This document shows, piece by piece, positions 1 through 47,777 of a stretch of DNA of 47,777 bases (the first letter of the stretch is position 1; each line of letters starts with the position of its first letter). The stretch is from an uncultured Anaerolineaceae bacterium (lineage in GTDB: Bacteria > Chloroflexota > Limnocylindria > Limnocylindrales > CSP1-4). The stretch covers positions 1 to 47,777 of the forward strand of contig CAYRMQ010000007.1 of NCBI GenBank assembly GCA_964425305.1. The letters run 5' to 3'. Position numbers and translations under genes: made by a program. A model generated the notes under the pieces. It ran no database searches, was not told the DNA's origin, and worked only from the letters and a program-made list of their open reading frames with translations.

Positions 1-887
<887 letters not shown>

Positions 888-965
888 AAAGAACCAACCT
901 TTCGGCCAGCTCAATTGGTTCGGGGTTTGCCCGCTCGCACTTGCTGATTTCCTACCACTCTTCAC

Positions 966-977
966 TTGTTAAGGTGC
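966..977 (-). promoter_or_regulatory. rrn antitermination boxA-like element
   Basis: Minus strand GCACCTTAACAA in the 16S leader, resembling boxA (TGCTCTTTAACA type). Confidence 0.7.
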
Positions 978-1016
978 AGCGCCCGAATTCCCTCTGGCTC
1001 CCTGGCGCAGCCGCTC

Positions 1017-1046
1017 ATTATGACACAGTCACACACGGCCCGTCAA
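1017..1046 (-). promoter_or_regulatory. rrn proximal sigma70-type promoter
   Basis: TTGACG (1046-1041), 18 bp spacer ending TGT, then CATAAT (1022-1017), upstream of boxA. Confidence 0.75.
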
Positions 1047-1114
1047 GGTTGATCTCGGGGATCTGGGCGGTCCCAAGCGGGACCTCGGCCGCCTCACGGC
1101 GGTCGCGGACGCAG

Positions 1115-1145
1115 AGGATACCACGACGGGCCCCCCTCGCGTCAA
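1115..1145 (-). promoter_or_regulatory. rrn distal promoter candidate
   Basis: TTGACG (1145-1140), 19 bp spacer, extended -10 TGG-TATCCT (TATCCT 1120-1115). Tandem promoters are typical of rrn operons. Confidence 0.5.
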
Positions 1146-1322
1146 GCGCTCGTGGGCCACGCCGAAGCATCAGAACGTCGGTGGCGGCCGACGGGGCGAG
1201 GGCAAGGAGCCGCGGTCAGTTGCTGCTGGCGTGGCGCGTCGATGGTGGCCGGCGAGTGGCGCGCGGTCACGGCAGCCCCCAGGTGGACCTGGCAGGCGGT
1301 CGACCGGCAGGTGGTTTCTGCC

Positions 1323-1489
1323 ACTCAGTCGTGACACGACTTCTCATCCGAGGGCGTGGCCACCGCGAGCGGGTCCGACGGCCCGCGTCACCGTCGGCCA
1401 GCGGCCGGCCAGCTGCGTGACGGTCACTTCGAGTCGGCGAGCCTCCACCAGCCGGCGCGGCTCGGATGAGAGTCGGTGGGCAACTGAGT
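1323..1489. repeat. Element bounded by imperfect ~30-bp inverted repeats (MITE/REP-like)
   Basis: 1323-1352 ACTCAGTcgtgacaCGACTTCTCATCCGAG matches the reverse complement of 1461-1489, ACTCAGTtgcccacCGACT-CTCATCCGAG. Confidence 0.6.
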
Positions 1490-1506
1490 AGCGGCCGAGC
1501 GGCAGG

Positions 1507-1689
1507 CTACAGCGGGCTCTCCTGGACGAGCAGGATCAGGGCCGCGGCGCTGACCCAGCAGATCAGCAGCAGATGCGCCGAGGGCGGCACGCCGTAGGCC
1601 GTCAGCGCGATGTACAGGACACCCCCGAGCAGTGCCGCGACGGCCGGCTTGATCAGTCGCAGCAGCAGCTCGGCGACGAGGTTGCTCAA
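1507..1689 (-). CDS. Small two-TM membrane protein (60 aa), hypothetical
   Basis: TTG start overlaps the recR stop (TTGA); two hydrophobic helices; GC3-rich codons. Confidence 0.75.
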
Positions 1690-2318
1690 CGCTGGTCGGC
1701 CCGCTCGAACTCACGCCGGCCCTGCAGCGCGCGGACGAGCGTGACCTCGTCGGCGTACTCGAGATCGCCACCGACAGGGATGCCGCGCGCTATGCGCGTG
1801 ATGAGGCGCACGTCCGATGCCAGACGCTCGGCGAGATACATCGCGGTCGCCTCACCCTCGAGCGTCGGGTTCGTCGCCAGGACGACCTCCGCGTAGGGCT
1901 CGCCGTCGGCGCAGCGACGGGCTGCCCTGTCGAGCAGCTCGCGCATGCGCAGCCGCTCGGGACCGATGCCGTCCATCGGCGAGATCGCGCCGTGGAGGAC
2001 GTGGTAGCGGCCGCGGAAGGCGCCGGTCCGCTCGAGGGCGAGCACGTCGAGCGGCTCCTCCACGACGCACAGGCGGCTATCGTCGCGCATCGGGTCGGCA
2101 CAGATCGGGCACAGCGGACCGGCGCTGATGTTGAAGCACGACGTGCAGTACACGACCTCCTCACGAACCGCGATCAGCGCCTCGGCCAGCGCCCTTGCCT
2201 CGGCCTCCGGTGCGCGCAGCAGGTGGTAGGTCAGGCGCTGGGCGGTCTTCGGCCCGACACCGGGCAGGCGCGAGAGGGCCTCGATGAGGCGGGCAACGGG
2301 CTCGATCAGGACGGACAC
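1686..2318 (-). CDS. recR: Recombination mediator RecR
   Basis: [12 protein letters not shown] HhH, C4 zinc finger, [28 protein letters not shown] Toprim, GGDLEYAD. Confidence 0.98.
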
Positions 2319-2320
2319 GG

Positions 2321-2629
2321 TCAGCCGAGGCCGGGCAGACGCATCCCGCCGGTGACCCGCGCCATCTTCTCCTCGGCCGCCTGGCGGACCTGGCGCAGGC
2401 CGTCGTTGACGGCCGCCGTGACGAGGTCCTGCAGCATCTCGACGTCGTCCGGATCGATCGCCTCCGGGTCGATGCGCAGCGAGACGAGCTCCTGGTGGCC
2501 GTTGACGGTGGCCGTGACGGCGCCGCCGCCGGCGCTGGCCTCGACGACGAGCTGGTCGAGCTCGGCCTGCACGCGGGCCATCTCGGCCTGCATCTGCTGC
2601 GCCATCTTGGCCAGGTTGCCCATGCCCAT
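2321..2629 (-). CDS. ybaB: YbaB/EbfC nucleoid-associated protein
   Basis: [17 protein letters not shown] and [15 protein letters not shown] motifs; dnaX-ybaB-recR synteny; ATG at 2629 with GGAGGA SD. Confidence 0.95.
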
Positions 2630-2642
2630 CAGGATCCTCCTC

Positions 2643-4328
2643 TCACTCCACGTCGGCCACGTCGAGCAGGTCGTCACCGAAGACCTGCCGGGCATGGCTG
2701 ACCAGTTCGTCCGAGCCGGGCTCGGCAGCCAGCGGCTGGGCCAGCTCGATGTTGGTGGCTACACACCTGACGGCGACCGGCCGGCCGAGGACGGCGGCCA
2801 GCCCCTCCTCCAGCACGCTCCGCTTGCGCTCGGCGATGTCGCGCAGGAAGGCCTGGCTCTCGGGGAAGCCGAGGACGACGATGCCGTCGCGCAGCTCGAC
2901 CGGCCGGCAGGCCATGATCAGCGGCCGGTTCGCCGGGTTGCGCGCGATCCTCTCGACGACCTGCGGCCATGCCGCCTGCAGCTGGTCGAACGCCGTCGGT
3001 GTGCCGGGCGCCGGCGTGTCGGCCGGCGCTGCCCGCGTGGCGGGCACCGGCGCGCTCTCGACGGCAGCGGGTGCCTCGGCGGCCTCATCTGCCGGGCCGG
3101 CTGCCGGCTCGGCGGCGGGAGTGGGCGCGGCGTCGGCCGTCACCGGCTGTGTGACAGACTCGGCTGTCGGGTCGGGAGTGGACGCCTCGGGCCTGGCTGA
3201 GGGCACGCGCTCCGGCGTCGGGCTGCGCTCGCCAGGCGGAGTAGCGACCTCAACCACGGCTGACCGTTCCGATACCACGCCGTCGGCCGCCTCGAGCAGG
3301 GCCAGCTCGAGTTGCAGCCGGTAGCCGCCGGCCGCGCCACGGTTGACGTCCAGACCGGCCAGCCGGCGGGCAGCGCCGGCGAGGGCCGCCGCCCGGTCGC
3401 CGGCGGCGCGGTCCCTGAGCGCGGCAAGCAGGCGCTCGCGCAGGCGAGCCACGACCTGGTCGGCGAAGGCCACCAGATCGCGCCCGTCGCGCTCGAGCTC
3501 GTCGAGCAGCTGGACGCCGTCGAGGGCGTCGCCCGCCGCCAGCGCGTCGATGAAACGATCGACCGACTCGATCTCGGCCAGCCCGAGCAGCGCGCGGACG
3601 TCGTCTGCGCTGACCGACTCGCTGCCCGCGGCAAGGACCTGGTCGAGCATCGACTCGGCGTCGCGCATGCCACCCGCGGCACGCTGGGCGAGGAGCGCGA
3701 TGGCGTCGTCGCTGATCGTCCGGCCCTCGGCCTCGGCGATGCGCCGCAGCTTGCCCTCGATCTGGCGCTCCGACAGCGGCCGGAACGTGAAGCGCTGGAG
3801 GCGCGAGATGACGGCCGGCCGGATCTGGCTCGGATCAGTCGTGCAGAAGACGAAGTAGACGTCGTCGGGCGGTTCCTCGAGCGTCTTGAGCAGGACGTCC
3901 CAGCCCTCCTTGATGCGCTGAACCTCGTCGATGATGAAGACCTTCCGGCGCAGATCGGCGGCAGCGGTATAGACGCGCGGCAGCAGCTCGCGCATGTCGT
4001 CGACGCGGTTGTTGGAGGCCGCGTCGAGCTCGACCACATCGAGCGCCCTGCCCTCGCGGATGGCGACGCACGGCTCACACACGTCGCACGGCTCGCCGTC
4101 CTGCAGGTTGAGGCAGTTGACCGCCTTGGCGACGATCCGCGCCATCGACGTCTTACCCGTCCCGCGCGGGCCGACGAATAGAAGTCCGTGTGCCAGGCGC
4201 TCGAGACGGACGGCGTTGCGCAGCGTCTCGACGGCCGCTTCCTGGCCGACGATCTGGGCGAACGTCTGCGCTCGCCAGCGACGGTAGAGGGCCTGGTGGG
4301 GAGCGCGGGCCGGAGCGGTGGTCGACAT
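2643..4328 (-). CDS. dnaX: DNA polymerase III subunit gamma/tau
   Basis: LYRRWRAQTFAQIVGQ, Walker A GPRGTGKTS, Zn module, ELDAASN, IIDEV, LLKTLEEPP; Pro/Ala linker and C-terminal tau domain. Confidence 0.97.
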   Translation of the reverse strand: MSTTAPARAPHQALYRRWRAQTFAQIVGQEAAVETLRNAVRLERLAHGLLFVGPRGTGKTSMARIVAKAVNCLNLQDGEPCDVCEPCVAIREGRALDVVELDAASNNRVDDMRELLPRVYTAAADLRRKVFIIDEVQRIKEGWDVLLKTLEEPPDDVYFVFCTTDPSQIRPAVISRLQRFTFRPLSERQIEGKLRRIAEAEGRTISDDAIALLAQRAAGGMRDAESMLDQVLAAGSESVSADDVRALLGLAEIESVDRFIDALAAGDALDGVQLLDELERDGRDLVAFADQVVARLRERLLAALRDRAAGDRAAALAGAARRLAGLDVNRGAAGGYRLQLELALLEAADGVVSERSAVVEVATPPGERSPTPERVPSARPEASTPDPTAESVTQPVTADAAPTPAAEPAAGPADEAAEAPAAVESAPVPATRAAPADTPAPGTPTAFDQLQAAWPQVVERIARNPANRPLIMACRPVELRDGIVVLGFPESQAFLRDIAERKRSVLEEGLAAVLGRPVAVRCVATNIELAQPLAAEPGSDELVSHARQVFGDDLLDVADVE

Positions 4329-4396
4329 GCTGCCTTCGATTATCGGGGGTTTGGTCGTCGCCCGGCGGCCCCCGGCTACGGCCGCCCGGGTGGCTT

Positions 4397-4663
4397 GCCG
4401 TGCACCCTCCGTCGACCGGCGGCGGCCGCGTGCCCAACGATGCGATCGACTCGGACCAGGCCGGTCCGCGGCACCCGGCGGACTGCGCTTATCGCTGCTT
4501 CCTTCCGGACCTGACGAGGTTCACGCGCCACCGCTGCGCGGGACCCGATCCTCAACGTCGATCGCTCCGTCGGCATCCGCGGACGCGGGCCTCGGGAGGG
4601 GATTCAGCCCTGCTGGAGCGGATTGCAGGTACAGGGCACCGCTAGTTCCCCGCCTAGCACGGC
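4397..4663 (-). ncRNA. ffs: Signal recognition particle RNA, large bacterial type (Alu + S domains)
   Basis: Minus strand begins GCCGTGCTAGGCGGGGAACTAGCGGTGCCCTGTACCTGCAATCCGC, contains helix-8 TCAGGTCCGGAAGGAAGCAGC and ends GGGTGCACGGC, pairing with the 5' end. It lies upstream of dnaX, with -10 TAGAAT at 4675-4670. Confidence 0.96.
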
Positions 4664-4698
4664 GACCCGATTCTACGCCAAGCCTCGGCCGAGGCTCG

Positions 4699-5388
4699 TC
4701 AGGCGCTCCAGACAAGCCGGTCGTGAGCGAAATAGACGCGCCGCGGGCGCAGGCTTCTGAGCCGCGTGATCGAGCGCTCGTACGCCGCCCGGTCCGGCGC
4801 CCGCGACCTGCCCTCGCGAGCGCCCGGCTCGCCGGTCCACTCGCCGCGGCTGTACGCCGCCTGGCCGGCGAGAACGACGAGCCCCTCGCGGCCGCCGACG
4901 ACCAGCGACTGGTGACCGACCGTGTGGCCGGGCGTGGCGACGACGCGGATGCCCCGGAAGAGCTGGTAGTCGCCGGCGCGCAGCCTGTAATCGGCGCCGG
5001 CGAAGTCGACCCACTCGAGGATCGTGTGGCTGCCCGCCTGGGCGGCGTGCCACTCGGCCGGCTGGACGTGGATGGGCACGCCCGCCAGCAGGCTGTTCTG
5101 GCCGGCGTGGTCGATGTGCAGATGGCAGTTCACGACGGCGCCTATGTCGGCCAGCCCGAGACCGGCTTCGGCAAGCGCGTCGGGCAGGTGCCGGGCGCGC
5201 GGCCGGTAGCGATCGTCGACGAGCCGGCTGCCGAAGCCGAAGCCGGTATCGAACAGCAGCACGCCGCCGGCGTGGCGGACGACGTAGGCCATGACCACGC
5301 CGATCTGGCCGGCGTCCGGTTCGTCGTCGGCAAAGGTGAACTCGGCCATCTCGAGCGGTGTGATCTCGGGCAGCGTGGCGTGGGTCAT
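4699..5388 (-). CDS. Metallo-beta-lactamase-fold hydrolase (AHL-lactonase-like)
   Basis: LFDTG, HLHIDH (HxHxDH), TPGHTVGH and C-terminal AHD motifs. Confidence 0.88.
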   Translation of the reverse strand: MTHATLPEITPLEMAEFTFADDEPDAGQIGVVMAYVVRHAGGVLLFDTGFGFGSRLVDDRYRPRARHLPDALAEAGLGLADIGAVVNCHLHIDHAGQNSLLAGVPIHVQPAEWHAAQAGSHTILEWVDFAGADYRLRAGDYQLFRGIRVVATPGHTVGHQSLVVGGREGLVVLAGQAAYSRGEWTGEPGAREGRSRAPDRAAYERSITRLRSLRPRRVYFAHDRLVWSA

Positions 5389-5424
5389 GCGCTCGGGTTG
5401 ACACGTGCGGGAGGACGGCGAGGC

Positions 5425-5512
5425 TGGCGGAGAGGGTGGGATTCGAACCCACGACGGGTTGCCCCGTACGGCATTTCCAGTGCCGCGCCCTAGGCCTCTA
5501 GGCGACCTCTCC
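5425..5512 (-). tRNA. tRNA-Ser(GGA)
   Basis: GGAGAGG acceptor stem, anticodon loop CTGGAAA, long variable arm, GGTTCGAATCC, discriminator G + CCA. Confidence 0.97.
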
Positions 5513-5535
5513 GAGGGCGCAATCTTGGAGTGAAG

Positions 5536-5621
<86 letters not shown>

Positions 5622-5695
5622 GTAATCGAGGATACCAAAGGGTCGCCGGGAGCCGGACCGGACAATGGGCGCCGGGGCGGCCGAAAGCCGCCCGT

Positions 5696-6145
5696 CTAGC
5701 GGCGGGCGGAACGAGCGGCGGCCGAGAGCACCTCGGCGGCCTCGGCCTGCATGATCCCCGACACGACGTGGAGGCGGTGCGGCAGATCGTCGGCCTGGGC
5801 CAGCTGGACGGCCGAACCGGCGGCACCCGCGCGCGGATCGGCCAGCGCATAGACGAGCCCGTCGGCGTCCGACTCGAGCAGCGCCCCGACGCACATCGCG
5901 CACGGTTCACGGGCGGTGAAGACGGTCAGCCCGCCGAGCGACGTGCGACCGAGCCGGCGCGACGCCTCGCGCAGCACGACCATCACGGCGTGGGCGGTTG
6001 GATCGCCTGTCGCTTCGACCTGGTCGCGACCGCGGGCGACCATCGCATCGTCCAGCACGGCCACCGCGCCCTGCGGTCGCTCGCCGTTAGCCGCCGCTGC
6101 CCGCGCCTCGGCAAGAGCCGCGCCCATGTACAGCTCGTAGTTCAC
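5696..6145 (-). CDS. tadA: TadA-like deaminase with catalytic Glu replaced by Val (predicted inactive)
   Basis: DPTAHAVM (canonical DPTAHAEI), EPCAMC, DPRAGAAGS; tadA-tRNA-Ser-ffs-dnaX synteny; GTG start at 6145, 7 nt after TGC-TAGGAT. Confidence 0.88.
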   Translation of the reverse strand: MNYELYMGAALAEARAAAANGERPQGAVAVLDDAMVARGRDQVEATGDPTAHAVMVVLREASRRLGRTSLGGLTVFTAREPCAMCVGALLESDADGLVYALADPRAGAAGSAVQLAQADDLPHRLHVVSGIMQAEAAEVLSAAARSARR

Positions 6146-6196
6146 GGCGCCGATCCTAGCATCCGGCTGCCGCCGGGACGTGCTGGTCAAGTCAGC

Positions 6197-7546
6197 CTAC
6201 GGGATTGCCGCGACTGCGTCGCGGACGATGTCCTCAAGGGGTGCACGTCGGCGGACTTCTTCAGCGCACTCGTCGCTGAAGCAGTCTCCGAAGTCGAAGT
6301 AGAGCATCCAGTAGAGCACTTCGTCCTCGGCAAACAGCGCAAAGCTGTCGCTGATCAGGTACCGACGCCCTGCGACCTCCTCGCTCCGAAACGCCTGCCC
6401 GCCGCCACGGCCCAGGACGCCGGCATACATCTCGCCGAGCATCGCCATCATCAGGTCATCGCCGATCAACCCGTCGACTCGATGCGCCCAGATGGAGAAG
6501 GTGCTTCGCGGCGGAGAGGCGACAGCGACCGAGGCGTGCCGTGCCGGCAGATCGAAGTGATGCAGAAACACGCCGTGGAGCCCTGACTCGATACTCTGCA
6601 GGTCGTGGTCGGTCAGCGGACCAGCGGAGTGTATCTCCAGACCAATGCCGCTAACCGTTGTCGGAAGCGTTCTCTCCAGAGCGAGATCACGGCCCGGCGT
6701 GGTCTCCGGTCGGCTGGGCGCGGTGGGTGAGGGCGTGGCATGGGGTGGGGCCGTCGGCTCGGATGAAACGGGGAGGACCGCTTCCGCAGTCAACTGCAAG
6801 GCATCTAGCGGGTTGGGCAGCTGGCGGGCTTCCACGCCATCACGGTAGGCCGACCAGTCGAAAGTGATCACGAAGACTGCCGCTTCCACCCAGCCGATGC
6901 TCCACGGTTCGCCCAGCAGCAGGTCGCGCCGGTCAAGCTCCCACCTGGTACTGAGCGAGGTCCTCGTCCCCGGCCGCAACATCATCTCGGCCAGGTAGGC
7001 GCCGACCACCTCCACCGACCGGCCCACCGGGTAGCCGATGGCCACGATCTGCCAGTCTGGAGGCAGCTCTGCTTCGAAACCCGGCGCCGGCCGGGCGACC
7101 GCGACCTGCAGCTCGGGCGCGGCTATGCCGAGGCGCTGCGCGATCTTTTCGCCGACCGCACGGTCGTAGGCGGGCGGCAGGCGTGCGTCCGAACCAACGG
7201 CCTCCACCAGCATCGGCGTCGAGCCCAGCGCCGCCGGCAGCAGCTTTTCGATCTCGTCGGCGCTCGGCACCAGCGAGGCAGTCGGCGAGGCGCCCGGCGA
7301 AGGCGAGGGGGATAGTGCCGGCGGCGTGCCGGCTGGCGCTGTTGGCGACGGATCTGCGGGCGACGACTCGGCAGCCGAGGCCGGCGGCCCGACAGGAGCC
7401 GGATCGTTGGGAAGCTCGGCGGGCACGGCACGACAGGAGAGTGATACGACCACGGGCAGCGCGACGGCGAGGAGCCCCAGGCGGTGGCGCCCGGGATGAG
7501 CGGCGGCGGGACGAGCCGATGCTACCGGAGGCGTGCCTCTCCGCAT
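6197..7546 (-). CDS. Hypothetical exported/lipoprotein with Pro-rich linkers and two related domains
   Basis: Basic N-terminus, hydrophobic stretch ending VSLSC, two Pro/Ser/Thr linkers; TAAACT 7 nt upstream of the ATG. Confidence 0.75.
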   Translation of the reverse strand: MRRGTPPVASARPAAAHPGRHRLGLLAVALPVVVSLSCRAVPAELPNDPAPVGPPASAAESSPADPSPTAPAGTPPALSPSPSPGASPTASLVPSADEIEKLLPAALGSTPMLVEAVGSDARLPPAYDRAVGEKIAQRLGIAAPELQVAVARPAPGFEAELPPDWQIVAIGYPVGRSVEVVGAYLAEMMLRPGTRTSLSTRWELDRRDLLLGEPWSIGWVEAAVFVITFDWSAYRDGVEARQLPNPLDALQLTAEAVLPVSSEPTAPPHATPSPTAPSRPETTPGRDLALERTLPTTVSGIGLEIHSAGPLTDHDLQSIESGLHGVFLHHFDLPARHASVAVASPPRSTFSIWAHRVDGLIGDDLMMAMLGEMYAGVLGRGGGQAFRSEEVAGRRYLISDSFALFAEDEVLYWMLYFDFGDCFSDECAEEVRRRAPLEDIVRDAVAAIP

Positions 7547-7597
7547 GCGGCGAAGTTTATGGCGCGCGGGAAAGTCGGGCGATCGCAGGAAGGGTAG

Positions 7598-7673
7598 TGG
7601 CGCGCCCGGCGAGACTCGAACTCACGGCCTTCAGGTCCGCAACCTGACGCTCTATCCACTGAGCTACGGGCGC
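7598..7673 (-). tRNA. tRNA-Arg(GCG)
   Basis: 76-nt cloverleaf GCGCCCGTAGCTCAGTGGATAGAGCG-TCAGG-TTGCGGA-CCTGA-AGGCCGTGAGTTCGAGTCTCGCCGGGCGCGCCA; A20 and C35-G36 Arg identity elements; anticodon at 7640-7638. Confidence 0.95.
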
Positions 7674-7677
7674 GCGC

Positions 7678-7769
<92 letters not shown>

Positions 7770-7925
7770 CGCCGACGCCCGATGATAGCACGGGGACCCC
7801 TCCCGGCCGGCCCACGAGGTGGCTTCATTGCGGCCGAATCGATGCGAACGTATGATCATCCTTGATCCAATCGCCCGCGAGAGCCGGACGGACATCTGTC
7901 CGGCTTCTCTGTTTAGAGGTATGGC

Positions 7926-8837
7926 ATGGCCAAGCGCGTCGTCCTGATCGGCCACCCGGTAAGCCAGTCGCTGTCGAGCGCCCTTCAGCAGGCCGCCTTC
8001 GACGCGATGGGCATCGACGCGCGCTACGAACCCCTCGACCTGCCACTCATCCAGCTGCCCGACGCCATCGCCGAGCTGTGCGGCGACGACTACCTCGGCG
8101 CGAGCATCACCGTTCCCTACAAGGAACGGGTGGTGCCAATGGTCGACCGCCTGACCGAGGAAGCGCAGGCGACCGGCGCCGTCGACACGATCACGCGCGA
8201 GGGATCGCGGCTGGTCGGGCACAACACCGACGTGATCGGCTTCCGGGCCGCGCTGGACAACCTGGTCGGGCGCCAGAAGATGCCCCGCGCGGCGGTCGTG
8301 CTGGGCGCCGGCGGCGGCGCGCGGGCGGCGGTCTACACGCTCATCACCGAGGGTTTCCAGCGGGTCATCGTCTTCAACCGCCACCTGCACCGCGCCGAGG
8401 GCCTCGTCCGCCACTTCGGGCGCAGCGCGGCCCACATGGAGCTGCGCGCGATGCCCTGGCACGAATCGGTCATCGAGGCCGAGATCGCCAAGACGAAGAT
8501 CCTCGTCAACGCCTCGGCGGTGCCCGATCCGGGCACGACCTCGCCCATCCCGGCCGAGCTGCTCGTGCCCGAGCTCCTCGTCCTCGACCTGATGTACGCG
8601 CCGCCCGAGACGCAGCTGCTGCGCGACGCGCGAGCGGCGGCGGCGGCGGGCACGGCCAACGGCGACCTGATGCTGCTGCACCAGACGGCGGCGGCGTTCC
8701 AGCTGTGGACGGGGCGAGAGGTCAAGATCGATTCGCTGCGCGAGGAGCTGGACAAGGCGCGGTCCGGTGGGGCGTCGGCGGCTGCCGTCGCCACGGCCGG
8801 GGAAGCCGGCCCGTCCGTCGACTCCGCCGGCGGCTGA
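7926..8837 (+). CDS. aroE: Shikimate dehydrogenase family protein
   Basis: GHPVSQSLS, TVPYKE, GHNTD, LGAGGGARA, NRH, DLMY and MLLHQ motifs. Confidence 0.88.
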   Translation: MAKRVVLIGHPVSQSLSSALQQAAFDAMGIDARYEPLDLPLIQLPDAIAELCGDDYLGASITVPYKERVVPMVDRLTEEAQATGAVDTITREGSRLVGHNTDVIGFRAALDNLVGRQKMPRAAVVLGAGGGARAAVYTLITEGFQRVIVFNRHLHRAEGLVRHFGRSAAHMELRAMPWHESVIEAEIAKTKILVNASAVPDPGTTSPIPAELLVPELLVLDLMYAPPETQLLRDARAAAAAGTANGDLMLLHQTAAAFQLWTGREVKIDSLREELDKARSGGASAAAVATAGEAGPSVDSAGG

Positions 8838-8914
8838 TTCCGACCGCACCAGCGCAGCCAGGGCATGAAGGCGGCGGGGGCAGGCCCGCCGACAGGCCGC
8901 AGGTGAGCCCACGA

Positions 8915-10027
8915 ATGGGCGCGATCAGCTCCATCGTCGACCGGCTGCTCCATGGCACCGCCAGGTCAGCCGGGCCCCCAGCCAGCCATGAGGCGCTCGA
9001 CGTGCATGCCCGCGAGCCGGTCGTCGACCTCGTCGTCGGGACGGCCCTCTTCCGCGAGTCGTTCGTCCGCCCGGCCGGGCGCGGGCACGTCGACCTGCCA
9101 CGGCTGCGCGCGGCTGGCGTCAACCTCGTCGGGCTGACCGTCGCGACGCGGTTTCCCGACCTGCGCGGGACGCTCTCGCGCCACCACTTCCGCTGGCTCG
9201 GCGCGCCGCCCGCGGCGCTCGCCGGCAATATGGCCCTGGCGGAGTGGCTGATCAGCCGCATCGAGGGTTGGTGCCGCGAGTCGGAGGGTGAGCTGCGGCT
9301 CGTCCACGACGACTCAGACCTGGAGGCATGCCTGGCCGACGGCGGACCGGTCGGCGTCTTCATCGGCATCCAGGGCGGCCACGTCCTCGACGCCGACCTG
9401 GCCAACGTCGAACGGCTGCGCCGCCGCGGCGTGCTGATGCTGGCGCCCGCGCACGTCATGGACAACGACTTCGTCGGCTCGTCGACCGGCCGGCGCCGCG
9501 ACGGGCTGAGCGGCGCCGGCCGCGAGCTGGTGGCGGAGATCGAGCGACAGGGCATGCTCGTCGACCTGGCCCACATGTCGACGGCCGGCATCGCCGACGC
9601 TCTCCATGTCGCGCGCCGGCCACCGCTCGTCAGCCACACCGGATTGCTGGCACGCGCGGCGCGCGGCAGCCGCTGGCGGCGCTACAGCGCGGCGACGCGC
9701 AACGTGCCCGACTGGGTGGTGCAGGAGGTAGGGCGGCGGGATGGCGTGGTCGGGCTCGTGCTGGCCACCCGGCTCATCGGAGGCGAGACGGTGGAGGACG
9801 CCGCCGCGGCGTTCGCTCGGGCGGTCGAGCTCGGCGGCCCGGCCGGCGTCGCCATCGGCTCGGACATGGACGGTGGCCTGCGCATGGTCGTCGACGCTGC
9901 CGGCCTGCCCAAGGTGGCGGAAGCGCTGCTGGCGGCCGGCCTCACGCGCGACGTCGTCGCCGGGCTGGTCGGGCGCAACGCGGTGCGGCTGCTGCGCGCC
10001 GCCCTTGCTCAATCCGGCGAGGTGTAA
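8915..10027 (+). CDS. Membrane (renal) dipeptidase M19-family protein with degenerate metal site
   Basis: GHVDLPRLR, GMLVDLAH, SHTG, RNV, GSDMDG and GRNAVR motifs. Start is ATG 8915 or GTG 8903. Confidence 0.85.
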   Translation: MGAISSIVDRLLHGTARSAGPPASHEALDVHAREPVVDLVVGTALFRESFVRPAGRGHVDLPRLRAAGVNLVGLTVATRFPDLRGTLSRHHFRWLGAPPAALAGNMALAEWLISRIEGWCRESEGELRLVHDDSDLEACLADGGPVGVFIGIQGGHVLDADLANVERLRRRGVLMLAPAHVMDNDFVGSSTGRRRDGLSGAGRELVAEIERQGMLVDLAHMSTAGIADALHVARRPPLVSHTGLLARAARGSRWRRYSAATRNVPDWVVQEVGRRDGVVGLVLATRLIGGETVEDAAAAFARAVELGGPAGVAIGSDMDGGLRMVVDAAGLPKVAEALLAAGLTRDVVAGLVGRNAVRLLRAALAQSGEV

Positions 10028-10270
10028 CCAGCCTGTTAGAGCGGTGCCCGCCGAGTCTGCTGGAGCGACCGCGGCAACGCTCGACACTAGCGGCCGATGA
10101 GCAGCAGGAGGTCTTCTAGAGAGCGAAGAGCGGCGTCGCGCGCCGTCGTGCAACGCGGCGGAGATGCACAGCCGATGCCGCCAGCCCCGCGTGCAACGGG
10201 CGCCGGCATAAGTTCTCGCCGGGACCGCCGCGGTACGGCGCTCGGGGCTCTGGACGCGACGGTCCCGCCA

Positions 10271-10975
10271 ATGCCGGCGACGGCGCGGGCGCCGCTGGTC
10301 CTCCTCATCCACGACACGCCGGCGATCCGCCGGCCGCTGGAGCTGCTGCTCGCCGACGAGGGCTTCCATCTCGAGAGCGTCGACGTGGACGGCGACGACG
10401 CCTGGCAGGCGGCGGCCGAGGCGCTGGGTCCGGCACTGATCCTCGTTCACGTCACCGCCTCGGCGGAACGGCCGCTGGCGCTGGTCAGGGAGATACGGCG
10501 GTTCCGCGCCGAGCCGATCGTCGTGCTCTCACCCTTGGGCGGAGCAGGTGAGACGGTGCGCGGCCTCGATCTCGGTGCGGACGACGACCTGGCCACTCCC
10601 TTCGATCCCGACGAGCTCGCCGCCCGCCTGCGGGCCGTGCTGCGGCGCAGCGAGCGCCACACGCGCCACGTGCCGCCGATGATCGTCGGCGGCCTGACCA
10701 TCGATTTCGAGCGGCGGCTGCTGACACGCGACGGCGAGCTCGTGCCGCTGGGCCGGACGGAGTGGCTGGTGCTGCGCCACCTCGCGCGCAACCCGGGCAA
10801 GGTCGTGCTCAACACCGAGCTGCTGAGCGCGATCTGGGGCGACGGCTACACCGACGACCTGCAGGTCCTGCGCATCTGCATCAGCCGCCTGCGCCACAAG
10901 CTGGGCGCGACGACGCGCGGCGGCGGCCCGATCCGGACCTTCCACAACGTCGGTTACGCCCTCGAGATCGACTAG
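10271..10975 (+). CDS. OmpR/KdpE-family response regulator with atypical receiver
   Basis: GLDLGADD-x-LATPF-DPDELAARLRAVLRR and winged helix (LGRTE, ISRLRHKL, IRTFHNVGY). Start uncertain. Confidence 0.88.
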   Translation: MPATARAPLVLLIHDTPAIRRPLELLLADEGFHLESVDVDGDDAWQAAAEALGPALILVHVTASAERPLALVREIRRFRAEPIVVLSPLGGAGETVRGLDLGADDDLATPFDPDELAARLRAVLRRSERHTRHVPPMIVGGLTIDFERRLLTRDGELVPLGRTEWLVLRHLARNPGKVVLNTELLSAIWGDGYTDDLQVLRICISRLRHKLGATTRGGGPIRTFHNVGYALEID

Positions 10976-11016
10976 CGTCCCGGCCCGCTCGCCGCTGCGG
11001 GCGAAGATGGCTCGGC

Positions 11017-11102
11017 TGGCGGAGAGGGAGGGATTCGAACCCCCGGGGCTTTCGCCCAACGGTTTTCAAGACCGCCGCCATAAACCACTCGGCCACCTCT
11101 CC
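11017..11102 (-). tRNA. tRNA-Ser(TGA)
   Basis: Cloverleaf with loop CTTGAAA, long variable arm and GCCA end; directly downstream of serS. Confidence 0.97.
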
Positions 11103-11113
11103 GGGACCCAATC

Positions 11114-11144
11114 CTAGCGCAGCGGCCCTCTAGCGCAGCGGCCC
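11114..11144. repeat. 15-bp tandem duplication spanning the serS stop codon
   Basis: CTAGCGCAGCGGCCC at 11114-11128 and 11130-11144. Confidence 0.85.
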
Positions 11145-12413
11145 GACTCTCTCGGCCAGCGTCGGGGGCAGCTCGACCGACCCGTCGCGCTGCTGGTAGA
11201 CCTCGAGCAGGGCGGCGACCGTCCGCGCCAGCGCCAGCCCGGAGCCGTTGAGCGTGTGCACGATCTCCGGCCTGGCTCCCGCTTCGGGTCGGTAGCGGAT
11301 GTTCATCCGGCGCGCCTGGTAGTCGCGGAAGTTTGAGACCGAGCTCACCTCCAGCCACTCCTCCACGCCCGGCGCCCAGACCTCGAGGTCGTACTTGCGG
11401 GCCTGCACGAATCCCATCTCGCGCGTCGACATCAGGACGACGCGGTAGGGCAGGCCGAGCCGCTGCAGCACCACCTCGGCGCGCTCGGTCAGCCATTCGA
11501 GCGCCGCGGCCGAATCCGCCGGCTTCTCGAAGGCGACCATCTCGACCTTGTCGAACTGGTGCACGCGCAGGATGCCGCGCGTGGCCCGCCCGGCGGCGCC
11601 AGCCTCGCGGCGAAAGCAGGGCGAGTAGGCGACGTAGCGGATGGGCAGCCGGGCGGCGTCGATGATTTCGTCGCGGTGGAGGTTGGTCACTGGCACCTCG
11701 GCCGTCGGGACCAGATACAGACCGTCGCGCTCGACGACGTACATCTGGTCTTCCTTGTCGGGGATCTGGCCAGTCCCGCGCGCCGACGCCTCGTTGACCA
11801 GGGCCGGCGGCCAGATCTCGGTCATGCCGTGCTCGCGAACGTGGATGTCGATCATGAGGTCGATCAGCGCGCGCTGGAGGGCCGCGCCGGCGGCGCGGTA
11901 GACCGGGAAGCCCGAGCCGGCCACCTTCGCCCCGCCGGCGAGGTCGATCAGGCCGAGCGCGTCTGCCACTTCCCAGTGCGGCCGCCGCTGCCAGCCGTCG
12001 GCGTCGTGGGCCAGCGGCTCGCCCCAGCTGCGGACGACGACGTTGGCGTCGGCGCCGCCGACGGGCACGTCCGGGTCGGCCGGATTCGGGATGCGCAGCA
12101 TCAGCTCGTCGAGGCGCGCCTCGATGTCGCGCAGCTGCTCCTCCGCCCGCTCGACCTCGCGCCCGATCTCCACCGAGCGGCCCCTCAGCCGCTCGATCTC
12201 GGCGCCCTGACGACCGGCCTTCAGCGCCGCGCCGACCTGCGTGCTGATCTCCTTGCGCTGGGCCCGCTGTGCGTCGGCGTCGGCCAGCAGCCGTCGACGC
12301 TCGGCGTCCAGCGCGAGGGCGGTGTCGACGAGCGTCGGGTCCTCGCCCTTGTCGGCCGCCGCCCGGCGGAGCAGGTCGGGCTCCTCGCGCAGGCGGGCCA
12401 GGCCGACGCTCAC
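11130..12413 (-). CDS. serS: Serine--tRNA ligase
   Basis: N-terminal coiled coil, LVPTAEVP, CFRREAG, RVHQFDKVE, EVSSVSN, HTLNGSGLA. Confidence 0.98.
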   Translation of the reverse strand: MSVGLARLREEPDLLRRAAADKGEDPTLVDTALALDAERRRLLADADAQRAQRKEISTQVGAALKAGRQGAEIERLRGRSVEIGREVERAEEQLRDIEARLDELMLRIPNPADPDVPVGGADANVVVRSWGEPLAHDADGWQRRPHWEVADALGLIDLAGGAKVAGSGFPVYRAAGAALQRALIDLMIDIHVREHGMTEIWPPALVNEASARGTGQIPDKEDQMYVVERDGLYLVPTAEVPVTNLHRDEIIDAARLPIRYVAYSPCFRREAGAAGRATRGILRVHQFDKVEMVAFEKPADSAAALEWLTERAEVVLQRLGLPYRVVLMSTREMGFVQARKYDLEVWAPGVEEWLEVSSVSNFRDYQARRMNIRYRPEAGARPEIVHTLNGSGLALARTVAALLEVYQQRDGSVELPPTLAERVGPLR

Positions 12414-14038
12414 GCGCTGCCCTCCCCCGCCGCCTGACGCAGCCGACCGATGACGAAGGTGGGCGCCAGCGACGCCAGCAGCCAGCCGGCGCGCGGGCCG
12501 TTGGGCCGACCGAGGAAGGCGCGGTAGACGGCCTCGAATGCCCTCGCCGGGCGGACCTCACGCCGGCGGGCGACCTCGAAGAGCAGCGCCTGCCAGTCCT
12601 CGCCCGTGGCCGGCGCGTCGCCATCATCCGCAGCCACAGCCGCCAGCGCGCCGAGGTAGGCGCGCTGGTCCGCGTCGAGCTCGGTCGCGCCGGGCGGCAG
12701 CTCGTCGTAGTGGATCTCGAGCCGCGCGTCGGGTGGGGCGAAGTGCTCCAGCCAGGCGCGGGCGGCGGCGATGCGCTCGAGCGCGATGGCCATCTCGCCG
12801 TCGTCGAGCGGTGCGCCCTTCTCGGTGGCGAGGCGTTCGGTGATGTCCGGACCGGGCACCTGCAGCAGCAGCGCGAGATGGGCGAACGGCGGCCGGTAGC
12901 GGACGGCCTCCGCCTGTGGCTCGGCTTCCGGATCGGCCAGGCTGAGCGCGAAGATGCGCTCGGGATTGGGCGGCAGCTCGCCGCGCACGGGCCGGCCGGC
13001 GACGGCGTCGGCGATGCGGTCGAACTCGTCGAAGAGACGCGGGATGGTGTCGCCGCCGGGGTCGAACTCGATGGCCCGGCTCGGCCGGTGGCGCAGGAAC
13101 AGGAAGCGCAGGAGCGTCGGCGGCAGGACCTCGGCCATGTGGTGGGCCGCCGCGCCGTGGCCGCGGCTGGTGCTCATCTTGCGCCCGCCGATGTTGAGGA
13201 ACTCGTAGGCGACGTTGAGCGGCGGCTCGCGCTCGAAGACCCGGCGGCTGATCGCGTCGGCGCGGTCACGCGAGCCGCCGGCCGTGGCGAGGTCCTTGCC
13301 GCAGCCCTCGATCGTCGCCCCGACCAGCGACCAGCGCGCCGCCCAGTCGACGTTCCAGACGAGCTTGGCCCGGCCGCCGAAGGGCGAGACGCGGCCGCGG
13401 TTGCCGCAGCCGGTGGCCCACTCGACCAGGTCGGGGCGACAGTCGTAACTGACCTCGCGCCCGTCCCAGTCGGTCACGTGCGTCGTGCCGATGCGCCCGC
13501 ATCTCTCGCAGATAACCGAGACGGGCAGCCAGTCGGGCGGATGGCGGACGGTGCTGACCGTGCGGTAGATCTCGAGGATGACGTCGGCGCGGTCGAGTGC
13601 GCGCTCGATGTACGGGTCCATCGCGCCAGAGCCGTACTGCTCGCTCATCCAATACAGCGTAGGGTGGATGCCGAGGCGCGCGAAGGTGTCGAGGAACAGC
13701 CCGGCGAAGTGGCGCGCGTAGTTGGGATACGGGCTGCCCGCCGGTGGCGGGACGTGCGCCAGCGGCACGCCCATGTAGCGCTCGACGGCGTCGGGCGTCA
13801 GCAGCGACTGGGCGTCCATCGGGTCGAGGTCCTCGATGCCGTAGCGGAACTCGATCTCGTCGCCGCGCTGGGCGACGGCACGCCGGATCGCGTCGTGCAG
13901 CACGACGCCGCGCAGGCTGCCGACGTGGACCGTGCCAGAGGGGGTCTTCGAGTCGTTGACGATGTGCGGGCCGCGAGCGCGCGCCGCGAGCTCGTCCGCC
14001 CAGTAGTCGGTCGTGGCGTTGGTCGTAGCGGAGGCCAC
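12410..14038 (-). CDS. lysS: Lysine--tRNA ligase, class I
   Basis: YWADELA, TPSGTVHVGSLR (HIGH-like), CERCGRI, KLVWNVDW-AARW, EGCGKDL and KMSTS motifs. Confidence 0.95.
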   Translation of the reverse strand: MASATTNATTDYWADELAARARGPHIVNDSKTPSGTVHVGSLRGVVLHDAIRRAVAQRGDEIEFRYGIEDLDPMDAQSLLTPDAVERYMGVPLAHVPPPAGSPYPNYARHFAGLFLDTFARLGIHPTLYWMSEQYGSGAMDPYIERALDRADVILEIYRTVSTVRHPPDWLPVSVICERCGRIGTTHVTDWDGREVSYDCRPDLVEWATGCGNRGRVSPFGGRAKLVWNVDWAARWSLVGATIEGCGKDLATAGGSRDRADAISRRVFEREPPLNVAYEFLNIGGRKMSTSRGHGAAAHHMAEVLPPTLLRFLFLRHRPSRAIEFDPGGDTIPRLFDEFDRIADAVAGRPVRGELPPNPERIFALSLADPEAEPQAEAVRYRPPFAHLALLLQVPGPDITERLATEKGAPLDDGEMAIALERIAAARAWLEHFAPPDARLEIHYDELPPGATELDADQRAYLGALAAVAADDGDAPATGEDWQALLFEVARRREVRPARAFEAVYRAFLGRPNGPRAGWLLASLAPTFVIGRLRQAAGEGSA

Positions 14039-14049
14039 CGCGAACCAGC

Positions 14050-14520
14050 TCAGCTGATGCTGACGATCTTGTAGCTCTGGTCCCCCGCGGGAACGCTGAC
14101 GACGACCGTGTCGCCCTTCTTGCGACCCAGCAGCGCCCGTCCGACGGGCGATTCGTTGGAAATCTTGCCGTCCTCCGGCGCGGCCTCGGCCGAGCCGACG
14201 ATGGTGAACTTCTCGCGGCCGCCGTCCGACTGCAGGACCACGGTCGAGCCGATCTGGACGTGGGTCGTGGAGTGGTTCTTGTCGATCATGACGGCGTTCT
14301 TGATGAGCGCCGACAGGGTCTGGATGCGGCCCTCGACGAAGGCCTGCTCGTTCTTGGCGTCCTCGTACTCGGCGTTCTCGGTCACGTCGCCGTGCTCCTT
14401 CGCCTCGTGGATGCGGGCGGCGACCTCCGCGCGGCGGACGTTGACCAGCTCGTCGAGCTCCTCGCGCAGCTTCTGGAGGCCTTCGCGAGATAGGTAAGCG
14501 GGCTTGTTGTTGATGCTCAT
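14050..14520 (-). CDS. greA: Transcription elongation factor GreA
   Basis: HGDVTENAEY-EDAK-EQAFVEGRI, IVGSAEA, ISNESPVGRALLG; ATG at 14520. Confidence 0.97.
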   Translation of the reverse strand: MSINNKPAYLSREGLQKLREELDELVNVRRAEVAARIHEAKEHGDVTENAEYEDAKNEQAFVEGRIQTLSALIKNAVMIDKNHSTTHVQIGSTVVLQSDGGREKFTIVGSAEAAPEDGKISNESPVGRALLGRKKGDTVVVSVPAGDQSYKIVSIS

Positions 14521-14535
14521 GGCTCGGGCTTCCCT

Positions 14536-14580
14536 AGAAGGAAAGAACCCCCGCGCAGCCCTCGGCAGGGCGCCAGGAGG
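14536..14580 (-). terminator. Terminator-like hairpin in the greA leader
   Basis: CCTCCTGGCGCCCT-GCCG-AGGGCTGCGCGGGGG followed by TTCTTTCCTTCT, between promoter and start codon. Confidence 0.55.
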
Positions 14581-14595
14581 TCCATCGGTCGGCGG

Positions 14596-14624
14596 ATTGT
14601 AGGCGCAGCGGGCGGGGGCGTCAA
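14596..14624 (-). promoter_or_regulatory. greA sigma70-type promoter
   Basis: TTGACG-17 bp-TACAAT. Confidence 0.8.
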
Positions 14625-14684
14625 ACGGAAGCGCTCGTCGGTCCGCTCGTCCGGTGCCGTCCGCGCGGCCGGCGCGGCGTTCGA

Positions 14685-15155
14685 TCAGCCCGGCGCGCCG
14701 ATCTCGGCCAGGCGCAACAGGCGCCGCTGGATGCGCAGCAGCGAGCCGCGGTCGGCGAAGGCGATGAACAGCGTGTCGTCGCCGGCGATCGAGCCAACGA
14801 CCTCCGGCCAGCGCGAGCGATCGAGCGCCGCGGCGATGGCATGCGCCGAGCCGGGCACGGTGCGCACGACGAGCAGCGGTCCGGCCTCGCGCACCTCCAT
14901 CGGCAGGTCGTGCAGCAGCTTGGCGAGACGTTCCTCGGCGCTTGCCTCGGCGTCGTCGACGCGCGGCGGCAGCGCATACGACTGCACCCCGCCTCGGCCG
15001 AGCTTGATCAGCCCGAGCTCGGCGACGTCGCGGCTGACCGTCGCCTGCGTGGCGCGGAAGCCGCGCTCGCGCAGCGCGGCCGCCAGCTCGTGCTGGGTCC
15101 GGATCGGTCGCCGCTCGACGATGTCGCGGATCTGCTGCTGGCGCAGCTGCTTCAT
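14685..15155 (-). CDS. argR: Arginine repressor
   Basis: TQHEL, TQATVSRD, RTVPGSA and GSIAGDDT motifs; ATG overlaps the uppP stop (TGATG), with GGAGG SD. Confidence 0.95.
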   Translation of the reverse strand: MKQLRQQQIRDIVERRPIRTQHELAAALRERGFRATQATVSRDVAELGLIKLGRGGVQSYALPPRVDDAEASAEERLAKLLHDLPMEVREAGPLLVVRTVPGSAHAIAAALDRSRWPEVVGSIAGDDTLFIAFADRGSLLRIQRRLLRLAEIGAPG

Positions 15156-15982
15156 CACCTCCACAGCAACAGTGTGGCAAAGACGGCCGCGGCCGCGATC
15201 CGGTAGACGACGAAGACATCCGTGCTGTAGCGGCGCAGGAAGGCGATCAGCCAGGCGATAGCGGCGAAGCTGGCCAGCGTCGAGGCGAGCAGGCCGGCGG
15301 CGAGCACCGCCGGGTCGAAGGGGCCGATGGTGCCGTCGATCAGCTCGCGCATCTTCCAGACGCCGGCGCCGGCGATGATCGGTGTGCCCATCAGGAAGGC
15401 GAAGCGCGCCGCCGCCGGTCGCTCCAGACCGAGCAGCAGCCCGGCCGAGATGGTGATGCCCGAGCGGCTGATGCCGGGGAAAAGCGCCAGCGCCTGGGCG
15501 AAGCCGATGAACAGCGCGTCGCGCACGCGTAGGTGGTGCATCTGGCGCGTGTGCCTTGCCGCCCGCTCGGCGAGGAAGAGGATGATCGCGCCGACGACGA
15601 GCAGGCCGGTCACGACGAGAAGCTGCTCGCGGAAGAAGGTGTCGACGAAGTCCTCCAGCAGCAGGCCGATGATCGCCGCCGGCACGACGCTCGCCGCCAG
15701 CAGCAGCGCCAGACGGCGGTCGGGATCGTCACCCACGCGTCGCTCGCGGAGGACGGCCAGGCCGGCCCACGCGTAGCGCCACAGGTCGCGCCCGAAATAG
15801 AGCAGCAGCGCCGCCACCGAGCCGAGGTGGAGGACGACCACGAAAGCCGGGCTGTTGATCAGCGCGTCGTCCCAGCCCAGGACGCGCGGCAGCAGGATGA
15901 GGTGCGCCGACGACGAGATCGGCAGGAACTCCGTCAGCCCCTGAACGACACCGATGACGACGGCCTGGAGGATCGTCTCCAC
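15155..15982 (-). CDS. uppP: Undecaprenyl-diphosphate phosphatase
   Basis: GVVQGLTEFLPISSSAH and ALFPGISRSGITI motifs; GTG start at 15982. Confidence 0.96.
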   Translation of the reverse strand: METILQAVVIGVVQGLTEFLPISSSAHLILLPRVLGWDDALINSPAFVVVLHLGSVAALLLYFGRDLWRYAWAGLAVLRERRVGDDPDRRLALLLAASVVPAAIIGLLLEDFVDTFFREQLLVVTGLLVVGAIILFLAERAARHTRQMHHLRVRDALFIGFAQALALFPGISRSGITISAGLLLGLERPAAARFAFLMGTPIIAGAGVWKMRELIDGTIGPFDPAVLAAGLLASTLASFAAIAWLIAFLRRYSTDVFVVYRIAAAAVFATLLLWR

Positions 15983-15992
15983 GGCGTCCGCG

Positions 15993-18209
15993 CTACCGGA
16001 TGAACAGCGGGGCAAGCACCAGCGTGACCGTCGCCAGCAGCTTGACCAGCACGTGCAGCGACGGGCCGGCGGTGTCCTTGAACGGGTCGCCGACGGTGTC
16101 CCCGACGACGGCCGCCGCGTGCGCCTCGGTCTTCTTGCCCAGCACGCCACCGCTCTCGTCGAGCAGGCTGCCCGACTCGATGTACTTCTTGGCGTTGTCC
16201 CACGCGCCGCCGCCGTTGTTGAGGACCGTCGCCAGCAGCACGCCCGAGATCGTGCCCACCATCAACAGGCCGGCGACCGCCTCGTGGCCGAGCAGGACGC
16301 CGACGACGATCGGCGTGGCGACGGCGACGACGCCGGGCAGGACCATCTCCTTCAGTGCTGCCTGCGTCGTGATGTCAACGACCCGCGCGTAGTCGGGCCG
16401 CTGGCTGTAGTCCATGATGCCGGGCATCTCGCGGAACTGGCGGCGGACCTCGACGATGATCGCCTGCGCCGCCTTGCCGACGGCGCGGATGGCCAGCGAG
16501 CTGAAGAAGAAGGCGAGCATCGCGCCGAGAAAGGCGGCGACGAAGACGGGCACGTTGGCCAGGTTGACCGCCTCCATCAGCGCCCGCCCCTGGTTGGCCA
16601 GGACGAGGTTGACCTTGTCGATGTAGGCGGTGAAAAGCAGGAACGCGGCGAGGCTGGCCGAGGCAATGGCGTAGCCCTTGGTCAGCGCCTTGGTCGTGTT
16701 GCCGACGGCGTCGAGGCGGTCGGTGATCTGGCGCGCGCCGGCCTCCGACCGGCTGAACTCGGCGATGCCGCCGGCGTTGTCGGTGATCGGGCCGAAGGTG
16801 TCCATGGCCAGGATGTAGGCCGTCGTCATGAGCATGCCCATCGTCGCCACCGCCGTGCCGAAGATCGCCCCGCGGCCGGGGTCCGCGGTGTTTGCGAAGG
16901 CCTGCAGCCCGAAGAAGGCGCTGGCCATCAGCGCGACGCCGATGGCTACCGCCGTCACGAAGGTCGTCTCGAAGCCGACGGCGGTGCCGCTGATGATGTT
17001 CGTCGCCGGGCCGGTGCGCGACGCCTCGGCGATCTCCTTCACCGGCCGCCACGAGCCGGAGGTGTAGTACTGCGTGATGTAGACGAAGACGACGCTCGTC
17101 GCCAGCCCGACGACGCCGGCGAGGAACATCCAGACCCACGACGGGACGCCCATCGCGCCGACGAGGTCGGTGCCGGTCTGCATCATCACGAAGGTGCTGA
17201 CCCCGAGGCCGACGACCGACAGCCCGGTCGTCGCCCAGTAGCCGCGGTTGAGGATGTTCATTGGCTCCTCGTCCTCGCTGCCGCGGACGAAGTACATCGC
17301 CGCGATCGTCGCCAGCAGGCCGAAGCCGCGGACGACGAGCGGGAAGAAGATCCACGCCTCGGGGTTGGGCCAGCCGGCGGCCTGGGCGATGGCGAAGGCG
17401 GCCACGCCGAGGATCATCGCGCCGATGTTCTCAGCGGCCGTCGACTCGAAGAGGTCGGCGCCGCGGCCGGCGCAGTCGCCGACGTTGTCGCCGACCAGGT
17501 CGGCCACGACGGCGGCGTTGCGTGGGTCGTCCTCGGGGATGCCCGCCTCGACCTTGCCGACGAGGTCCGAGCCGACGTCGGCGGCCTTGGTGTAGATGCC
17601 ACCGCCGAGCTGGGCGAAGAGCGCGACGAACGAGGCACCGAAGCCGAAGCCGACGATGAGGAAGGGCGCCTCGGCGACGGTCACGTCAGCGATCAGCGTC
17701 TCGTAGATCGTGAAGATGGCCCACACGCCGAGCAGCGACAGCGCGACGACGAGGAAGCCCGAGACGGCGCCGCCGCGCATCGCCACCTGCACCGCCTCGA
17801 CCAGGCTGCGCCGGGCGGCGGCGGCGGTGCGCACGTTGGAGCGGACGCTGACCAGCATGCCGATGACGCCCGAGGCCATCGAGCAGATGGCGCCGACCAG
17901 GAAGGCGACGGCGGTCATGATCGCGATCGGGCCGCCGGCCAGCTCGGGCACGTCGGCCACCTCCTCGGTCTCGACGAAGAAGATGATCGCGCCGATGACC
18001 ACCGCGCCGACGACGGCCAGGGAGGCGATGGTGACGTACTGGCGGCGGATGAACGCGACGGCGCCCTCGTTGATCATGCCGGCTACGTCGCGCATCGCGT
18101 CGGTGCCCGTGTCACGGCGCAGCACGTCGCGGGCGAGATAGGCCGCGAAGAGGACGGCGGCCAGGCCGGAGATCGGTATTACCCACTGGATCGCGTCGGC
18201 GAGTTCCAC
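15993..18209 (-). CDS. hppA: Membrane-bound pyrophosphatase, K+-independent H+-pumping type
   Basis: GGGIYTKAADVGSDLVGKVE, DLVGDNVGD and GDTVGDPFKDT motifs; GNTTKA (Lys) is the K+-independent signature. Confidence 0.96.
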   Translation of the reverse strand: MELADAIQWVIPISGLAAVLFAAYLARDVLRRDTGTDAMRDVAGMINEGAVAFIRRQYVTIASLAVVGAVVIGAIIFFVETEEVADVPELAGGPIAIMTAVAFLVGAICSMASGVIGMLVSVRSNVRTAAAARRSLVEAVQVAMRGGAVSGFLVVALSLLGVWAIFTIYETLIADVTVAEAPFLIVGFGFGASFVALFAQLGGGIYTKAADVGSDLVGKVEAGIPEDDPRNAAVVADLVGDNVGDCAGRGADLFESTAAENIGAMILGVAAFAIAQAAGWPNPEAWIFFPLVVRGFGLLATIAAMYFVRGSEDEEPMNILNRGYWATTGLSVVGLGVSTFVMMQTGTDLVGAMGVPSWVWMFLAGVVGLATSVVFVYITQYYTSGSWRPVKEIAEASRTGPATNIISGTAVGFETTFVTAVAIGVALMASAFFGLQAFANTADPGRGAIFGTAVATMGMLMTTAYILAMDTFGPITDNAGGIAEFSRSEAGARQITDRLDAVGNTTKALTKGYAIASASLAAFLLFTAYIDKVNLVLANQGRALMEAVNLANVPVFVAAFLGAMLAFFFSSLAIRAVGKAAQAIIVEVRRQFREMPGIMDYSQRPDYARVVDITTQAALKEMVLPGVVAVATPIVVGVLLGHEAVAGLLMVGTISGVLLATVLNNGGGAWDNAKKYIESGSLLDESGGVLGKKTEAHAAAVVGDTVGDPFKDTAGPSLHVLVKLLATVTLVLAPLFIR

Positions 18210-18372
18210 GCTCGGATGCTCCCTCAGGTTGGTGGTGACGAGACCGGGATCGGAGATGGGGCGCGGCGCCCACCTGGAGGAGCGGCGTCCGACGCGGCCC
18301 CAAACCGAGCGCTGGATCGGACATGGAAACAGCCCCGGTTCGTCCGGGGCCGCACAGCTCGCAGGCGGCCGG

Positions 18373-18402
18373 AGTGTAGCAAGCGCGTTCCGAACGGGTC
18401 AA
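18373..18402 (-). promoter_or_regulatory. hppA promoter
   Basis: TTGACC, 18 bp spacer ending TGC, then TACACT; implies a ~155-nt leader. Confidence 0.65.
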
Positions 18403-18440
18403 ACGGCGCAGGCCTGCCGCGCCCCTATACTCCGCTGCTA

Positions 18441-19046
18441 GTGAATCGCCGTCCCCTTGGGTGTCTGGTCGAGATCGCCGAGACGCTCGTCCTGACGCTC
18501 ATCATATTTCTCGTCATCCAGACCTTCGTCGCCCAGCCCTACCGAGTCGAGCAGGAGAGCATGCGCCTGACGCTCGAGCAGGATCAGTACGTGCTGGTCG
18601 ACAAGCTGACGCCGAACTTCGACGACTACTCGCGCGGCGACATCATCGTCTTCACGCCGCCGAATGCCAGCGGCGACAACGCAGTGCCGTTCATCAAGCG
18701 CGTCATCGGCGTGCCGGGAGACCTGGTCGAGATCCACGACGGAGGGGTCTTCATCAACCGCGCGCGGTTGGAGGAGCCCTACGTGTACTCCGGCCCGACC
18801 CGTGCGCCGGAGGGGAACTCGAGCTGGGAGGTGCCCGCCGGCAGTCTCTTCGTGATGGGCGACAACCGCAACAACTCGACCGATTCACGCTCGACCGGCA
18901 TCGGCCCGGTGCCGCGCGAGAAGGTCATCGGCCGGGCCTGGCTGCGCTACTGGCCGCTGAACGCGGTCGGCATCCTGCCGACGCCGACGTACGACGGCGT
19001 ACCGGCGCCGGCGGAGGCCGGCGCAGCGGAGCCCGCCGCGCCCTAG
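18441..19046 (+). CDS. lepB: Signal peptidase I
   Basis: TM helix, ESM (catalytic Ser), RGDIIVF, FIKRVIGVPGD, GDNRNNSTDSR; GTG at 18441. Confidence 0.95.
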   Translation: MNRRPLGCLVEIAETLVLTLIIFLVIQTFVAQPYRVEQESMRLTLEQDQYVLVDKLTPNFDDYSRGDIIVFTPPNASGDNAVPFIKRVIGVPGDLVEIHDGGVFINRARLEEPYVYSGPTRAPEGNSSWEVPAGSLFVMGDNRNNSTDSRSTGIGPVPREKVIGRAWLRYWPLNAVGILPTPTYDGVPAPAEAGAAEPAAP

Positions 19047-19095
19047 ACGCGCTGCCGCGGCGTGCCCGCCGTGGCGGCAGCCGAGTGGGCCGCTC

Positions 19096-19548
19096 CTAGC
19101 CCACGACCCAGCGGTCGATCTCGCGGCCGTACTCGAAGAGCTCCCCGTCGGCGAACCACAGCGCGACCTCGCGCTCGGCTGTCTCGGCGCTGTCCGACGC
19201 GTGGACGAGGTTCTGCCCCGTTTCGACGGCGAGATCGCCGCGGATGCTGCCCGGCGCCGCTTCCTCCGGCCGCGTCGCGCCGTTGATCGCGCGGCAGACG
19301 GCGATGGCGTTGGGTCCCTCGACGACGAGCGCGACGAGCGGGGACGAGGTGATGAACTCGACCAGCCCGCCGAAGAACGGCTTGTCGCGATGGATGTCGT
19401 AGTGGCGCTCGGCCAGCGCGCGATCGACGTGGACCATCTTCAGCCCGACGAGGCGCAGGCCGCGGTCCTCGTAGCGGGCGAGGATGCGGCCGACGAGCGC
19501 GCGCTGGACGCCGTCCGGCTTGATCAGGATCAGGGTTCGTTCGGTCAC
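19096..19548 (-). CDS. ndk: Nucleoside diphosphate kinase
   Basis: [21 protein letters not shown]-like [22 protein letters not shown]. Confidence 0.98.
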
Positions 19549-19567
19549 CCGCTTCGGTCCTCCTCGC

Positions 19568-20830
19568 TCAGGGCAGGCGCAGCGCCTCGTCGAGGCCCCT
19601 GGTCGTGCCGCGTGGCGCGATGACGGCCAGGCTGAGGACGTCGTCGCGAATGAGACGGCGGGCCATCTCGGCGATGTCGGCCGGCGTGACCGCCCGCAGA
19701 TGCTCGAGCACCTCGTCGAGCGTCAGCACTCGCTCGTGGAGCGCCTCCTGCACGCCCAGCCAGGCGGCCAGCGGGCGGCTCTCCTCGAGGCGCAGCTCGA
19801 GGCGGCCGGCAGTGTAGGCGCGCGACTTGGCCAGCTCCTCCTCGGGGATCGGCTCGTCGCGCAGCCGGGCCAGCTCGGCGAGGATCGAGCGCAGGGCGGC
19901 GGGAATGTCGGTCGGATCGACGCCGGCGTAAACCTGCAGCGTGCCGCAGTCGGCGTAGTCGGTCTGGAAGCTGTGGACGTCGTAGGCCAGCCCCTCGTCC
20001 TCGCGCACCTTCAGGAAGAGGCGGCTGCTCGAGCCGTCGCCGAGGACGGTGTTGAGCAGCTCGAGCGCCCACTGGTCGGGGTGGTCGCGGGGCAGCGCCG
20101 GCAGGCCGAGGCAGATGTGGGCCTGCGCGCTCGGCCGGTGCTCGATGCGCAGCCTGCGCGCGGGGACGCCGGGCGCCGGTGCGAAGTCGGGCACCAGCCC
20201 GTTGCCCGTGCCGAACGCGTTGGCGACGAGCTCGACGGCGCGCTCGTGCTCGATGTCACCGGCGACGGCGACGACCGTGTTCGCCGGACGGTACGCCTCC
20301 GACCAGAACGAGCGGATCTGCTCGCCCGGCAGGCGGCGGACGCTGTCTTCGTCGCCGGCGATCTCGCGGCCGAGCGCGCAGTCGCCGAAGAAACACTCGT
20401 CGAAGAGGTTGAAGATGTACTGCGCCGGGTCGTCGCGGTATGAGCGAATCTCCTCGACGATGATCTCGCGCTCGCGCTCGATGTCGGTGTCGCGCAGCAG
20501 CGGCCGGTTGACCAGCTCGCCGATGACGCCGAAGGCGCGCTCCGCCTCGCGCACCGGCAGTCGCGTCCAGTAGACGGTCGACTCGCGGTCGGTCGCGGCG
20601 TTGCACGTGCCGCCGTAGGCCTCCACTGCCTCGGATACCGTGCGCGACGTCGGGTAGGTCTGCGTGCCCTTGAAGGTGACGTGCTCCATGAAGTGGGCGA
20701 CGCCCCAGCGCGGCCGCGTTTCGAAGCGCGAGCCGACCTTGAGATACGCCGCCACCGACAGCGAGCGGGTGCCCGGCAGGCGGGCGGAGATGACGCGCGG
20801 CCCGTCGGCCAGCGCCGTGCGTTGGAACAT
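19568..20830 (-). CDS. M16 family zinc peptidase
   Basis: GVAHFMEH (HxxEH), [23 protein letters not shown]. Confidence 0.94.
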
Positions 20831-20902
20831 CGCGCCGAATGCTACACGCCGGGCGCGGTTTGGCCCGCGCCCGGCGTCTGCGTTAGCTGGCCGAAGTCAC
20901 GC

Positions 20903-22414
20903 TTACCCGGCGGCGGGTCCGAGCAGCGTCTGGAGCCACGGCACGGCGAGGAAGACGATGAAGGCGACGACGACCGCCCACATCAGTGGATGCACGTCGC
21001 TAACGCGGCCCGTGACGAGCTTCAGGAACCCGTAGGCGACGAAGCCCCACGCGATGCCCTCGGTGATGCTGAAGGTCAGCGGCATCACGATGAGCGTGAC
21101 CAGCACCGGGAAGAGCTCGTCGATCCGGATCTCGGGGCGTGCCACGGTGCCGGGGGCGCGCAGCTCGTGCTGCTCGCCCATCTCCGGGCCGGTGCCGAGC
21201 GCCGCGCCGGTGGCCGACCAATCGAACTCGCGCGCGATGGTGAACATCAGGAAACCCACGACGACGAGCGCCGGCGCCGTCGCCTGCGGCGGCACGATGC
21301 CGGCGATCGGCGCGAAGATGATGGCGATCAGGAACAGGACGCCCACGACCACCGACGTCAGGCCCGTCCGTCCACCCTCCCCGACACCCGCGGCCGACTC
21401 GATGTACGTCGTGTTGGAGCTGACGCCGAACGCCCCGCCGGTGACCGCGCCGAGCGAGTCGACAAGGAGGACGCGGCGAATGCCCGGCAGCCGGCCCTGG
21501 GTGTCGACGAAGCCGGCCTGCTCGCCGACGCCGATGACGGTGCCCATCGTGTCGAAGAAGTCGGCCAGCATCAGCGTGAAGATGACCAGCGCGACGGTCA
21601 CCACGGCGGCGATCCCGGGCTGGTTGGTGAAGACGCTGATCAGGTGCCCCAGCGGCTGGAAGATGATCCCGAAGTTCGCCGGATCGAAGTCGAAGAAGTA
21701 GGCCTGCGGCATCACCGCCGTGTTGGGCAGGAAGCCCGACGCGTCCGGTCCGACGATCGAGTTGAAGACGATGGCGATGACGGTCGTGGCAATGATGCTG
21801 ATCAACAGCGCGCCCTTGACGCGCATCGCCAACAGGGCGACCGCGATGGCCAGGCCAATGACGAACGTCAGCGTGGCGACACTGGTGATGTTGCCCACGG
21901 CGACGGGCGGTCCGCCCGGCGCGCCGGGCACGACGAGGCCACCGTTGAACAGACCGATGAACAGGATGAAGAGGCCGATGCCGACGGCGATCGCCCGTTT
22001 CAGGTTGAGCGGAATGGCCGCCATCACCGCCTCGCGCAGCCCGGTCAGCACGAGGATCGTGATCAGGATGCCCTCCCACACGATGATCGCCATCGCCTCC
22101 TGCCACAGGAAGCCGCGATTGAGGATCAGGTCGAACGCGACCACCGCGTTGAGGCCGAGCCCGGCCGCCAGCGCGAACGGATAGTTCGTCACCAGGCCCA
22201 TGGCGAGGGTCAGGATCCCCGCCGCCAGGGCTGTGCCGACGACCACCTGCAGGAACGGTGGGCCGGCCTGCTCCAGCGGTCCGCTGGAGAGGATGCTCGG
22301 GTTCACGAAGATGATGTAGGCCATGACCATGAACGTGGTCAGACCTGCCCGCATCTCCGTGCCGAACGTGGTGCCGCGCTCGCGCAGCTTGAAGTAGGAA
22401 GCTACCGCCTCCAT
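20903..22414 (-). CDS. NCS2/AzgA-family purine permease
   Basis: AGLTTFMVMAYIIFVNP, FFDTMGT, TTYIESAAG, GGRTGL; ATG at 22414 with GGAGG SD. Confidence 0.93.
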   Translation of the reverse strand: MEAVASYFKLRERGTTFGTEMRAGLTTFMVMAYIIFVNPSILSSGPLEQAGPPFLQVVVGTALAAGILTLAMGLVTNYPFALAAGLGLNAVVAFDLILNRGFLWQEAMAIIVWEGILITILVLTGLREAVMAAIPLNLKRAIAVGIGLFILFIGLFNGGLVVPGAPGGPPVAVGNITSVATLTFVIGLAIAVALLAMRVKGALLISIIATTVIAIVFNSIVGPDASGFLPNTAVMPQAYFFDFDPANFGIIFQPLGHLISVFTNQPGIAAVVTVALVIFTLMLADFFDTMGTVIGVGEQAGFVDTQGRLPGIRRVLLVDSLGAVTGGAFGVSSNTTYIESAAGVGEGGRTGLTSVVVGVLFLIAIIFAPIAGIVPPQATAPALVVVGFLMFTIAREFDWSATGAALGTGPEMGEQHELRAPGTVARPEIRIDELFPVLVTLIVMPLTFSITEGIAWGFVAYGFLKLVTGRVSDVHPLMWAVVVAFIVFLAVPWLQTLLGPAAG

Positions 22415-22464
22415 GCCTCCAGACCTCCCTCTTGTTTGGCCGGCGGCCACGCTGACGGGCCGCG

Positions 22465-22926
22465 CTAGCTCCCCTCGTTAGCCTCCCCCGAACCCTCGCT
22501 GCGCTCCCCGCCCTCCAGCGCCCCCAGCTCCATCTGGACGTAGTCGGTCGTCGGAAATGCGAAACGCTGCTGCTCGGGTTCATCGCTGTCGGTCCGCCCC
22601 ACCGGCGCGAATTCGACCGTGATCCGCTCGTCGCCCTGGATCAGCGAGTAGACGATCAGCTGGTCGGGCCGCGTCTCGAACTCGAGGTGCTCGAACGAGT
22701 CGATGTTGAGGCAGATCGACAGCGGGGTGAAGAAGGTCGACACCTCGGGCCGGTCGACGACGATGCGCTCGACCCAGCCGGTGCCGCTGGAGACGAGGCT
22801 GCCGGCGCGGTAGTAGCGGTACGAGACGGTCTGCTTGAGCAGCGGGCGCAGAAGGTTGTAGATGTCGGTGGGGCTCGAGACGAGGCCGCTATTGACGAAG
22901 AACTTGGCGGGCGGCTCGAGCGACAC
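22465..22926 (-). CDS. Hypothetical protein (153 aa)
   Basis: GTG start with strong SD GAGGGAGGA, GC3-rich codons and globular composition; no family recognised. Confidence 0.85.
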   Translation of the reverse strand: MSLEPPAKFFVNSGLVSSPTDIYNLLRPLLKQTVSYRYYRAGSLVSSGTGWVERIVVDRPEVSTFFTPLSICLNIDSFEHLEFETRPDQLIVYSLIQGDERITVEFAPVGRTDSDEPEQQRFAFPTTDYVQMELGALEGGERSEGSGEANEGS

Positions 22927-23007
22927 TCTCCTCCCTCGTTGCTTGGCCAGGGCACGAATCCGGCAGATGGTAACGCACGATGGCGGACACGCGTAGCCCC
23001 CAATCGA

Positions 23008-23089
23008 CATGCCACAGCATCAGAACGTCACGTCGCAGGCGCCGCCAGCGGCCGCCGCGGCTTGGACAACAGTCAGTGGGCAACTCAGT
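23008..23089. repeat. Second copy of two boxes also present upstream of the rrn promoters
   Basis: 23008-23029 matches 1158-1179 at 19/22; 23051-23089 matches 1451-1489 at 32/39 (hand alignment). Confidence 0.7.
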
Positions 23090-23192
23090 GACGGGCGGCG
23101 AGCGGAGCCGGCGCGACGTGTGTCGCTGCGAGCGCCCACCGACGGCCGGCAGTGGTCGCCCGACCACGAGGTGCGCGTATCATCGGGCGGCA

Positions 23193-23981
23193 ATGCTGCT
23201 GGCCATCGACGTCGGCAACACGACGATCACGCTGAGCGTAGCCCGCGAGGGGGAGCCGGGCCGGCCGCGGCGCGCGGCGACGCGGGCGGGCGCGACGAGC
23301 GACGAGCTGGAGGCGCTGCTCGACGACCTGCTCCAGCTCGACGGCACGCGCCTGGGCGACGTCGACGAGATCGTGCTGGCCAGCGTCGTGCCACAGCTGA
23401 CCGGAGCGCTTCTCGCGCTGGCCCGCCGCCGCGAAATCCGTGTGCTCAGCGCGGACGCGACCACGATCACTATCCCCGTACGCACCGAGCGACCCGCCGA
23501 GGTGGGCGCCGACCGGCTGTGCAACGCCCTCGCCGCGGCCCGCCTGCACGGCACGCCGGCGATCGTCGTCGACCTGGGCACGGCGACCAACTTCGACGTC
23601 GTGTCTGCCGACGGCGCCTACATCGGCGGCGCGCTCGCGCCCGGCCTCGAGCTGGGCCTGGCGGCGCTCGCCGAGCGCACCGCCAAGCTGCCGCGGGTGG
23701 AACTGGCCGAGCCGGCATGGGCGATCGGCCGCGACACCGTCGCGGCACTGCAGAGCGGCGCGATCATCGGCTATCGCGGGCTCGTGCGCGAGATCGTCGC
23801 CGCCATCAAGGCCGAGCTGGCCGCCGACGACGGCCGGCAGCCGCGCGTGATCCTGACCGGCGGCCTGTCGGAGGCGCCGTGGGCGGCCGACATCCCGGGC
23901 GTCGACGTCGTCGATCCGGCGCTCACCCTGCGCGGGTTGGTGCTGCTCCACGCCGAGGCCGGCGCGCGGAGCCGGGCGTGA
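23193..23981 (+). CDS. coaX: Type III pantothenate kinase
   Basis: MLLAIDVGNT, ASVVP, VGADR, VDLGTAT, GGALAPG, ILTGG. Confidence 0.96.
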   Translation: MLLAIDVGNTTITLSVAREGEPGRPRRAATRAGATSDELEALLDDLLQLDGTRLGDVDEIVLASVVPQLTGALLALARRREIRVLSADATTITIPVRTERPAEVGADRLCNALAAARLHGTPAIVVDLGTATNFDVVSADGAYIGGALAPGLELGLAALAERTAKLPRVELAEPAWAIGRDTVAALQSGAIIGYRGLVREIVAAIKAELAADDGRQPRVILTGGLSEAPWAADIPGVDVVDPALTLRGLVLLHAEAGARSRA

Positions 23982-25279
23982 GCGAGAGCGCCACAGACCT
24001 GCGCGGGCGGCTGGTGCTGCTCGGCGTGACCGGCTCGATCGCGGCATACAAGGCGGCCGAGCTGGCCCGCGCGCTGGTGGCTGCGGGTGCCGACGTGCAG
24101 CCACTGATGACCCATTCCGCGCAGGCCTTCCTCGGCCCGCTGACGCTCCAGACGCTGACCCGCCGCCGGCCGCTGACCGACGCCCTCGGGCTGCTGTCCG
24201 ACCAACGCATCGCTCACATCGTCGCCGCCGACGCAGCCGACGTCATCCTCGTCGCGCCGGCCACGGCCCGCTGGCTGGCGGCGATGGCCGCCGGGCTGGC
24301 CGACGACGTCATCACGGCCACCTGCCTGGCGTCGGCCGCGCCGGTCGTCGTCGCGCCGGCGATGGACGGCGAGATGTACGACCACCCCGCCACGCGCGCC
24401 AACGTCGAGCGGCTGCGCTCGTTCGGCTACACCATCGTCGAGCCGGAGGTCGGGCCGCTGGCTTCGGGCGCCGTCGGGCGCGGCCGGCTGGCCGAGCCGG
24501 CGCGCATCGTCGCGGCAGTCCGCGAACAGGTCGCCGGCAGGCCCGTCCGCCAGCCGGACGAGGCGCTGCGGCCGCCGGTCGAGACAGCGGGGCGCGAGCC
24601 CGACCTGGCGCGCTGGCACGTCGTCGTCACCGCCGGCGGCACCGCCGAGCCGATCGACCCGGTCCGCTTCATCGGCAACCGCTCGTCCGGGCGGATGGGC
24701 GTGGCCATCGCCGAGGCCGCTCTGGAGCGCGGCGCACGCGTGACGCTGATCCACGCCGCGACGTCCGTGCCGCTGCCCGACGCCGCGCGGCTCATCCCCG
24801 CGCCGACGACCGCCGACATGCGCCAGGCCGTCCTCGACGCGCTGCCCGACGCCGACGCCCTCGTCATGGCCGCGGCCGTCGCCGACTTCCGGCCGCGGCG
24901 CAGCGCCGACACCAAGATCGGTCGCGACGCCGGCCTGACGCTCGAGCTCGAGCCGACGGAGGACATCCTGGCCGAGGCCGCCGCCGTCGCCCGCACGCAG
25001 GCACGCCGGCCGCTGCTCGTCGGCTTCGCCGCCGAGACCGGCTCGCTCGAGCGTGCCCCCGAGAAGGCCGCGCGCAAGGGCGTCGACCTGCTCGTCGCCA
25101 ACGACGTGGCCGAGGAAGGCTCGAGCTTCGGCTCGGCCACCAATCGGGTGACGATCGTCACGCCGGGCCGCCCGCCGGAGGAGTGGCCGCTGCTGGCCAA
25201 GCGCGAGGTCGCCGACCGCCTGCTCGATCGGCTGGTCGCCCTCCGCTCGCCCGAGGGTGCATCATTGACGGCATCATGA
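23978..25279 (+). CDS. coaBC: Phosphopantothenoylcysteine decarboxylase/synthetase
   Basis: GVTGSIAAYK, APATA, TAGGTAEPIDPVRFIGNRSSGRMG, AAAVADF, VGFAAET; GTG overlaps the coaX stop. Confidence 0.96.
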   Translation: MSESATDLRGRLVLLGVTGSIAAYKAAELARALVAAGADVQPLMTHSAQAFLGPLTLQTLTRRRPLTDALGLLSDQRIAHIVAADAADVILVAPATARWLAAMAAGLADDVITATCLASAAPVVVAPAMDGEMYDHPATRANVERLRSFGYTIVEPEVGPLASGAVGRGRLAEPARIVAAVREQVAGRPVRQPDEALRPPVETAGREPDLARWHVVVTAGGTAEPIDPVRFIGNRSSGRMGVAIAEAALERGARVTLIHAATSVPLPDAARLIPAPTTADMRQAVLDALPDADALVMAAAVADFRPRRSADTKIGRDAGLTLELEPTEDILAEAAAVARTQARRPLLVGFAAETGSLERAPEKAARKGVDLLVANDVAEEGSSFGSATNRVTIVTPGRPPEEWPLLAKREVADRLLDRLVALRSPEGASLTAS

Positions 25280-26190
25280 GCGCAGACAAGCCCCTTGCCC
25301 GGCTGACCGTCTCGGACATCGGCCGAATGTACGCCGACGGCCAGCGCATCGCGATGCTGACCGCCTACGACTACCCCACCGCCCGCCTCCTCGACGAGGC
25401 CGGCATCCCGCTGCTGCTCGTCGGCGACTCGCTGGGCACGGTCCTGCTCGGTTACGACAGCGAGATCCGCGTGACGATGGCCGACATGCTCCATCACACC
25501 GCCGCCGTCGTGCGCGGCACGTCGCGCGCGCTGGTCATCGGCGACATGCCCTTCCTGTCGTACGCCACGCCCGACGAGGCGGTCGACAACGCCGGCCGCT
25601 TCCTGCGCGAGGCGGGCGCGCAGGCGGTCAAGGTCGAGGGCGGCGTGCGCAGTGGACGCATCATCGAGGCGCTGGTCAGGGCCGGCATCCCGGTGATGGG
25701 CCACATCGGCTGGACGCCGCAGGCGCGCCACGGCCTTGGCGGCAAGGTCCGCGTGCAGGGCAAGACGGCCGAGCGCGGCCGGCAGATGCTCGGCGACGCG
25801 CTGGCCGTCCAGGAGGCGGGCGCCTTCTCGATCGTGCTCGAGCTCGTGCCGGCGCAGCTGGCGGCGGCGATCACCGAGCGGCTGCGCATCCCGACGATCG
25901 GCATCGGCGCCGGACCAGACTGCAGCGGCCAGGTGCAGGTAATCACCGATCTGCTCGGAATGGCCGACTGGCAGCCGAAGCACGCGCGCCGGTTCGCCGA
26001 CCTGCGGACGGCCATCCTCGACGCCGCCCGGACGTACGCCAGCGAGGTGGCCGCCGGCAGCTTCCCCGGCCCCGAGCAGACGGTGCGCATGGACGACGCC
26101 GTCCTCGACGACGTCCTCGGCCGCTCCGCGCTCGATCGCTCCGACGAGGGCGAGGCGGTCGGCGAGGTGCCCCTCGATCGCGATCTCTAG
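25276..26190 (+). CDS. panB: 3-methyl-2-oxobutanoate hydroxymethyltransferase
   Basis: MLTAYDY, LLVGDSLG, DMPFLSY, VKVEGG, TIGIGAG; ATG overlaps the coaBC stop. Confidence 0.97.
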   Translation: MSADKPLARLTVSDIGRMYADGQRIAMLTAYDYPTARLLDEAGIPLLLVGDSLGTVLLGYDSEIRVTMADMLHHTAAVVRGTSRALVIGDMPFLSYATPDEAVDNAGRFLREAGAQAVKVEGGVRSGRIIEALVRAGIPVMGHIGWTPQARHGLGGKVRVQGKTAERGRQMLGDALAVQEAGAFSIVLELVPAQLAAAITERLRIPTIGIGAGPDCSGQVQVITDLLGMADWQPKHARRFADLRTAILDAARTYASEVAAGSFPGPEQTVRMDDAVLDDVLGRSALDRSDEGEAVGEVPLDRDL

Positions 26191-27067
26191 GCCGGCCGCG
26201 CTGCGCGTCGTTCGCACGCGCGCCGGGCTTGGCGAGGCGCTCGCGGCCGTCCAGCGACCGCTTGGCCTCGTGCCGACGATGGGCTGGCTGCACGAGGGCC
26301 ACCGCGCGCTGATGCGTCGCGCGCGCACCGACAACGCGACGGTGGTGGTGACGATCTTCGTCAACCCGCGCCAGTTCAACGAGGACGCCGACTACCAGCA
26401 ATACCCGCGCGACGAGGAGGCCGACATCGCGATCTGCGCCGAGGAGGGCGTCGACATCGTCTTTGCCCCGCCGGTCGAGGAGGTCTATCCGGCCGGCTTC
26501 GACACGAAGGTCGTCGTGGGCGTAGTGGCCCAGCCGCTGGAGGGCACCGCGCGACCGGGACACTTCGACGGCGTCGCAACCGTCGTGGCGATCCTGTTCA
26601 ACCTCGTCGGCGCCGAGCGGGCCTACTTCGGCCAGAAGGATGCCCAGCAGGTGATGGTCATCCGGCGCATGGCTCTCGACCTGGCCATCCCGACCGAGGT
26701 CATCCCCTGCCCCACAGTGCGCGAGCCCGACGGCCTGGCCGTCTCCTCACGCAACGTCCATCTCTCCCCGGCCGAGCGGGCTGCGGCGCCGGTGCTCCAC
26801 CGCGCGCTGAGCGCGGCGCGCGAGGCCCATCGCGGCGGTGAGCGCTCGGCCGAAGCGCTGCGCGGCGTCATGCGCGAGGTGCTGGCAACCGAGCCGCTGG
26901 CCGACGTCGAGTACGTCTCGGTGGCCGACGTCGCCACGCTGGCCGAGCTCGACGAGCTCGACGGTCCGGCGCTGGTCTCGCTGGCTGTCCGCTTCGGCTC
27001 GACGCGCCTCATCGACAACGTGACGGTCGGCGACCCAGCCGGCGAAGGCCCGAACCGACTCGCCTGA
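26177..27067 (+). CDS. panC: Pantoate--beta-alanine ligase (start uncertain, probably non-canonical)
   Basis: VPTMGWLHEGH, IFVNPRQF, RPGHFDGV, FGQKDAQQ, SSRN, RLIDN. Homology extends upstream of GTG 26270, with in-frame ATC 26177 and CTG 26201 as candidate starts. Confidence 0.93.
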   Translation: MAISRPAALRVVRTRAGLGEALAAVQRPLGLVPTMGWLHEGHRALMRRARTDNATVVVTIFVNPRQFNEDADYQQYPRDEEADIAICAEEGVDIVFAPPVEEVYPAGFDTKVVVGVVAQPLEGTARPGHFDGVATVVAILFNLVGAERAYFGQKDAQQVMVIRRMALDLAIPTEVIPCPTVREPDGLAVSSRNVHLSPAERAAAPVLHRALSAAREAHRGGERSAEALRGVMREVLATEPLADVEYVSVADVATLAELDELDGPALVSLAVRFGSTRLIDNVTVGDPAGEGPNRLA

Positions 27068-28280
27068 CGACGCGCCCGACGCCGGGCGCGCGTCCGTCCG
27101 CCGGCGGCACGCTGAGCGGCTCGCTGAAGCGCTCGTAGATGAGCGCCACGTCGAGGTGCTCGGCAACGAGGCGCCTGGTCAGCGCGATCTTGTCGGTGTC
27201 GGCGGGGTGGATCTTGACCAGCAGGTCGTGGACGGCCGAGGCGGCGGCATAGGTGTCGTCGGCGACGAGGTAGGCGAACATGCCCTCGGCCCGGATGGCG
27301 TCGAGGTCGCGCGGGCGCGGCCGGTAGCCGCCGGTCAGCACCATGCCGACGAGCTCGGTCCGCCGCGGGTCGGTCGGTGGCCGGCCGAAGGTCGGTCGCC
27401 TGCCCACCCGGAACAGGCCGCGGCGCTCGGTCCGCTCGCGTGCCGCCCGGTTGGCGGCGAGCGTGGCGTGGATCACGTCCGTCCGGTCGCCGGGCACGAT
27501 CAGCAGCGACCCGGGCCCGACGCGCTCGACGAGGTGGCGCGGCTGCATCGCCCCGATGGCGACGTGCTCGATGACGCGGTCCATGTCGGCGACCGGCGAG
27601 AGCACCTCGCCGTCGAGCTGCTCGACGAGCATCGACAGCGTCGGGTTCGAGAGCAGCGGCCGGTAGGGCAGCATGCCGAGCAGTTCGATGCCGTGGCGGG
27701 CGAGGCCGTCGCGCAGCACATCGGGCAGCGAAGGATGGGCGTCGGCGTCGACCTTGTTGACGATCGCGCCGACGACCTCCACGCCATGACGGGCGAAGAG
27801 GGCGTGGTTGAGCACAATCTCGTCTATCGGCCGGCCGACTCCCGCCTCGGCCACGATCAGGGCCGGTGCGCCGAGCATGCGCGCGACCTGCGCGTTGCTC
27901 ATGCCGATGACCGAGCCGACGCCGGCATGGCCGGTGCCCTCGACGAGCACCGCCTCGCGCCGGTGGGCGACCTGGCGGTGCGCGCGCCGGATCTGCGCCG
28001 GCAGGTCCGTGTCGGTCTGGCCCGCGATGAATGCCTTGGTGAAGCCGCGCGGGATCGTCACCGGGCTGATCGCCGACAGCGGGTCGCGCAGGCCGAGCGC
28101 GCTGCGCATCAGGATGGCGTCCTCGTCGGCCGGCTGGCCGTCGACGACGGCGTAGCGCTGGCCGATGGGCTTGATGAAGCCGGTGTTGATGCCGCGGTCG
28201 ATGAGCGCCGCGAGCACGCCCAGCGCGACCGTCGTCTTGCCGCGGTTCATTCCCGTCGCGGCGAGGAAGAGGTGACGCAT
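27009..28280 (-). CDS. Phosphotransacetylase N-terminal-like protein (BioD-like P-loop + DRTGG domain), no catalytic PTA domain
   Basis: ATGMNRGKTT, GFIKPIGQ, VEGTGHAGVG, VPGDRTD and VLTGG motifs. Confidence 0.87.
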   Translation of the reverse strand: MRHLFLAATGMNRGKTTVALGVLAALIDRGINTGFIKPIGQRYAVVDGQPADEDAILMRSALGLRDPLSAISPVTIPRGFTKAFIAGQTDTDLPAQIRRAHRQVAHRREAVLVEGTGHAGVGSVIGMSNAQVARMLGAPALIVAEAGVGRPIDEIVLNHALFARHGVEVVGAIVNKVDADAHPSLPDVLRDGLARHGIELLGMLPYRPLLSNPTLSMLVEQLDGEVLSPVADMDRVIEHVAIGAMQPRHLVERVGPGSLLIVPGDRTDVIHATLAANRAARERTERRGLFRVGRRPTFGRPPTDPRRTELVGMVLTGGYRPRPRDLDAIRAEGMFAYLVADDTYAAASAVHDLLVKIHPADTDKIALTRRLVAEHLDVALIYERFSEPLSVPPADGRAPGVGRVVRRVGSGLRRLGRRPSRCR

Positions 28281-28323
28281 GTTGCCCGTCGGCGTCAGGC
28301 CGGCTGTGGCGTGGCCGGCGGCG

Positions 28324-28935
28324 TCAGGCGCGCTCGCGGGTGGCCATCCGTCGCTCGATCGTGGCGATCGCTTCCTTGATCCGGCCGAGCGACTCGGCGT
28401 CGACGTTGTCCTCGTCGGTGTACGGCCCCAGCCGCTCGAGGATATCGGCGATGAGGCCGTAGAAGACGGCTGCGTCGGCGAGGAAGAACTGCGGCTCGTT
28501 GTTGTAGCGCACGAGCGTCAGCCGGCCCTGAAGGACGCGCCGGTCGTCGACGTGGGCGACCTGCGTCGAGAAGTTGTGGCCCTGGATACCGTCAGGGTTG
28601 TTGAGGAAGCTGAGTGCGTTGTCGATGGCCAGCCCGAAGCGCGCGCGCCAGGCGATCAGCCGCTCGTGGACCTCGGGCGAGATGCGCACCTCGGCGACCT
28701 GGTCGAAGACCTCCGGCGTGACTGTCAACAGGCCGACGAGGGTGCTGCCCGCCCGGGCGCCGAGCATCACCTGCAGTGAGCGCTCGAGCGTGAAGACCTC
28801 CGAGTCGAAGCGCGGGCTGGTGATGACGTCGGTGAGCAGGTCCTCGACGTTGTCGAGCACGCCCGGCTCGGCCATCGCCGTGGCGAGATGGACGATCTCT
28901 TCCTTGAAGAGGAACTGTTCTTCGTGATCGAGCAT
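28324..28935 (-). CDS. Hypothetical protein (203 aa)
   Basis: ATG at 28935, 9 nt after TGC-TACGAT; strongly coding-like codon usage; no family recognised. Confidence 0.85.
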   Translation of the reverse strand: MLDHEEQFLFKEEIVHLATAMAEPGVLDNVEDLLTDVITSPRFDSEVFTLERSLQVMLGARAGSTLVGLLTVTPEVFDQVAEVRISPEVHERLIAWRARFGLAIDNALSFLNNPDGIQGHNFSTQVAHVDDRRVLQGRLTLVRYNNEPQFFLADAAVFYGLIADILERLGPYTDEDNVDAESLGRIKEAIATIERRMATRERA

Positions 28936-29078
28936 TGCCCGCGGATCGTAGCACCGGTGCGTGTCGTGGCCGTCAGGCTGGACGCAGGGGTCGGCGGTCG
29001 CCCTGGCAGGCGTCGCTTGGCGATCCGTGGCACCGGCGATAAGGAACCGCCCCCGCGGTGGGCTCGCAGCCGGACGCC

Positions 29079-29308
29079 TTGCATGCCGTGCAACCAACCG
29101 CCGCCGGCATCCCACGGTGGGGCTGGCCGGCGGTGACTCGTTGCCGCCCGTGCACCGATCCGCCGCGGCCCAGGGCTGACGCGGCGCGGGCTTGCTGCTG
29201 GTGCAACGATCGACCGTCGCCGCGCCGGTCACCGCCACCGACGGCGGCGCCGCGGGCTCTTGGTTGCATCCACTGCAACGAGCCGGCGATACGGTGCGCC
29301 CGGCGCAA
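29079..29308. repeat. Array of five TTGC-N7-GCAA palindromic boxes
   Basis: Boxes start at 29079, 29141, 29192, 29264 and 29294; three are perfect and two have one mismatch. Confidence 0.7.
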
Positions 29309-29348
29309 CGATCGGCCGCCGCGGATCGGGCGGGCCCCGGCGAGGCGG

Positions 29349-30236
29349 TCAGGTCTCGCGCCAGATCGGGCGGGTGAGGCAGGTCGGGCCGCCTGAGCCG
29401 TTCAACCCTATCTCGCTGGCGGCGAAGGTATGTACCTCGCAGCCGGCCGAGGCGAGAGCGGCGGCGATGCGCGGGTTGCCCGCGGCCAGTACGACTACTC
29501 CAGGACGAACGGCCAACACGTTGCAGCCAAGTGTCTCGAACTCCGCCTCGTCGACGGCGAGCGTGCGGACGCCCAGCTGGGCCAGCAGCTCGTGCAGCCC
29601 GGCAGGCAGCAGCGGCGGATAGACGACGGCCAGGTCGTCGGCCACCGGTGAGATCACGCTGAGCAGATGCAGCACCTCCGCCGGGCCGCGCCAGTACGGC
29701 ACGTCGAAGACCTCGACACGGCCGCCGACGATGTCGGCCAGCTGCTCCGCCCCGGCGCGGTTGGTGCGCAGCGACCGCCCGATGCACAGCACGTCGGGAC
29801 GCAGCCAGAACGTATCGCCGCCGTCGACCGTCGCCGGCGCCTCGATCCGCCGGGCGATCGGGATGCCGGCCGACCGTGCCCACGCCTCAGCCGCATCCTC
29901 CTCGCCCAGCCGCGTCGGCTTGCCCGGTCGCAGCGGGATCGCGCCGCGGTCCGTTACCAGCAGCGAATCGAAGGTGTAGACGGCGTCGGGGCCGAGCCCG
30001 TCGGCGTCAAGCAGGTGAAGCGTCACGCCAAGGCCGGCGAGCAGCGAGCAGAAGGCGTCGTGCTGGCGCCGCGCCGCGGCCAGGTCGACGGCATGGCGGA
30101 AGCCGTGCGCGGGATCGTCAAATGCGCGCCCGAACGCCTCGTCGGGCGAGCGGACGAGCACGTCACGCAGCGGCGCGGTCATGCTCTGAGCGCCGTAGCG
30201 GCCGACGCGGGCAGGCGCCTCCGGCTGGATCCTCAC
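29349..30236 (-). CDS. Amidinotransferase/dimethylargininase (DDAH, pentein) family protein
   Basis: PDAVYTFD, RLGE, VDGGD, RTN, LHL, LGCNVL and GSGGPTCLT (catalytic Cys) motifs. Confidence 0.9.
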   Translation of the reverse strand: MRIQPEAPARVGRYGAQSMTAPLRDVLVRSPDEAFGRAFDDPAHGFRHAVDLAAARRQHDAFCSLLAGLGVTLHLLDADGLGPDAVYTFDSLLVTDRGAIPLRPGKPTRLGEEDAAEAWARSAGIPIARRIEAPATVDGGDTFWLRPDVLCIGRSLRTNRAGAEQLADIVGGRVEVFDVPYWRGPAEVLHLLSVISPVADDLAVVYPPLLPAGLHELLAQLGVRTLAVDEAEFETLGCNVLAVRPGVVVLAAGNPRIAAALASAGCEVHTFAASEIGLNGSGGPTCLTRPIWRET

Positions 30237-30246
30237 CTGTGGACGA

Positions 30247-31512
30247 CTATGGATAGAGGCCTCTGATCGAGGTCGCCGACGACACGCGCTCGACGGCCAG
30301 CAAATACGACGCCAGGCGCTGGTTGACCTGCTCCTTGTCGGCCATCGCCAGTACCTCGGCGAAGGCGCCGGTCATGATCTCGTGCAGCTTGCTGTTGACG
30401 ATCGCCTCGCTCCAGTGGTCGCGGTTGAGGTCCTGCACCCACTCGAAGTAGCTGACCGTTACGCCGCCGGCGTTGCACAGGATGTCGGGGATGATGAAGA
30501 CGCCCTTGCTCGTCAGGATGTCGTCGGCCTCGGGCGTCGTCGGGCCATTGGCGGCCTCGGCCAAGATGCGCGCCTGGATCCGATCGGCGTTGTTCTGCGT
30601 GATGACGTTCTCCAGCGCGGCCGGGATGAGCACGTCGCACTCGAGCTCCAGCAGGTCGGCGTTCGAGATGGGCTGCGCGCCGGGGAAGCCGCGGACTGTG
30701 CCGTGCTCCGCCTTCCACGATAGGACGCGCGCCACGTCAAGACCCTTCCGATCGATGATGCCGCCGGTTGAGTCGGAGACGGCGATGATCGTCGCGCCCT
30801 CGCGACTCATCAGCTGGGCGGCGATCGAGCCGGCGTTGCCGAAGCCCTGGACGGCCACCGTGGCGCCATGGAGGTCGATGCCAAGGTGGCGCGCCGCCTC
30901 GATGATGCAGTAGACGGCGCCGCGGGCGGTGGCCTCGTTGCGTCCCTCCGAGCCGCCGAGGCTGATTGGCTTGCCGGTGACGACGCCCGGGACGGTGTAC
31001 CCGACATGCATCGAGTACGTATCCATGATCCAGGCCATCGTCTGCGAGTTGGTGTTGACGTCCGGCGCCGGAATGTCGCGCTCCGGCCCAATGAGCACCT
31101 CGATCTCGGTCGTGAAGCGGCGGGTCAGGTTCTCCAGCTCGCGCCGGCTCAGCTTCTTGGGATCGACGACGACGCCACCCTTGCCGCCGCCGTAGGGAAT
31201 GCCCACCACGGCGCACTTCCAGGTCATCCACATGGCCAGTGCCTTGACCTCGTCGAGGGTCACGTCCTGGTGGTAGCGGATGCCCCCCTTGGCCGGCCCG
31301 CGACCCAGGTTGTGTTGCACCCGGTGGCCGGTGAAGACCTGCACGCTGCCGTCGTCCATCTTGACCGGGAAGTGGACCGTCAGCACGCGTCTGGGCTCGC
31401 GCAGCACGCGGCGCAGGCCGGGGTCGAGGTTGAGCTTCTCGGCGGCAAGGTCGAACTGCTGCTGCGCGACATGCCACGGGTTGATGGCCGGCGCGACTCG
31501 CTCGGTCGTCAT
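30247..31512 (-). CDS. gdhA: Glu/Leu/Phe/Val dehydrogenase (glutamate dehydrogenase)
   Basis: GPAKGGIRYH, GGGKGG, PAPDVNT, VTGKP, QGFGNAG, ANGPTT, NAGGVTVSYFEWVQ. Confidence 0.96.
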   Translation of the reverse strand: MTTERVAPAINPWHVAQQQFDLAAEKLNLDPGLRRVLREPRRVLTVHFPVKMDDGSVQVFTGHRVQHNLGRGPAKGGIRYHQDVTLDEVKALAMWMTWKCAVVGIPYGGGKGGVVVDPKKLSRRELENLTRRFTTEIEVLIGPERDIPAPDVNTNSQTMAWIMDTYSMHVGYTVPGVVTGKPISLGGSEGRNEATARGAVYCIIEAARHLGIDLHGATVAVQGFGNAGSIAAQLMSREGATIIAVSDSTGGIIDRKGLDVARVLSWKAEHGTVRGFPGAQPISNADLLELECDVLIPAALENVITQNNADRIQARILAEAANGPTTPEADDILTSKGVFIIPDILCNAGGVTVSYFEWVQDLNRDHWSEAIVNSKLHEIMTGAFAEVLAMADKEQVNQRLASYLLAVERVSSATSIRGLYP

Positions 31513-31740
31513 CGAGATCTCGATCCTCCTGTTGGCGGGCGGCGATCGCGAGACAGGGAGATGGCGCGCCCACGAGGCGTCGAAGGACCCGAGTTTACAC
31601 CGCCGGAAGCGCCCTCCAGATGGGCCACTGGTCAGAAAACGCTAACGCCGGCGTACCAGCCGCCGACGGACCGGTCGGCCCCGACCATGCGCACGGTAGA
31701 CCGCCCCTCCGGCGGCGGACCCCCCGTGCCGGTGCGCTGC

Positions 31741-32592
31741 TCAGGCACGGGCCGGCGGAAGCATGACCGCGCCGTAGGCGCCGGGGCCAACATGTGGCCC
31801 GACCGACGAGCCGATGAGGTGGACGGTCATCTTCTCCTTCGGGAAGCCGGTCGCGCGGGCGAGCTCGTCGACGAACTCGTCGAGGTCAGGGATCTGGCTG
31901 TGGAGGACGGCGACGCGCTCGGGCCTGACCTCGCCGAGCAGCTCCAGCAGGCGGGCGCGCGCCTTCGAGCGCGTGCGCGGCTTGTCGGCCGTCTCGACCT
32001 CGCCGTCCTCGATGGTGATGATCGGCTTGACCGACAGCACGCCGCCGATCGCGGCGCGGGCAGGGCTGATCCGCCCGCCGCGCTTGAGGTACTCGAGCGT
32101 CTCGAGCACAACGTACAGGCGCAGGTCGTCCTTGCGCTTCTCCAGCTCGGCGACGATCTCGCTCGCGGTGGCGCCGGCCGCAGCACGTTCGGCGGCGAGC
32201 AGCGCCAGCAGGCCGATGCCCATGCACGCCGAGGCGCTGTCGACGATGTGCACCTTGTCGGCTCCGACCAGGTCGCGCGCGATCCTGGCACTGGCGATGG
32301 TCGCCGACAGCTTCTCGCCGACGCCGACGTAGACGATCTCCTCTGCGCCGTCCTCGAGCAGCCGCGAGAAGACGTCGCGGAAGTCGCCCGGCGCGCAGGC
32401 GGCCGTCTTGGGGAACGGCGCGTCGGACTTGGTCAGCTCGCGCCAGAAGTCGTCGGGCGACATGTCGACGCCGGCGCGGTACTCCTTCTCACCGAAGGTG
32501 CACAGCAGCGGGACGACGCTGATGCCGGCCTGCGCGGCCTGGTCGGGCGGCAGGTCGCTGGCCGAGTCGGTGACGACCGCCACGCGGCTCAT
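31741..32592 (-). CDS. DegV family fatty-acid-binding protein
   Basis: VVTDSASDL, IVDS, LEYLKRGGRI, VKPII and HVGPGA motifs. Confidence 0.95.
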   Translation of the reverse strand: MSRVAVVTDSASDLPPDQAAQAGISVVPLLCTFGEKEYRAGVDMSPDDFWRELTKSDAPFPKTAACAPGDFRDVFSRLLEDGAEEIVYVGVGEKLSATIASARIARDLVGADKVHIVDSASACMGIGLLALLAAERAAAGATASEIVAELEKRKDDLRLYVVLETLEYLKRGGRISPARAAIGGVLSVKPIITIEDGEVETADKPRTRSKARARLLELLGEVRPERVAVLHSQIPDLDEFVDELARATGFPKEKMTVHLIGSSVGPHVGPGAYGAVMLPPARA

Positions 32593-32619
32593 CGGGCGGC
32601 TCCAAGCAGGCCTTCTGCG

Positions 32620-33855
32620 TCAGGCGCGCTCGAAGGCCATCGCCACCGAGCCACCGCCTCCCAGGCACAGAGTTGCCAGACCATAGCGACCCTCCCTCCT
32701 GCTGAGCTCGTGGAGCAGCGTCGCGACGATGCGCGCGCCGCTCGCGCCGATGGGATGGCCGAGGGCGATGGCCCCACCGTTGACGTTCACCCTCGACCAG
32801 TCGAAGCCCAGCTCCCGGCCATCGGCCAGGACCTGCGCCGCGAACGCCTCATTGATCTCGATCAGGTCGAACGCCTCGATCGGCAACTCGATGCGCGCCA
32901 GCAGCTTCTGAACGCCCTTGACCGGCGCCAGGAACAGCCACTTCGGCTCCATCTCGGCCTGGCTGTAGCCGACGATGCGGGCGAGCGGCTTCAGGCCCAG
33001 CCGCTCGACGGCGCGCTCGCTGGCGACGACGGTCGCCGCCGCGCCGTCGGTGATGCCGGGGGCGTTGCCGGCGGTCACCGTGCCGTCGGCCGGGCCCGGC
33101 GTGCCGGAGTCGGGGTCCGGCAGCGAGAAGACGGGCCTGAGCTTCGACAGGGCCTCGAGGCTGGTGTCGCGGCGCGGGCCCTCGTCGGTCTCGACGAGAG
33201 CCTCCTCGCCGCCACGCCGGACGGGGACGGGCACGATCTCGGCGGCGAAGCGGCCCTCGTCGGTGGCCGCGACCGCACGCTGGTGGCTCTGCAGCGCGTA
33301 GCGGTCCTGGTCCTCGCGGCTGACCTGCGACTTGATCGCGACGCGCTCGGCGTGCGTGCCCATGTGGCAGGCCTCGACCGAGCACCACAGGCCGTCGTGG
33401 ACTGTCGCGTCGATCAGCTCGGCGTTGCCCAGGCGATAGCCGAAGCGCGCCTTGGGCACGAGGTACGGGCCCTGGTTCATGTTCTCCATGCCGCCGGCGA
33501 CGATGACCTCGGCATCGCCGGCGCGGATCATCGCCGCGCCGAGCATGATCGCCTTCAGGCCGGAGCCGCAGACGCGGTTGATCGTCGTTGCCGGCGTCTC
33601 ATCGCCGAGGCCGCCGCGCAGCGCCGCCTGGCGCGCCGGCGCCTGGCCCACGCCCGCCTGCAGGACCTGGCCCATGAGCACCTCGTCGACCTGCTCAGCA
33701 GGTACGCCGGCACGCTCGACCGCGGCGCGAATGGCGACGCCGCCGAGGGTGGTGGCGGGGACGTCTGCGAGCGAACCGCCGAACTTGCCGATGGGCGTGC
33801 GCGCGGCCGAGACGAGGAAGACGTCGCCGTTGGGCCGGCTGGCTACGTTACCCAT
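32620..33855 (-). CDS. Acetyl-CoA acetyltransferase (thiolase)
   Basis: RTPIGKFGG, NRVCGSG, EINEAFA, NGGAIALGHPIGASG, LCLGGG; ATG at 33855. Confidence 0.96.
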   Translation of the reverse strand: MGNVASRPNGDVFLVSAARTPIGKFGGSLADVPATTLGGVAIRAAVERAGVPAEQVDEVLMGQVLQAGVGQAPARQAALRGGLGDETPATTINRVCGSGLKAIMLGAAMIRAGDAEVIVAGGMENMNQGPYLVPKARFGYRLGNAELIDATVHDGLWCSVEACHMGTHAERVAIKSQVSREDQDRYALQSHQRAVAATDEGRFAAEIVPVPVRRGGEEALVETDEGPRRDTSLEALSKLRPVFSLPDPDSGTPGPADGTVTAGNAPGITDGAAATVVASERAVERLGLKPLARIVGYSQAEMEPKWLFLAPVKGVQKLLARIELPIEAFDLIEINEAFAAQVLADGRELGFDWSRVNVNGGAIALGHPIGASGARIVATLLHELSRREGRYGLATLCLGGGGSVAMAFERA

Positions 33856-33915
33856 GAGTACAAGCGTACACCGCTGCCGGCGAGCGGCGACGACAGCCGG
33901 ATTAGACTGCTGGCG

Positions 33916-34380
33916 ATGCACGCTCGCCGGCAGGCAACCTTCGAGACCGCACTCGCGCCCGAGCTCGTCGTGGCTGCGCTGACCGATTTCTCCGAGCGCC
34001 GGCCCACCATCTGGCCCGATCTCGACCCCGACAAGTTCGTCGCGCACGAGCTTGGCCCCGACTGGGCACTGGTCACTGAGGGCAGCCGGCGGCCCGACGT
34101 CTGGGCGCGCGAACGCTACGAGTGGTCGGTGCCGGGCCGCGTCAGCTGGCGCGCCGAGGCGAGCAACTTCTGCGCAGCGGGCAGCGGCGTCGACGTCGTC
34201 GCAGAAGCGCTCGCCGACGGCGGAAGCCGTCTGACGATCGATTGGCGGCGCACGTCGACGTCGGCGTCCGGACTGCTCATCGTGCTCATGTTCCGGCTCT
34301 TCGGCGGCCGGCTCCTGACCTCGGCGTACAAGCCCGTCTTCGATCGGCTCGCGACGGAGGCGTCGGCCAGTCCTGAGTGA
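33916..34380 (+). CDS. SRPBCC/polyketide-cyclase-like protein
   Basis: ALTDFSERRPTIWP, VTEG, WARERYEW and SNF pattern; TAGACT 7 nt before the ATG. Confidence 0.75.
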   Translation: MHARRQATFETALAPELVVAALTDFSERRPTIWPDLDPDKFVAHELGPDWALVTEGSRRPDVWARERYEWSVPGRVSWRAEASNFCAAGSGVDVVAEALADGGSRLTIDWRRTSTSASGLLIVLMFRLFGGRLLTSAYKPVFDRLATEASASPE

Positions 34381-34383
34381 CAC

Positions 34384-34403
34384 GGCGGAGCAGATGCTCC
34401 GCC
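34384..34403 (+). terminator. GC-rich hairpin after the SRPBCC gene
   Basis: GGCGGAGC-AGAT-GCTCCGCC, with no U-tract. Confidence 0.4.
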
Positions 34404-34479
34404 ACGATCCCCGCGGTCCTTCGCGGCGCGGTCCGCGGTCATGGCATCCGAGCGGGTCTCACCGGGCTAGGATAGCGCG

Positions 34480-36861
34480 GTGCCGGAGCGCTTCAGTCAC
34501 CTCTTCGAGCATCTGCCCGACGCACTGCTGATCGTCAACGAAGACGGCCTGATCGCTGACGCCAACCGGGCTGCCTCCGAGCTGTACGGCTGGCAGCAGG
34601 ACGCCCTCGTCGGGCGGCGCCTCGAGGAACTGTGGGCCGACGACGAGCGCGCGCCCATCCGCCGCCGGCTGGCCGACCTCGGACAGCGGGGCAGCCTCGT
34701 GCTCATCGGACGCGGGCAGCGCGCCGACGGCCACGCCTTCGGCCAGGAGATGCGCCTCGCCGCCGATCCCGACGCCCCCGGCCGCGCCTTCGCCGTCGCC
34801 CGCAACCTGTCAGAGCGGCAGCGCCTCGAAGCCGGCCTGACCGGCCTGGCCGACCTCGCCCGGCTGCACGAGCAGGAGGGCAGCCTGACGACCGTCGCCC
34901 GGACGGCGCTCAAGCTATGCCGCCGGATGCTCGACGCCGAGCGTGCCGCGATCTGCACGATAGGCGCCGACGAAACGGTCGAGTGGCTGGCCAGCCACCG
35001 CCTGGCGCCTCTCGTGCGCGCGGCGGAGGGCGTCCGCCTCGGCGACGTGGCCTGGCTGCAGCGCGCGCTCGACAGCGGCCTGCCCGAGGTCATCGACCGG
35101 CGTCACGCGGGCCGGCAGAGGAGCCCGCTCAGCGCGGTTTCCGACCGGCTCGGCGTGGCCGCCTTCGCCGTCGTGCCGCTGCGCGCCGGGCAGGAGCTGG
35201 CCGGCGTCCTCGGCGTGACCTGGCCCGACGATCCGCCCGAGCTGGGGCAGGACCGCGGGCTGCTCGCCGCGATCGGCCACCTCATCGGGCTGGCCCTGGC
35301 CAACGTTCGCCTGCGTGACTCGCTGCTCGCGCGTCAGCTGGCGCTCGATGAATCCGAGGAGCGCTACCGCAGCCTCTTCGAGGAGGCACCCGAGCCGATC
35401 CTGGTCCAGTCGGCCGACGGTTTCGTCATCGACGCGAACGCCGCCGCCTGCGTCGTCTTCGGCCGGCGCCGGCGCGACCTGCTGGGAGCTCACACCGACG
35501 AGATCTGGTCCCTCCGCCGCGAGCGCCGCTCACGCATGCGCGCCCAGCTGCGCCGGCGCGGTCGGGCCAACGTGCGCGGCAGCGGCATGCGTCCCGACGG
35601 CAGCACCTTCCCGCTGATCCTGCACATGGCGGTGACCGTGCTGCGCGGCGAGGAGCGGCTGCTCGTGCAGGTGCGCGACCTGACCGAGCAGGAGCGAATG
35701 CAGGGCGAGCTGCTCCAGGCGCAGAAGATGGAGGCATTGGGCCAGCTGATCAGCGGCGTCGCGCACGAGCTCAACAACCCGCTCAGCGCGATCATCGCCT
35801 TCAGCCAGCTGCTGCGCGCCGACGAGCGCCTGCCGCCGGAGCTGGTGCGCGACGCCGAGCTGCTGATGCGCGAGGCGGACCGCACCCGCCGGATCGTCCA
35901 GAACCTGCTCGACTTCGCCCGCCAGCGCGCACCCGAGCGGGAGCCGACCGACCTGAAGACGCTCGTCGAGCGCACGCTCGAGCTGCACGCCTACGCCCTG
36001 GGGGCGGGCTCGATCGGCGCCGAGATCGACATCGCCGACGACCTGCCGGCGGTCGACGCCGACCCCGGCCAGATCCAGCAGGTCCTGCTCAACCTGACGC
36101 TCAACGCGATCCAGGCCATCGGCACCCGCGGCGGTGGTGGGCGGATCACGATCAGCGCGGCCGTCGCCGAGGAGGGCGGCGGCTCGCGGCGGCGCGTGCG
36201 CCTGACGATCAGCGACGACGGGCCGGGCGTCAGCCCGACTGTCCGGTCGCGGCTGTTCGAACCGTTCTTCACGACCAAGCCGGTCGGCGAGGGCACCGGG
36301 CTGGGCCTGCCCGTCAGCTACGGCATCGTCACGGCCCACGGCGGCAGGTTGTGGCACGAGCCGGGCTCCGGGTCGGGCGCGACGTTCGTGCTGGAGCTGC
36401 CGGTGGGCAGTGGCGCGCCCGTGGCCGTGACGAGGACCGCCCCGAGCTGGACGCCGCGCGTCGCCCGCGCCGACGACGGGCGGCCGCCGGCGCGGATCAT
36501 GGCCGTCGACGACGAGCCGGCCGTGCGCGAGCTCATCGAGCGTGCCCTGAGCCTCGGCGGGTACCGGGTGCTGCTCGCCGAGGGCGGTGCGGAGGCACTC
36601 CGCCGCGTGGCCGACGAGCAGCCCGACCTGCTGCTCGTCGATCACAGGATGGGTGACATGGACGGCACCGAGCTCTACCGCCGGGCGCTCGAGCTGTGCC
36701 CCGAGCTGCGCGGGCGGGCGGTGCTGATGAGCGGCGATACGCTCAATCCCGAGCTGCAGCAGTTCGCCACCGCCAGCGGACTGCGCATGCTGCCCAAGCC
36801 CTTCGACGTGGGCAGCCTGATCCTCGTCGTCGAGGAGGAGCTCGCCCGCGCCGTGACCTAG
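34480..36861 (+). CDS. Hybrid sensor histidine kinase (PAS-GAF-PAS-HisKA-HATPase-REC)
   Basis: GVAHELNNPL, NLTLNA, DDGPG, FEPFFTTK, GTGLGL; receiver VDDE...LLVD...KPF. Confidence 0.95.
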   Translation: MPERFSHLFEHLPDALLIVNEDGLIADANRAASELYGWQQDALVGRRLEELWADDERAPIRRRLADLGQRGSLVLIGRGQRADGHAFGQEMRLAADPDAPGRAFAVARNLSERQRLEAGLTGLADLARLHEQEGSLTTVARTALKLCRRMLDAERAAICTIGADETVEWLASHRLAPLVRAAEGVRLGDVAWLQRALDSGLPEVIDRRHAGRQRSPLSAVSDRLGVAAFAVVPLRAGQELAGVLGVTWPDDPPELGQDRGLLAAIGHLIGLALANVRLRDSLLARQLALDESEERYRSLFEEAPEPILVQSADGFVIDANAAACVVFGRRRRDLLGAHTDEIWSLRRERRSRMRAQLRRRGRANVRGSGMRPDGSTFPLILHMAVTVLRGEERLLVQVRDLTEQERMQGELLQAQKMEALGQLISGVAHELNNPLSAIIAFSQLLRADERLPPELVRDAELLMREADRTRRIVQNLLDFARQRAPEREPTDLKTLVERTLELHAYALGAGSIGAEIDIADDLPAVDADPGQIQQVLLNLTLNAIQAIGTRGGGGRITISAAVAEEGGGSRRRVRLTISDDGPGVSPTVRSRLFEPFFTTKPVGEGTGLGLPVSYGIVTAHGGRLWHEPGSGSGATFVLELPVGSGAPVAVTRTAPSWTPRVARADDGRPPARIMAVDDEPAVRELIERALSLGGYRVLLAEGGAEALRRVADEQPDLLLVDHRMGDMDGTELYRRALELCPELRGRAVLMSGDTLNPELQQFATASGLRMLPKPFDVGSLILVVEEELARAVT

Positions 36862-37724
36862 TCGCGCGGGTAGCTGTGGAAGCCGCGGCCCGTCTTCTGA
36901 CCTAGATGGCCGGCGTCGACCAGCTGGCGCAGGACCGGCGGCGGGGCGAGATGTGGCGCCCCGAAGCCGTCGTGCAGCACCTCCATGATGTCGAGGCACA
37001 CGTCGAGGCCGATGAAGTCGGCCAGCTCCAGCGGACCCAGCGGGTGATTGAGCCCGAGCCGCGCGCCGGCGTCGATGTCGTCGGCGGTGGCGAGGCCCTC
37101 CTCGAAGGCGCGCATCGCCTCGGCCAGGAACGGCATCAGCATGCGGTTGACGATGAAGCCGGGCCGGTCGCGGCTGACGATGACCTGCTTGCCCAGCTCG
37201 GCGGCGACGCCGCGCACGTAGGCCTCCGTCGCGTCGTCGGTGTCGGCGCCGCGTATCAGCTCGATCAGCGGCATGACCGGTACCGGGCTGAAGAAGTGCA
37301 CGCCGACGAAGCGCGCCCGCCGATCGGGCGTGACCGCCGTCGCGAGGCGGGTGATGCTGATCGAACTGGTGTTGCTGGCAAAGATCGTGCCAGGCGGCGC
37401 GTACCGGTCCAGGTCGACGAACAGCTGGCGCTTGATCGCCTCGTCCTCGAAGACGGCCTCGACGACAAGATCAGCCGAGGCGGCGCCGGTCTCGAGCGAG
37501 CCGGCGATCGACACGCGCGCCAGCTGCCCTTCCAGCTCGGCCTCGGTCAGCCGGCCCTTGGCCACCGCCCGTTCGAGGTTGGCGCCGATGCGCGCCCGGC
37601 CGGCCTCCGCGCGCGCCACCTCCGGCTCGTACAGCCAGACCTGGTGGCCGGCGGCAGCCATCACCTGCGCGATGCCGTGGCCCATCAGGCCTGCGCCGCA
37701 GACTAGGACGGTCCGCTCAGTCAT
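36858..37724 (-). CDS. hbd: 3-hydroxybutyryl-CoA dehydrogenase
   Basis: GAGLMGHGIAQ, EAVFE, ASNTSSISIT, HFFSPVP, PGFIVNR, GPLELADFIGLD. Confidence 0.93.
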   Translation of the reverse strand: MTERTVLVCGAGLMGHGIAQVMAAAGHQVWLYEPEVARAEAGRARIGANLERAVAKGRLTEAELEGQLARVSIAGSLETGAASADLVVEAVFEDEAIKRQLFVDLDRYAPPGTIFASNTSSISITRLATAVTPDRRARFVGVHFFSPVPVMPLIELIRGADTDDATEAYVRGVAAELGKQVIVSRDRPGFIVNRMLMPFLAEAMRAFEEGLATADDIDAGARLGLNHPLGPLELADFIGLDVCLDIMEVLHDGFGAPHLAPPPVLRQLVDAGHLGQKTGRGFHSYPRD

Positions 37725-37760
37725 CGACTGCGAGAGTACCCGAGGCGCGGCCGATCCGCG

Positions 37761-37871
37761 TCAGGTCAGCCAGACCAGCAGCGGGACGAGCGCCTCCACG
37801 AGCGTCAGCGCGCCGGCCCGCGAGCGCGAGCCGTACGCCGGACGCACGGCCACGGAGTCGGCGGCCGTCAC
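37761..37871 (-). CDS. Small 36-aa ORF coupled to meaB (absent from the ORF track)
   Basis: GTG overlaps the meaB TGA; encodes [36 protein letters not shown]; 35 of 36 codons end in G/C. Confidence 0.55.
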   Translation of the reverse strand: MTAADSVAVRPAYGSRSRAGALTLVEALVPLLVWLT

Positions 37872-38854
37872 TTGTCTGTCGTCGTGGCTATCGCGCTCAG
37901 CAGCCGATCGGCGGCGGTGTAGGGATCGAGCTCGTGATCAGCCACCGCTGCCAGGACGGCCTCGGTCGCGGTCCGGCGCTCGTCGTCGAGCAGCATCTCG
38001 CGCACGCGCGCGCCGAGCGTCGCGAAGACGAGCGCTTCGGCGCGGGCCAGCGGCGATCGGTCGGGCTGCGCGCCGTCGTCGGTCGAGCTCAGCGCCTGCT
38101 CTCGGCGGTCGAGCGCGGCGAGCAGCTCGGGCACGCCCGCGCCGGTGAGGCCCGAGGCGAGCACGACGTCCGGCCGCTTGGGGCGCGGCCGGTAGCCCAT
38201 CGCGCGGTCGTGCTGGGCGCCGACCGTCAGCATGCCGCGCAGCTGCCCCGCCGCGCGGTCGGCGCCGGGCCGGTCGGCCTTGTTGACGACGACGATGTCG
38301 GCAACCTCGAGCAGGCCGGCCTTGATCGCCTGCACCTCGTCGCCCATGTCGGGCGCCTGGACGACCAGCGTCGTGTCGGCGATCGAGGCGATCTCGACCT
38401 CGCTCTGGCCGGTGCCGACGGTTTCGATGAAGATCAGCGGGAAGCCGGCCGCGTCGAGCACGGCCGCCGCCGCCACAGTCGATGTGGCCAGGCCGCCGAC
38501 GTGGCCGCGCGAGGCCATCGAGCGGATGAACACGTCGCCGTCGCCGGCGTGCGCCTGCATGCGCACGCGGTCGCCGAGGATCGCCCCGCCGGTGATCGGG
38601 CTCGAGGGATCGATGGCGAGCACCGCCACCGGCCGACCCGCCGCCCGCGCCTCGGACACCAGCGCGGCGACCAGCGTGCTCTTGCCCGAGCCCGGCGCGC
38701 CGGTGACGCCGACGAGGTGCGCTCGCCCGGCCAGCGGATAAAGCTCGCGCAGGGCGCGTTCGGCCGCCGGCGTGCGGTTCTCGACCTCGCTGAGCAGGCG
38801 CGCCAGCGCGCGCCGGTCGCCGGCGCGCGCGCGTTCGGTCAGGCTGGCGCTCAC
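37868..38854 (-). CDS. meaB: Acyl-CoA mutase-associated GTPase MeaB
   Basis: [49 protein letters not shown]. Confidence 0.96.
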
Positions 38855-39258
38855 CCCTCGCGCTGGCGGGCGTTGCCGCGGATGTACTCGGCGACCTCGC
38901 GGATGGTGGTGCCCGGCCCGAAAACGCGGCTGACGCCGGCCTCGCGCAGCGCCGGGATGTCGACGTCGGGGATGATGCCGCCGGCCGTCACGAGCACGTC
39001 GTCGAGCCCCTCTCCGCGCAGCCCGTCGCAGATCTTGGGCAGCAGCGTCATGTGCGCGCCCGACAGGATCGACAGGCCGACGACGTCGACATCCTCCTGC
39101 AGCGCAGCCGAGACGATCATCTCGGGCGTCTGGCGCAGGCCGGTGTAGATCACCTCGAAGCCCTCGTCGCGCAGCCCGCGGGCGAGCACCTTGGCGCCAC
39201 GATCGTGGCCGTCGAGGCCCGGCTTGGCGATCAGGACCTTGATGGGGCGCGTCGTCAT
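38851..39258 (-). CDS. Cobalamin-binding small subunit of an acyl-CoA mutase
   Basis: [12 protein letters not shown] (DxHxxG), SILSGAH, GGIIP, FGPGT. Confidence 0.95.
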
Positions 39259-39320
39259 CGCGCCTGATGATACGCGGGCACCAGCGTGGCCAGCCGCCCG
39301 CGACGGCCCGGCCCCCCGCT

Positions 39321-39782
39321 TCAGCGAGTGCCGGCGGCCACGTCCGGCAGGTGCTCCTCGTAGTGGCCGTAGGTGTTCGCCGCGATGACCTGTGCCGGCC
39401 AGCCGTCGACGGCGGTCAGCTGCTCGTCGGTCATGTAGCCGATCTGGCGGCGAAGGCGGCGGAAGGACGTCTGCAGACCGTCGAAGATCTCACCGACGGT
39501 CCGTCCCTCGGCGGCGCGCGCCACGCGCGCGTTGAACGTGTCGACGTCGTCGCGCAGCGGCTGCTTGTCACCGGTTTTCATGTACGCGATCAGGCGCTCG
39601 TTGGCGTTGTCGTGCCAGGCGGCGACGTGGGCGAGCATCTGCTTGCGCGTCCAGCCCGCCGGCAGGCGTGCGTCGAGGTGCTCGGCCGGGAAGGCGTCGA
39701 CGCGGCGCTGGAACTCGGCCCAGCCGTCGTCGACGCGGGCGAGGGTCTGGCGGATCGTGGTCGGCAGAGCGTCTTCGCTCAT
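39321..39782 (-). CDS. DinB-like / ClbS-DfsB four-helix-bundle protein
   Basis: [14 protein letters not shown] and NTYGHYEEH motifs. Confidence 0.85.
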
Positions 39783-39802
39783 TGTGGGACCCCCCACTCT
39801 GC

Positions 39803-42472
39803 TCATTGTGCGCTCCGAAGCATAGCCTCAGCCTCGGCGGCGTAGTAGCTCGCCCCGACCGACCGCCAAAACGAGCGCGCCGCCTCGAGTGTGCGGCCGG
39901 CATCCGACTTCCGGCCATCGGCCAGGAGCTGCCGCCCGGCGCGCAACTGGAGGTACGCCTGTAGCGGCAGCGAGCCGACGGGCGAGGCGATCTCGAGCGC
40001 TCCGAGTAGGTCACCCTCGATGATCGCGGCGAGCAGGTCGTGCCACACTGTCCTCGGAGTCACTGCGCGCAGCTGACCGAGCAGCTCATCGGCTCCGCCG
40101 AGCTCGTCGGCGACCCACGCGAGCGTTACCAGCGGCGGCGTCCAGCCCGGCACCACATCGTGAACTGGGTCGAGGGCGATCAGCTCCTCGACGTAGCGCG
40201 CAGCCTCCGAGCGCCGGCCGAGCCTGATCTCGACCAGCGCGCGCATGGCGAGCGCCATCTGCATCCATTGCGGCTCCTTGGCGTCGCGCGCGTAGGCCAA
40301 CGCCGTCTCCGAATCGGCATCAGCCTCCGCCTGCCTGCCGGAAGCGAGATTCATGTCCGCACGCAGCACGAGCGCGGCGATGGCCAACGAGCGGGGCCCA
40401 CCGCCCTCGATGACCCCGTCGGCCAAACGGCGCGCCTCCGCCCAGTCGCCGGTGACGTAGCGCTCGCCGATCGACTGATGGGCGAGGAACCAAAAGGTGC
40501 CGCCGGCCCGGCCGAAGCGCTCGGCCACGGCCAGGCCCTCGCGCAGCACCTCGAGCCCTGCCCTGAAATCGCCCCATCGAGCATAGGAGACGGCCAGGTT
40601 GTTGTACGCCCGACCGCTCTCCAGCGAGTTGATCCGCAGCGCGATCTGCAGGCCGCGCCGAATGTCGTCGAGCCCCTCACGCTCGCCCTTGGCGGCGCGG
40701 GCAGTGCCGATGTTGACCCACGCGTGCGCCTCGATCTCGTCGACGCCGAATTGCTGCGCCATCGCCAGCGCCTCTCGGCCAACCGCGATGCCCTCGTCGT
40801 TGCGGCCGGCGACCATGTGGTAGCGCGCAACCTCGGACAGCACGCGCGCCTTTGCCGCAGACGGCGGCGCATCGGCGACGAGGGCGCGGGCGCGCTCGAG
40901 GTGCTCGTAGGCACGGTCACGTGTGCCTCCTATCCAGGCGCGGTCACTGAGCAGCACCTCGGCCTCCGATGCCGACTCGCGATCGCCGCCTCCGCGCAGC
41001 ACCTCCGCCGCCTCCCGCAGATGCGCTTCCCCGCCTCCATCGGCGAGGTACTCGGCAGTACCGAGCTCGAGCAGCAGCCTCCCGCGATCAGCGTCGTCGG
41101 GCGGCCACAGCGAAAGCGCTCGCCGGTAATAGCCGGCTGCGGCAGCGAACGCGTTCAATCCCGTCGCCCGCTCGCCGGCGCGCCGGAGGGCCAGACGCGC
41201 GCGGTCGGCGATCGGCTCCGTCGGTCGGCCGGCAGCCGGGGCGAGCTCGAGCGCCAGCAGGTAGTGGTGCGCAAGCATCTCGGCGTGATCCTCGGTTCGG
41301 CCGAGCGACTCGATCCAGCCCGCCACGGCAAGATGCTTGTCGACCCTCGCGGCCCTCGGAATCTGTCCGTACGCGACATCGCGGATGAGCAGATGCCTGA
41401 AGGCGAACTCGGTCTCACCGGCGACCGAAGTACGGCGCTCGCGGCGCACGAAGTCCTTGCGCTCGAGACCGTGCAGACGGTCCTCGACCAGTGGTCGCTC
41501 GATTTCGGCCACCTGCGCCAGCGCGGAGACCCACAAGATCTTGCCGACGACGGCCGCACCCTGGACCAGGGGCTTCTCGTCGAACGGCAACGCATCGAGG
41601 CGGGCGGCGATGATGCCCTGGACTGTCGCCGGTAGCTCGGCGGGCTCGCGGCCCTCCTCGACCAGTCGCACGAACTCCTCGGCATAGAGGGGATTGCCCT
41701 CCGCGCGCTCGATCAGCCTCTGGCGGACGGCGTCAGGCAGCTGGCGATCGCCAAGCAGGCCGCTCACGAGGCGGGAGCTGCCTTCCTCGCCGAGCGGCGT
41801 CAGCCTGACGGTGAGGGCATTCGTCTTGCCACCGCTCCACGCCGGTCGCCGTGCCAGGAGCTCGAGGCGAGCAGTCGCCACGACCAGCAGCGGCACCCCG
41901 CTCACCCAGTCGACGAGGTGGTCGACGAAGTCGAGGAGGTCATCGCCGGCCCAGTGCAGGTCCTCGAAGATGAGCACCAGCGGGCGCTGCTCGGCCATTG
42001 CCTCGAAGAAGCGCCGCCAGGCGGCGAATGACTCCGCCCGGCGGTCGCTGCTCGGTGAGCTGCTGGCCTCCAGCCCGACCAGCGGACGGAGATGGCCTTG
42101 CAGCCATGCTCGCTCTTCAGGCTCGGCTACAAGCCCTTCGATCGCTCGCCGAAGACGCTCCGCAGCGGTCGTGTCGTCGTCGCTCTCGAGGATGCCCGCG
42201 TGCGCCTTGATCATGTCGGCCAGGGCCCAGAAGCTGACCCCTTCGCCGTACGGCAGCGAGCGCCCGTGGCGCCAGCAGATCAGGCGCCCGCCGTGCTCGA
42301 TCATCCGGAATAGCTCGTAGACGAGGCGCGACTTGCCGATGCCGGGAACGCCGACGATGGTCACGAGCTGCGACTCGCGCTCGGCGATAGCGCGCTCGAG
42401 CGCTTCCCACAGCAGCGCCCGCTCGCGGTCGCGTCCGACCAACGCCGACCTTGCCTCGCGCTCGACTTTCAC
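39803..42472 (-). CDS. STAND-type AAA ATPase + TPR-like repeats (C-terminal part of a frameshifted cyclase-ATPase gene)
   Basis: LVGRDRE, GVPGIGKSRL, FEDLHWA, GNPLYAEE, FRHLLIRDVAY, then helical repeats. Confidence 0.88.
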   Translation of the reverse strand: MKVEREARSALVGRDRERALLWEALERAIAERESQLVTIVGVPGIGKSRLVYELFRMIEHGGRLICWRHGRSLPYGEGVSFWALADMIKAHAGILESDDDTTAAERLRRAIEGLVAEPEERAWLQGHLRPLVGLEASSSPSSDRRAESFAAWRRFFEAMAEQRPLVLIFEDLHWAGDDLLDFVDHLVDWVSGVPLLVVATARLELLARRPAWSGGKTNALTVRLTPLGEEGSSRLVSGLLGDRQLPDAVRQRLIERAEGNPLYAEEFVRLVEEGREPAELPATVQGIIAARLDALPFDEKPLVQGAAVVGKILWVSALAQVAEIERPLVEDRLHGLERKDFVRRERRTSVAGETEFAFRHLLIRDVAYGQIPRAARVDKHLAVAGWIESLGRTEDHAEMLAHHYLLALELAPAAGRPTEPIADRARLALRRAGERATGLNAFAAAAGYYRRALSLWPPDDADRGRLLLELGTAEYLADGGGEAHLREAAEVLRGGGDRESASEAEVLLSDRAWIGGTRDRAYEHLERARALVADAPPSAAKARVLSEVARYHMVAGRNDEGIAVGREALAMAQQFGVDEIEAHAWVNIGTARAAKGEREGLDDIRRGLQIALRINSLESGRAYNNLAVSYARWGDFRAGLEVLREGLAVAERFGRAGGTFWFLAHQSIGERYVTGDWAEARRLADGVIEGGGPRSLAIAALVLRADMNLASGRQAEADADSETALAYARDAKEPQWMQMALAMRALVEIRLGRRSEAARYVEELIALDPVHDVVPGWTPPLVTLAWVADELGGADELLGQLRAVTPRTVWHDLLAAIIEGDLLGALEIASPVGSLPLQAYLQLRAGRQLLADGRKSDAGRTLEAARSFWRSVGASYYAAEAEAMLRSAQ

Positions 42473-43089
42473 CCGCGCGCGTGCCTGAACTGCCTCAAGG
42501 CCGGCAGCGGCGCCGCCTTGCCCTTCGCTCGCAGCGGCGTCAGCGCGCGGTAGTCGATTGCCTGCCGGGTGGCCTGGAAGGTCTGCTCGCCGACCACGAT
42601 ACCGCCGACCGGTGACGCCGCCTGCAGGCGGGCAGCGGTGTTGACGACGTCGCCCGCGGCGACCAGTTCTTGGCCCAGGCTGATGAGGGCCTCGCCCGTA
42701 TTGACGCCGATGCGCAGCTCTATGCCCTCTTCGACGGCCCAGTCGCGGATGGCGAGAGCTGCGCGCAGTGCGCGCTCGGGATCGTCCTCGTGCGCGGCCG
42801 GCACGCCGAAGATGGCCATCACGGCGTCACCGATGAGCTTCTCGACCGTGCCGCCGAAGCGCTCGAGCTCGCTGCGCAGGTGTGTGTGGTACGGCTCGAG
42901 CATGGCGCGCACGTCTTCGGGATCCATCTGCTCGGCGCGCGACGTGAAGCCAGCCAGGTCGGCGAATACGACGGTGATGACCTTGCGCTCCTGACGTCGC
43001 TCCACGACTGCGCCCAGACTCGTACCGCAGCGCGAGCAGAAGCGCGCCGCGGGCTCGTTCTCATGTCCGCAGGCAGGGCAGGCGGCCAT
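42469..43089 (-). CDS. Double zinc ribbon + class III nucleotidyl cyclase (N-terminal part of the frameshifted gene)
   Basis: CPACG...FCSRCG, FADLAGFT, KLIGDAVM, RIGVNTG, GDVVNTAARLQ, KGK; ATG at 43089. Confidence 0.9.
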   Translation of the reverse strand: MAACPACGHENEPAARFCSRCGTSLGAVVERRQERKVITVVFADLAGFTSRAEQMDPEDVRAMLEPYHTHLRSELERFGGTVEKLIGDAVMAIFGVPAAHEDDPERALRAALAIRDWAVEEGIELRIGVNTGEALISLGQELVAAGDVVNTAARLQAASPVGGIVVGEQTFQATRQAIDYRALTPLRAKGKAAPLPALRQFRHARG

Positions 43090-43100
43090 GATCGAGCTAC

Positions 43101-43766
43101 TCACAGGCTGGGCGGGCGGCGTTCCAGGTGGGAGAAGAACTCGGCGCGCGTGCGGTCGGCGCTGCGGAAGAGGCCGAGCACGTGGCTGGTGGTCATGATC
43201 GTGCCCGGCTTGCGCACGCCGCGCATGACCGCGCACAGGTGCGACGCCTCGATGACGACGCCGACGCCGCGCGGCTGGAGGCGCTCCATCAGGAAGTCGG
43301 CGATCTGCTTGGTCAGCCGCTCCTGCACCTGCAAGCGGCGGGCGTACATCTCGACGATGCGCGGGATCTTCGACAGACCGATCACCCGGCCCTGCGGGAT
43401 GTAGGCCACGGCGGCCTGGCCGAAGAACGGCAGCAGGTGGTGCTCGCACAGGCTGTAGAAGGGGATGTCCTTGACGACGACCATCTCGCTGTAGTCCTCG
43501 TCGAAGATGGCGCGGTTGATCAGCCGCTCGGGATCGACGTGATAGCCGGCGGTCAGCTCACGGTACATGCGGTGCACGCGCGCGGGCGTGCCGAGCAGCC
43601 CGACGCGATCGGGGTCCTCGCCGATCTCGACGAGGATCTGGCGAACGGCGGCCTCGACGCTGTCAGGCCCGGGCTCGGCCGCCGGGACACGGCCATCGGT
43701 CTCGCCGACCTCGCGCTCGATCTCATCGACGACGGTGCGCACCTCGTCGGGTAGCCTGCGGTCCAT
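43101..43766 (-). CDS. folE: GTP cyclohydrolase I
   Basis: [34 protein letters not shown]; ATG at 43766 chosen from the leaderless -10. Confidence 0.97.
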
Positions 43767-43798
43767 CGGCCGATTGTGCCACGCATACACTCCTGGGC

Positions 43799-44263
43799 AT
43801 GAATGGCCAGAGCCTGCAGGAGCTTTACGCGCCGCAAACCATCTGCTTCGGCTGCGGGCCGGCCAACCCGGCGGGTCTCCACGTGCGCAGCTTCCCGCGC
43901 GGTGACGAGGTCGTCGCCGACTGGACGCCCGGCCCGCACCACGAGGCGTTTCCGGGCGTGCTCAACGGCGGAATCATCGGCACGCTGCTCGACTGCCACT
44001 GCAACTGGACGGCGTCCCACCACCTGATGCAGCGCCTGGGGCGCGAGAGGCCGCCGACGACCGTCACGGCCGACTACCACATCACGCTCCACCAGCCCAC
44101 GCCGTCGGACCGACCGCTCAGGTTGCGGGCACGCGTCGTCGATTCGTCCGACCGGCGGGCGACGGTCGAGGGCACGCTCGAGGCCGATGGCCGGGCGACG
44201 GCCAGCTGCCGGGCGACGTTCGTCGCCGTCCGGCCCGGCCATCCCGCCTACGATCGCTGGTAG
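43799..44263 (+). CDS. PaaI-family hotdog thioesterase
   Basis: [26 protein letters not shown] and VTA motifs. Confidence 0.9.
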
Positions 44264-45249
44264 GCGCTCGGCGGGCGCTGGTGGCTGGCCGCCTCGTCGA
44301 GCAGGCGCGCCAGGTCGGCGCTCAGGCGGTCCGGCGCGTAGCGCATCAGGTTGTGCCCAGTGCCGACGTTGACCTCGACCATCGCGGCGCCCGAGCCGCG
44401 TTCGGCGCGGGTGCGCAGCACCTCGTCGAGCGCGAGCCGCCGCTCACGGCTGGTCTCGTCGTCGGCCGCGCCGCTCTCGGTGACGGCCACGAGCAGGGGC
44501 ATCGGCAGGCCGGCGAGCACGTCGGCCGGCTGATAGCCGAACATCGCCGCCACGCAGCCGCGCAGAGCATGGATGCGCGTCACCGGCACGACATGGCCGG
44601 CGTGCTTCTCGTCGACCGTCGCCCGGGCGGCGCGCTCCTGATCGGCGTCCCAGGTCGGCGGATCGAACTCGCGCCGGTCGGCCAAGAAGGCATTCATCGA
44701 GGCGAGAACCTCCGGCGGATCGCCGAGCGTCTGCTCGAACTCGGCCGGCGTCTGGCCCGTAGCCTCGGCGACGTCCTCCCAGCCGCCGTCGATGAGGCCG
44801 ACGCCCGCGACCGAGTCCGGCTGGAGATCGGCCATCGTCGCCGCCACCATCGCGCCCAGGCCGTGCCCGCAGATGACGGCCGGCGGGCCGTTCGCGTCAC
44901 GTCCCCAGCCGTTGGCGACGAGGACGGTCAGCGCGTCGTAGGCGAGCGACTCCAGCTCGTAGCCTGACCGCGGCGAGTCGGACAGGCCGTGGCCGCGCAG
45001 GTCGAGCGCCAGCACACGGGTGAGGTTGCGCAGCCGCCGTGCGACTGGTGCCCACGACCACGCCGTCTGGGCGAGGCCGTGGATCAGCAGCAGCGGCGGC
45101 AGGTCGAGGCGCGCGCCGTCGCCGCCATCCGCGTCCGGCGCAGAGCCCCAGTCGAGATAGTGGATGCGCTCGCCGGTGTCGACCGTGACGAGTAGCGAAT
45201 CCGGCTCGCCGGACCACGGCTCGAGTCGACGTACGGGTTCGGCGGCCAC
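44248..45249 (-). CDS. Alpha/beta-hydrolase-fold protein lacking the Ser nucleophile
   Basis: LLIHG, DLRGHGLSD, nucleophile elbow GHGLG, IDGG, GTGHN. Confidence 0.88.
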   Translation of the reverse strand: MAAEPVRRLEPWSGEPDSLLVTVDTGERIHYLDWGSAPDADGGDGARLDLPPLLLIHGLAQTAWSWAPVARRLRNLTRVLALDLRGHGLSDSPRSGYELESLAYDALTVLVANGWGRDANGPPAVICGHGLGAMVAATMADLQPDSVAGVGLIDGGWEDVAEATGQTPAEFEQTLGDPPEVLASMNAFLADRREFDPPTWDADQERAARATVDEKHAGHVVPVTRIHALRGCVAAMFGYQPADVLAGLPMPLLVAVTESGAADDETSRERRLALDEVLRTRAERGSGAAMVEVNVGTGHNLMRYAPDRLSADLARLLDEAASHQRPPSAYQRS

Positions 45250-45266
45250 GCCGATAGCATAGGCAC
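45250..45266. promoter_or_regulatory. Bidirectional -10 element serving two leaderless genes
   Basis: TAGCAT (+, 45255-45260) lies 6 nt before GTG 45267, and TATGCT (-, 45261-45256) lies 6 nt before GTG 45249. Confidence 0.6.
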
Positions 45267-45704
45267 GTGCCTCTCCGTCGCCGCGGCCGCCAATTCCGCC
45301 GCTGCCTGCACCGGCGCGTGCCGCTGTCGCCCGCGCCGGCGGGCGCGGACGCCTTCGAGCGCCTCGTCGAGGGCGCGCTCGACGAGCTGCCGGCGCACGT
45401 CAGGCGACTGCTCGAGAACGTCGCCGTCGTCATCGAGGATGAGCCGACGTCGGCCCAGCTGCGCACGAGCGGACTCGGGCCGCGCGAGTCGTTGTACGGG
45501 CTCTACGAGGGGACGCCGGGTGTCGAGTACGGCGCTGACTGGGTCGCCTTTCCGAACAAGATCAGCCTCTTCCGGCGGCCGCTCGAGGAGGACTTCGTCG
45601 ACCCCAACGAGCTGGCCGAACAGGTGCGCCGGACTGTCGTCCACGAGCTGGCCCACCATGCCGGCATCGACGACGAGCGGCTCGAGCGCTACGGCCTCGA
45701 TTGA
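45267..45704 (+). CDS. Zincin-like metallopeptidase (Zincin_1/DUF1025 type)
   Basis: LYGLYEG, PNKISLFRRP, TVVHELAHHAGIDD (HExxH). Confidence 0.9.
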   Translation: MPLRRRGRQFRRCLHRRVPLSPAPAGADAFERLVEGALDELPAHVRRLLENVAVVIEDEPTSAQLRTSGLGPRESLYGLYEGTPGVEYGADWVAFPNKISLFRRPLEEDFVDPNELAEQVRRTVVHELAHHAGIDDERLERYGLD

Positions 45705-45738
45705 ACACACCCGCTTGTAATCCGCCTCTGTAATCCAG

Positions 45739-45767
45739 CTCACTTGCGCGTTTGCGCAAACAGTGAG
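45739..45767. promoter_or_regulatory. Putative ArsR-family operator
   Basis: TTGCGC-N4-GCGCAA overlapping the perfect palindrome GTTTGCGCAAAC, flanked by CTCACT/AGTGAG, just upstream of the ArsR gene. Confidence 0.5.
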
Positions 45768-45778
45768 AAGATCCCGCC

Positions 45779-46078
45779 ATGACCGGGGCTGTGCTCCCGA
45801 TTGGCGAGCCTGGACGGCAGCGCAGTGCGGCAATCGCCCGTGCTCTGGCGGATCCAAAGCGGCTGTGCGTCCTCGAGACGCTGGCAGCCGGGGAGAGGTC
45901 CGTCAGCGACCTGTCACGTGAGGTCGGCTGCCAGGTGCCGAACATGAGCCAGCACCTGTCTGTCTTGCGCGCGGCGGGCCTCGTCAGGGCCCGGCGGGAC
46001 GGAAGCACGGTCTACTACAGCCTCGCGGACCAGCGTGTGCTCGAGGCGTACCGGCTGCTACAGGCGATCGCCGGCTAG
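45779..46078 (+). CDS. ArsR/SmtB-family transcriptional regulator
   Basis: ALADPKRL, SVSDL, SQHLSVLRAAGLV, VYYSL. Confidence 0.93.
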   Translation: MTGAVLPIGEPGRQRSAAIARALADPKRLCVLETLAAGERSVSDLSREVGCQVPNMSQHLSVLRAAGLVRARRDGSTVYYSLADQRVLEAYRLLQAIAG

Positions 46079-46137
46079 GCATCATCGCCGGCCAGGCATC
46101 GCAGACCGCCTGCGGCGGAGAAAGGAACATCGAGCGG

Positions 46138-46506
46138 ATGGCTGATATCAAGGTCGCGACCGACGCGAACTTCGAAGAGCTCGTGCTCAAGAGCGAGCGG
46201 CCCGTGGTCGTCGACTTCTGGGCCGCGTGGTGCGGTCCGTGCAAGATGGTCGCGCCCGAGATGGAGAAGTTGGCGGCCAAGTACGACGGCGCGGTCGACG
46301 TTGTCAAGGTCGACGTCGACGCCAACCCCGCCCTGTCGCAGGCATTCAACATCATGAGCATCCCCACGATCGCGTTCTTCCGGCCCGGCCACCAGCCGCA
46401 GGGCGTGGTCGGCTTCCGGCCGCTGGAGCAGCTCGAGCAGCAGTTCGGCCTGCACCAGTTCGCGCCGTCGGCCAACGGCGAGGCATCCGGCGCGCAGGGC
46501 AGCTGA
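46138..46506 (+). CDS. trxA: Thioredoxin
   Basis: VDFWAAWCGPCK and IMSIPT motifs; AAGGA SD. Confidence 0.96.
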   Translation: MADIKVATDANFEELVLKSERPVVVDFWAAWCGPCKMVAPEMEKLAAKYDGAVDVVKVDVDANPALSQAFNIMSIPTIAFFRPGHQPQGVVGFRPLEQLEQQFGLHQFAPSANGEASGAQGS

Positions 46507-46566
46507 ATCGTCACCGGAGGCGACTGATCGCCACTTCCTGATCGCTCAGGCGATCCTCCTCCTCTG

Positions 46567-46596
46567 CGAGACCCCGGCCAGCCGGCCGGGGTCTCG
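46567..46596. terminator. 13-bp perfect stem-loop between convergent genes
   Basis: CGAGACCCCGGCC-AGCC-GGCCGGGGTCTCG. Confidence 0.75.
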
Positions 46597-46607
46597 TCAT
46601 TGGCGCG

Positions 46608-46940
46608 TCACTGCCGCGGCCGGACGGCGCCGCGCCAGGCGCTCAGGAACCAGGCCTCCGCCCGGTCGACGGCGTGACGGTCGAGTTCGGGCGGCGCGAA
46701 CGTTACCCACTCCTCGCCGCGCGCGCAGGCTGCCGTCGATGGTGTGTGGCGGGCGGCATCGGCGATCTCGGGCTGGAGGCGCAGCTCGACGTGGTTGCCC
46801 TCGGCCGTCGCGAACAGGTTCCCGCCGCGGCGGTACTCGGCGCGCTCACCGCGCAACTCGACATGGATCTCGCCGAGCTTGGCCGACAGCGACTGAAAGA
46901 CGTCGACCAGGTCGCCGCCTTCGTGGCTCCCCTCGTTCAC
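46608..46940 (-). CDS. Hypothetical protein (110 aa)
   Basis: GTG start with GAGGGA SD, downstream of the mutase gene; the WV...AW pattern loosely recalls YjbR/MmcQ-like folds (weak). Confidence 0.75.
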   Translation of the reverse strand: MNEGSHEGGDLVDVFQSLSAKLGEIHVELRGERAEYRRGGNLFATAEGNHVELRLQPEIADAARHTPSTAACARGEEWVTFAPPELDRHAVDRAEAWFLSAWRGAVRPRQ

Positions 46941-46973
46941 CTATCCCTCGCTCTGCTCTCCCAGCCGGCTATC

Positions 46974-47777
46974 TCACACCGCTACCGGCTCACGGTACTC
47001 GCCGAAGACGGCGCGGAAGATGCCGCACATCTCACCCAGCGTTGCGTAGGCGTTGGCGCATTCGACGAGGGCCGGCATCAGGTTCGTCTCGGTCGAGCCG
47101 GGCCGCGACGCCAGGTCGCGCAACCGCGCGAGGGCAGCCGCCACGCGCTCGTGATCGCGCTCGCGGCGAGTCTGCTCGAGCCGCGACAGGTGACGTCGCT
47201 TCGACTCCTCGCTGACCTCGAGCAGCGGTATCGCCAGCTCCTCGTCGGGATCGGCGTGGACGTTGACCCCGACGATCTCGCGCTCGCCCGCGTCGAACTC
47301 GCGCTGAAAGCGGTAGGCCGCGTCGGCGATCTCCTCCTGCGGGTAGCCAAGCCGGATCGCCGCCACCATCCCGCCCAGCCGATCGATCTCGTCGAGGTAG
47401 CGCCAGACCTGCCGCTCGACGTCGTTGGTCAGCGACTCGACGAACCATGATCCGCCGAGCGGATCGACCGTGTTCGTCACGCCGGTCTCCGACGCGATGA
47501 CCTGCTGCTGGCGGAGGGCGAGCAGGGCCGCTTCGGCCGACGGCACGGCCCACGCCTCGTCGTAGGCGTCGGTGTGGAGCGACTGGGTACCCCCGAGCAC
47601 GGCGGCGAGGGCCTGCGTCGCCACCCTGGTCAGGTTGTTGAGCGGCTGCTGGGCCGTCAGAGAGACGCCGGCGGTCTGGGTGTGGAAGCGCATCCATGTC
47701 GAGCGCTCGTTCTCGGCCCGATAGCGCTGCGTCATCAGCTTCCACCAGATGCGCCGCGCGGCGCGGAACTTGGCGAT
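46974..47777 (-). CDS. Methylmalonyl-CoA-mutase-family large (substrate-binding) subunit, 3' part
   Basis: IAKFRAARRIW, RFHTQTAGVSLTAQQP, LGGTQSLHT, DPLGGSW, ATLGE; no B12 domain at the C-terminus; truncated by the window end. Confidence 0.95.
   Translation of the reverse strand: MAKFRAARRIWWKLMTQRYRAENERSTWMRFHTQTAGVSLTAQQPLNNLTRVATQALAAVLGGTQSLHTDAYDEAWAVPSAEAALLALRQQQVIASETGVTNTVDPLGGSWFVESLTNDVERQVWRYLDEIDRLGGMVAAIRLGYPQEEIADAAYRFQREFDAGEREIVGVNVHADPDEELAIPLLEVSEESKRRHLSRLEQTRRERDHERVAAALARLRDLASRPGSTETNLMPALVECANAYATLGEMCGIFRAVFGEYREPVAV

What the first reader, a model, noticed from the sequence alone, without database searches (positions are those of the whole stretch)
5696..7673. Inosine-free Arg decoding with a retained dead TadA: tRNA-Arg(GCG) next to an ADAT3-like pseudo-deaminase
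Seen: the Arg tRNA reads GCG, and 1.5 kb away tadA has HAV instead of HAE but is full length, has no stops and has its own extended -10 promoter. Known: most bacteria decode CGU/CGC/CGA with tRNA-Arg(ACG) edited to ICG by the homodimer TadA, and bacteria using GCG usually lack tadA. Eukaryotic ADAT3/Tad3 carries the same Glu->Val change and acts as a non-catalytic partner. Inference: substrate and enzyme changed together (A34->G34 removed the need for editing), and the protein was kept for a non-catalytic role, such as RNA binding, a Zn scaffold or partner of another deaminase. This would be a convergent bacterial 'Tad3'.
Basis: partly seen in the sequence, partly recalled or inferred. Interest (0 to 1): 0.92.

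Follow-up and report, generated by a model that had tools for sequence, protein, structure and literature searches.

The report
Conserved dead TadA beside tRNA-Arg(GCG)
A soil Chloroflexota lineage that no longer needs inosine to read arginine codons has kept its tRNA deaminase gene for a very long time in a form that lacks the catalytic residue, so the protein must now do something else.

Summary
tRNA-Arg(GCG) lies at 7598-7673(-). The tadA homologue reads DPTAHAV plus EPCAMC. Its true start is the GTG at 6145 (149 aa), which is leaderless behind a conserved extended -10.

The genome is a Limnocylindria (Chloroflexota) MAG. Its tRNA set holds Arg GCG, TCG, CCG and CCT, with no ACG.

The Glu-to-Val change is not an error:
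- All 138 orthologues read from two families carry V, I or L.
- They form one clade (100/98-99 support) that splits by family.
- NG86 dN/dS is 0.38, against 0.35 and 0.32 for active TadA of relatives.

The zinc ligands and the fold are kept (TM 0.96 to TadA structures). The adenine-pocket and anticodon-loop contact residues are lost, and new invariant residues appear.

Relatives show the other outcomes:
- HAE TadA with Arg-ACG.
- No TadA with Arg-GCG, including the sister family with 1.1-Mb genomes.

A second, HAE-bearing tadA in this assembly sits on a 1.5-kb contig and is foreign. No catalytic partner exists, and a homodimer is predicted. The "bacterial Tad3 heterodimer" idea is therefore not supported. 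[quoted passage not shown] is supported. The function is unknown.

The parts
5696..6145 (-). tadA-derived gene (149 aa), with the catalytic Glu replaced by Val. His (5992-5990) and the two Cys (5902-5900, 5893-5891) zinc ligands are kept.
   Evidence: ORF and motif. Family matches. Conserved start. AF2 model pLDDT 97.5. TM 0.94-0.97 to TadA structures 7cph, 2b3j, 1wwr and 1z3a.
5984..5986 (-). Codon GTG (Val) at the position of the proton-shuttling Glu (S. aureus TadA E55).
   Evidence: Sequence. Alignment to 2b3j and 7cph. V/I/L in all 138 orthologues and E in all 19 HAE loci (17 Limnocylindria f3/f5 TadAs and the two stray short-contig copies) and 109 of 150 library representatives.
6153..6161 (-). 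Extended -10 element TGcTAGGAT, 7 nt upstream of the GTG start (leaderless transcript inferred).
   Evidence: Sequence. TAnnnT 6-9 nt from the start in 109 of 133 orthologous upstream regions (105 at 6-8 nt) against 6.0 expected, with TGn in 48.
7598..7673 (-). tRNA-Arg(GCG), anticodon at 7640-7638, anticodon loop UU-GCG-GA (U32).
   Evidence: Aligned with ACG and GCG tRNAs of relatives.
7678..7769 (-). tRNA-Ser(GCU), always beside tRNA-Arg(GCG) in relatives.
5536..5621 (-). tRNA-Ser(CGA), directly downstream of the tadA-derived gene.
5425..5512 (-). tRNA-Ser(GGA), second member of the conserved downstream pair.
4398..4662 (-). Large-type bacterial SRP RNA, part of the conserved tadA / tRNA-Ser / SRP RNA neighbourhood.
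   Evidence: Rfam RF01854, 170 bits. The same RNA lies in 8 of the 9 f1 and f4 loci scanned (not in L030).
6197..7546 (-). 449-aa ORF with no family match, lying between tRNA-Arg and the tadA-derived gene. It is not a fixed part of the locus: in several genus-mates the tRNA lies next to the gene.

Best explanation
The gene is the positional descendant of tadA in a Limnocylindria lineage that reads CGU/CGC with tRNA-Arg(GCG), CGA with tRNA-Arg(UCG) and CGG with tRNA-Arg(CCG), so it needs no inosine.

In the common ancestor of two families the protein lost three things: the proton-shuttling Glu (now Val, rarely Ile, Leu or Pro), the adenine-pocket residues, and the anticodon-loop contact residues. 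It kept the His/Cys/Cys zinc site, the whole TadA fold and, by prediction, the homodimer.

It has since been held by purifying selection as strong as that on active TadA, behind its own conserved leaderless promoter. It is therefore a bacterial pseudo-deaminase with a new, non-catalytic job.

Shown: loss of the catalytic and substrate residues, conservation, co-variation with the anticodon, and absence of a catalytic partner.
Inferred: that it binds zinc, that it is inactive as an adenosine deaminase, and that its present role is probably RNA binding within the tRNA/SRP-RNA gene neighbourhood.
For: 1. Motif and fold. HAV plus PCxxC. TM 0.96 and rmsd about 1 A to TadA structures.

2. Fixation. 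Non-Glu residue counts:
- 29 of 29 f1 loci from 13 genera.
- 80 of 80 nearest GTDB loci: 72 V, 7 I, 1 L.
- 13 of 13 f4 loci.
- 119 of 120 closest 90%-cluster relatives: 106 V, 12 P, 1 I, 1 unread.

3. One origin with vertical descent. The non-Glu clade has 100/98-99 support, and the f1/f4 split has 99/93 (quick tree).

4. Selection. Median NG86 dN/dS is 0.38 (8776 pairs), against 0.35 for Limnocylindria HAE TadA (119 pairs) and 0.32 for other Chloroflexota TadA (39 pairs).

5. Residue pattern (window ORF numbering; S. aureus number = this minus 14, checked against PMC8216470 passages and PMC3711424 passages):
- H67, C97, C100 and the D-P-T-A-H-A stretch: H67, C97, C100, D63, P64 and T65 are 100% kept; A66 and A68 98-99%.
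- N56 (N42, adenine N3) becomes D/E.
- Position 40 (I26, stacks on adenine) is variable.
- K120 (K106) is variable.
- N137 (N123) becomes P.
- R108 becomes D.
- New invariants: N17-Y18-E19-L20, A44, A49, F91, V101, S144-G145.

6. Promoter conserved.

7. Co-variation with the anticodon:
- f1: 17 of 17 fetched are GCG.
- f2: 3 of 3 are GCG, with TadA in 0 of 40.
- f4: 10 of 10 fetched are GCG.
- f3: ACG with HAE in G121, G139 and G109; GCG with no TadA in G107 and G137.
- Other classes: ACG with TadA in G236, G243 and G173; GCG without TadA in G165, G182 and G222.

8. Apparent absences in f1 are assembly gaps. In 5 of 5 genomes checked, the region was missing, was cut by a contig end, or held an N run.

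9. Homodimer model: ipSAE 0.86 against a best control of 0.00. That mark was reached by 20 of 30 proteins solved as pairs and 1 of 23 solved as single chains. Run agreement was at least 98% and partner pLDDT at least 93. TadA dimers are solved, so this pass may reflect likeness to them.
Against: - No activity, zinc or binding measurement exists.
- dS is near saturation (medians 0.8-1.07) in 70% GC genomes, so dN/dS values are rough. They are useful only as a comparison between clades.
- The streamlined sister family f2 lost the gene outright (no trace in the syntenic locus). So did two f3 genomes. The protein is therefore dispensable in some backgrounds.
- Asp or Glu at position 56 in 83% of the clade could in principle supply a carboxylate near the pocket, so residual or altered chemistry is not excluded.
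- One f3 genome (G125, 89% complete) has Arg-ACG but no TadA was found.
- For 10 of the 16 f3/f5 genomes sampled for tRNA-Arg, the ACG/GCG tRNA was not among the pieces fetched.
- Counts include the unpublished genomes G004 (one of 20 genus-mates) and G143 (one f3 HAE locus). No conclusion depends on them.
Confidence: 0.7

Rival explanations
1. It is still an enzyme. The zinc site is intact, and the pocket has been rebuilt for another substrate or mechanism, for instance with the Asp/Glu at position 56 acting as the proton shuttle. The clade-specific invariant residues would then reflect a new active site rather than a binding surface.
For: His/Cys/Cys and the surrounding DPTAHA and EPCxMC motifs are 98-100% conserved. 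Position 56 is acidic in 83% of the clade. Several new invariant residues exist. Selection is as strong as on active TadA.
Against: The catalytic position takes V, I, L or P, none of which can shuttle a proton. Position 56 is not invariant (D 68%, E 15%, S 5%, others). In ADAT3 the same Glu-to-Val change goes with inactivity (PMC8216470 passages). No CDA-fold enzyme working without this Glu is known to me (recalled, not searched exhaustively).
Confidence: 0.15
2. It is an ADAT3-like non-catalytic subunit that pairs with a catalytic deaminase.
For: It shares the Glu-to-Val change of ADAT3 and keeps the zinc ligands. A second HAE tadA is in the assembly.
Against: - The HAE copy is on a 1530-bp contig with duplicate tRNA-Ser(CGA) and tRNA-Ser(GGA) genes and a small-type SRP RNA, whereas the window has the large type.
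- That copy groups with P0088 (100/95) outside both Limnocylindria clades.
- None of 24 genus-mates, including a single-contig genome, has such a copy.
- G000 has no other PF00383 protein.
- Extra CDA-fold genes in some relatives are sporadic. The ten second-tier matches fetched carry guanine/cytosine-deaminase-like motifs (by recalled likeness, not scanned against a family library); RibD and Cdd were identified only in f3 and f2 genomes.
- No A34 tRNA exists to be edited.
- A homodimer is predicted.
- There is no N-terminal domain.
Confidence: 0.05
3. It is a decaying relic with no function that has simply not yet been deleted.
For: The substrate is gone. The sister family f2 and two f3 genomes deleted tadA.
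Against: - The frame is open in all 157 loci read, with one N-interrupted copy.
- dN/dS is 0.38 and not near 1.
- The zinc motifs, the new residues and the promoter are all conserved.
- The gene is retained across two families of different orders, with gene phylogeny matching taxonomy.
- The 5 apparent absences checked are assembly gaps.
Confidence: 0.04
4. It is a sequencing, assembly or binning artefact of this MAG.
For: The assembly is a MAG with 237 contigs and 3% contamination. Val differs from Glu by one base.
Against: The same state is seen in more than 130 other genomes. Contigs from two other runs are identical. The window also carries 16S rRNA and the SRP RNA type of its clade.
Confidence: 0.01

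Closest known systems
Bacterial TadA, tRNA adenosine(34) deaminase (NCBIfam NF008113; structures 2b3j, 1z3a, 7cph, 1wwr)
   Same: Same fold (TM 0.94-0.97). Same zinc ligands and DPTAHA / EPCxMC motifs. Same size, predicted homodimer. Same genomic position next to tRNA-Ser genes.
   Different: It has no catalytic Glu. The adenine-binding Asn and the stacking Ile/Val are lost. The Lys and Asn that contact C32-A38 are lost. There is no tRNA-Arg(ACG) in the genome. It scores 100 bits against the 150-bit cut-off. JGI records name these proteins 'tRNA(adenine34) deaminase', which is probably wrong; NCBI says 'nucleoside deaminase'.
Eukaryotic ADAT3/Tad3, inactive subunit of the ADAT2/ADAT3 tRNA deaminase
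   Same: Glu-to-Val at the proton-shuttle position, with zinc ligands kept and tRNA-recognition determinants lost (PMC8216470 passages).
   Different: ADAT3 works as a heterodimer with catalytic ADAT2. It has an N-terminal tRNA-binding domain and caps its zinc with a C-terminal Asp. Here there is no catalytic partner, no extra domain, a full-length C-terminal helix and an independent bacterial origin. The resemblance is convergent and partial.
Inosine-free CGN decoding in Mollicutes (Yokobori et al. 2013, PMC3711424; abstract and passages read)
   Same: The tRNA solution is the same: tRNA-Arg(GCG) plus tRNA-Arg(UCG) without TadA. That paper also proposes weakening of tadA before its loss.
   Different: In Mollicutes tadA is lost, and its supplements could not be seen here. 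In this case a Glu-less copy has been kept under selection across two families, in free-living 2-3.8-Mb, 70% GC genomes that also keep tRNA-Arg(CCG).

Membership tests
TadA (tRNA adenosine(34) deaminase) | CDA fold with His and two Cys zinc ligands (H-A-E ... P-C-x-x-C frame) | tested here: met
   H67, C97 and C100 are present. AF2 model pLDDT 97.5, TM 0.96 to 2b3j and 7cph.
TadA (tRNA adenosine(34) deaminase) | Proton-shuttling Glu after the zinc His | tested here: not met
   Val here. V/I/L in 138 of 138 clade members read. V/P/I in 119 of 120 close relatives.
TadA (tRNA adenosine(34) deaminase) | Adenine-pocket residues (S. aureus N42 and I26) | tested here: not met
   Asp56 and Gln40 in the window. 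In the clade, position 56 is D68/E15 and position 40 is variable, against N 99-100% and V/I 97-99% in canonical TadA. Residue roles are from PMC8216470.
TadA (tRNA adenosine(34) deaminase) | Anticodon-loop contacts (S. aureus K106 and N123 on C32-A38) | tested here: not met
   Position 120 is variable (R29/V21/E8) and position 137 is P55. Residue roles are from PMC3711424. The tRNA-Arg(GCG) has U32, not C32.
TadA (tRNA adenosine(34) deaminase) | Score at or above the curated family cut-off | tested here: not met
   100 bits against 150. Only 6 of 12 control genomes with a match pass this cut-off, so the test is weak.
TadA (tRNA adenosine(34) deaminase) | Substrate tRNA-Arg(ACG) encoded in the genome | tested here: not met
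   No A34 tRNA among the 45 ARAGORN calls in a 93%-complete assembly. Relatives carry GCG.
TadA (tRNA adenosine(34) deaminase) | Descent from and position of tadA (orthology) | tested here: met
   TadA is the best family match and TadA structures are the nearest. tRNA-Ser(CGA)/(GGA) lie downstream, as in the HAE loci L153, L140, L137 and L001. The tadA / SRP RNA / dnaX order of Bacillus is recalled, not tested.
ADAT3/Tad3-type pseudo-deaminase | Glu-to-Val at the catalytic position with zinc ligands kept | tested here: met
   ADAT3 facts are from PMC8216470.
ADAT3/Tad3-type pseudo-deaminase | Obligate heterodimer with a catalytic paralogue | tested here: not met
   No second TadA in 24 genus-mates. 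The HAE copy in G000 is foreign. A homodimer is predicted.
ADAT3/Tad3-type pseudo-deaminase | N-terminal tRNA-binding domain and C-terminal capping of the zinc | tested here: not met
   Single 149-aa domain. The C-terminal helix 133-148 is full length in the model. Capping itself cannot be judged without coordinates.

The most novel reading that the evidence does not exclude
A TadA fold has been turned, in free-living bacteria, into a zinc-bound homodimeric pseudo-enzyme. It still works on RNA of the translation apparatus, for example by binding or chaperoning tRNA-Arg(GCG), the neighbouring tRNA-Ser species or SRP RNA. It would be the first bacterial counterpart of the ADAT3 type of dead deaminase. 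It arose independently and acts without a catalytic partner. A second small HAV lineage among Rhodothermales-like TadAs hints that this route is repeatable.
Probability: 0.3. Interest if true: 0.8.

Novelty: new variant of a known kind. Interest (0 to 1): 0.7.

Why it matters
TadA is treated as an essential, near-universal bacterial enzyme, and it is the parent of adenine base editors.

This class shows three outcomes of giving up inosine side by side: enzyme kept with ACG, enzyme deleted with GCG, and enzyme fold kept but disarmed with GCG. That makes the order of events, and the hidden second function of the TadA fold, testable by comparison and by simple biochemistry.

It also flags a systematic annotation error. 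Many database entries call these proteins tRNA(adenine34) deaminase.

It further shows that TadA-free CGN decoding is common in Chloroflexota. 110 of 151 sampled genomes had no TadA-family match at E 1e-15.

Tried and rejected
- Generic sigma-70 scan of 5300-7900: no -35/-10 pair and no terminator. The promoter case rests on the conserved -10 alone.
- Expression: the RNA runs X18 and X19 gave contigs only over the tRNA genes. The tadA-derived gene had next to no cover. These are contigs with small shares, so this says nothing either way.
- ARAGORN's second tRNA-Arg(GCG) and a tRNA-Thr(CGU) on C10 (79 nt each) got no Rfam tRNA match at E 0.01. I treat them as false calls.
- Sequencing error, pseudogene decay and the heterodimer partner were considered and rejected (see rivals).
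- Gene loss inside f1: five genomes with no or weak match were checked. G058, G088 and G068 lack the tRNA-Ser pair as well. G072 is cut at a contig end. G041 has an N run inside the gene.
- P0117 appeared next to the Limnocylindria clade in the trees. Its own nearest relatives are HAE TadAs named for Rhodothermus and Longibacter at 62-75% identity, so I read it as a separate origin and its tree position as unresolved.
- L231 and L232 (G222, G153) carry DPTAHAE proteins on a very long branch. I did not classify them. G222 uses Arg-GCG, so if they were true TadAs they would be a counter-example.
- The first MAFFT run timed out. The first careful tree did not finish and was completed on a rerun. 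One search stopped on a grouping error of mine.
- Literature: searches found no paper on a Glu-less bacterial TadA or on tRNA decoding in Limnocylindria. For PMC6063277 I read passages only; it does not mention Chloroflexi. Supplementary tables of PMC3711424 and PMC6063277 were not seen and may list TadA and tRNA states for more taxa.
Full report
**What is in the window**

ARAGORN finds five tRNA genes on the minus strand:
- Ser(GGA) at 5425-5512
- Ser(CGA) at 5536-5621
- Arg(GCG) at 7598-7673
- Ser(GCU) at 7678-7769
- Ser(UGA) at 11017-11102

Rfam confirms them. It adds a large-type SRP RNA at 4398-4662(-) and a 16S rRNA fragment at 1-886(-).

The ORF 5696-6190(-) reads DPTAHAVMVV ... EPCAMCVGA. 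It matches Pfam MafB19-deam and dCMP_cyt_deam_1. Its best NCBIfam match is TadA at 100 bits, below the 150-bit cut-off. The Val codon is GTG at 5986-5984, one base from GAG.

Two details change:
- Orthologues start at a conserved M/V-N-Y-E-L. The gene therefore starts at the GTG at 6145 and encodes 149 aa.
- TGcTAGGAT at 6161-6153 ends 7 nt before that GTG, which suggests a leaderless transcript. A TAnnnT hexamer lies 6-9 nt before the start in 109 of 133 distinct orthologous upstream regions (105 of them at 6-8 nt). Shuffles expect 6.0. TGn precedes it in 48. The generic -35/-10 scan found nothing.

**The organism and its tRNA set**

The window is a whole contig (C7) of a 3.12-Mb, 237-contig assembly with 70% GC, 92.9% completeness and 3% contamination. 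Record titles of the nearest loci name Candidatus Limnocylindria / Limnocylindrales, phylum Chloroflexota.

The whole assembly gives Arg tRNAs GCG, UCG, CCG and CCU. No tRNA has A34. A second 'Arg(GCG)' on C10 is a false ARAGORN call.

Arg codon use in 1589 long ORFs is CGC 55.6%, CGG 25.0%, CGU 7.5%, CGA 6.3%, AGG 4.7% and AGA 1.0%.

**The second tadA is foreign**

The assembly holds a canonical HAE tadA on C234, a 1530-bp contig. That contig repeats tRNA-Ser(CGA) and tRNA-Ser(GGA). It also carries a small-type SRP RNA, whereas the window and 8 of the 9 f1 and f4 loci scanned carry the large type next to the same tRNA pair.

None of 24 genus-mates has such a copy, including a single-contig genome. 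In the careful tree it pairs with library protein P0088 (100/95), outside both Limnocylindria clades. I read it as a contaminant contig. The same holds for a 184-bit HAE copy on a short contig of G138.

**Val is fixed and old**

Non-Glu counts:
- 20 of 24 genus-mates have an orthologue at 66-74% identity, all non-Glu.
- In the family (f1), 35 of 40 genomes have a match, and 29 of 29 fetched loci from 13 genera read DPTAHAV.
- The 80 nearest loci among GTDB species read HAV 72, HAI 7, HAL 1.
- A second family of another order (f4) has a match in 20 of 20 genomes, and 13 of 13 fetched loci are non-Glu.
- Of the 120 closest 90%-identity clusters in the large protein collection, 106 have V, 12 P, 1 I and 1 was unread.

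The careful IQ-TREE (71 rows) places all 30 non-Glu Limnocylindria rows on one side of a branch with 100/98-99 support. It splits f1 from f4 with 99/93. The quick 101-row tree agrees, with a stem length of 0.51. This points to one origin before the two families diverged, followed by vertical descent.

**Selection**

Median pairwise NG86 dN/dS values:

| Clade | Median dN/dS | Pairs |
|---|---|---|
| Non-Glu clade | 0.38 | 8776 |
| HAE TadA of Limnocylindria f3/f5 | 0.35 | 119 |
| HAE TadA of other Chloroflexota | 0.32 | 39 |

dS is near saturation, so only the comparison between clades is meaningful. The gene evolves like an active gene, not like a relic.

Five f1 genomes with no or weak match were checked. 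Three lack the flanking tRNA-Ser pair as well, one is cut at a contig end, and one has an N run inside an otherwise matching gene.

**What was kept and what was lost**

Column statistics compare 138 non-Glu sequences, 19 HAE loci (17 Limnocylindria f3/f5 TadAs and the two stray short-contig copies, L001 and L137) and 109 HAE library representatives. Positions use window ORF numbering; the S. aureus TadA number is this minus 14. The offset fits residues named in PMC8216470 (H53, A54, E55, C83, C86, N42, I26) and in PMC3711424 (D104, K106, N123).

Kept:
- D63-P-T-A-H67-A (98-100%)
- E95-P-C97-x-M-C100 (100%)
- G102-A103

Lost:

| Window position | S. aureus residue | State in the non-Glu clade | State in canonical TadA |
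|---|---|---|---|
| 69 | E55 | V/I/L | E |
| 56 | N42 (binds adenine N3) | D 68%, E 15% | N 99-100% |
| 40 | I26 (stacks on adenine) | variable | V/I 97-99% |
| 120 | K106 | variable | K/R 94-96% |
| 137 | N123 | P 55% | N 84-89% |
| 108 | — | D 76% | R 97-100% |

Gained: near-invariant N17-Y18-E19-L20, A44, A49, F91, V101 and S144-G145.

The AF2 model is very confident (pLDDT 97.5). It superposes on TadA structures at TM 0.94-0.97 and about 1 A rmsd.

A homodimer is predicted with ipSAE 0.86 against a best control of 0.00. That mark was reached by 20 of 30 proteins solved as pairs and 1 of 23 solved as single chains. Runs agree in at least 98% of contacts and partner pLDDT is at least 93. Because TadA dimers are solved, the pass may reflect likeness to them.

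**Co-variation with the tRNA**

tRNA-Arg orthologues were found by BLAST and read with ARAGORN.

| Group | tRNA-Arg | TadA state |
|---|---|---|
| f1 (17 of 17 fetched) | GCG | non-Glu |
| f2 (3 of 3) | GCG | none |
| f4 (10 of 10 fetched) | GCG | non-Glu |
| f3: G121, G139, G109 | ACG | HAE |
| f3: G107, G137 | GCG + UCG | none (only RibD and Cdd as CDA-fold genes) |
| f3: G125 (89% complete) | ACG | none found |
| Other classes: G236, G243, G173 | ACG | TadA-positive |
| Other classes: G165, G182, G222 | GCG | no TadA orthologue (divergent 67-88-bit DPTAHAE matches in G182 and G222; unclassified) |
| Other classes: G164, G152 | only UCG and CCG found | none |

Further points:
- The GCG tRNA always sits beside Ser(GCU).
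- f2 comprises about 1.1-Mb genomes of the same order. It has no TadA-family match in 0 of 40 genomes and no trace of the gene in the syntenic locus.
- In f3 and f5, 17 of 17 fetched tadA genes are HAE.
- For 10 further f3/f5 genomes the fetched pieces held only other tRNAs: Arg isoacceptors, and a tRNA-Gly in one.
- Across the phylum sample, only 41 of 151 genomes have a TadA-family match at E 1e-15.
- All GCG tRNAs read here have U32, and all ACG tRNAs have C32.
- No genuine HAE with GCG, or HAV with ACG, was seen.

Inosine-free decoding is widespread in this phylum. What is unusual is that two families kept the protein.

**Partner question**

G000 has no other PF00383 protein. Extra CDA-fold genes in some relatives are sporadic. 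The ten fetched second-tier matches carry motifs that I recall as typical of guanine- and cytosine-deaminase-like proteins; they were not scanned against a family library. RibD and Cdd were identified only in f3 and f2 genomes. With no A34 tRNA, no catalytic paralogue, no N-terminal domain and a predicted homodimer, the ADAT3 analogy is limited to the Glu-to-Val change and the loss of substrate determinants.

**Comparison with what is in print**

Yokobori et al. 2013 (PMC3711424; abstract and passages) describe GCG plus UCG decoding without TadA in some Mollicutes, and propose that tadA was weakened before it was lost. Diwan and Agashe 2018 (PMC6063277; passages) report TadA losses in other groups and do not mention Chloroflexi. 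Dolce et al. 2021 (PMC8216470; passages) describe how ADAT3 is inactivated.

Four full-text searches found no report of a conserved Glu-less bacterial TadA. Supplements were not available.

Databases name these proteins 'tRNA(adenine34) deaminase' (JGI) or 'nucleoside deaminase' (NCBI).

**Verdict**

The finding is real, and its evolutionary reading is largely right. The specific 'Tad3-like partner' mechanism is not supported.

The best reading is a selected, non-catalytic, zinc-site-bearing homodimeric descendant of TadA with unknown function, probably RNA-related. This is a new variant of a known kind (a pseudo-deaminase), seen here in bacteria, without a partner, and retained since before two families of different orders diverged.

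Counts include the unpublished genomes G004 and G143; no conclusion depends on them.

Noticed in passing
G000 contig C86:5142-5217(-); whole genome: The genome carries tRNA-Ile(UAU) (ARAGORN; Rfam tRNA 63.7 bits). It has no TilS-family match over the cut-off (best 19.9 bits against 27). PF01171 was found in 0 of 17 f1 and 0 of 3 f2 genomes, but in 19 of 19 f3, 20 of 20 f4 and 1 of 1 f5. The order Limnocylindrales therefore seems to read AUA without lysidine. That would be a second 'essential' anticodon-modifying enzyme given up.
   Followed up: partly
G000 contig C234 (L001:1-1530): A 1.5-kb contig carries tRNA-Ser(CGA), tRNA-Ser(GGA), a canonical HAE tadA and a small-type SRP RNA. It duplicates single-copy genes of the window and is placed outside Limnocylindria in the tree. 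It is probably a contaminant in the bin.
   Followed up: yes
Proteins P0117, P0271, P0273, P0278, P0282, P0299: A second small group of HAV TadA homologues (70-80% identical to each other) lies among HAE TadAs named for Rhodothermus and Longibacter (62-75% identity). This is a possible independent loss of the catalytic Glu. The contigs are short and their tRNA sets were not examined.
   Followed up: partly
window 6197-7546(-): A 449-aa ORF with a signal-peptide-like start and a Pro/Ala/Ser-rich linker has no Pfam or NCBIfam match. It is inserted between tRNA-Arg and the tadA-derived gene. It is absent from that position in several genus-mates.
   Followed up: no
Chloroflexota sample: 110 of 151 sampled Chloroflexota genomes have no TadA-family match at E 1e-15. 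Among them are single-contig genomes at 97-99% completeness (G164, G165) and a two-contig genome at 100% (G152). Two of them (G164, G152) showed only tRNA-Arg(UCG) and (CCG) for the CGN box.
   Followed up: partly
tRNA-Arg alignment: Every tRNA-Arg(GCG) read has U32 (loop UU-GCG-GA): f1, f2, f4, two f3 genomes and three from other classes. Every tRNA-Arg(ACG) read has C32. This is a second change in the anticodon loop that goes with A34-to-G34.
   Followed up: no
window 1-886(-) and 4699-5388(-): A partial 16S rRNA gene lies at the contig end. A metallo-beta-lactamase-fold ORF lies between tRNA-Ser(GGA) and the SRP RNA.
   Followed up: no

Follow-up and report, generated by a model that had tools for sequence, protein, structure and literature searches.

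TadA is regarded as a near-universal bacterial enzyme with a single job, and it is essential in Escherichia coli. It is established for the cytidine-deaminase fold that the glutamate of the H/CxE motif is required in all members characterised so far. The glutamate of HxE shuttles a proton in this fold (PMC8216470, PMC3239186), and stem-loop binding depends on the C-terminal helix (PMC8216470). The same papers describe eukaryotic ADAT3 as a protein in which the catalytic Glu has become Val and the tRNA-recognition determinants have been lost while the zinc triad is kept (PMC8216470, PMC3239186). On the bacterial side, work on Mollicutes reports that TadA was lost and that tRNA-Arg(ACG) was replaced by tRNA-Arg(GCG) after tRNA-Arg(UCG) had been gained (Yokobori et al., 2013, PMC3711424). 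Thermotogae and Spirochaetes are also described, in a review, as carrying GCG instead of ACG (PMC8007984). Our literature search found no report of a conserved bacterial TadA that lacks the glutamate. It also found no report of tRNA-Arg(GCG) in Limnocylindria or Chloroflexota, which supplementary tables (e.g. of PMC6063277 and PMC8007984) may list. Here we describe a locus with both features. It lies in the window, a 47,777-nt stretch of DNA from an uncultured Anaerolineaceae bacterium of soil (Chloroflexota; Limnocylindria; Limnocylindrales; contig CAYRMQ010000007.1 of assembly GCA_964425305.1).

A TadA homologue with valine at the catalytic glutamate site

The tadA-like gene occupies positions 5696..6145 of the minus strand and encodes 149 aa, as judged by its open reading frame and translation and by the N-termini of its orthologues. 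The orthologues open with M/V-NYELYM and the 149-aa form is present in the protein collection, which places the start at the GTG at 6145-6143; the stop is the TAG at 5698-5696. An AGGA at 6154..6157 (minus strand), 8 nt 5' of this GTG, may serve as the ribosome-binding site, and the TTG at 6190 that opens the longest reading frame is probably not used as a start. The original prediction had given the gene as 5696..6158. Its stop end at 5696 stands, but 6158 lies slightly too far upstream, the likely start being the GTG.

The window protein shares, from end to end, the fold of bacterial TadA (EC 3.5.4.33; NF008113; 1Z3A, 2B3J, 1WWR, 7CPH). It scores 71.6 bits with the Pfam profile PF14437 and 63.3 bits with PF00383, and its best sequence matches in the PDB are all TadA. 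Gapless alignment to the solved TadAs of Bacillus subtilis (7cph, E 8e-27) and Staphylococcus aureus (2b3j) and to the E. coli-derived 8e2q gives 32-38% identity, with the His and PCxxC common to both sides. In this alignment HAE has become HAV, GEVPIGAV reads GERPQGAV, ARAHN reads ARGRD with Asn changed to Asp, and the C-terminal ..AFFRELR is replaced by ..AAARSAR, whereas EPCxMC and the GxxGS loop (here GAAGS) are retained. The original prediction, made from the sequence alone, had claimed precisely these losses of the Glu, EVPV, the Asn of GxN and FFxxxR together with an intact His, PCxxC and GAAGS, and the alignments with the solved proteins bear it out on every one of them.

The Val at the Glu site of the H(A)E motif is encoded by a GTG at 5984..5986 (minus strand, read 5986-5984) and yields DPTAHAVM. 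The first zinc ligand, a His, is kept as a CAC at 5990..5992, followed by a GCC codon. The two Cys ligands are kept as well, within the TGC GCG ATG TGC at 5891..5902 that encodes the C-A-M-C of PCAMC (Cys codons at 5902-5900 and 5893-5891, minus strand). In TadA, A34 and the anticodon loop are held by residues that include the Asn of GxN, the EVPV strand and the C-terminal FF..R; the window protein has Asp, ERPQ and AA..R in their place. It also falls below the cut-off of the NCBIfam TadA equivalog NF008113 (100 versus 150 bits). More widely, the group of its Glu-less relatives, which we call the HAV clade, scores 87-128 bits on the TadA model versus 130-157 bits for canonical TadAs of the same class. 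In their source records these proteins are currently named 'tRNA(adenine34) deaminase'. For the HAV clade this name is almost certainly wrong.

Absence of the Glu is a property of the group rather than of one sequence. Orthologues from the same genus were found in 20 of 24 genomes (51-92% complete; 65-77% identity), with Val at the Glu site in 19 and Pro in one. In a search of about 5.8 billion proteins, 8000 candidates were scored and 6084 had E <= 1e-5. The best 120 of these 6084 metagenomic proteins carry HAV (104), HAP (12), HSV (2), HCV (1) or HAI (1), and 119 of them have PCxxC. A collection of species-representative genomes yielded 391 stretches encoding a relative; the best 80 of these loci have HAV in 71 cases, HAI in eight and HAL in one, with PCxxC in all 80. 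Seventy-four of the 80 are labelled Limnocylindria, Limnocylindrales, Chloroflexota or similar, the other six Binatia, Methylomirabilota, Dormiibacterota or Patescibacteria. Not one of these 220 relatives (20 + 80 + 120) has the Glu, a pattern far beyond chance, and the losses of the Asn of GxN, of EVPV and of FF are clade-wide. A single sequencing error, which the original prediction had already argued against, is thereby excluded.

Close homologues with HAE and EVPV would, by the original prediction, refute it; these were not seen, HAE proteins turning up only where identity had fallen to about 50% or less. Of the 150 best clusters (built at 50% identity), those at least 50% identical to the window protein have HAV (34), HAP (1), GAV (1) or HAE (2), with the site left uncovered in two, and those below 50% have HAE (105), HAV (3), HGE (1) or HSE (1). 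In the tree, the whole HAV clade falls to one side of a single branch supported by an SH-aLRT of 99. The Glu-less proteins make up a monophyletic clade with sharp bounds.

The closest precedent for such a protein is eukaryotic ADAT3/Tad3, which the window protein resembles in the change from Glu to Val, the kept zinc triad and the lost tRNA determinants. The two also match in sequence (7nz7_B, E 7e-12). ADAT3, however, has an extra N-terminal, tRNA-binding domain and needs active ADAT2, whereas the window protein is a single domain of 149 aa. We wondered whether an active partner might be encoded elsewhere. The assembly, which consists of 237 contigs and is 92.9% complete with 3% contamination, does contain a canonical TadA (HAE, DVPVG, FFAGRR), encoded on the 1530-bp contig C234, and in the tree this protein falls among the canonical outside TadAs. 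We rejected it as a gene of the host because its GC content deviates (0.664 versus 0.704 +/- 0.021 for the genome) and because C234 carries a small-type SRP RNA (RF00169, 67 bits) versus the large type found in the window (RF01854, 170 bits). A TadA resembling that of C234 is, in addition, absent from all 24 genomes of the genus, and C234 therefore belongs to another organism. Apart from the HAV gene, no other PF00383 gene was found in the single-contig genome G002 or in the 97%-complete genome G043. In contrast to ADAT3 with its active paralogous partner, the HAV protein has none in these two genomes and, as described below, nothing to edit.

Arginine tRNAs and the distribution of TadA

The tadA-like gene sits in a tRNA cluster. 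On the minus strand the order is tRNA-Ser(GCU) (7678..7769), directly followed by tRNA-Arg(GCG) (7598..7673), an unassigned open reading frame of 449 aa, the tadA-like gene, tRNA-Ser(CGA) (5536..5621), which begins 74 nt 3' of the tadA-like stop, and tRNA-Ser(GGA) (5425..5512), after which come a metallo-beta-lactamase-fold gene, the large-type SRP RNA and dnaX. All four tRNAs were called by ARAGORN. A consensus scan of positions 5300-7900 for promoters and terminators gave no match. The tRNA-Arg gene, 1.45 kb upstream of the tadA-like gene, scores 69.9 bits with the Rfam tRNA model and has the anticodon G34-C35-G36 at 7640-7638 in the loop UUGCGGA; its orthologue is likewise GCG in 30 of 30 related loci. 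The adjacency of tadA-like gene and tRNA-Ser(CGA) is preserved in the same order in most of the 80 loci and in loci of family f4, and the canonical tadA of family f5 is also directly upstream of tRNA-Ser(CGA). The HAV gene is thus the positional orthologue of tadA, sharing with it the place upstream of tRNA-Ser.

Across the whole assembly ARAGORN called 46 tRNAs, 45 of them genuine. A second Arg-GCG call, on contig C10, was discarded as a false positive: it lies within a GC-rich stretch, has a poor structure and was missed by the tRNA DNA search. None of the 45 genuine tRNAs in this 92.9%-complete assembly has A34, which leaves TadA without its only known tRNA substrate. The arginine anticodons of the genome are GCG, UCG, CCG and CCU, and its arginine codons include CGC at 58%, CGG at 25%, CGU at 6.6% and CGA at 5.4%. 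CGU and CGC would be read by tRNA-Arg(GCG), CGA by tRNA-Arg(UCG) and CGG by tRNA-Arg(CCG), so that with these three tRNAs and this codon usage every CGN codon is readable without inosine. Here tRNA-Arg(GCG) stands in the place of tRNA-Arg(ACG), the substrate of TadA. Identity reaches 88% between it and the CCG tRNA of the same genome versus 71-75% for the three ACG tRNAs of family f3 that were scored, and this comparison of sequences hints that the GCG gene may not have arisen by a simple A34-to-G change in a gene of the f3 type.

We followed the association of tRNA and TadA through 151 genomes of the class Limnocylindria, among them the unpublished G103, G123, G127, G132, G141, G147 and G158; none of our conclusions depends solely on unpublished genomes. 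The tRNA patterns used allow little deviation in the D-arm and overlook variants, so that in the following counts a non-match does not mean absence. In f1 the ACG pattern matched 0 of 44 genomes, the GCG pattern 39 and the TadA model 39, and in f4 the corresponding figures were 0, 46 and 49 of 50, the TadA scores of both families being 87-128 bits. Family f3 had the ACG pattern in 38 of 49 genomes, the GCG pattern in two (G090 and G139, which are exceptions) and the TadA model in 46, at 130-157 bits. All six f2 genomes matched the GCG pattern, none the ACG pattern and none the TadA model, and the one f5 genome matched the TadA model and neither tRNA pattern. Where the TadA sequences were read, HAE with the Asn was found in 31 of 31 proteins from f3 and in the single one from f5, and HAV in 27 of 27 from f4 and in six of six from other f1 genera. 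A further exception is the f4 genome G089, which carries an extra canonical tadA on a 7.6-kb contig. The states within the class co-vary: ACG with HAE in f3, GCG with HAV in f1 and f4, and GCG without tadA in f2. Because the HAV clade falls to one side of the single branch described above, its association with GCG in Limnocylindria counts as one event in evolution and not as repeated evidence.

Family f2 has genomes of 1.0-1.4 Mb. No tadA orthologue was found in any of 16 f2 genomes, in line with the 0 of 6 by the TadA model, and the stretch from tRNA-Arg(GCG) to tRNA-Ser(CGA) there contains no tadA but two unrelated genes. The strict pattern for tRNA-Arg(UCG) matched genomes of every family (f1 13/44, f2 3/6, f3 23/49, f4 16/50, f5 1/1), which means that CGA had a tRNA to read it on either side of the switch, as in the model put forward for Mollicutes (PMC3711424). 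The presence of tRNA-Arg(UCG) in both the ACG and the GCG families agrees with the view that I34 becomes redundant once UCG is there. Mollicutes have reached the same tRNA end state, GCG plus UCG without A34. The two cases differ in what became of the gene, which was deleted in Mollicutes and is kept here, Glu-less and under selection. They also differ in that Mollicutes are reduced parasites, whereas the organisms considered here are free-living, have genomes of 2-3 Mb and 70% GC, and retain tRNA-Arg(CCG) in addition.

Beyond the class, we surveyed 251 genomes of Chloroflexota, including the unpublished G219, G315 and G340. The GCG pattern was matched in 117 and the ACG pattern in six, counts that are lower bounds because 128 genomes matched neither of the strict patterns. 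Full-length TadA matches of at least 147 bits occurred in 18 genomes, from families f9, f19, f26, f28, f56 and f61, and all 14 of the high-scoring sequences from other Chloroflexota families that were read have HAE. In f9, which has a canonical TadA, the ACG pattern was matched in only one of 10 genomes. Several families combine GCG with the absence of a TadA match at E <= 1e-15: f8 (GCG in 4/4 genomes, TadA in 0/4), f17 (4/5, 0/5), f18 (12/12, 0/12), f21 (5/8, 0/8), f22 (9/14, 0/14) and f32 (7/7, 0/7). GCG without TadA is the commonest state detected across Chloroflexota. Matches of 95-128 bits are confined to f1 and f4, and these two families of Limnocylindria stand out in the phylum by keeping tadA. 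These data indicate that inosine-free decoding of CGN is common in Chloroflexota, a statement that we did not find in the literature searched.

Selection and predicted structure

The 104 distinct coding sequences of the HAV clade contain no internal stops and no frameshifts. Pairwise Nei-Gojobori estimates gave median dN/dS values of 0.17 (dS 0.05-0.5, n=24), 0.39 (dS 0.5-1, n=3436) and 0.30 (dS 1-2, n=1887) for this clade and of 0.27-0.36 for 14 canonical TadA sequences; all of these values are rough because dS is compressed and near saturation in GC-rich genes from a genome of 70% GC. Taken at this resolution, the dN/dS of the HAV clade is clearly below 1 and about that of the working enzyme. 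The Glu site holds V in 94, I in eight, P in one and L in one of the 104 sequences. While the canonical motifs DVPIGA, NRRE, WRL and LNHH are gone from the clade, clade-specific ones are conserved, namely the N-terminal NYELYM as well as MCVGAL and GAAG. The Asn site varies (D/E/R/Q/S/C/P/H) and the C-terminal end is poorly conserved. The original prediction had read the retained fold residues as a sign of continued selection, and the intact coding sequences, the dN/dS of 0.17-0.39 and the zinc ligands kept in 80 of 80 loci and 119 of 120 proteins support that view. Three RNA-type runs (shares 0.05-0.06) cover the tRNA genes only and are uninformative, either way, on expression of the tadA-like gene.

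An AlphaFold2 model of the window protein, built on an alignment of 58 rows in which H53 is invariant, has a mean pLDDT of 93.1 and reproduces the topology of TadA in full, down to the C-terminal helix. In Foldseek comparisons the predicted structure matches TadA of Aquifex, Bacillus, Staphylococcus and E. coli with TM scores of 0.90-0.92 and mouse ADAT3 with 0.81. When modelled as two copies, the protein scored 0.80 versus 0.00 for the best control; of proteins with solved structures, 20 of 30 that are pairs of the same chain attained the mark set for a homodimer, as did one of 23 that are single chains, and TadA dimers are among the solved structures, so that this score may reflect likeness to them. 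At least 98% of the contacts recur from run to run, with a pLDDT of at least 92 for the partner. The predicted interface comprises residues 44-71 and 83-93, which are the helices with DPTAHAV and PCAMCVGAL, and would be formed by the same helices as in bacterial TadA. The HAV proteins are also acidic, with a median pI of 5.4 versus 6.5 for canonical representatives and a pI above 7 in 1% versus 40%. Acidity and the lost RNA-contact residues would argue against binding of an anticodon loop in the manner of TadA, whereas the predicted dimer and the new surface motifs would argue for a binding function of some kind.

A candidate role without catalysis

We consider it likely, with a probability of roughly 0.7, that the HAV protein is a substrate-less, catalytically dead orthologue of TadA that is kept as a pseudo-enzyme for a non-catalytic role. 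In f1 and f4 of Limnocylindria, decoding of CGN arginine codons is no longer based on inosine, and the protein has lost the proton-shuttling Glu, now Val, together with the residues by which TadA grips A34 and its anticodon loop. Given what is established about the cytidine-deaminase fold, we infer from the Val at the Glu site of HxE that the HAV protein is not a deaminase and would not act on adenosine. The gene would nevertheless not have decayed, its zinc site, TadA fold and predicted homodimer being kept under purifying selection. Our guess is that the protein most likely works as a dimer, stabilised by zinc, whose target is either a protein partner or an RNA bound in a non-canonical manner. 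A more specific form of this idea is that the dead dimer is a reader and not a writer, with its old zinc pocket serving to bind tRNA-Arg(GCG) at the anticodon loop, where G34 lies, or to bind some other RNA. Guanine shares the 6-oxo group with inosine, the product of TadA, and yet we regard this version as rather unlikely. If true, it would make the protein an ADAT3-like, non-catalytic tRNA factor in bacteria.

The relic, residual-enzyme and hidden-subunit explanations that compete with a retained non-catalytic role are each disfavoured. The gene might be a slowly decaying relic whose function was lost when tRNA-Arg switched to GCG and which is just still present. Its absence from f2 and from most GCG-using Chloroflexota implies that loss is tolerated, and the drift of several functional residues, including the variable Asn site, the loose C-terminal end and RNA-type coverage restricted to the tRNA genes would all suit such decay. 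A relic is hard to reconcile, however, with 104 coding sequences free of stops and frameshifts at the dN/dS given above, with a Glu site limited to hydrophobic residues, with the near-complete retention of the zinc ligands and with new motifs specific to the clade. Moreover, the HAV state is common to f1 and f4, which belong to different orders of the class according to their kinship labels and whose HAV proteins are only 50-60% identical to each other. Taken together, decay appears improbable.

Alternatively, the protein might still be an enzyme, its zinc site acting on another substrate or by means of another general acid/base residue. The invariant His and two Cys, the retained neighbouring Ala residues and EPC motif and a pocket-forming fold predicted with high confidence would be expected of an enzyme, and the Asn site is often Asp (14 of 20 proteins in f4, five of six in other f1 genera). 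This Asp is not conserved within the window's own genus, however, and the Glu itself has been replaced by V, I, L or P and never by D, Q or H. The H/CxE glutamate, moreover, is needed in all characterised members of the fold, as noted at the outset (see also PMC3239186 and PMC8216470). With the genome also lacking any A34 tRNA, we find residual catalysis decidedly improbable.

Least probable is that the HAV protein is the inactive subunit of an ADAT2/ADAT3-like heterodimer with an active TadA encoded elsewhere, for example on C234: the Glu-to-Val change as in ADAT3, the canonical TadA within the assembly and the two forms in G089 point that way, but C234 is foreign by GC and SRP RNA type in an assembly with 3% contamination and has no counterpart in 24 same-genus genomes, G002 and G043 have no second PF00383 gene, and no A34 tRNA is left to edit.

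A conserved pseudo-enzyme derived from TadA would thus remain the preferred reading, and the surrounding class gives it a wider meaning. Limnocylindria spans a series from ACG with an active-type TadA through GCG with a conserved Glu-less TadA to GCG without TadA. This series offers a handle on how a wobble-editing system is dismantled and on whether a non-catalytic function of TadA can outlive its chemistry. The HAV protein would be a bacterial counterpart to ADAT3, the Glu-to-Val pseudo-subunit of eukaryotes, and as such bears on the origin of the eukaryotic heterodimer.

Content of the interval beside the tadA-like gene

Between the tRNA-Arg(GCG) gene and the tadA-like gene, which encodes the TadA homologue lacking the catalytic glutamate, the window carries an ORF of 449 amino acids (6197-7546, minus strand). 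The N-terminal part of its product is rich in proline, alanine and serine, and the ORF matched no Pfam family. Because several relatives hold the tadA-like gene alone in the corresponding interval, the ORF is an insertion in the lineage of the source genome. The sister family f2, whose genomes are small (1.0-1.4 Mb), has a different arrangement: at four of its loci (L050, L052, L054 and L057) two genes and no tadA lie between tRNA-Arg(GCG) and tRNA-Ser(CGA). Judged by their sequences, these look like genes for a NAD-binding dehydrogenase-like protein and a small PPOX-like protein.

A canonical TadA gene on a short contig

The assembly contains a canonical TadA gene, encoding the form with the catalytic glutamate, on the short contig C234 (1-1530, locus L001; GC 0.664). 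This gene (469-942, plus strand) is accompanied by two tRNA genes (164-252 and 326-414, both minus strand) and by a small-type SRP RNA (981-1079, plus strand). In contrast, the SRP RNA of the window (4398-4662, minus strand) is of the large bacterial type and adjoins dnaX. Since the SRP RNA types differ, C234 is most likely a contaminant from a different organism. The window starts within a 16S rRNA gene (1-886, minus strand), which covers model positions 1-904 and is cut by the window start.

tRNA genes and CGN decoding

ARAGORN predicted a tRNA-Ile with the anticodon UAU on another contig of the assembly (C86, 5142-5217, minus strand), an anticodon that is unusual for tRNA-Ile among bacteria; tRNA-Ile(GAU) was not found in the incomplete assembly. 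A 79-nt tRNA-Arg(GCG) called by the same program on contig C10 (34807-34885) was rejected as a false positive on account of its poor structure and surroundings of 77% GC. In family f4 of Limnocylindria, the tRNA-Arg(UCG) pattern gave nine matches in genome G152 and three in G129, in each case on a single contig and spaced by about 1.5-3.6 kb, which looks like either local amplification of the tRNA gene or a repeat carrying it.

We searched 251 Chloroflexota genomes with strict tRNA patterns, the counts of which are therefore lower bounds. The tRNA-Arg(GCG) pattern matched 117 genomes and the ACG pattern six. Many GCG-using families in this sample had no TadA match at all, among them f18 (GCG pattern in 12/12 genomes, TadA match in 0/12) and f32 (7/7 and 0/7, respectively). 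CGN decoding without inosine appears to be common in Chloroflexota.
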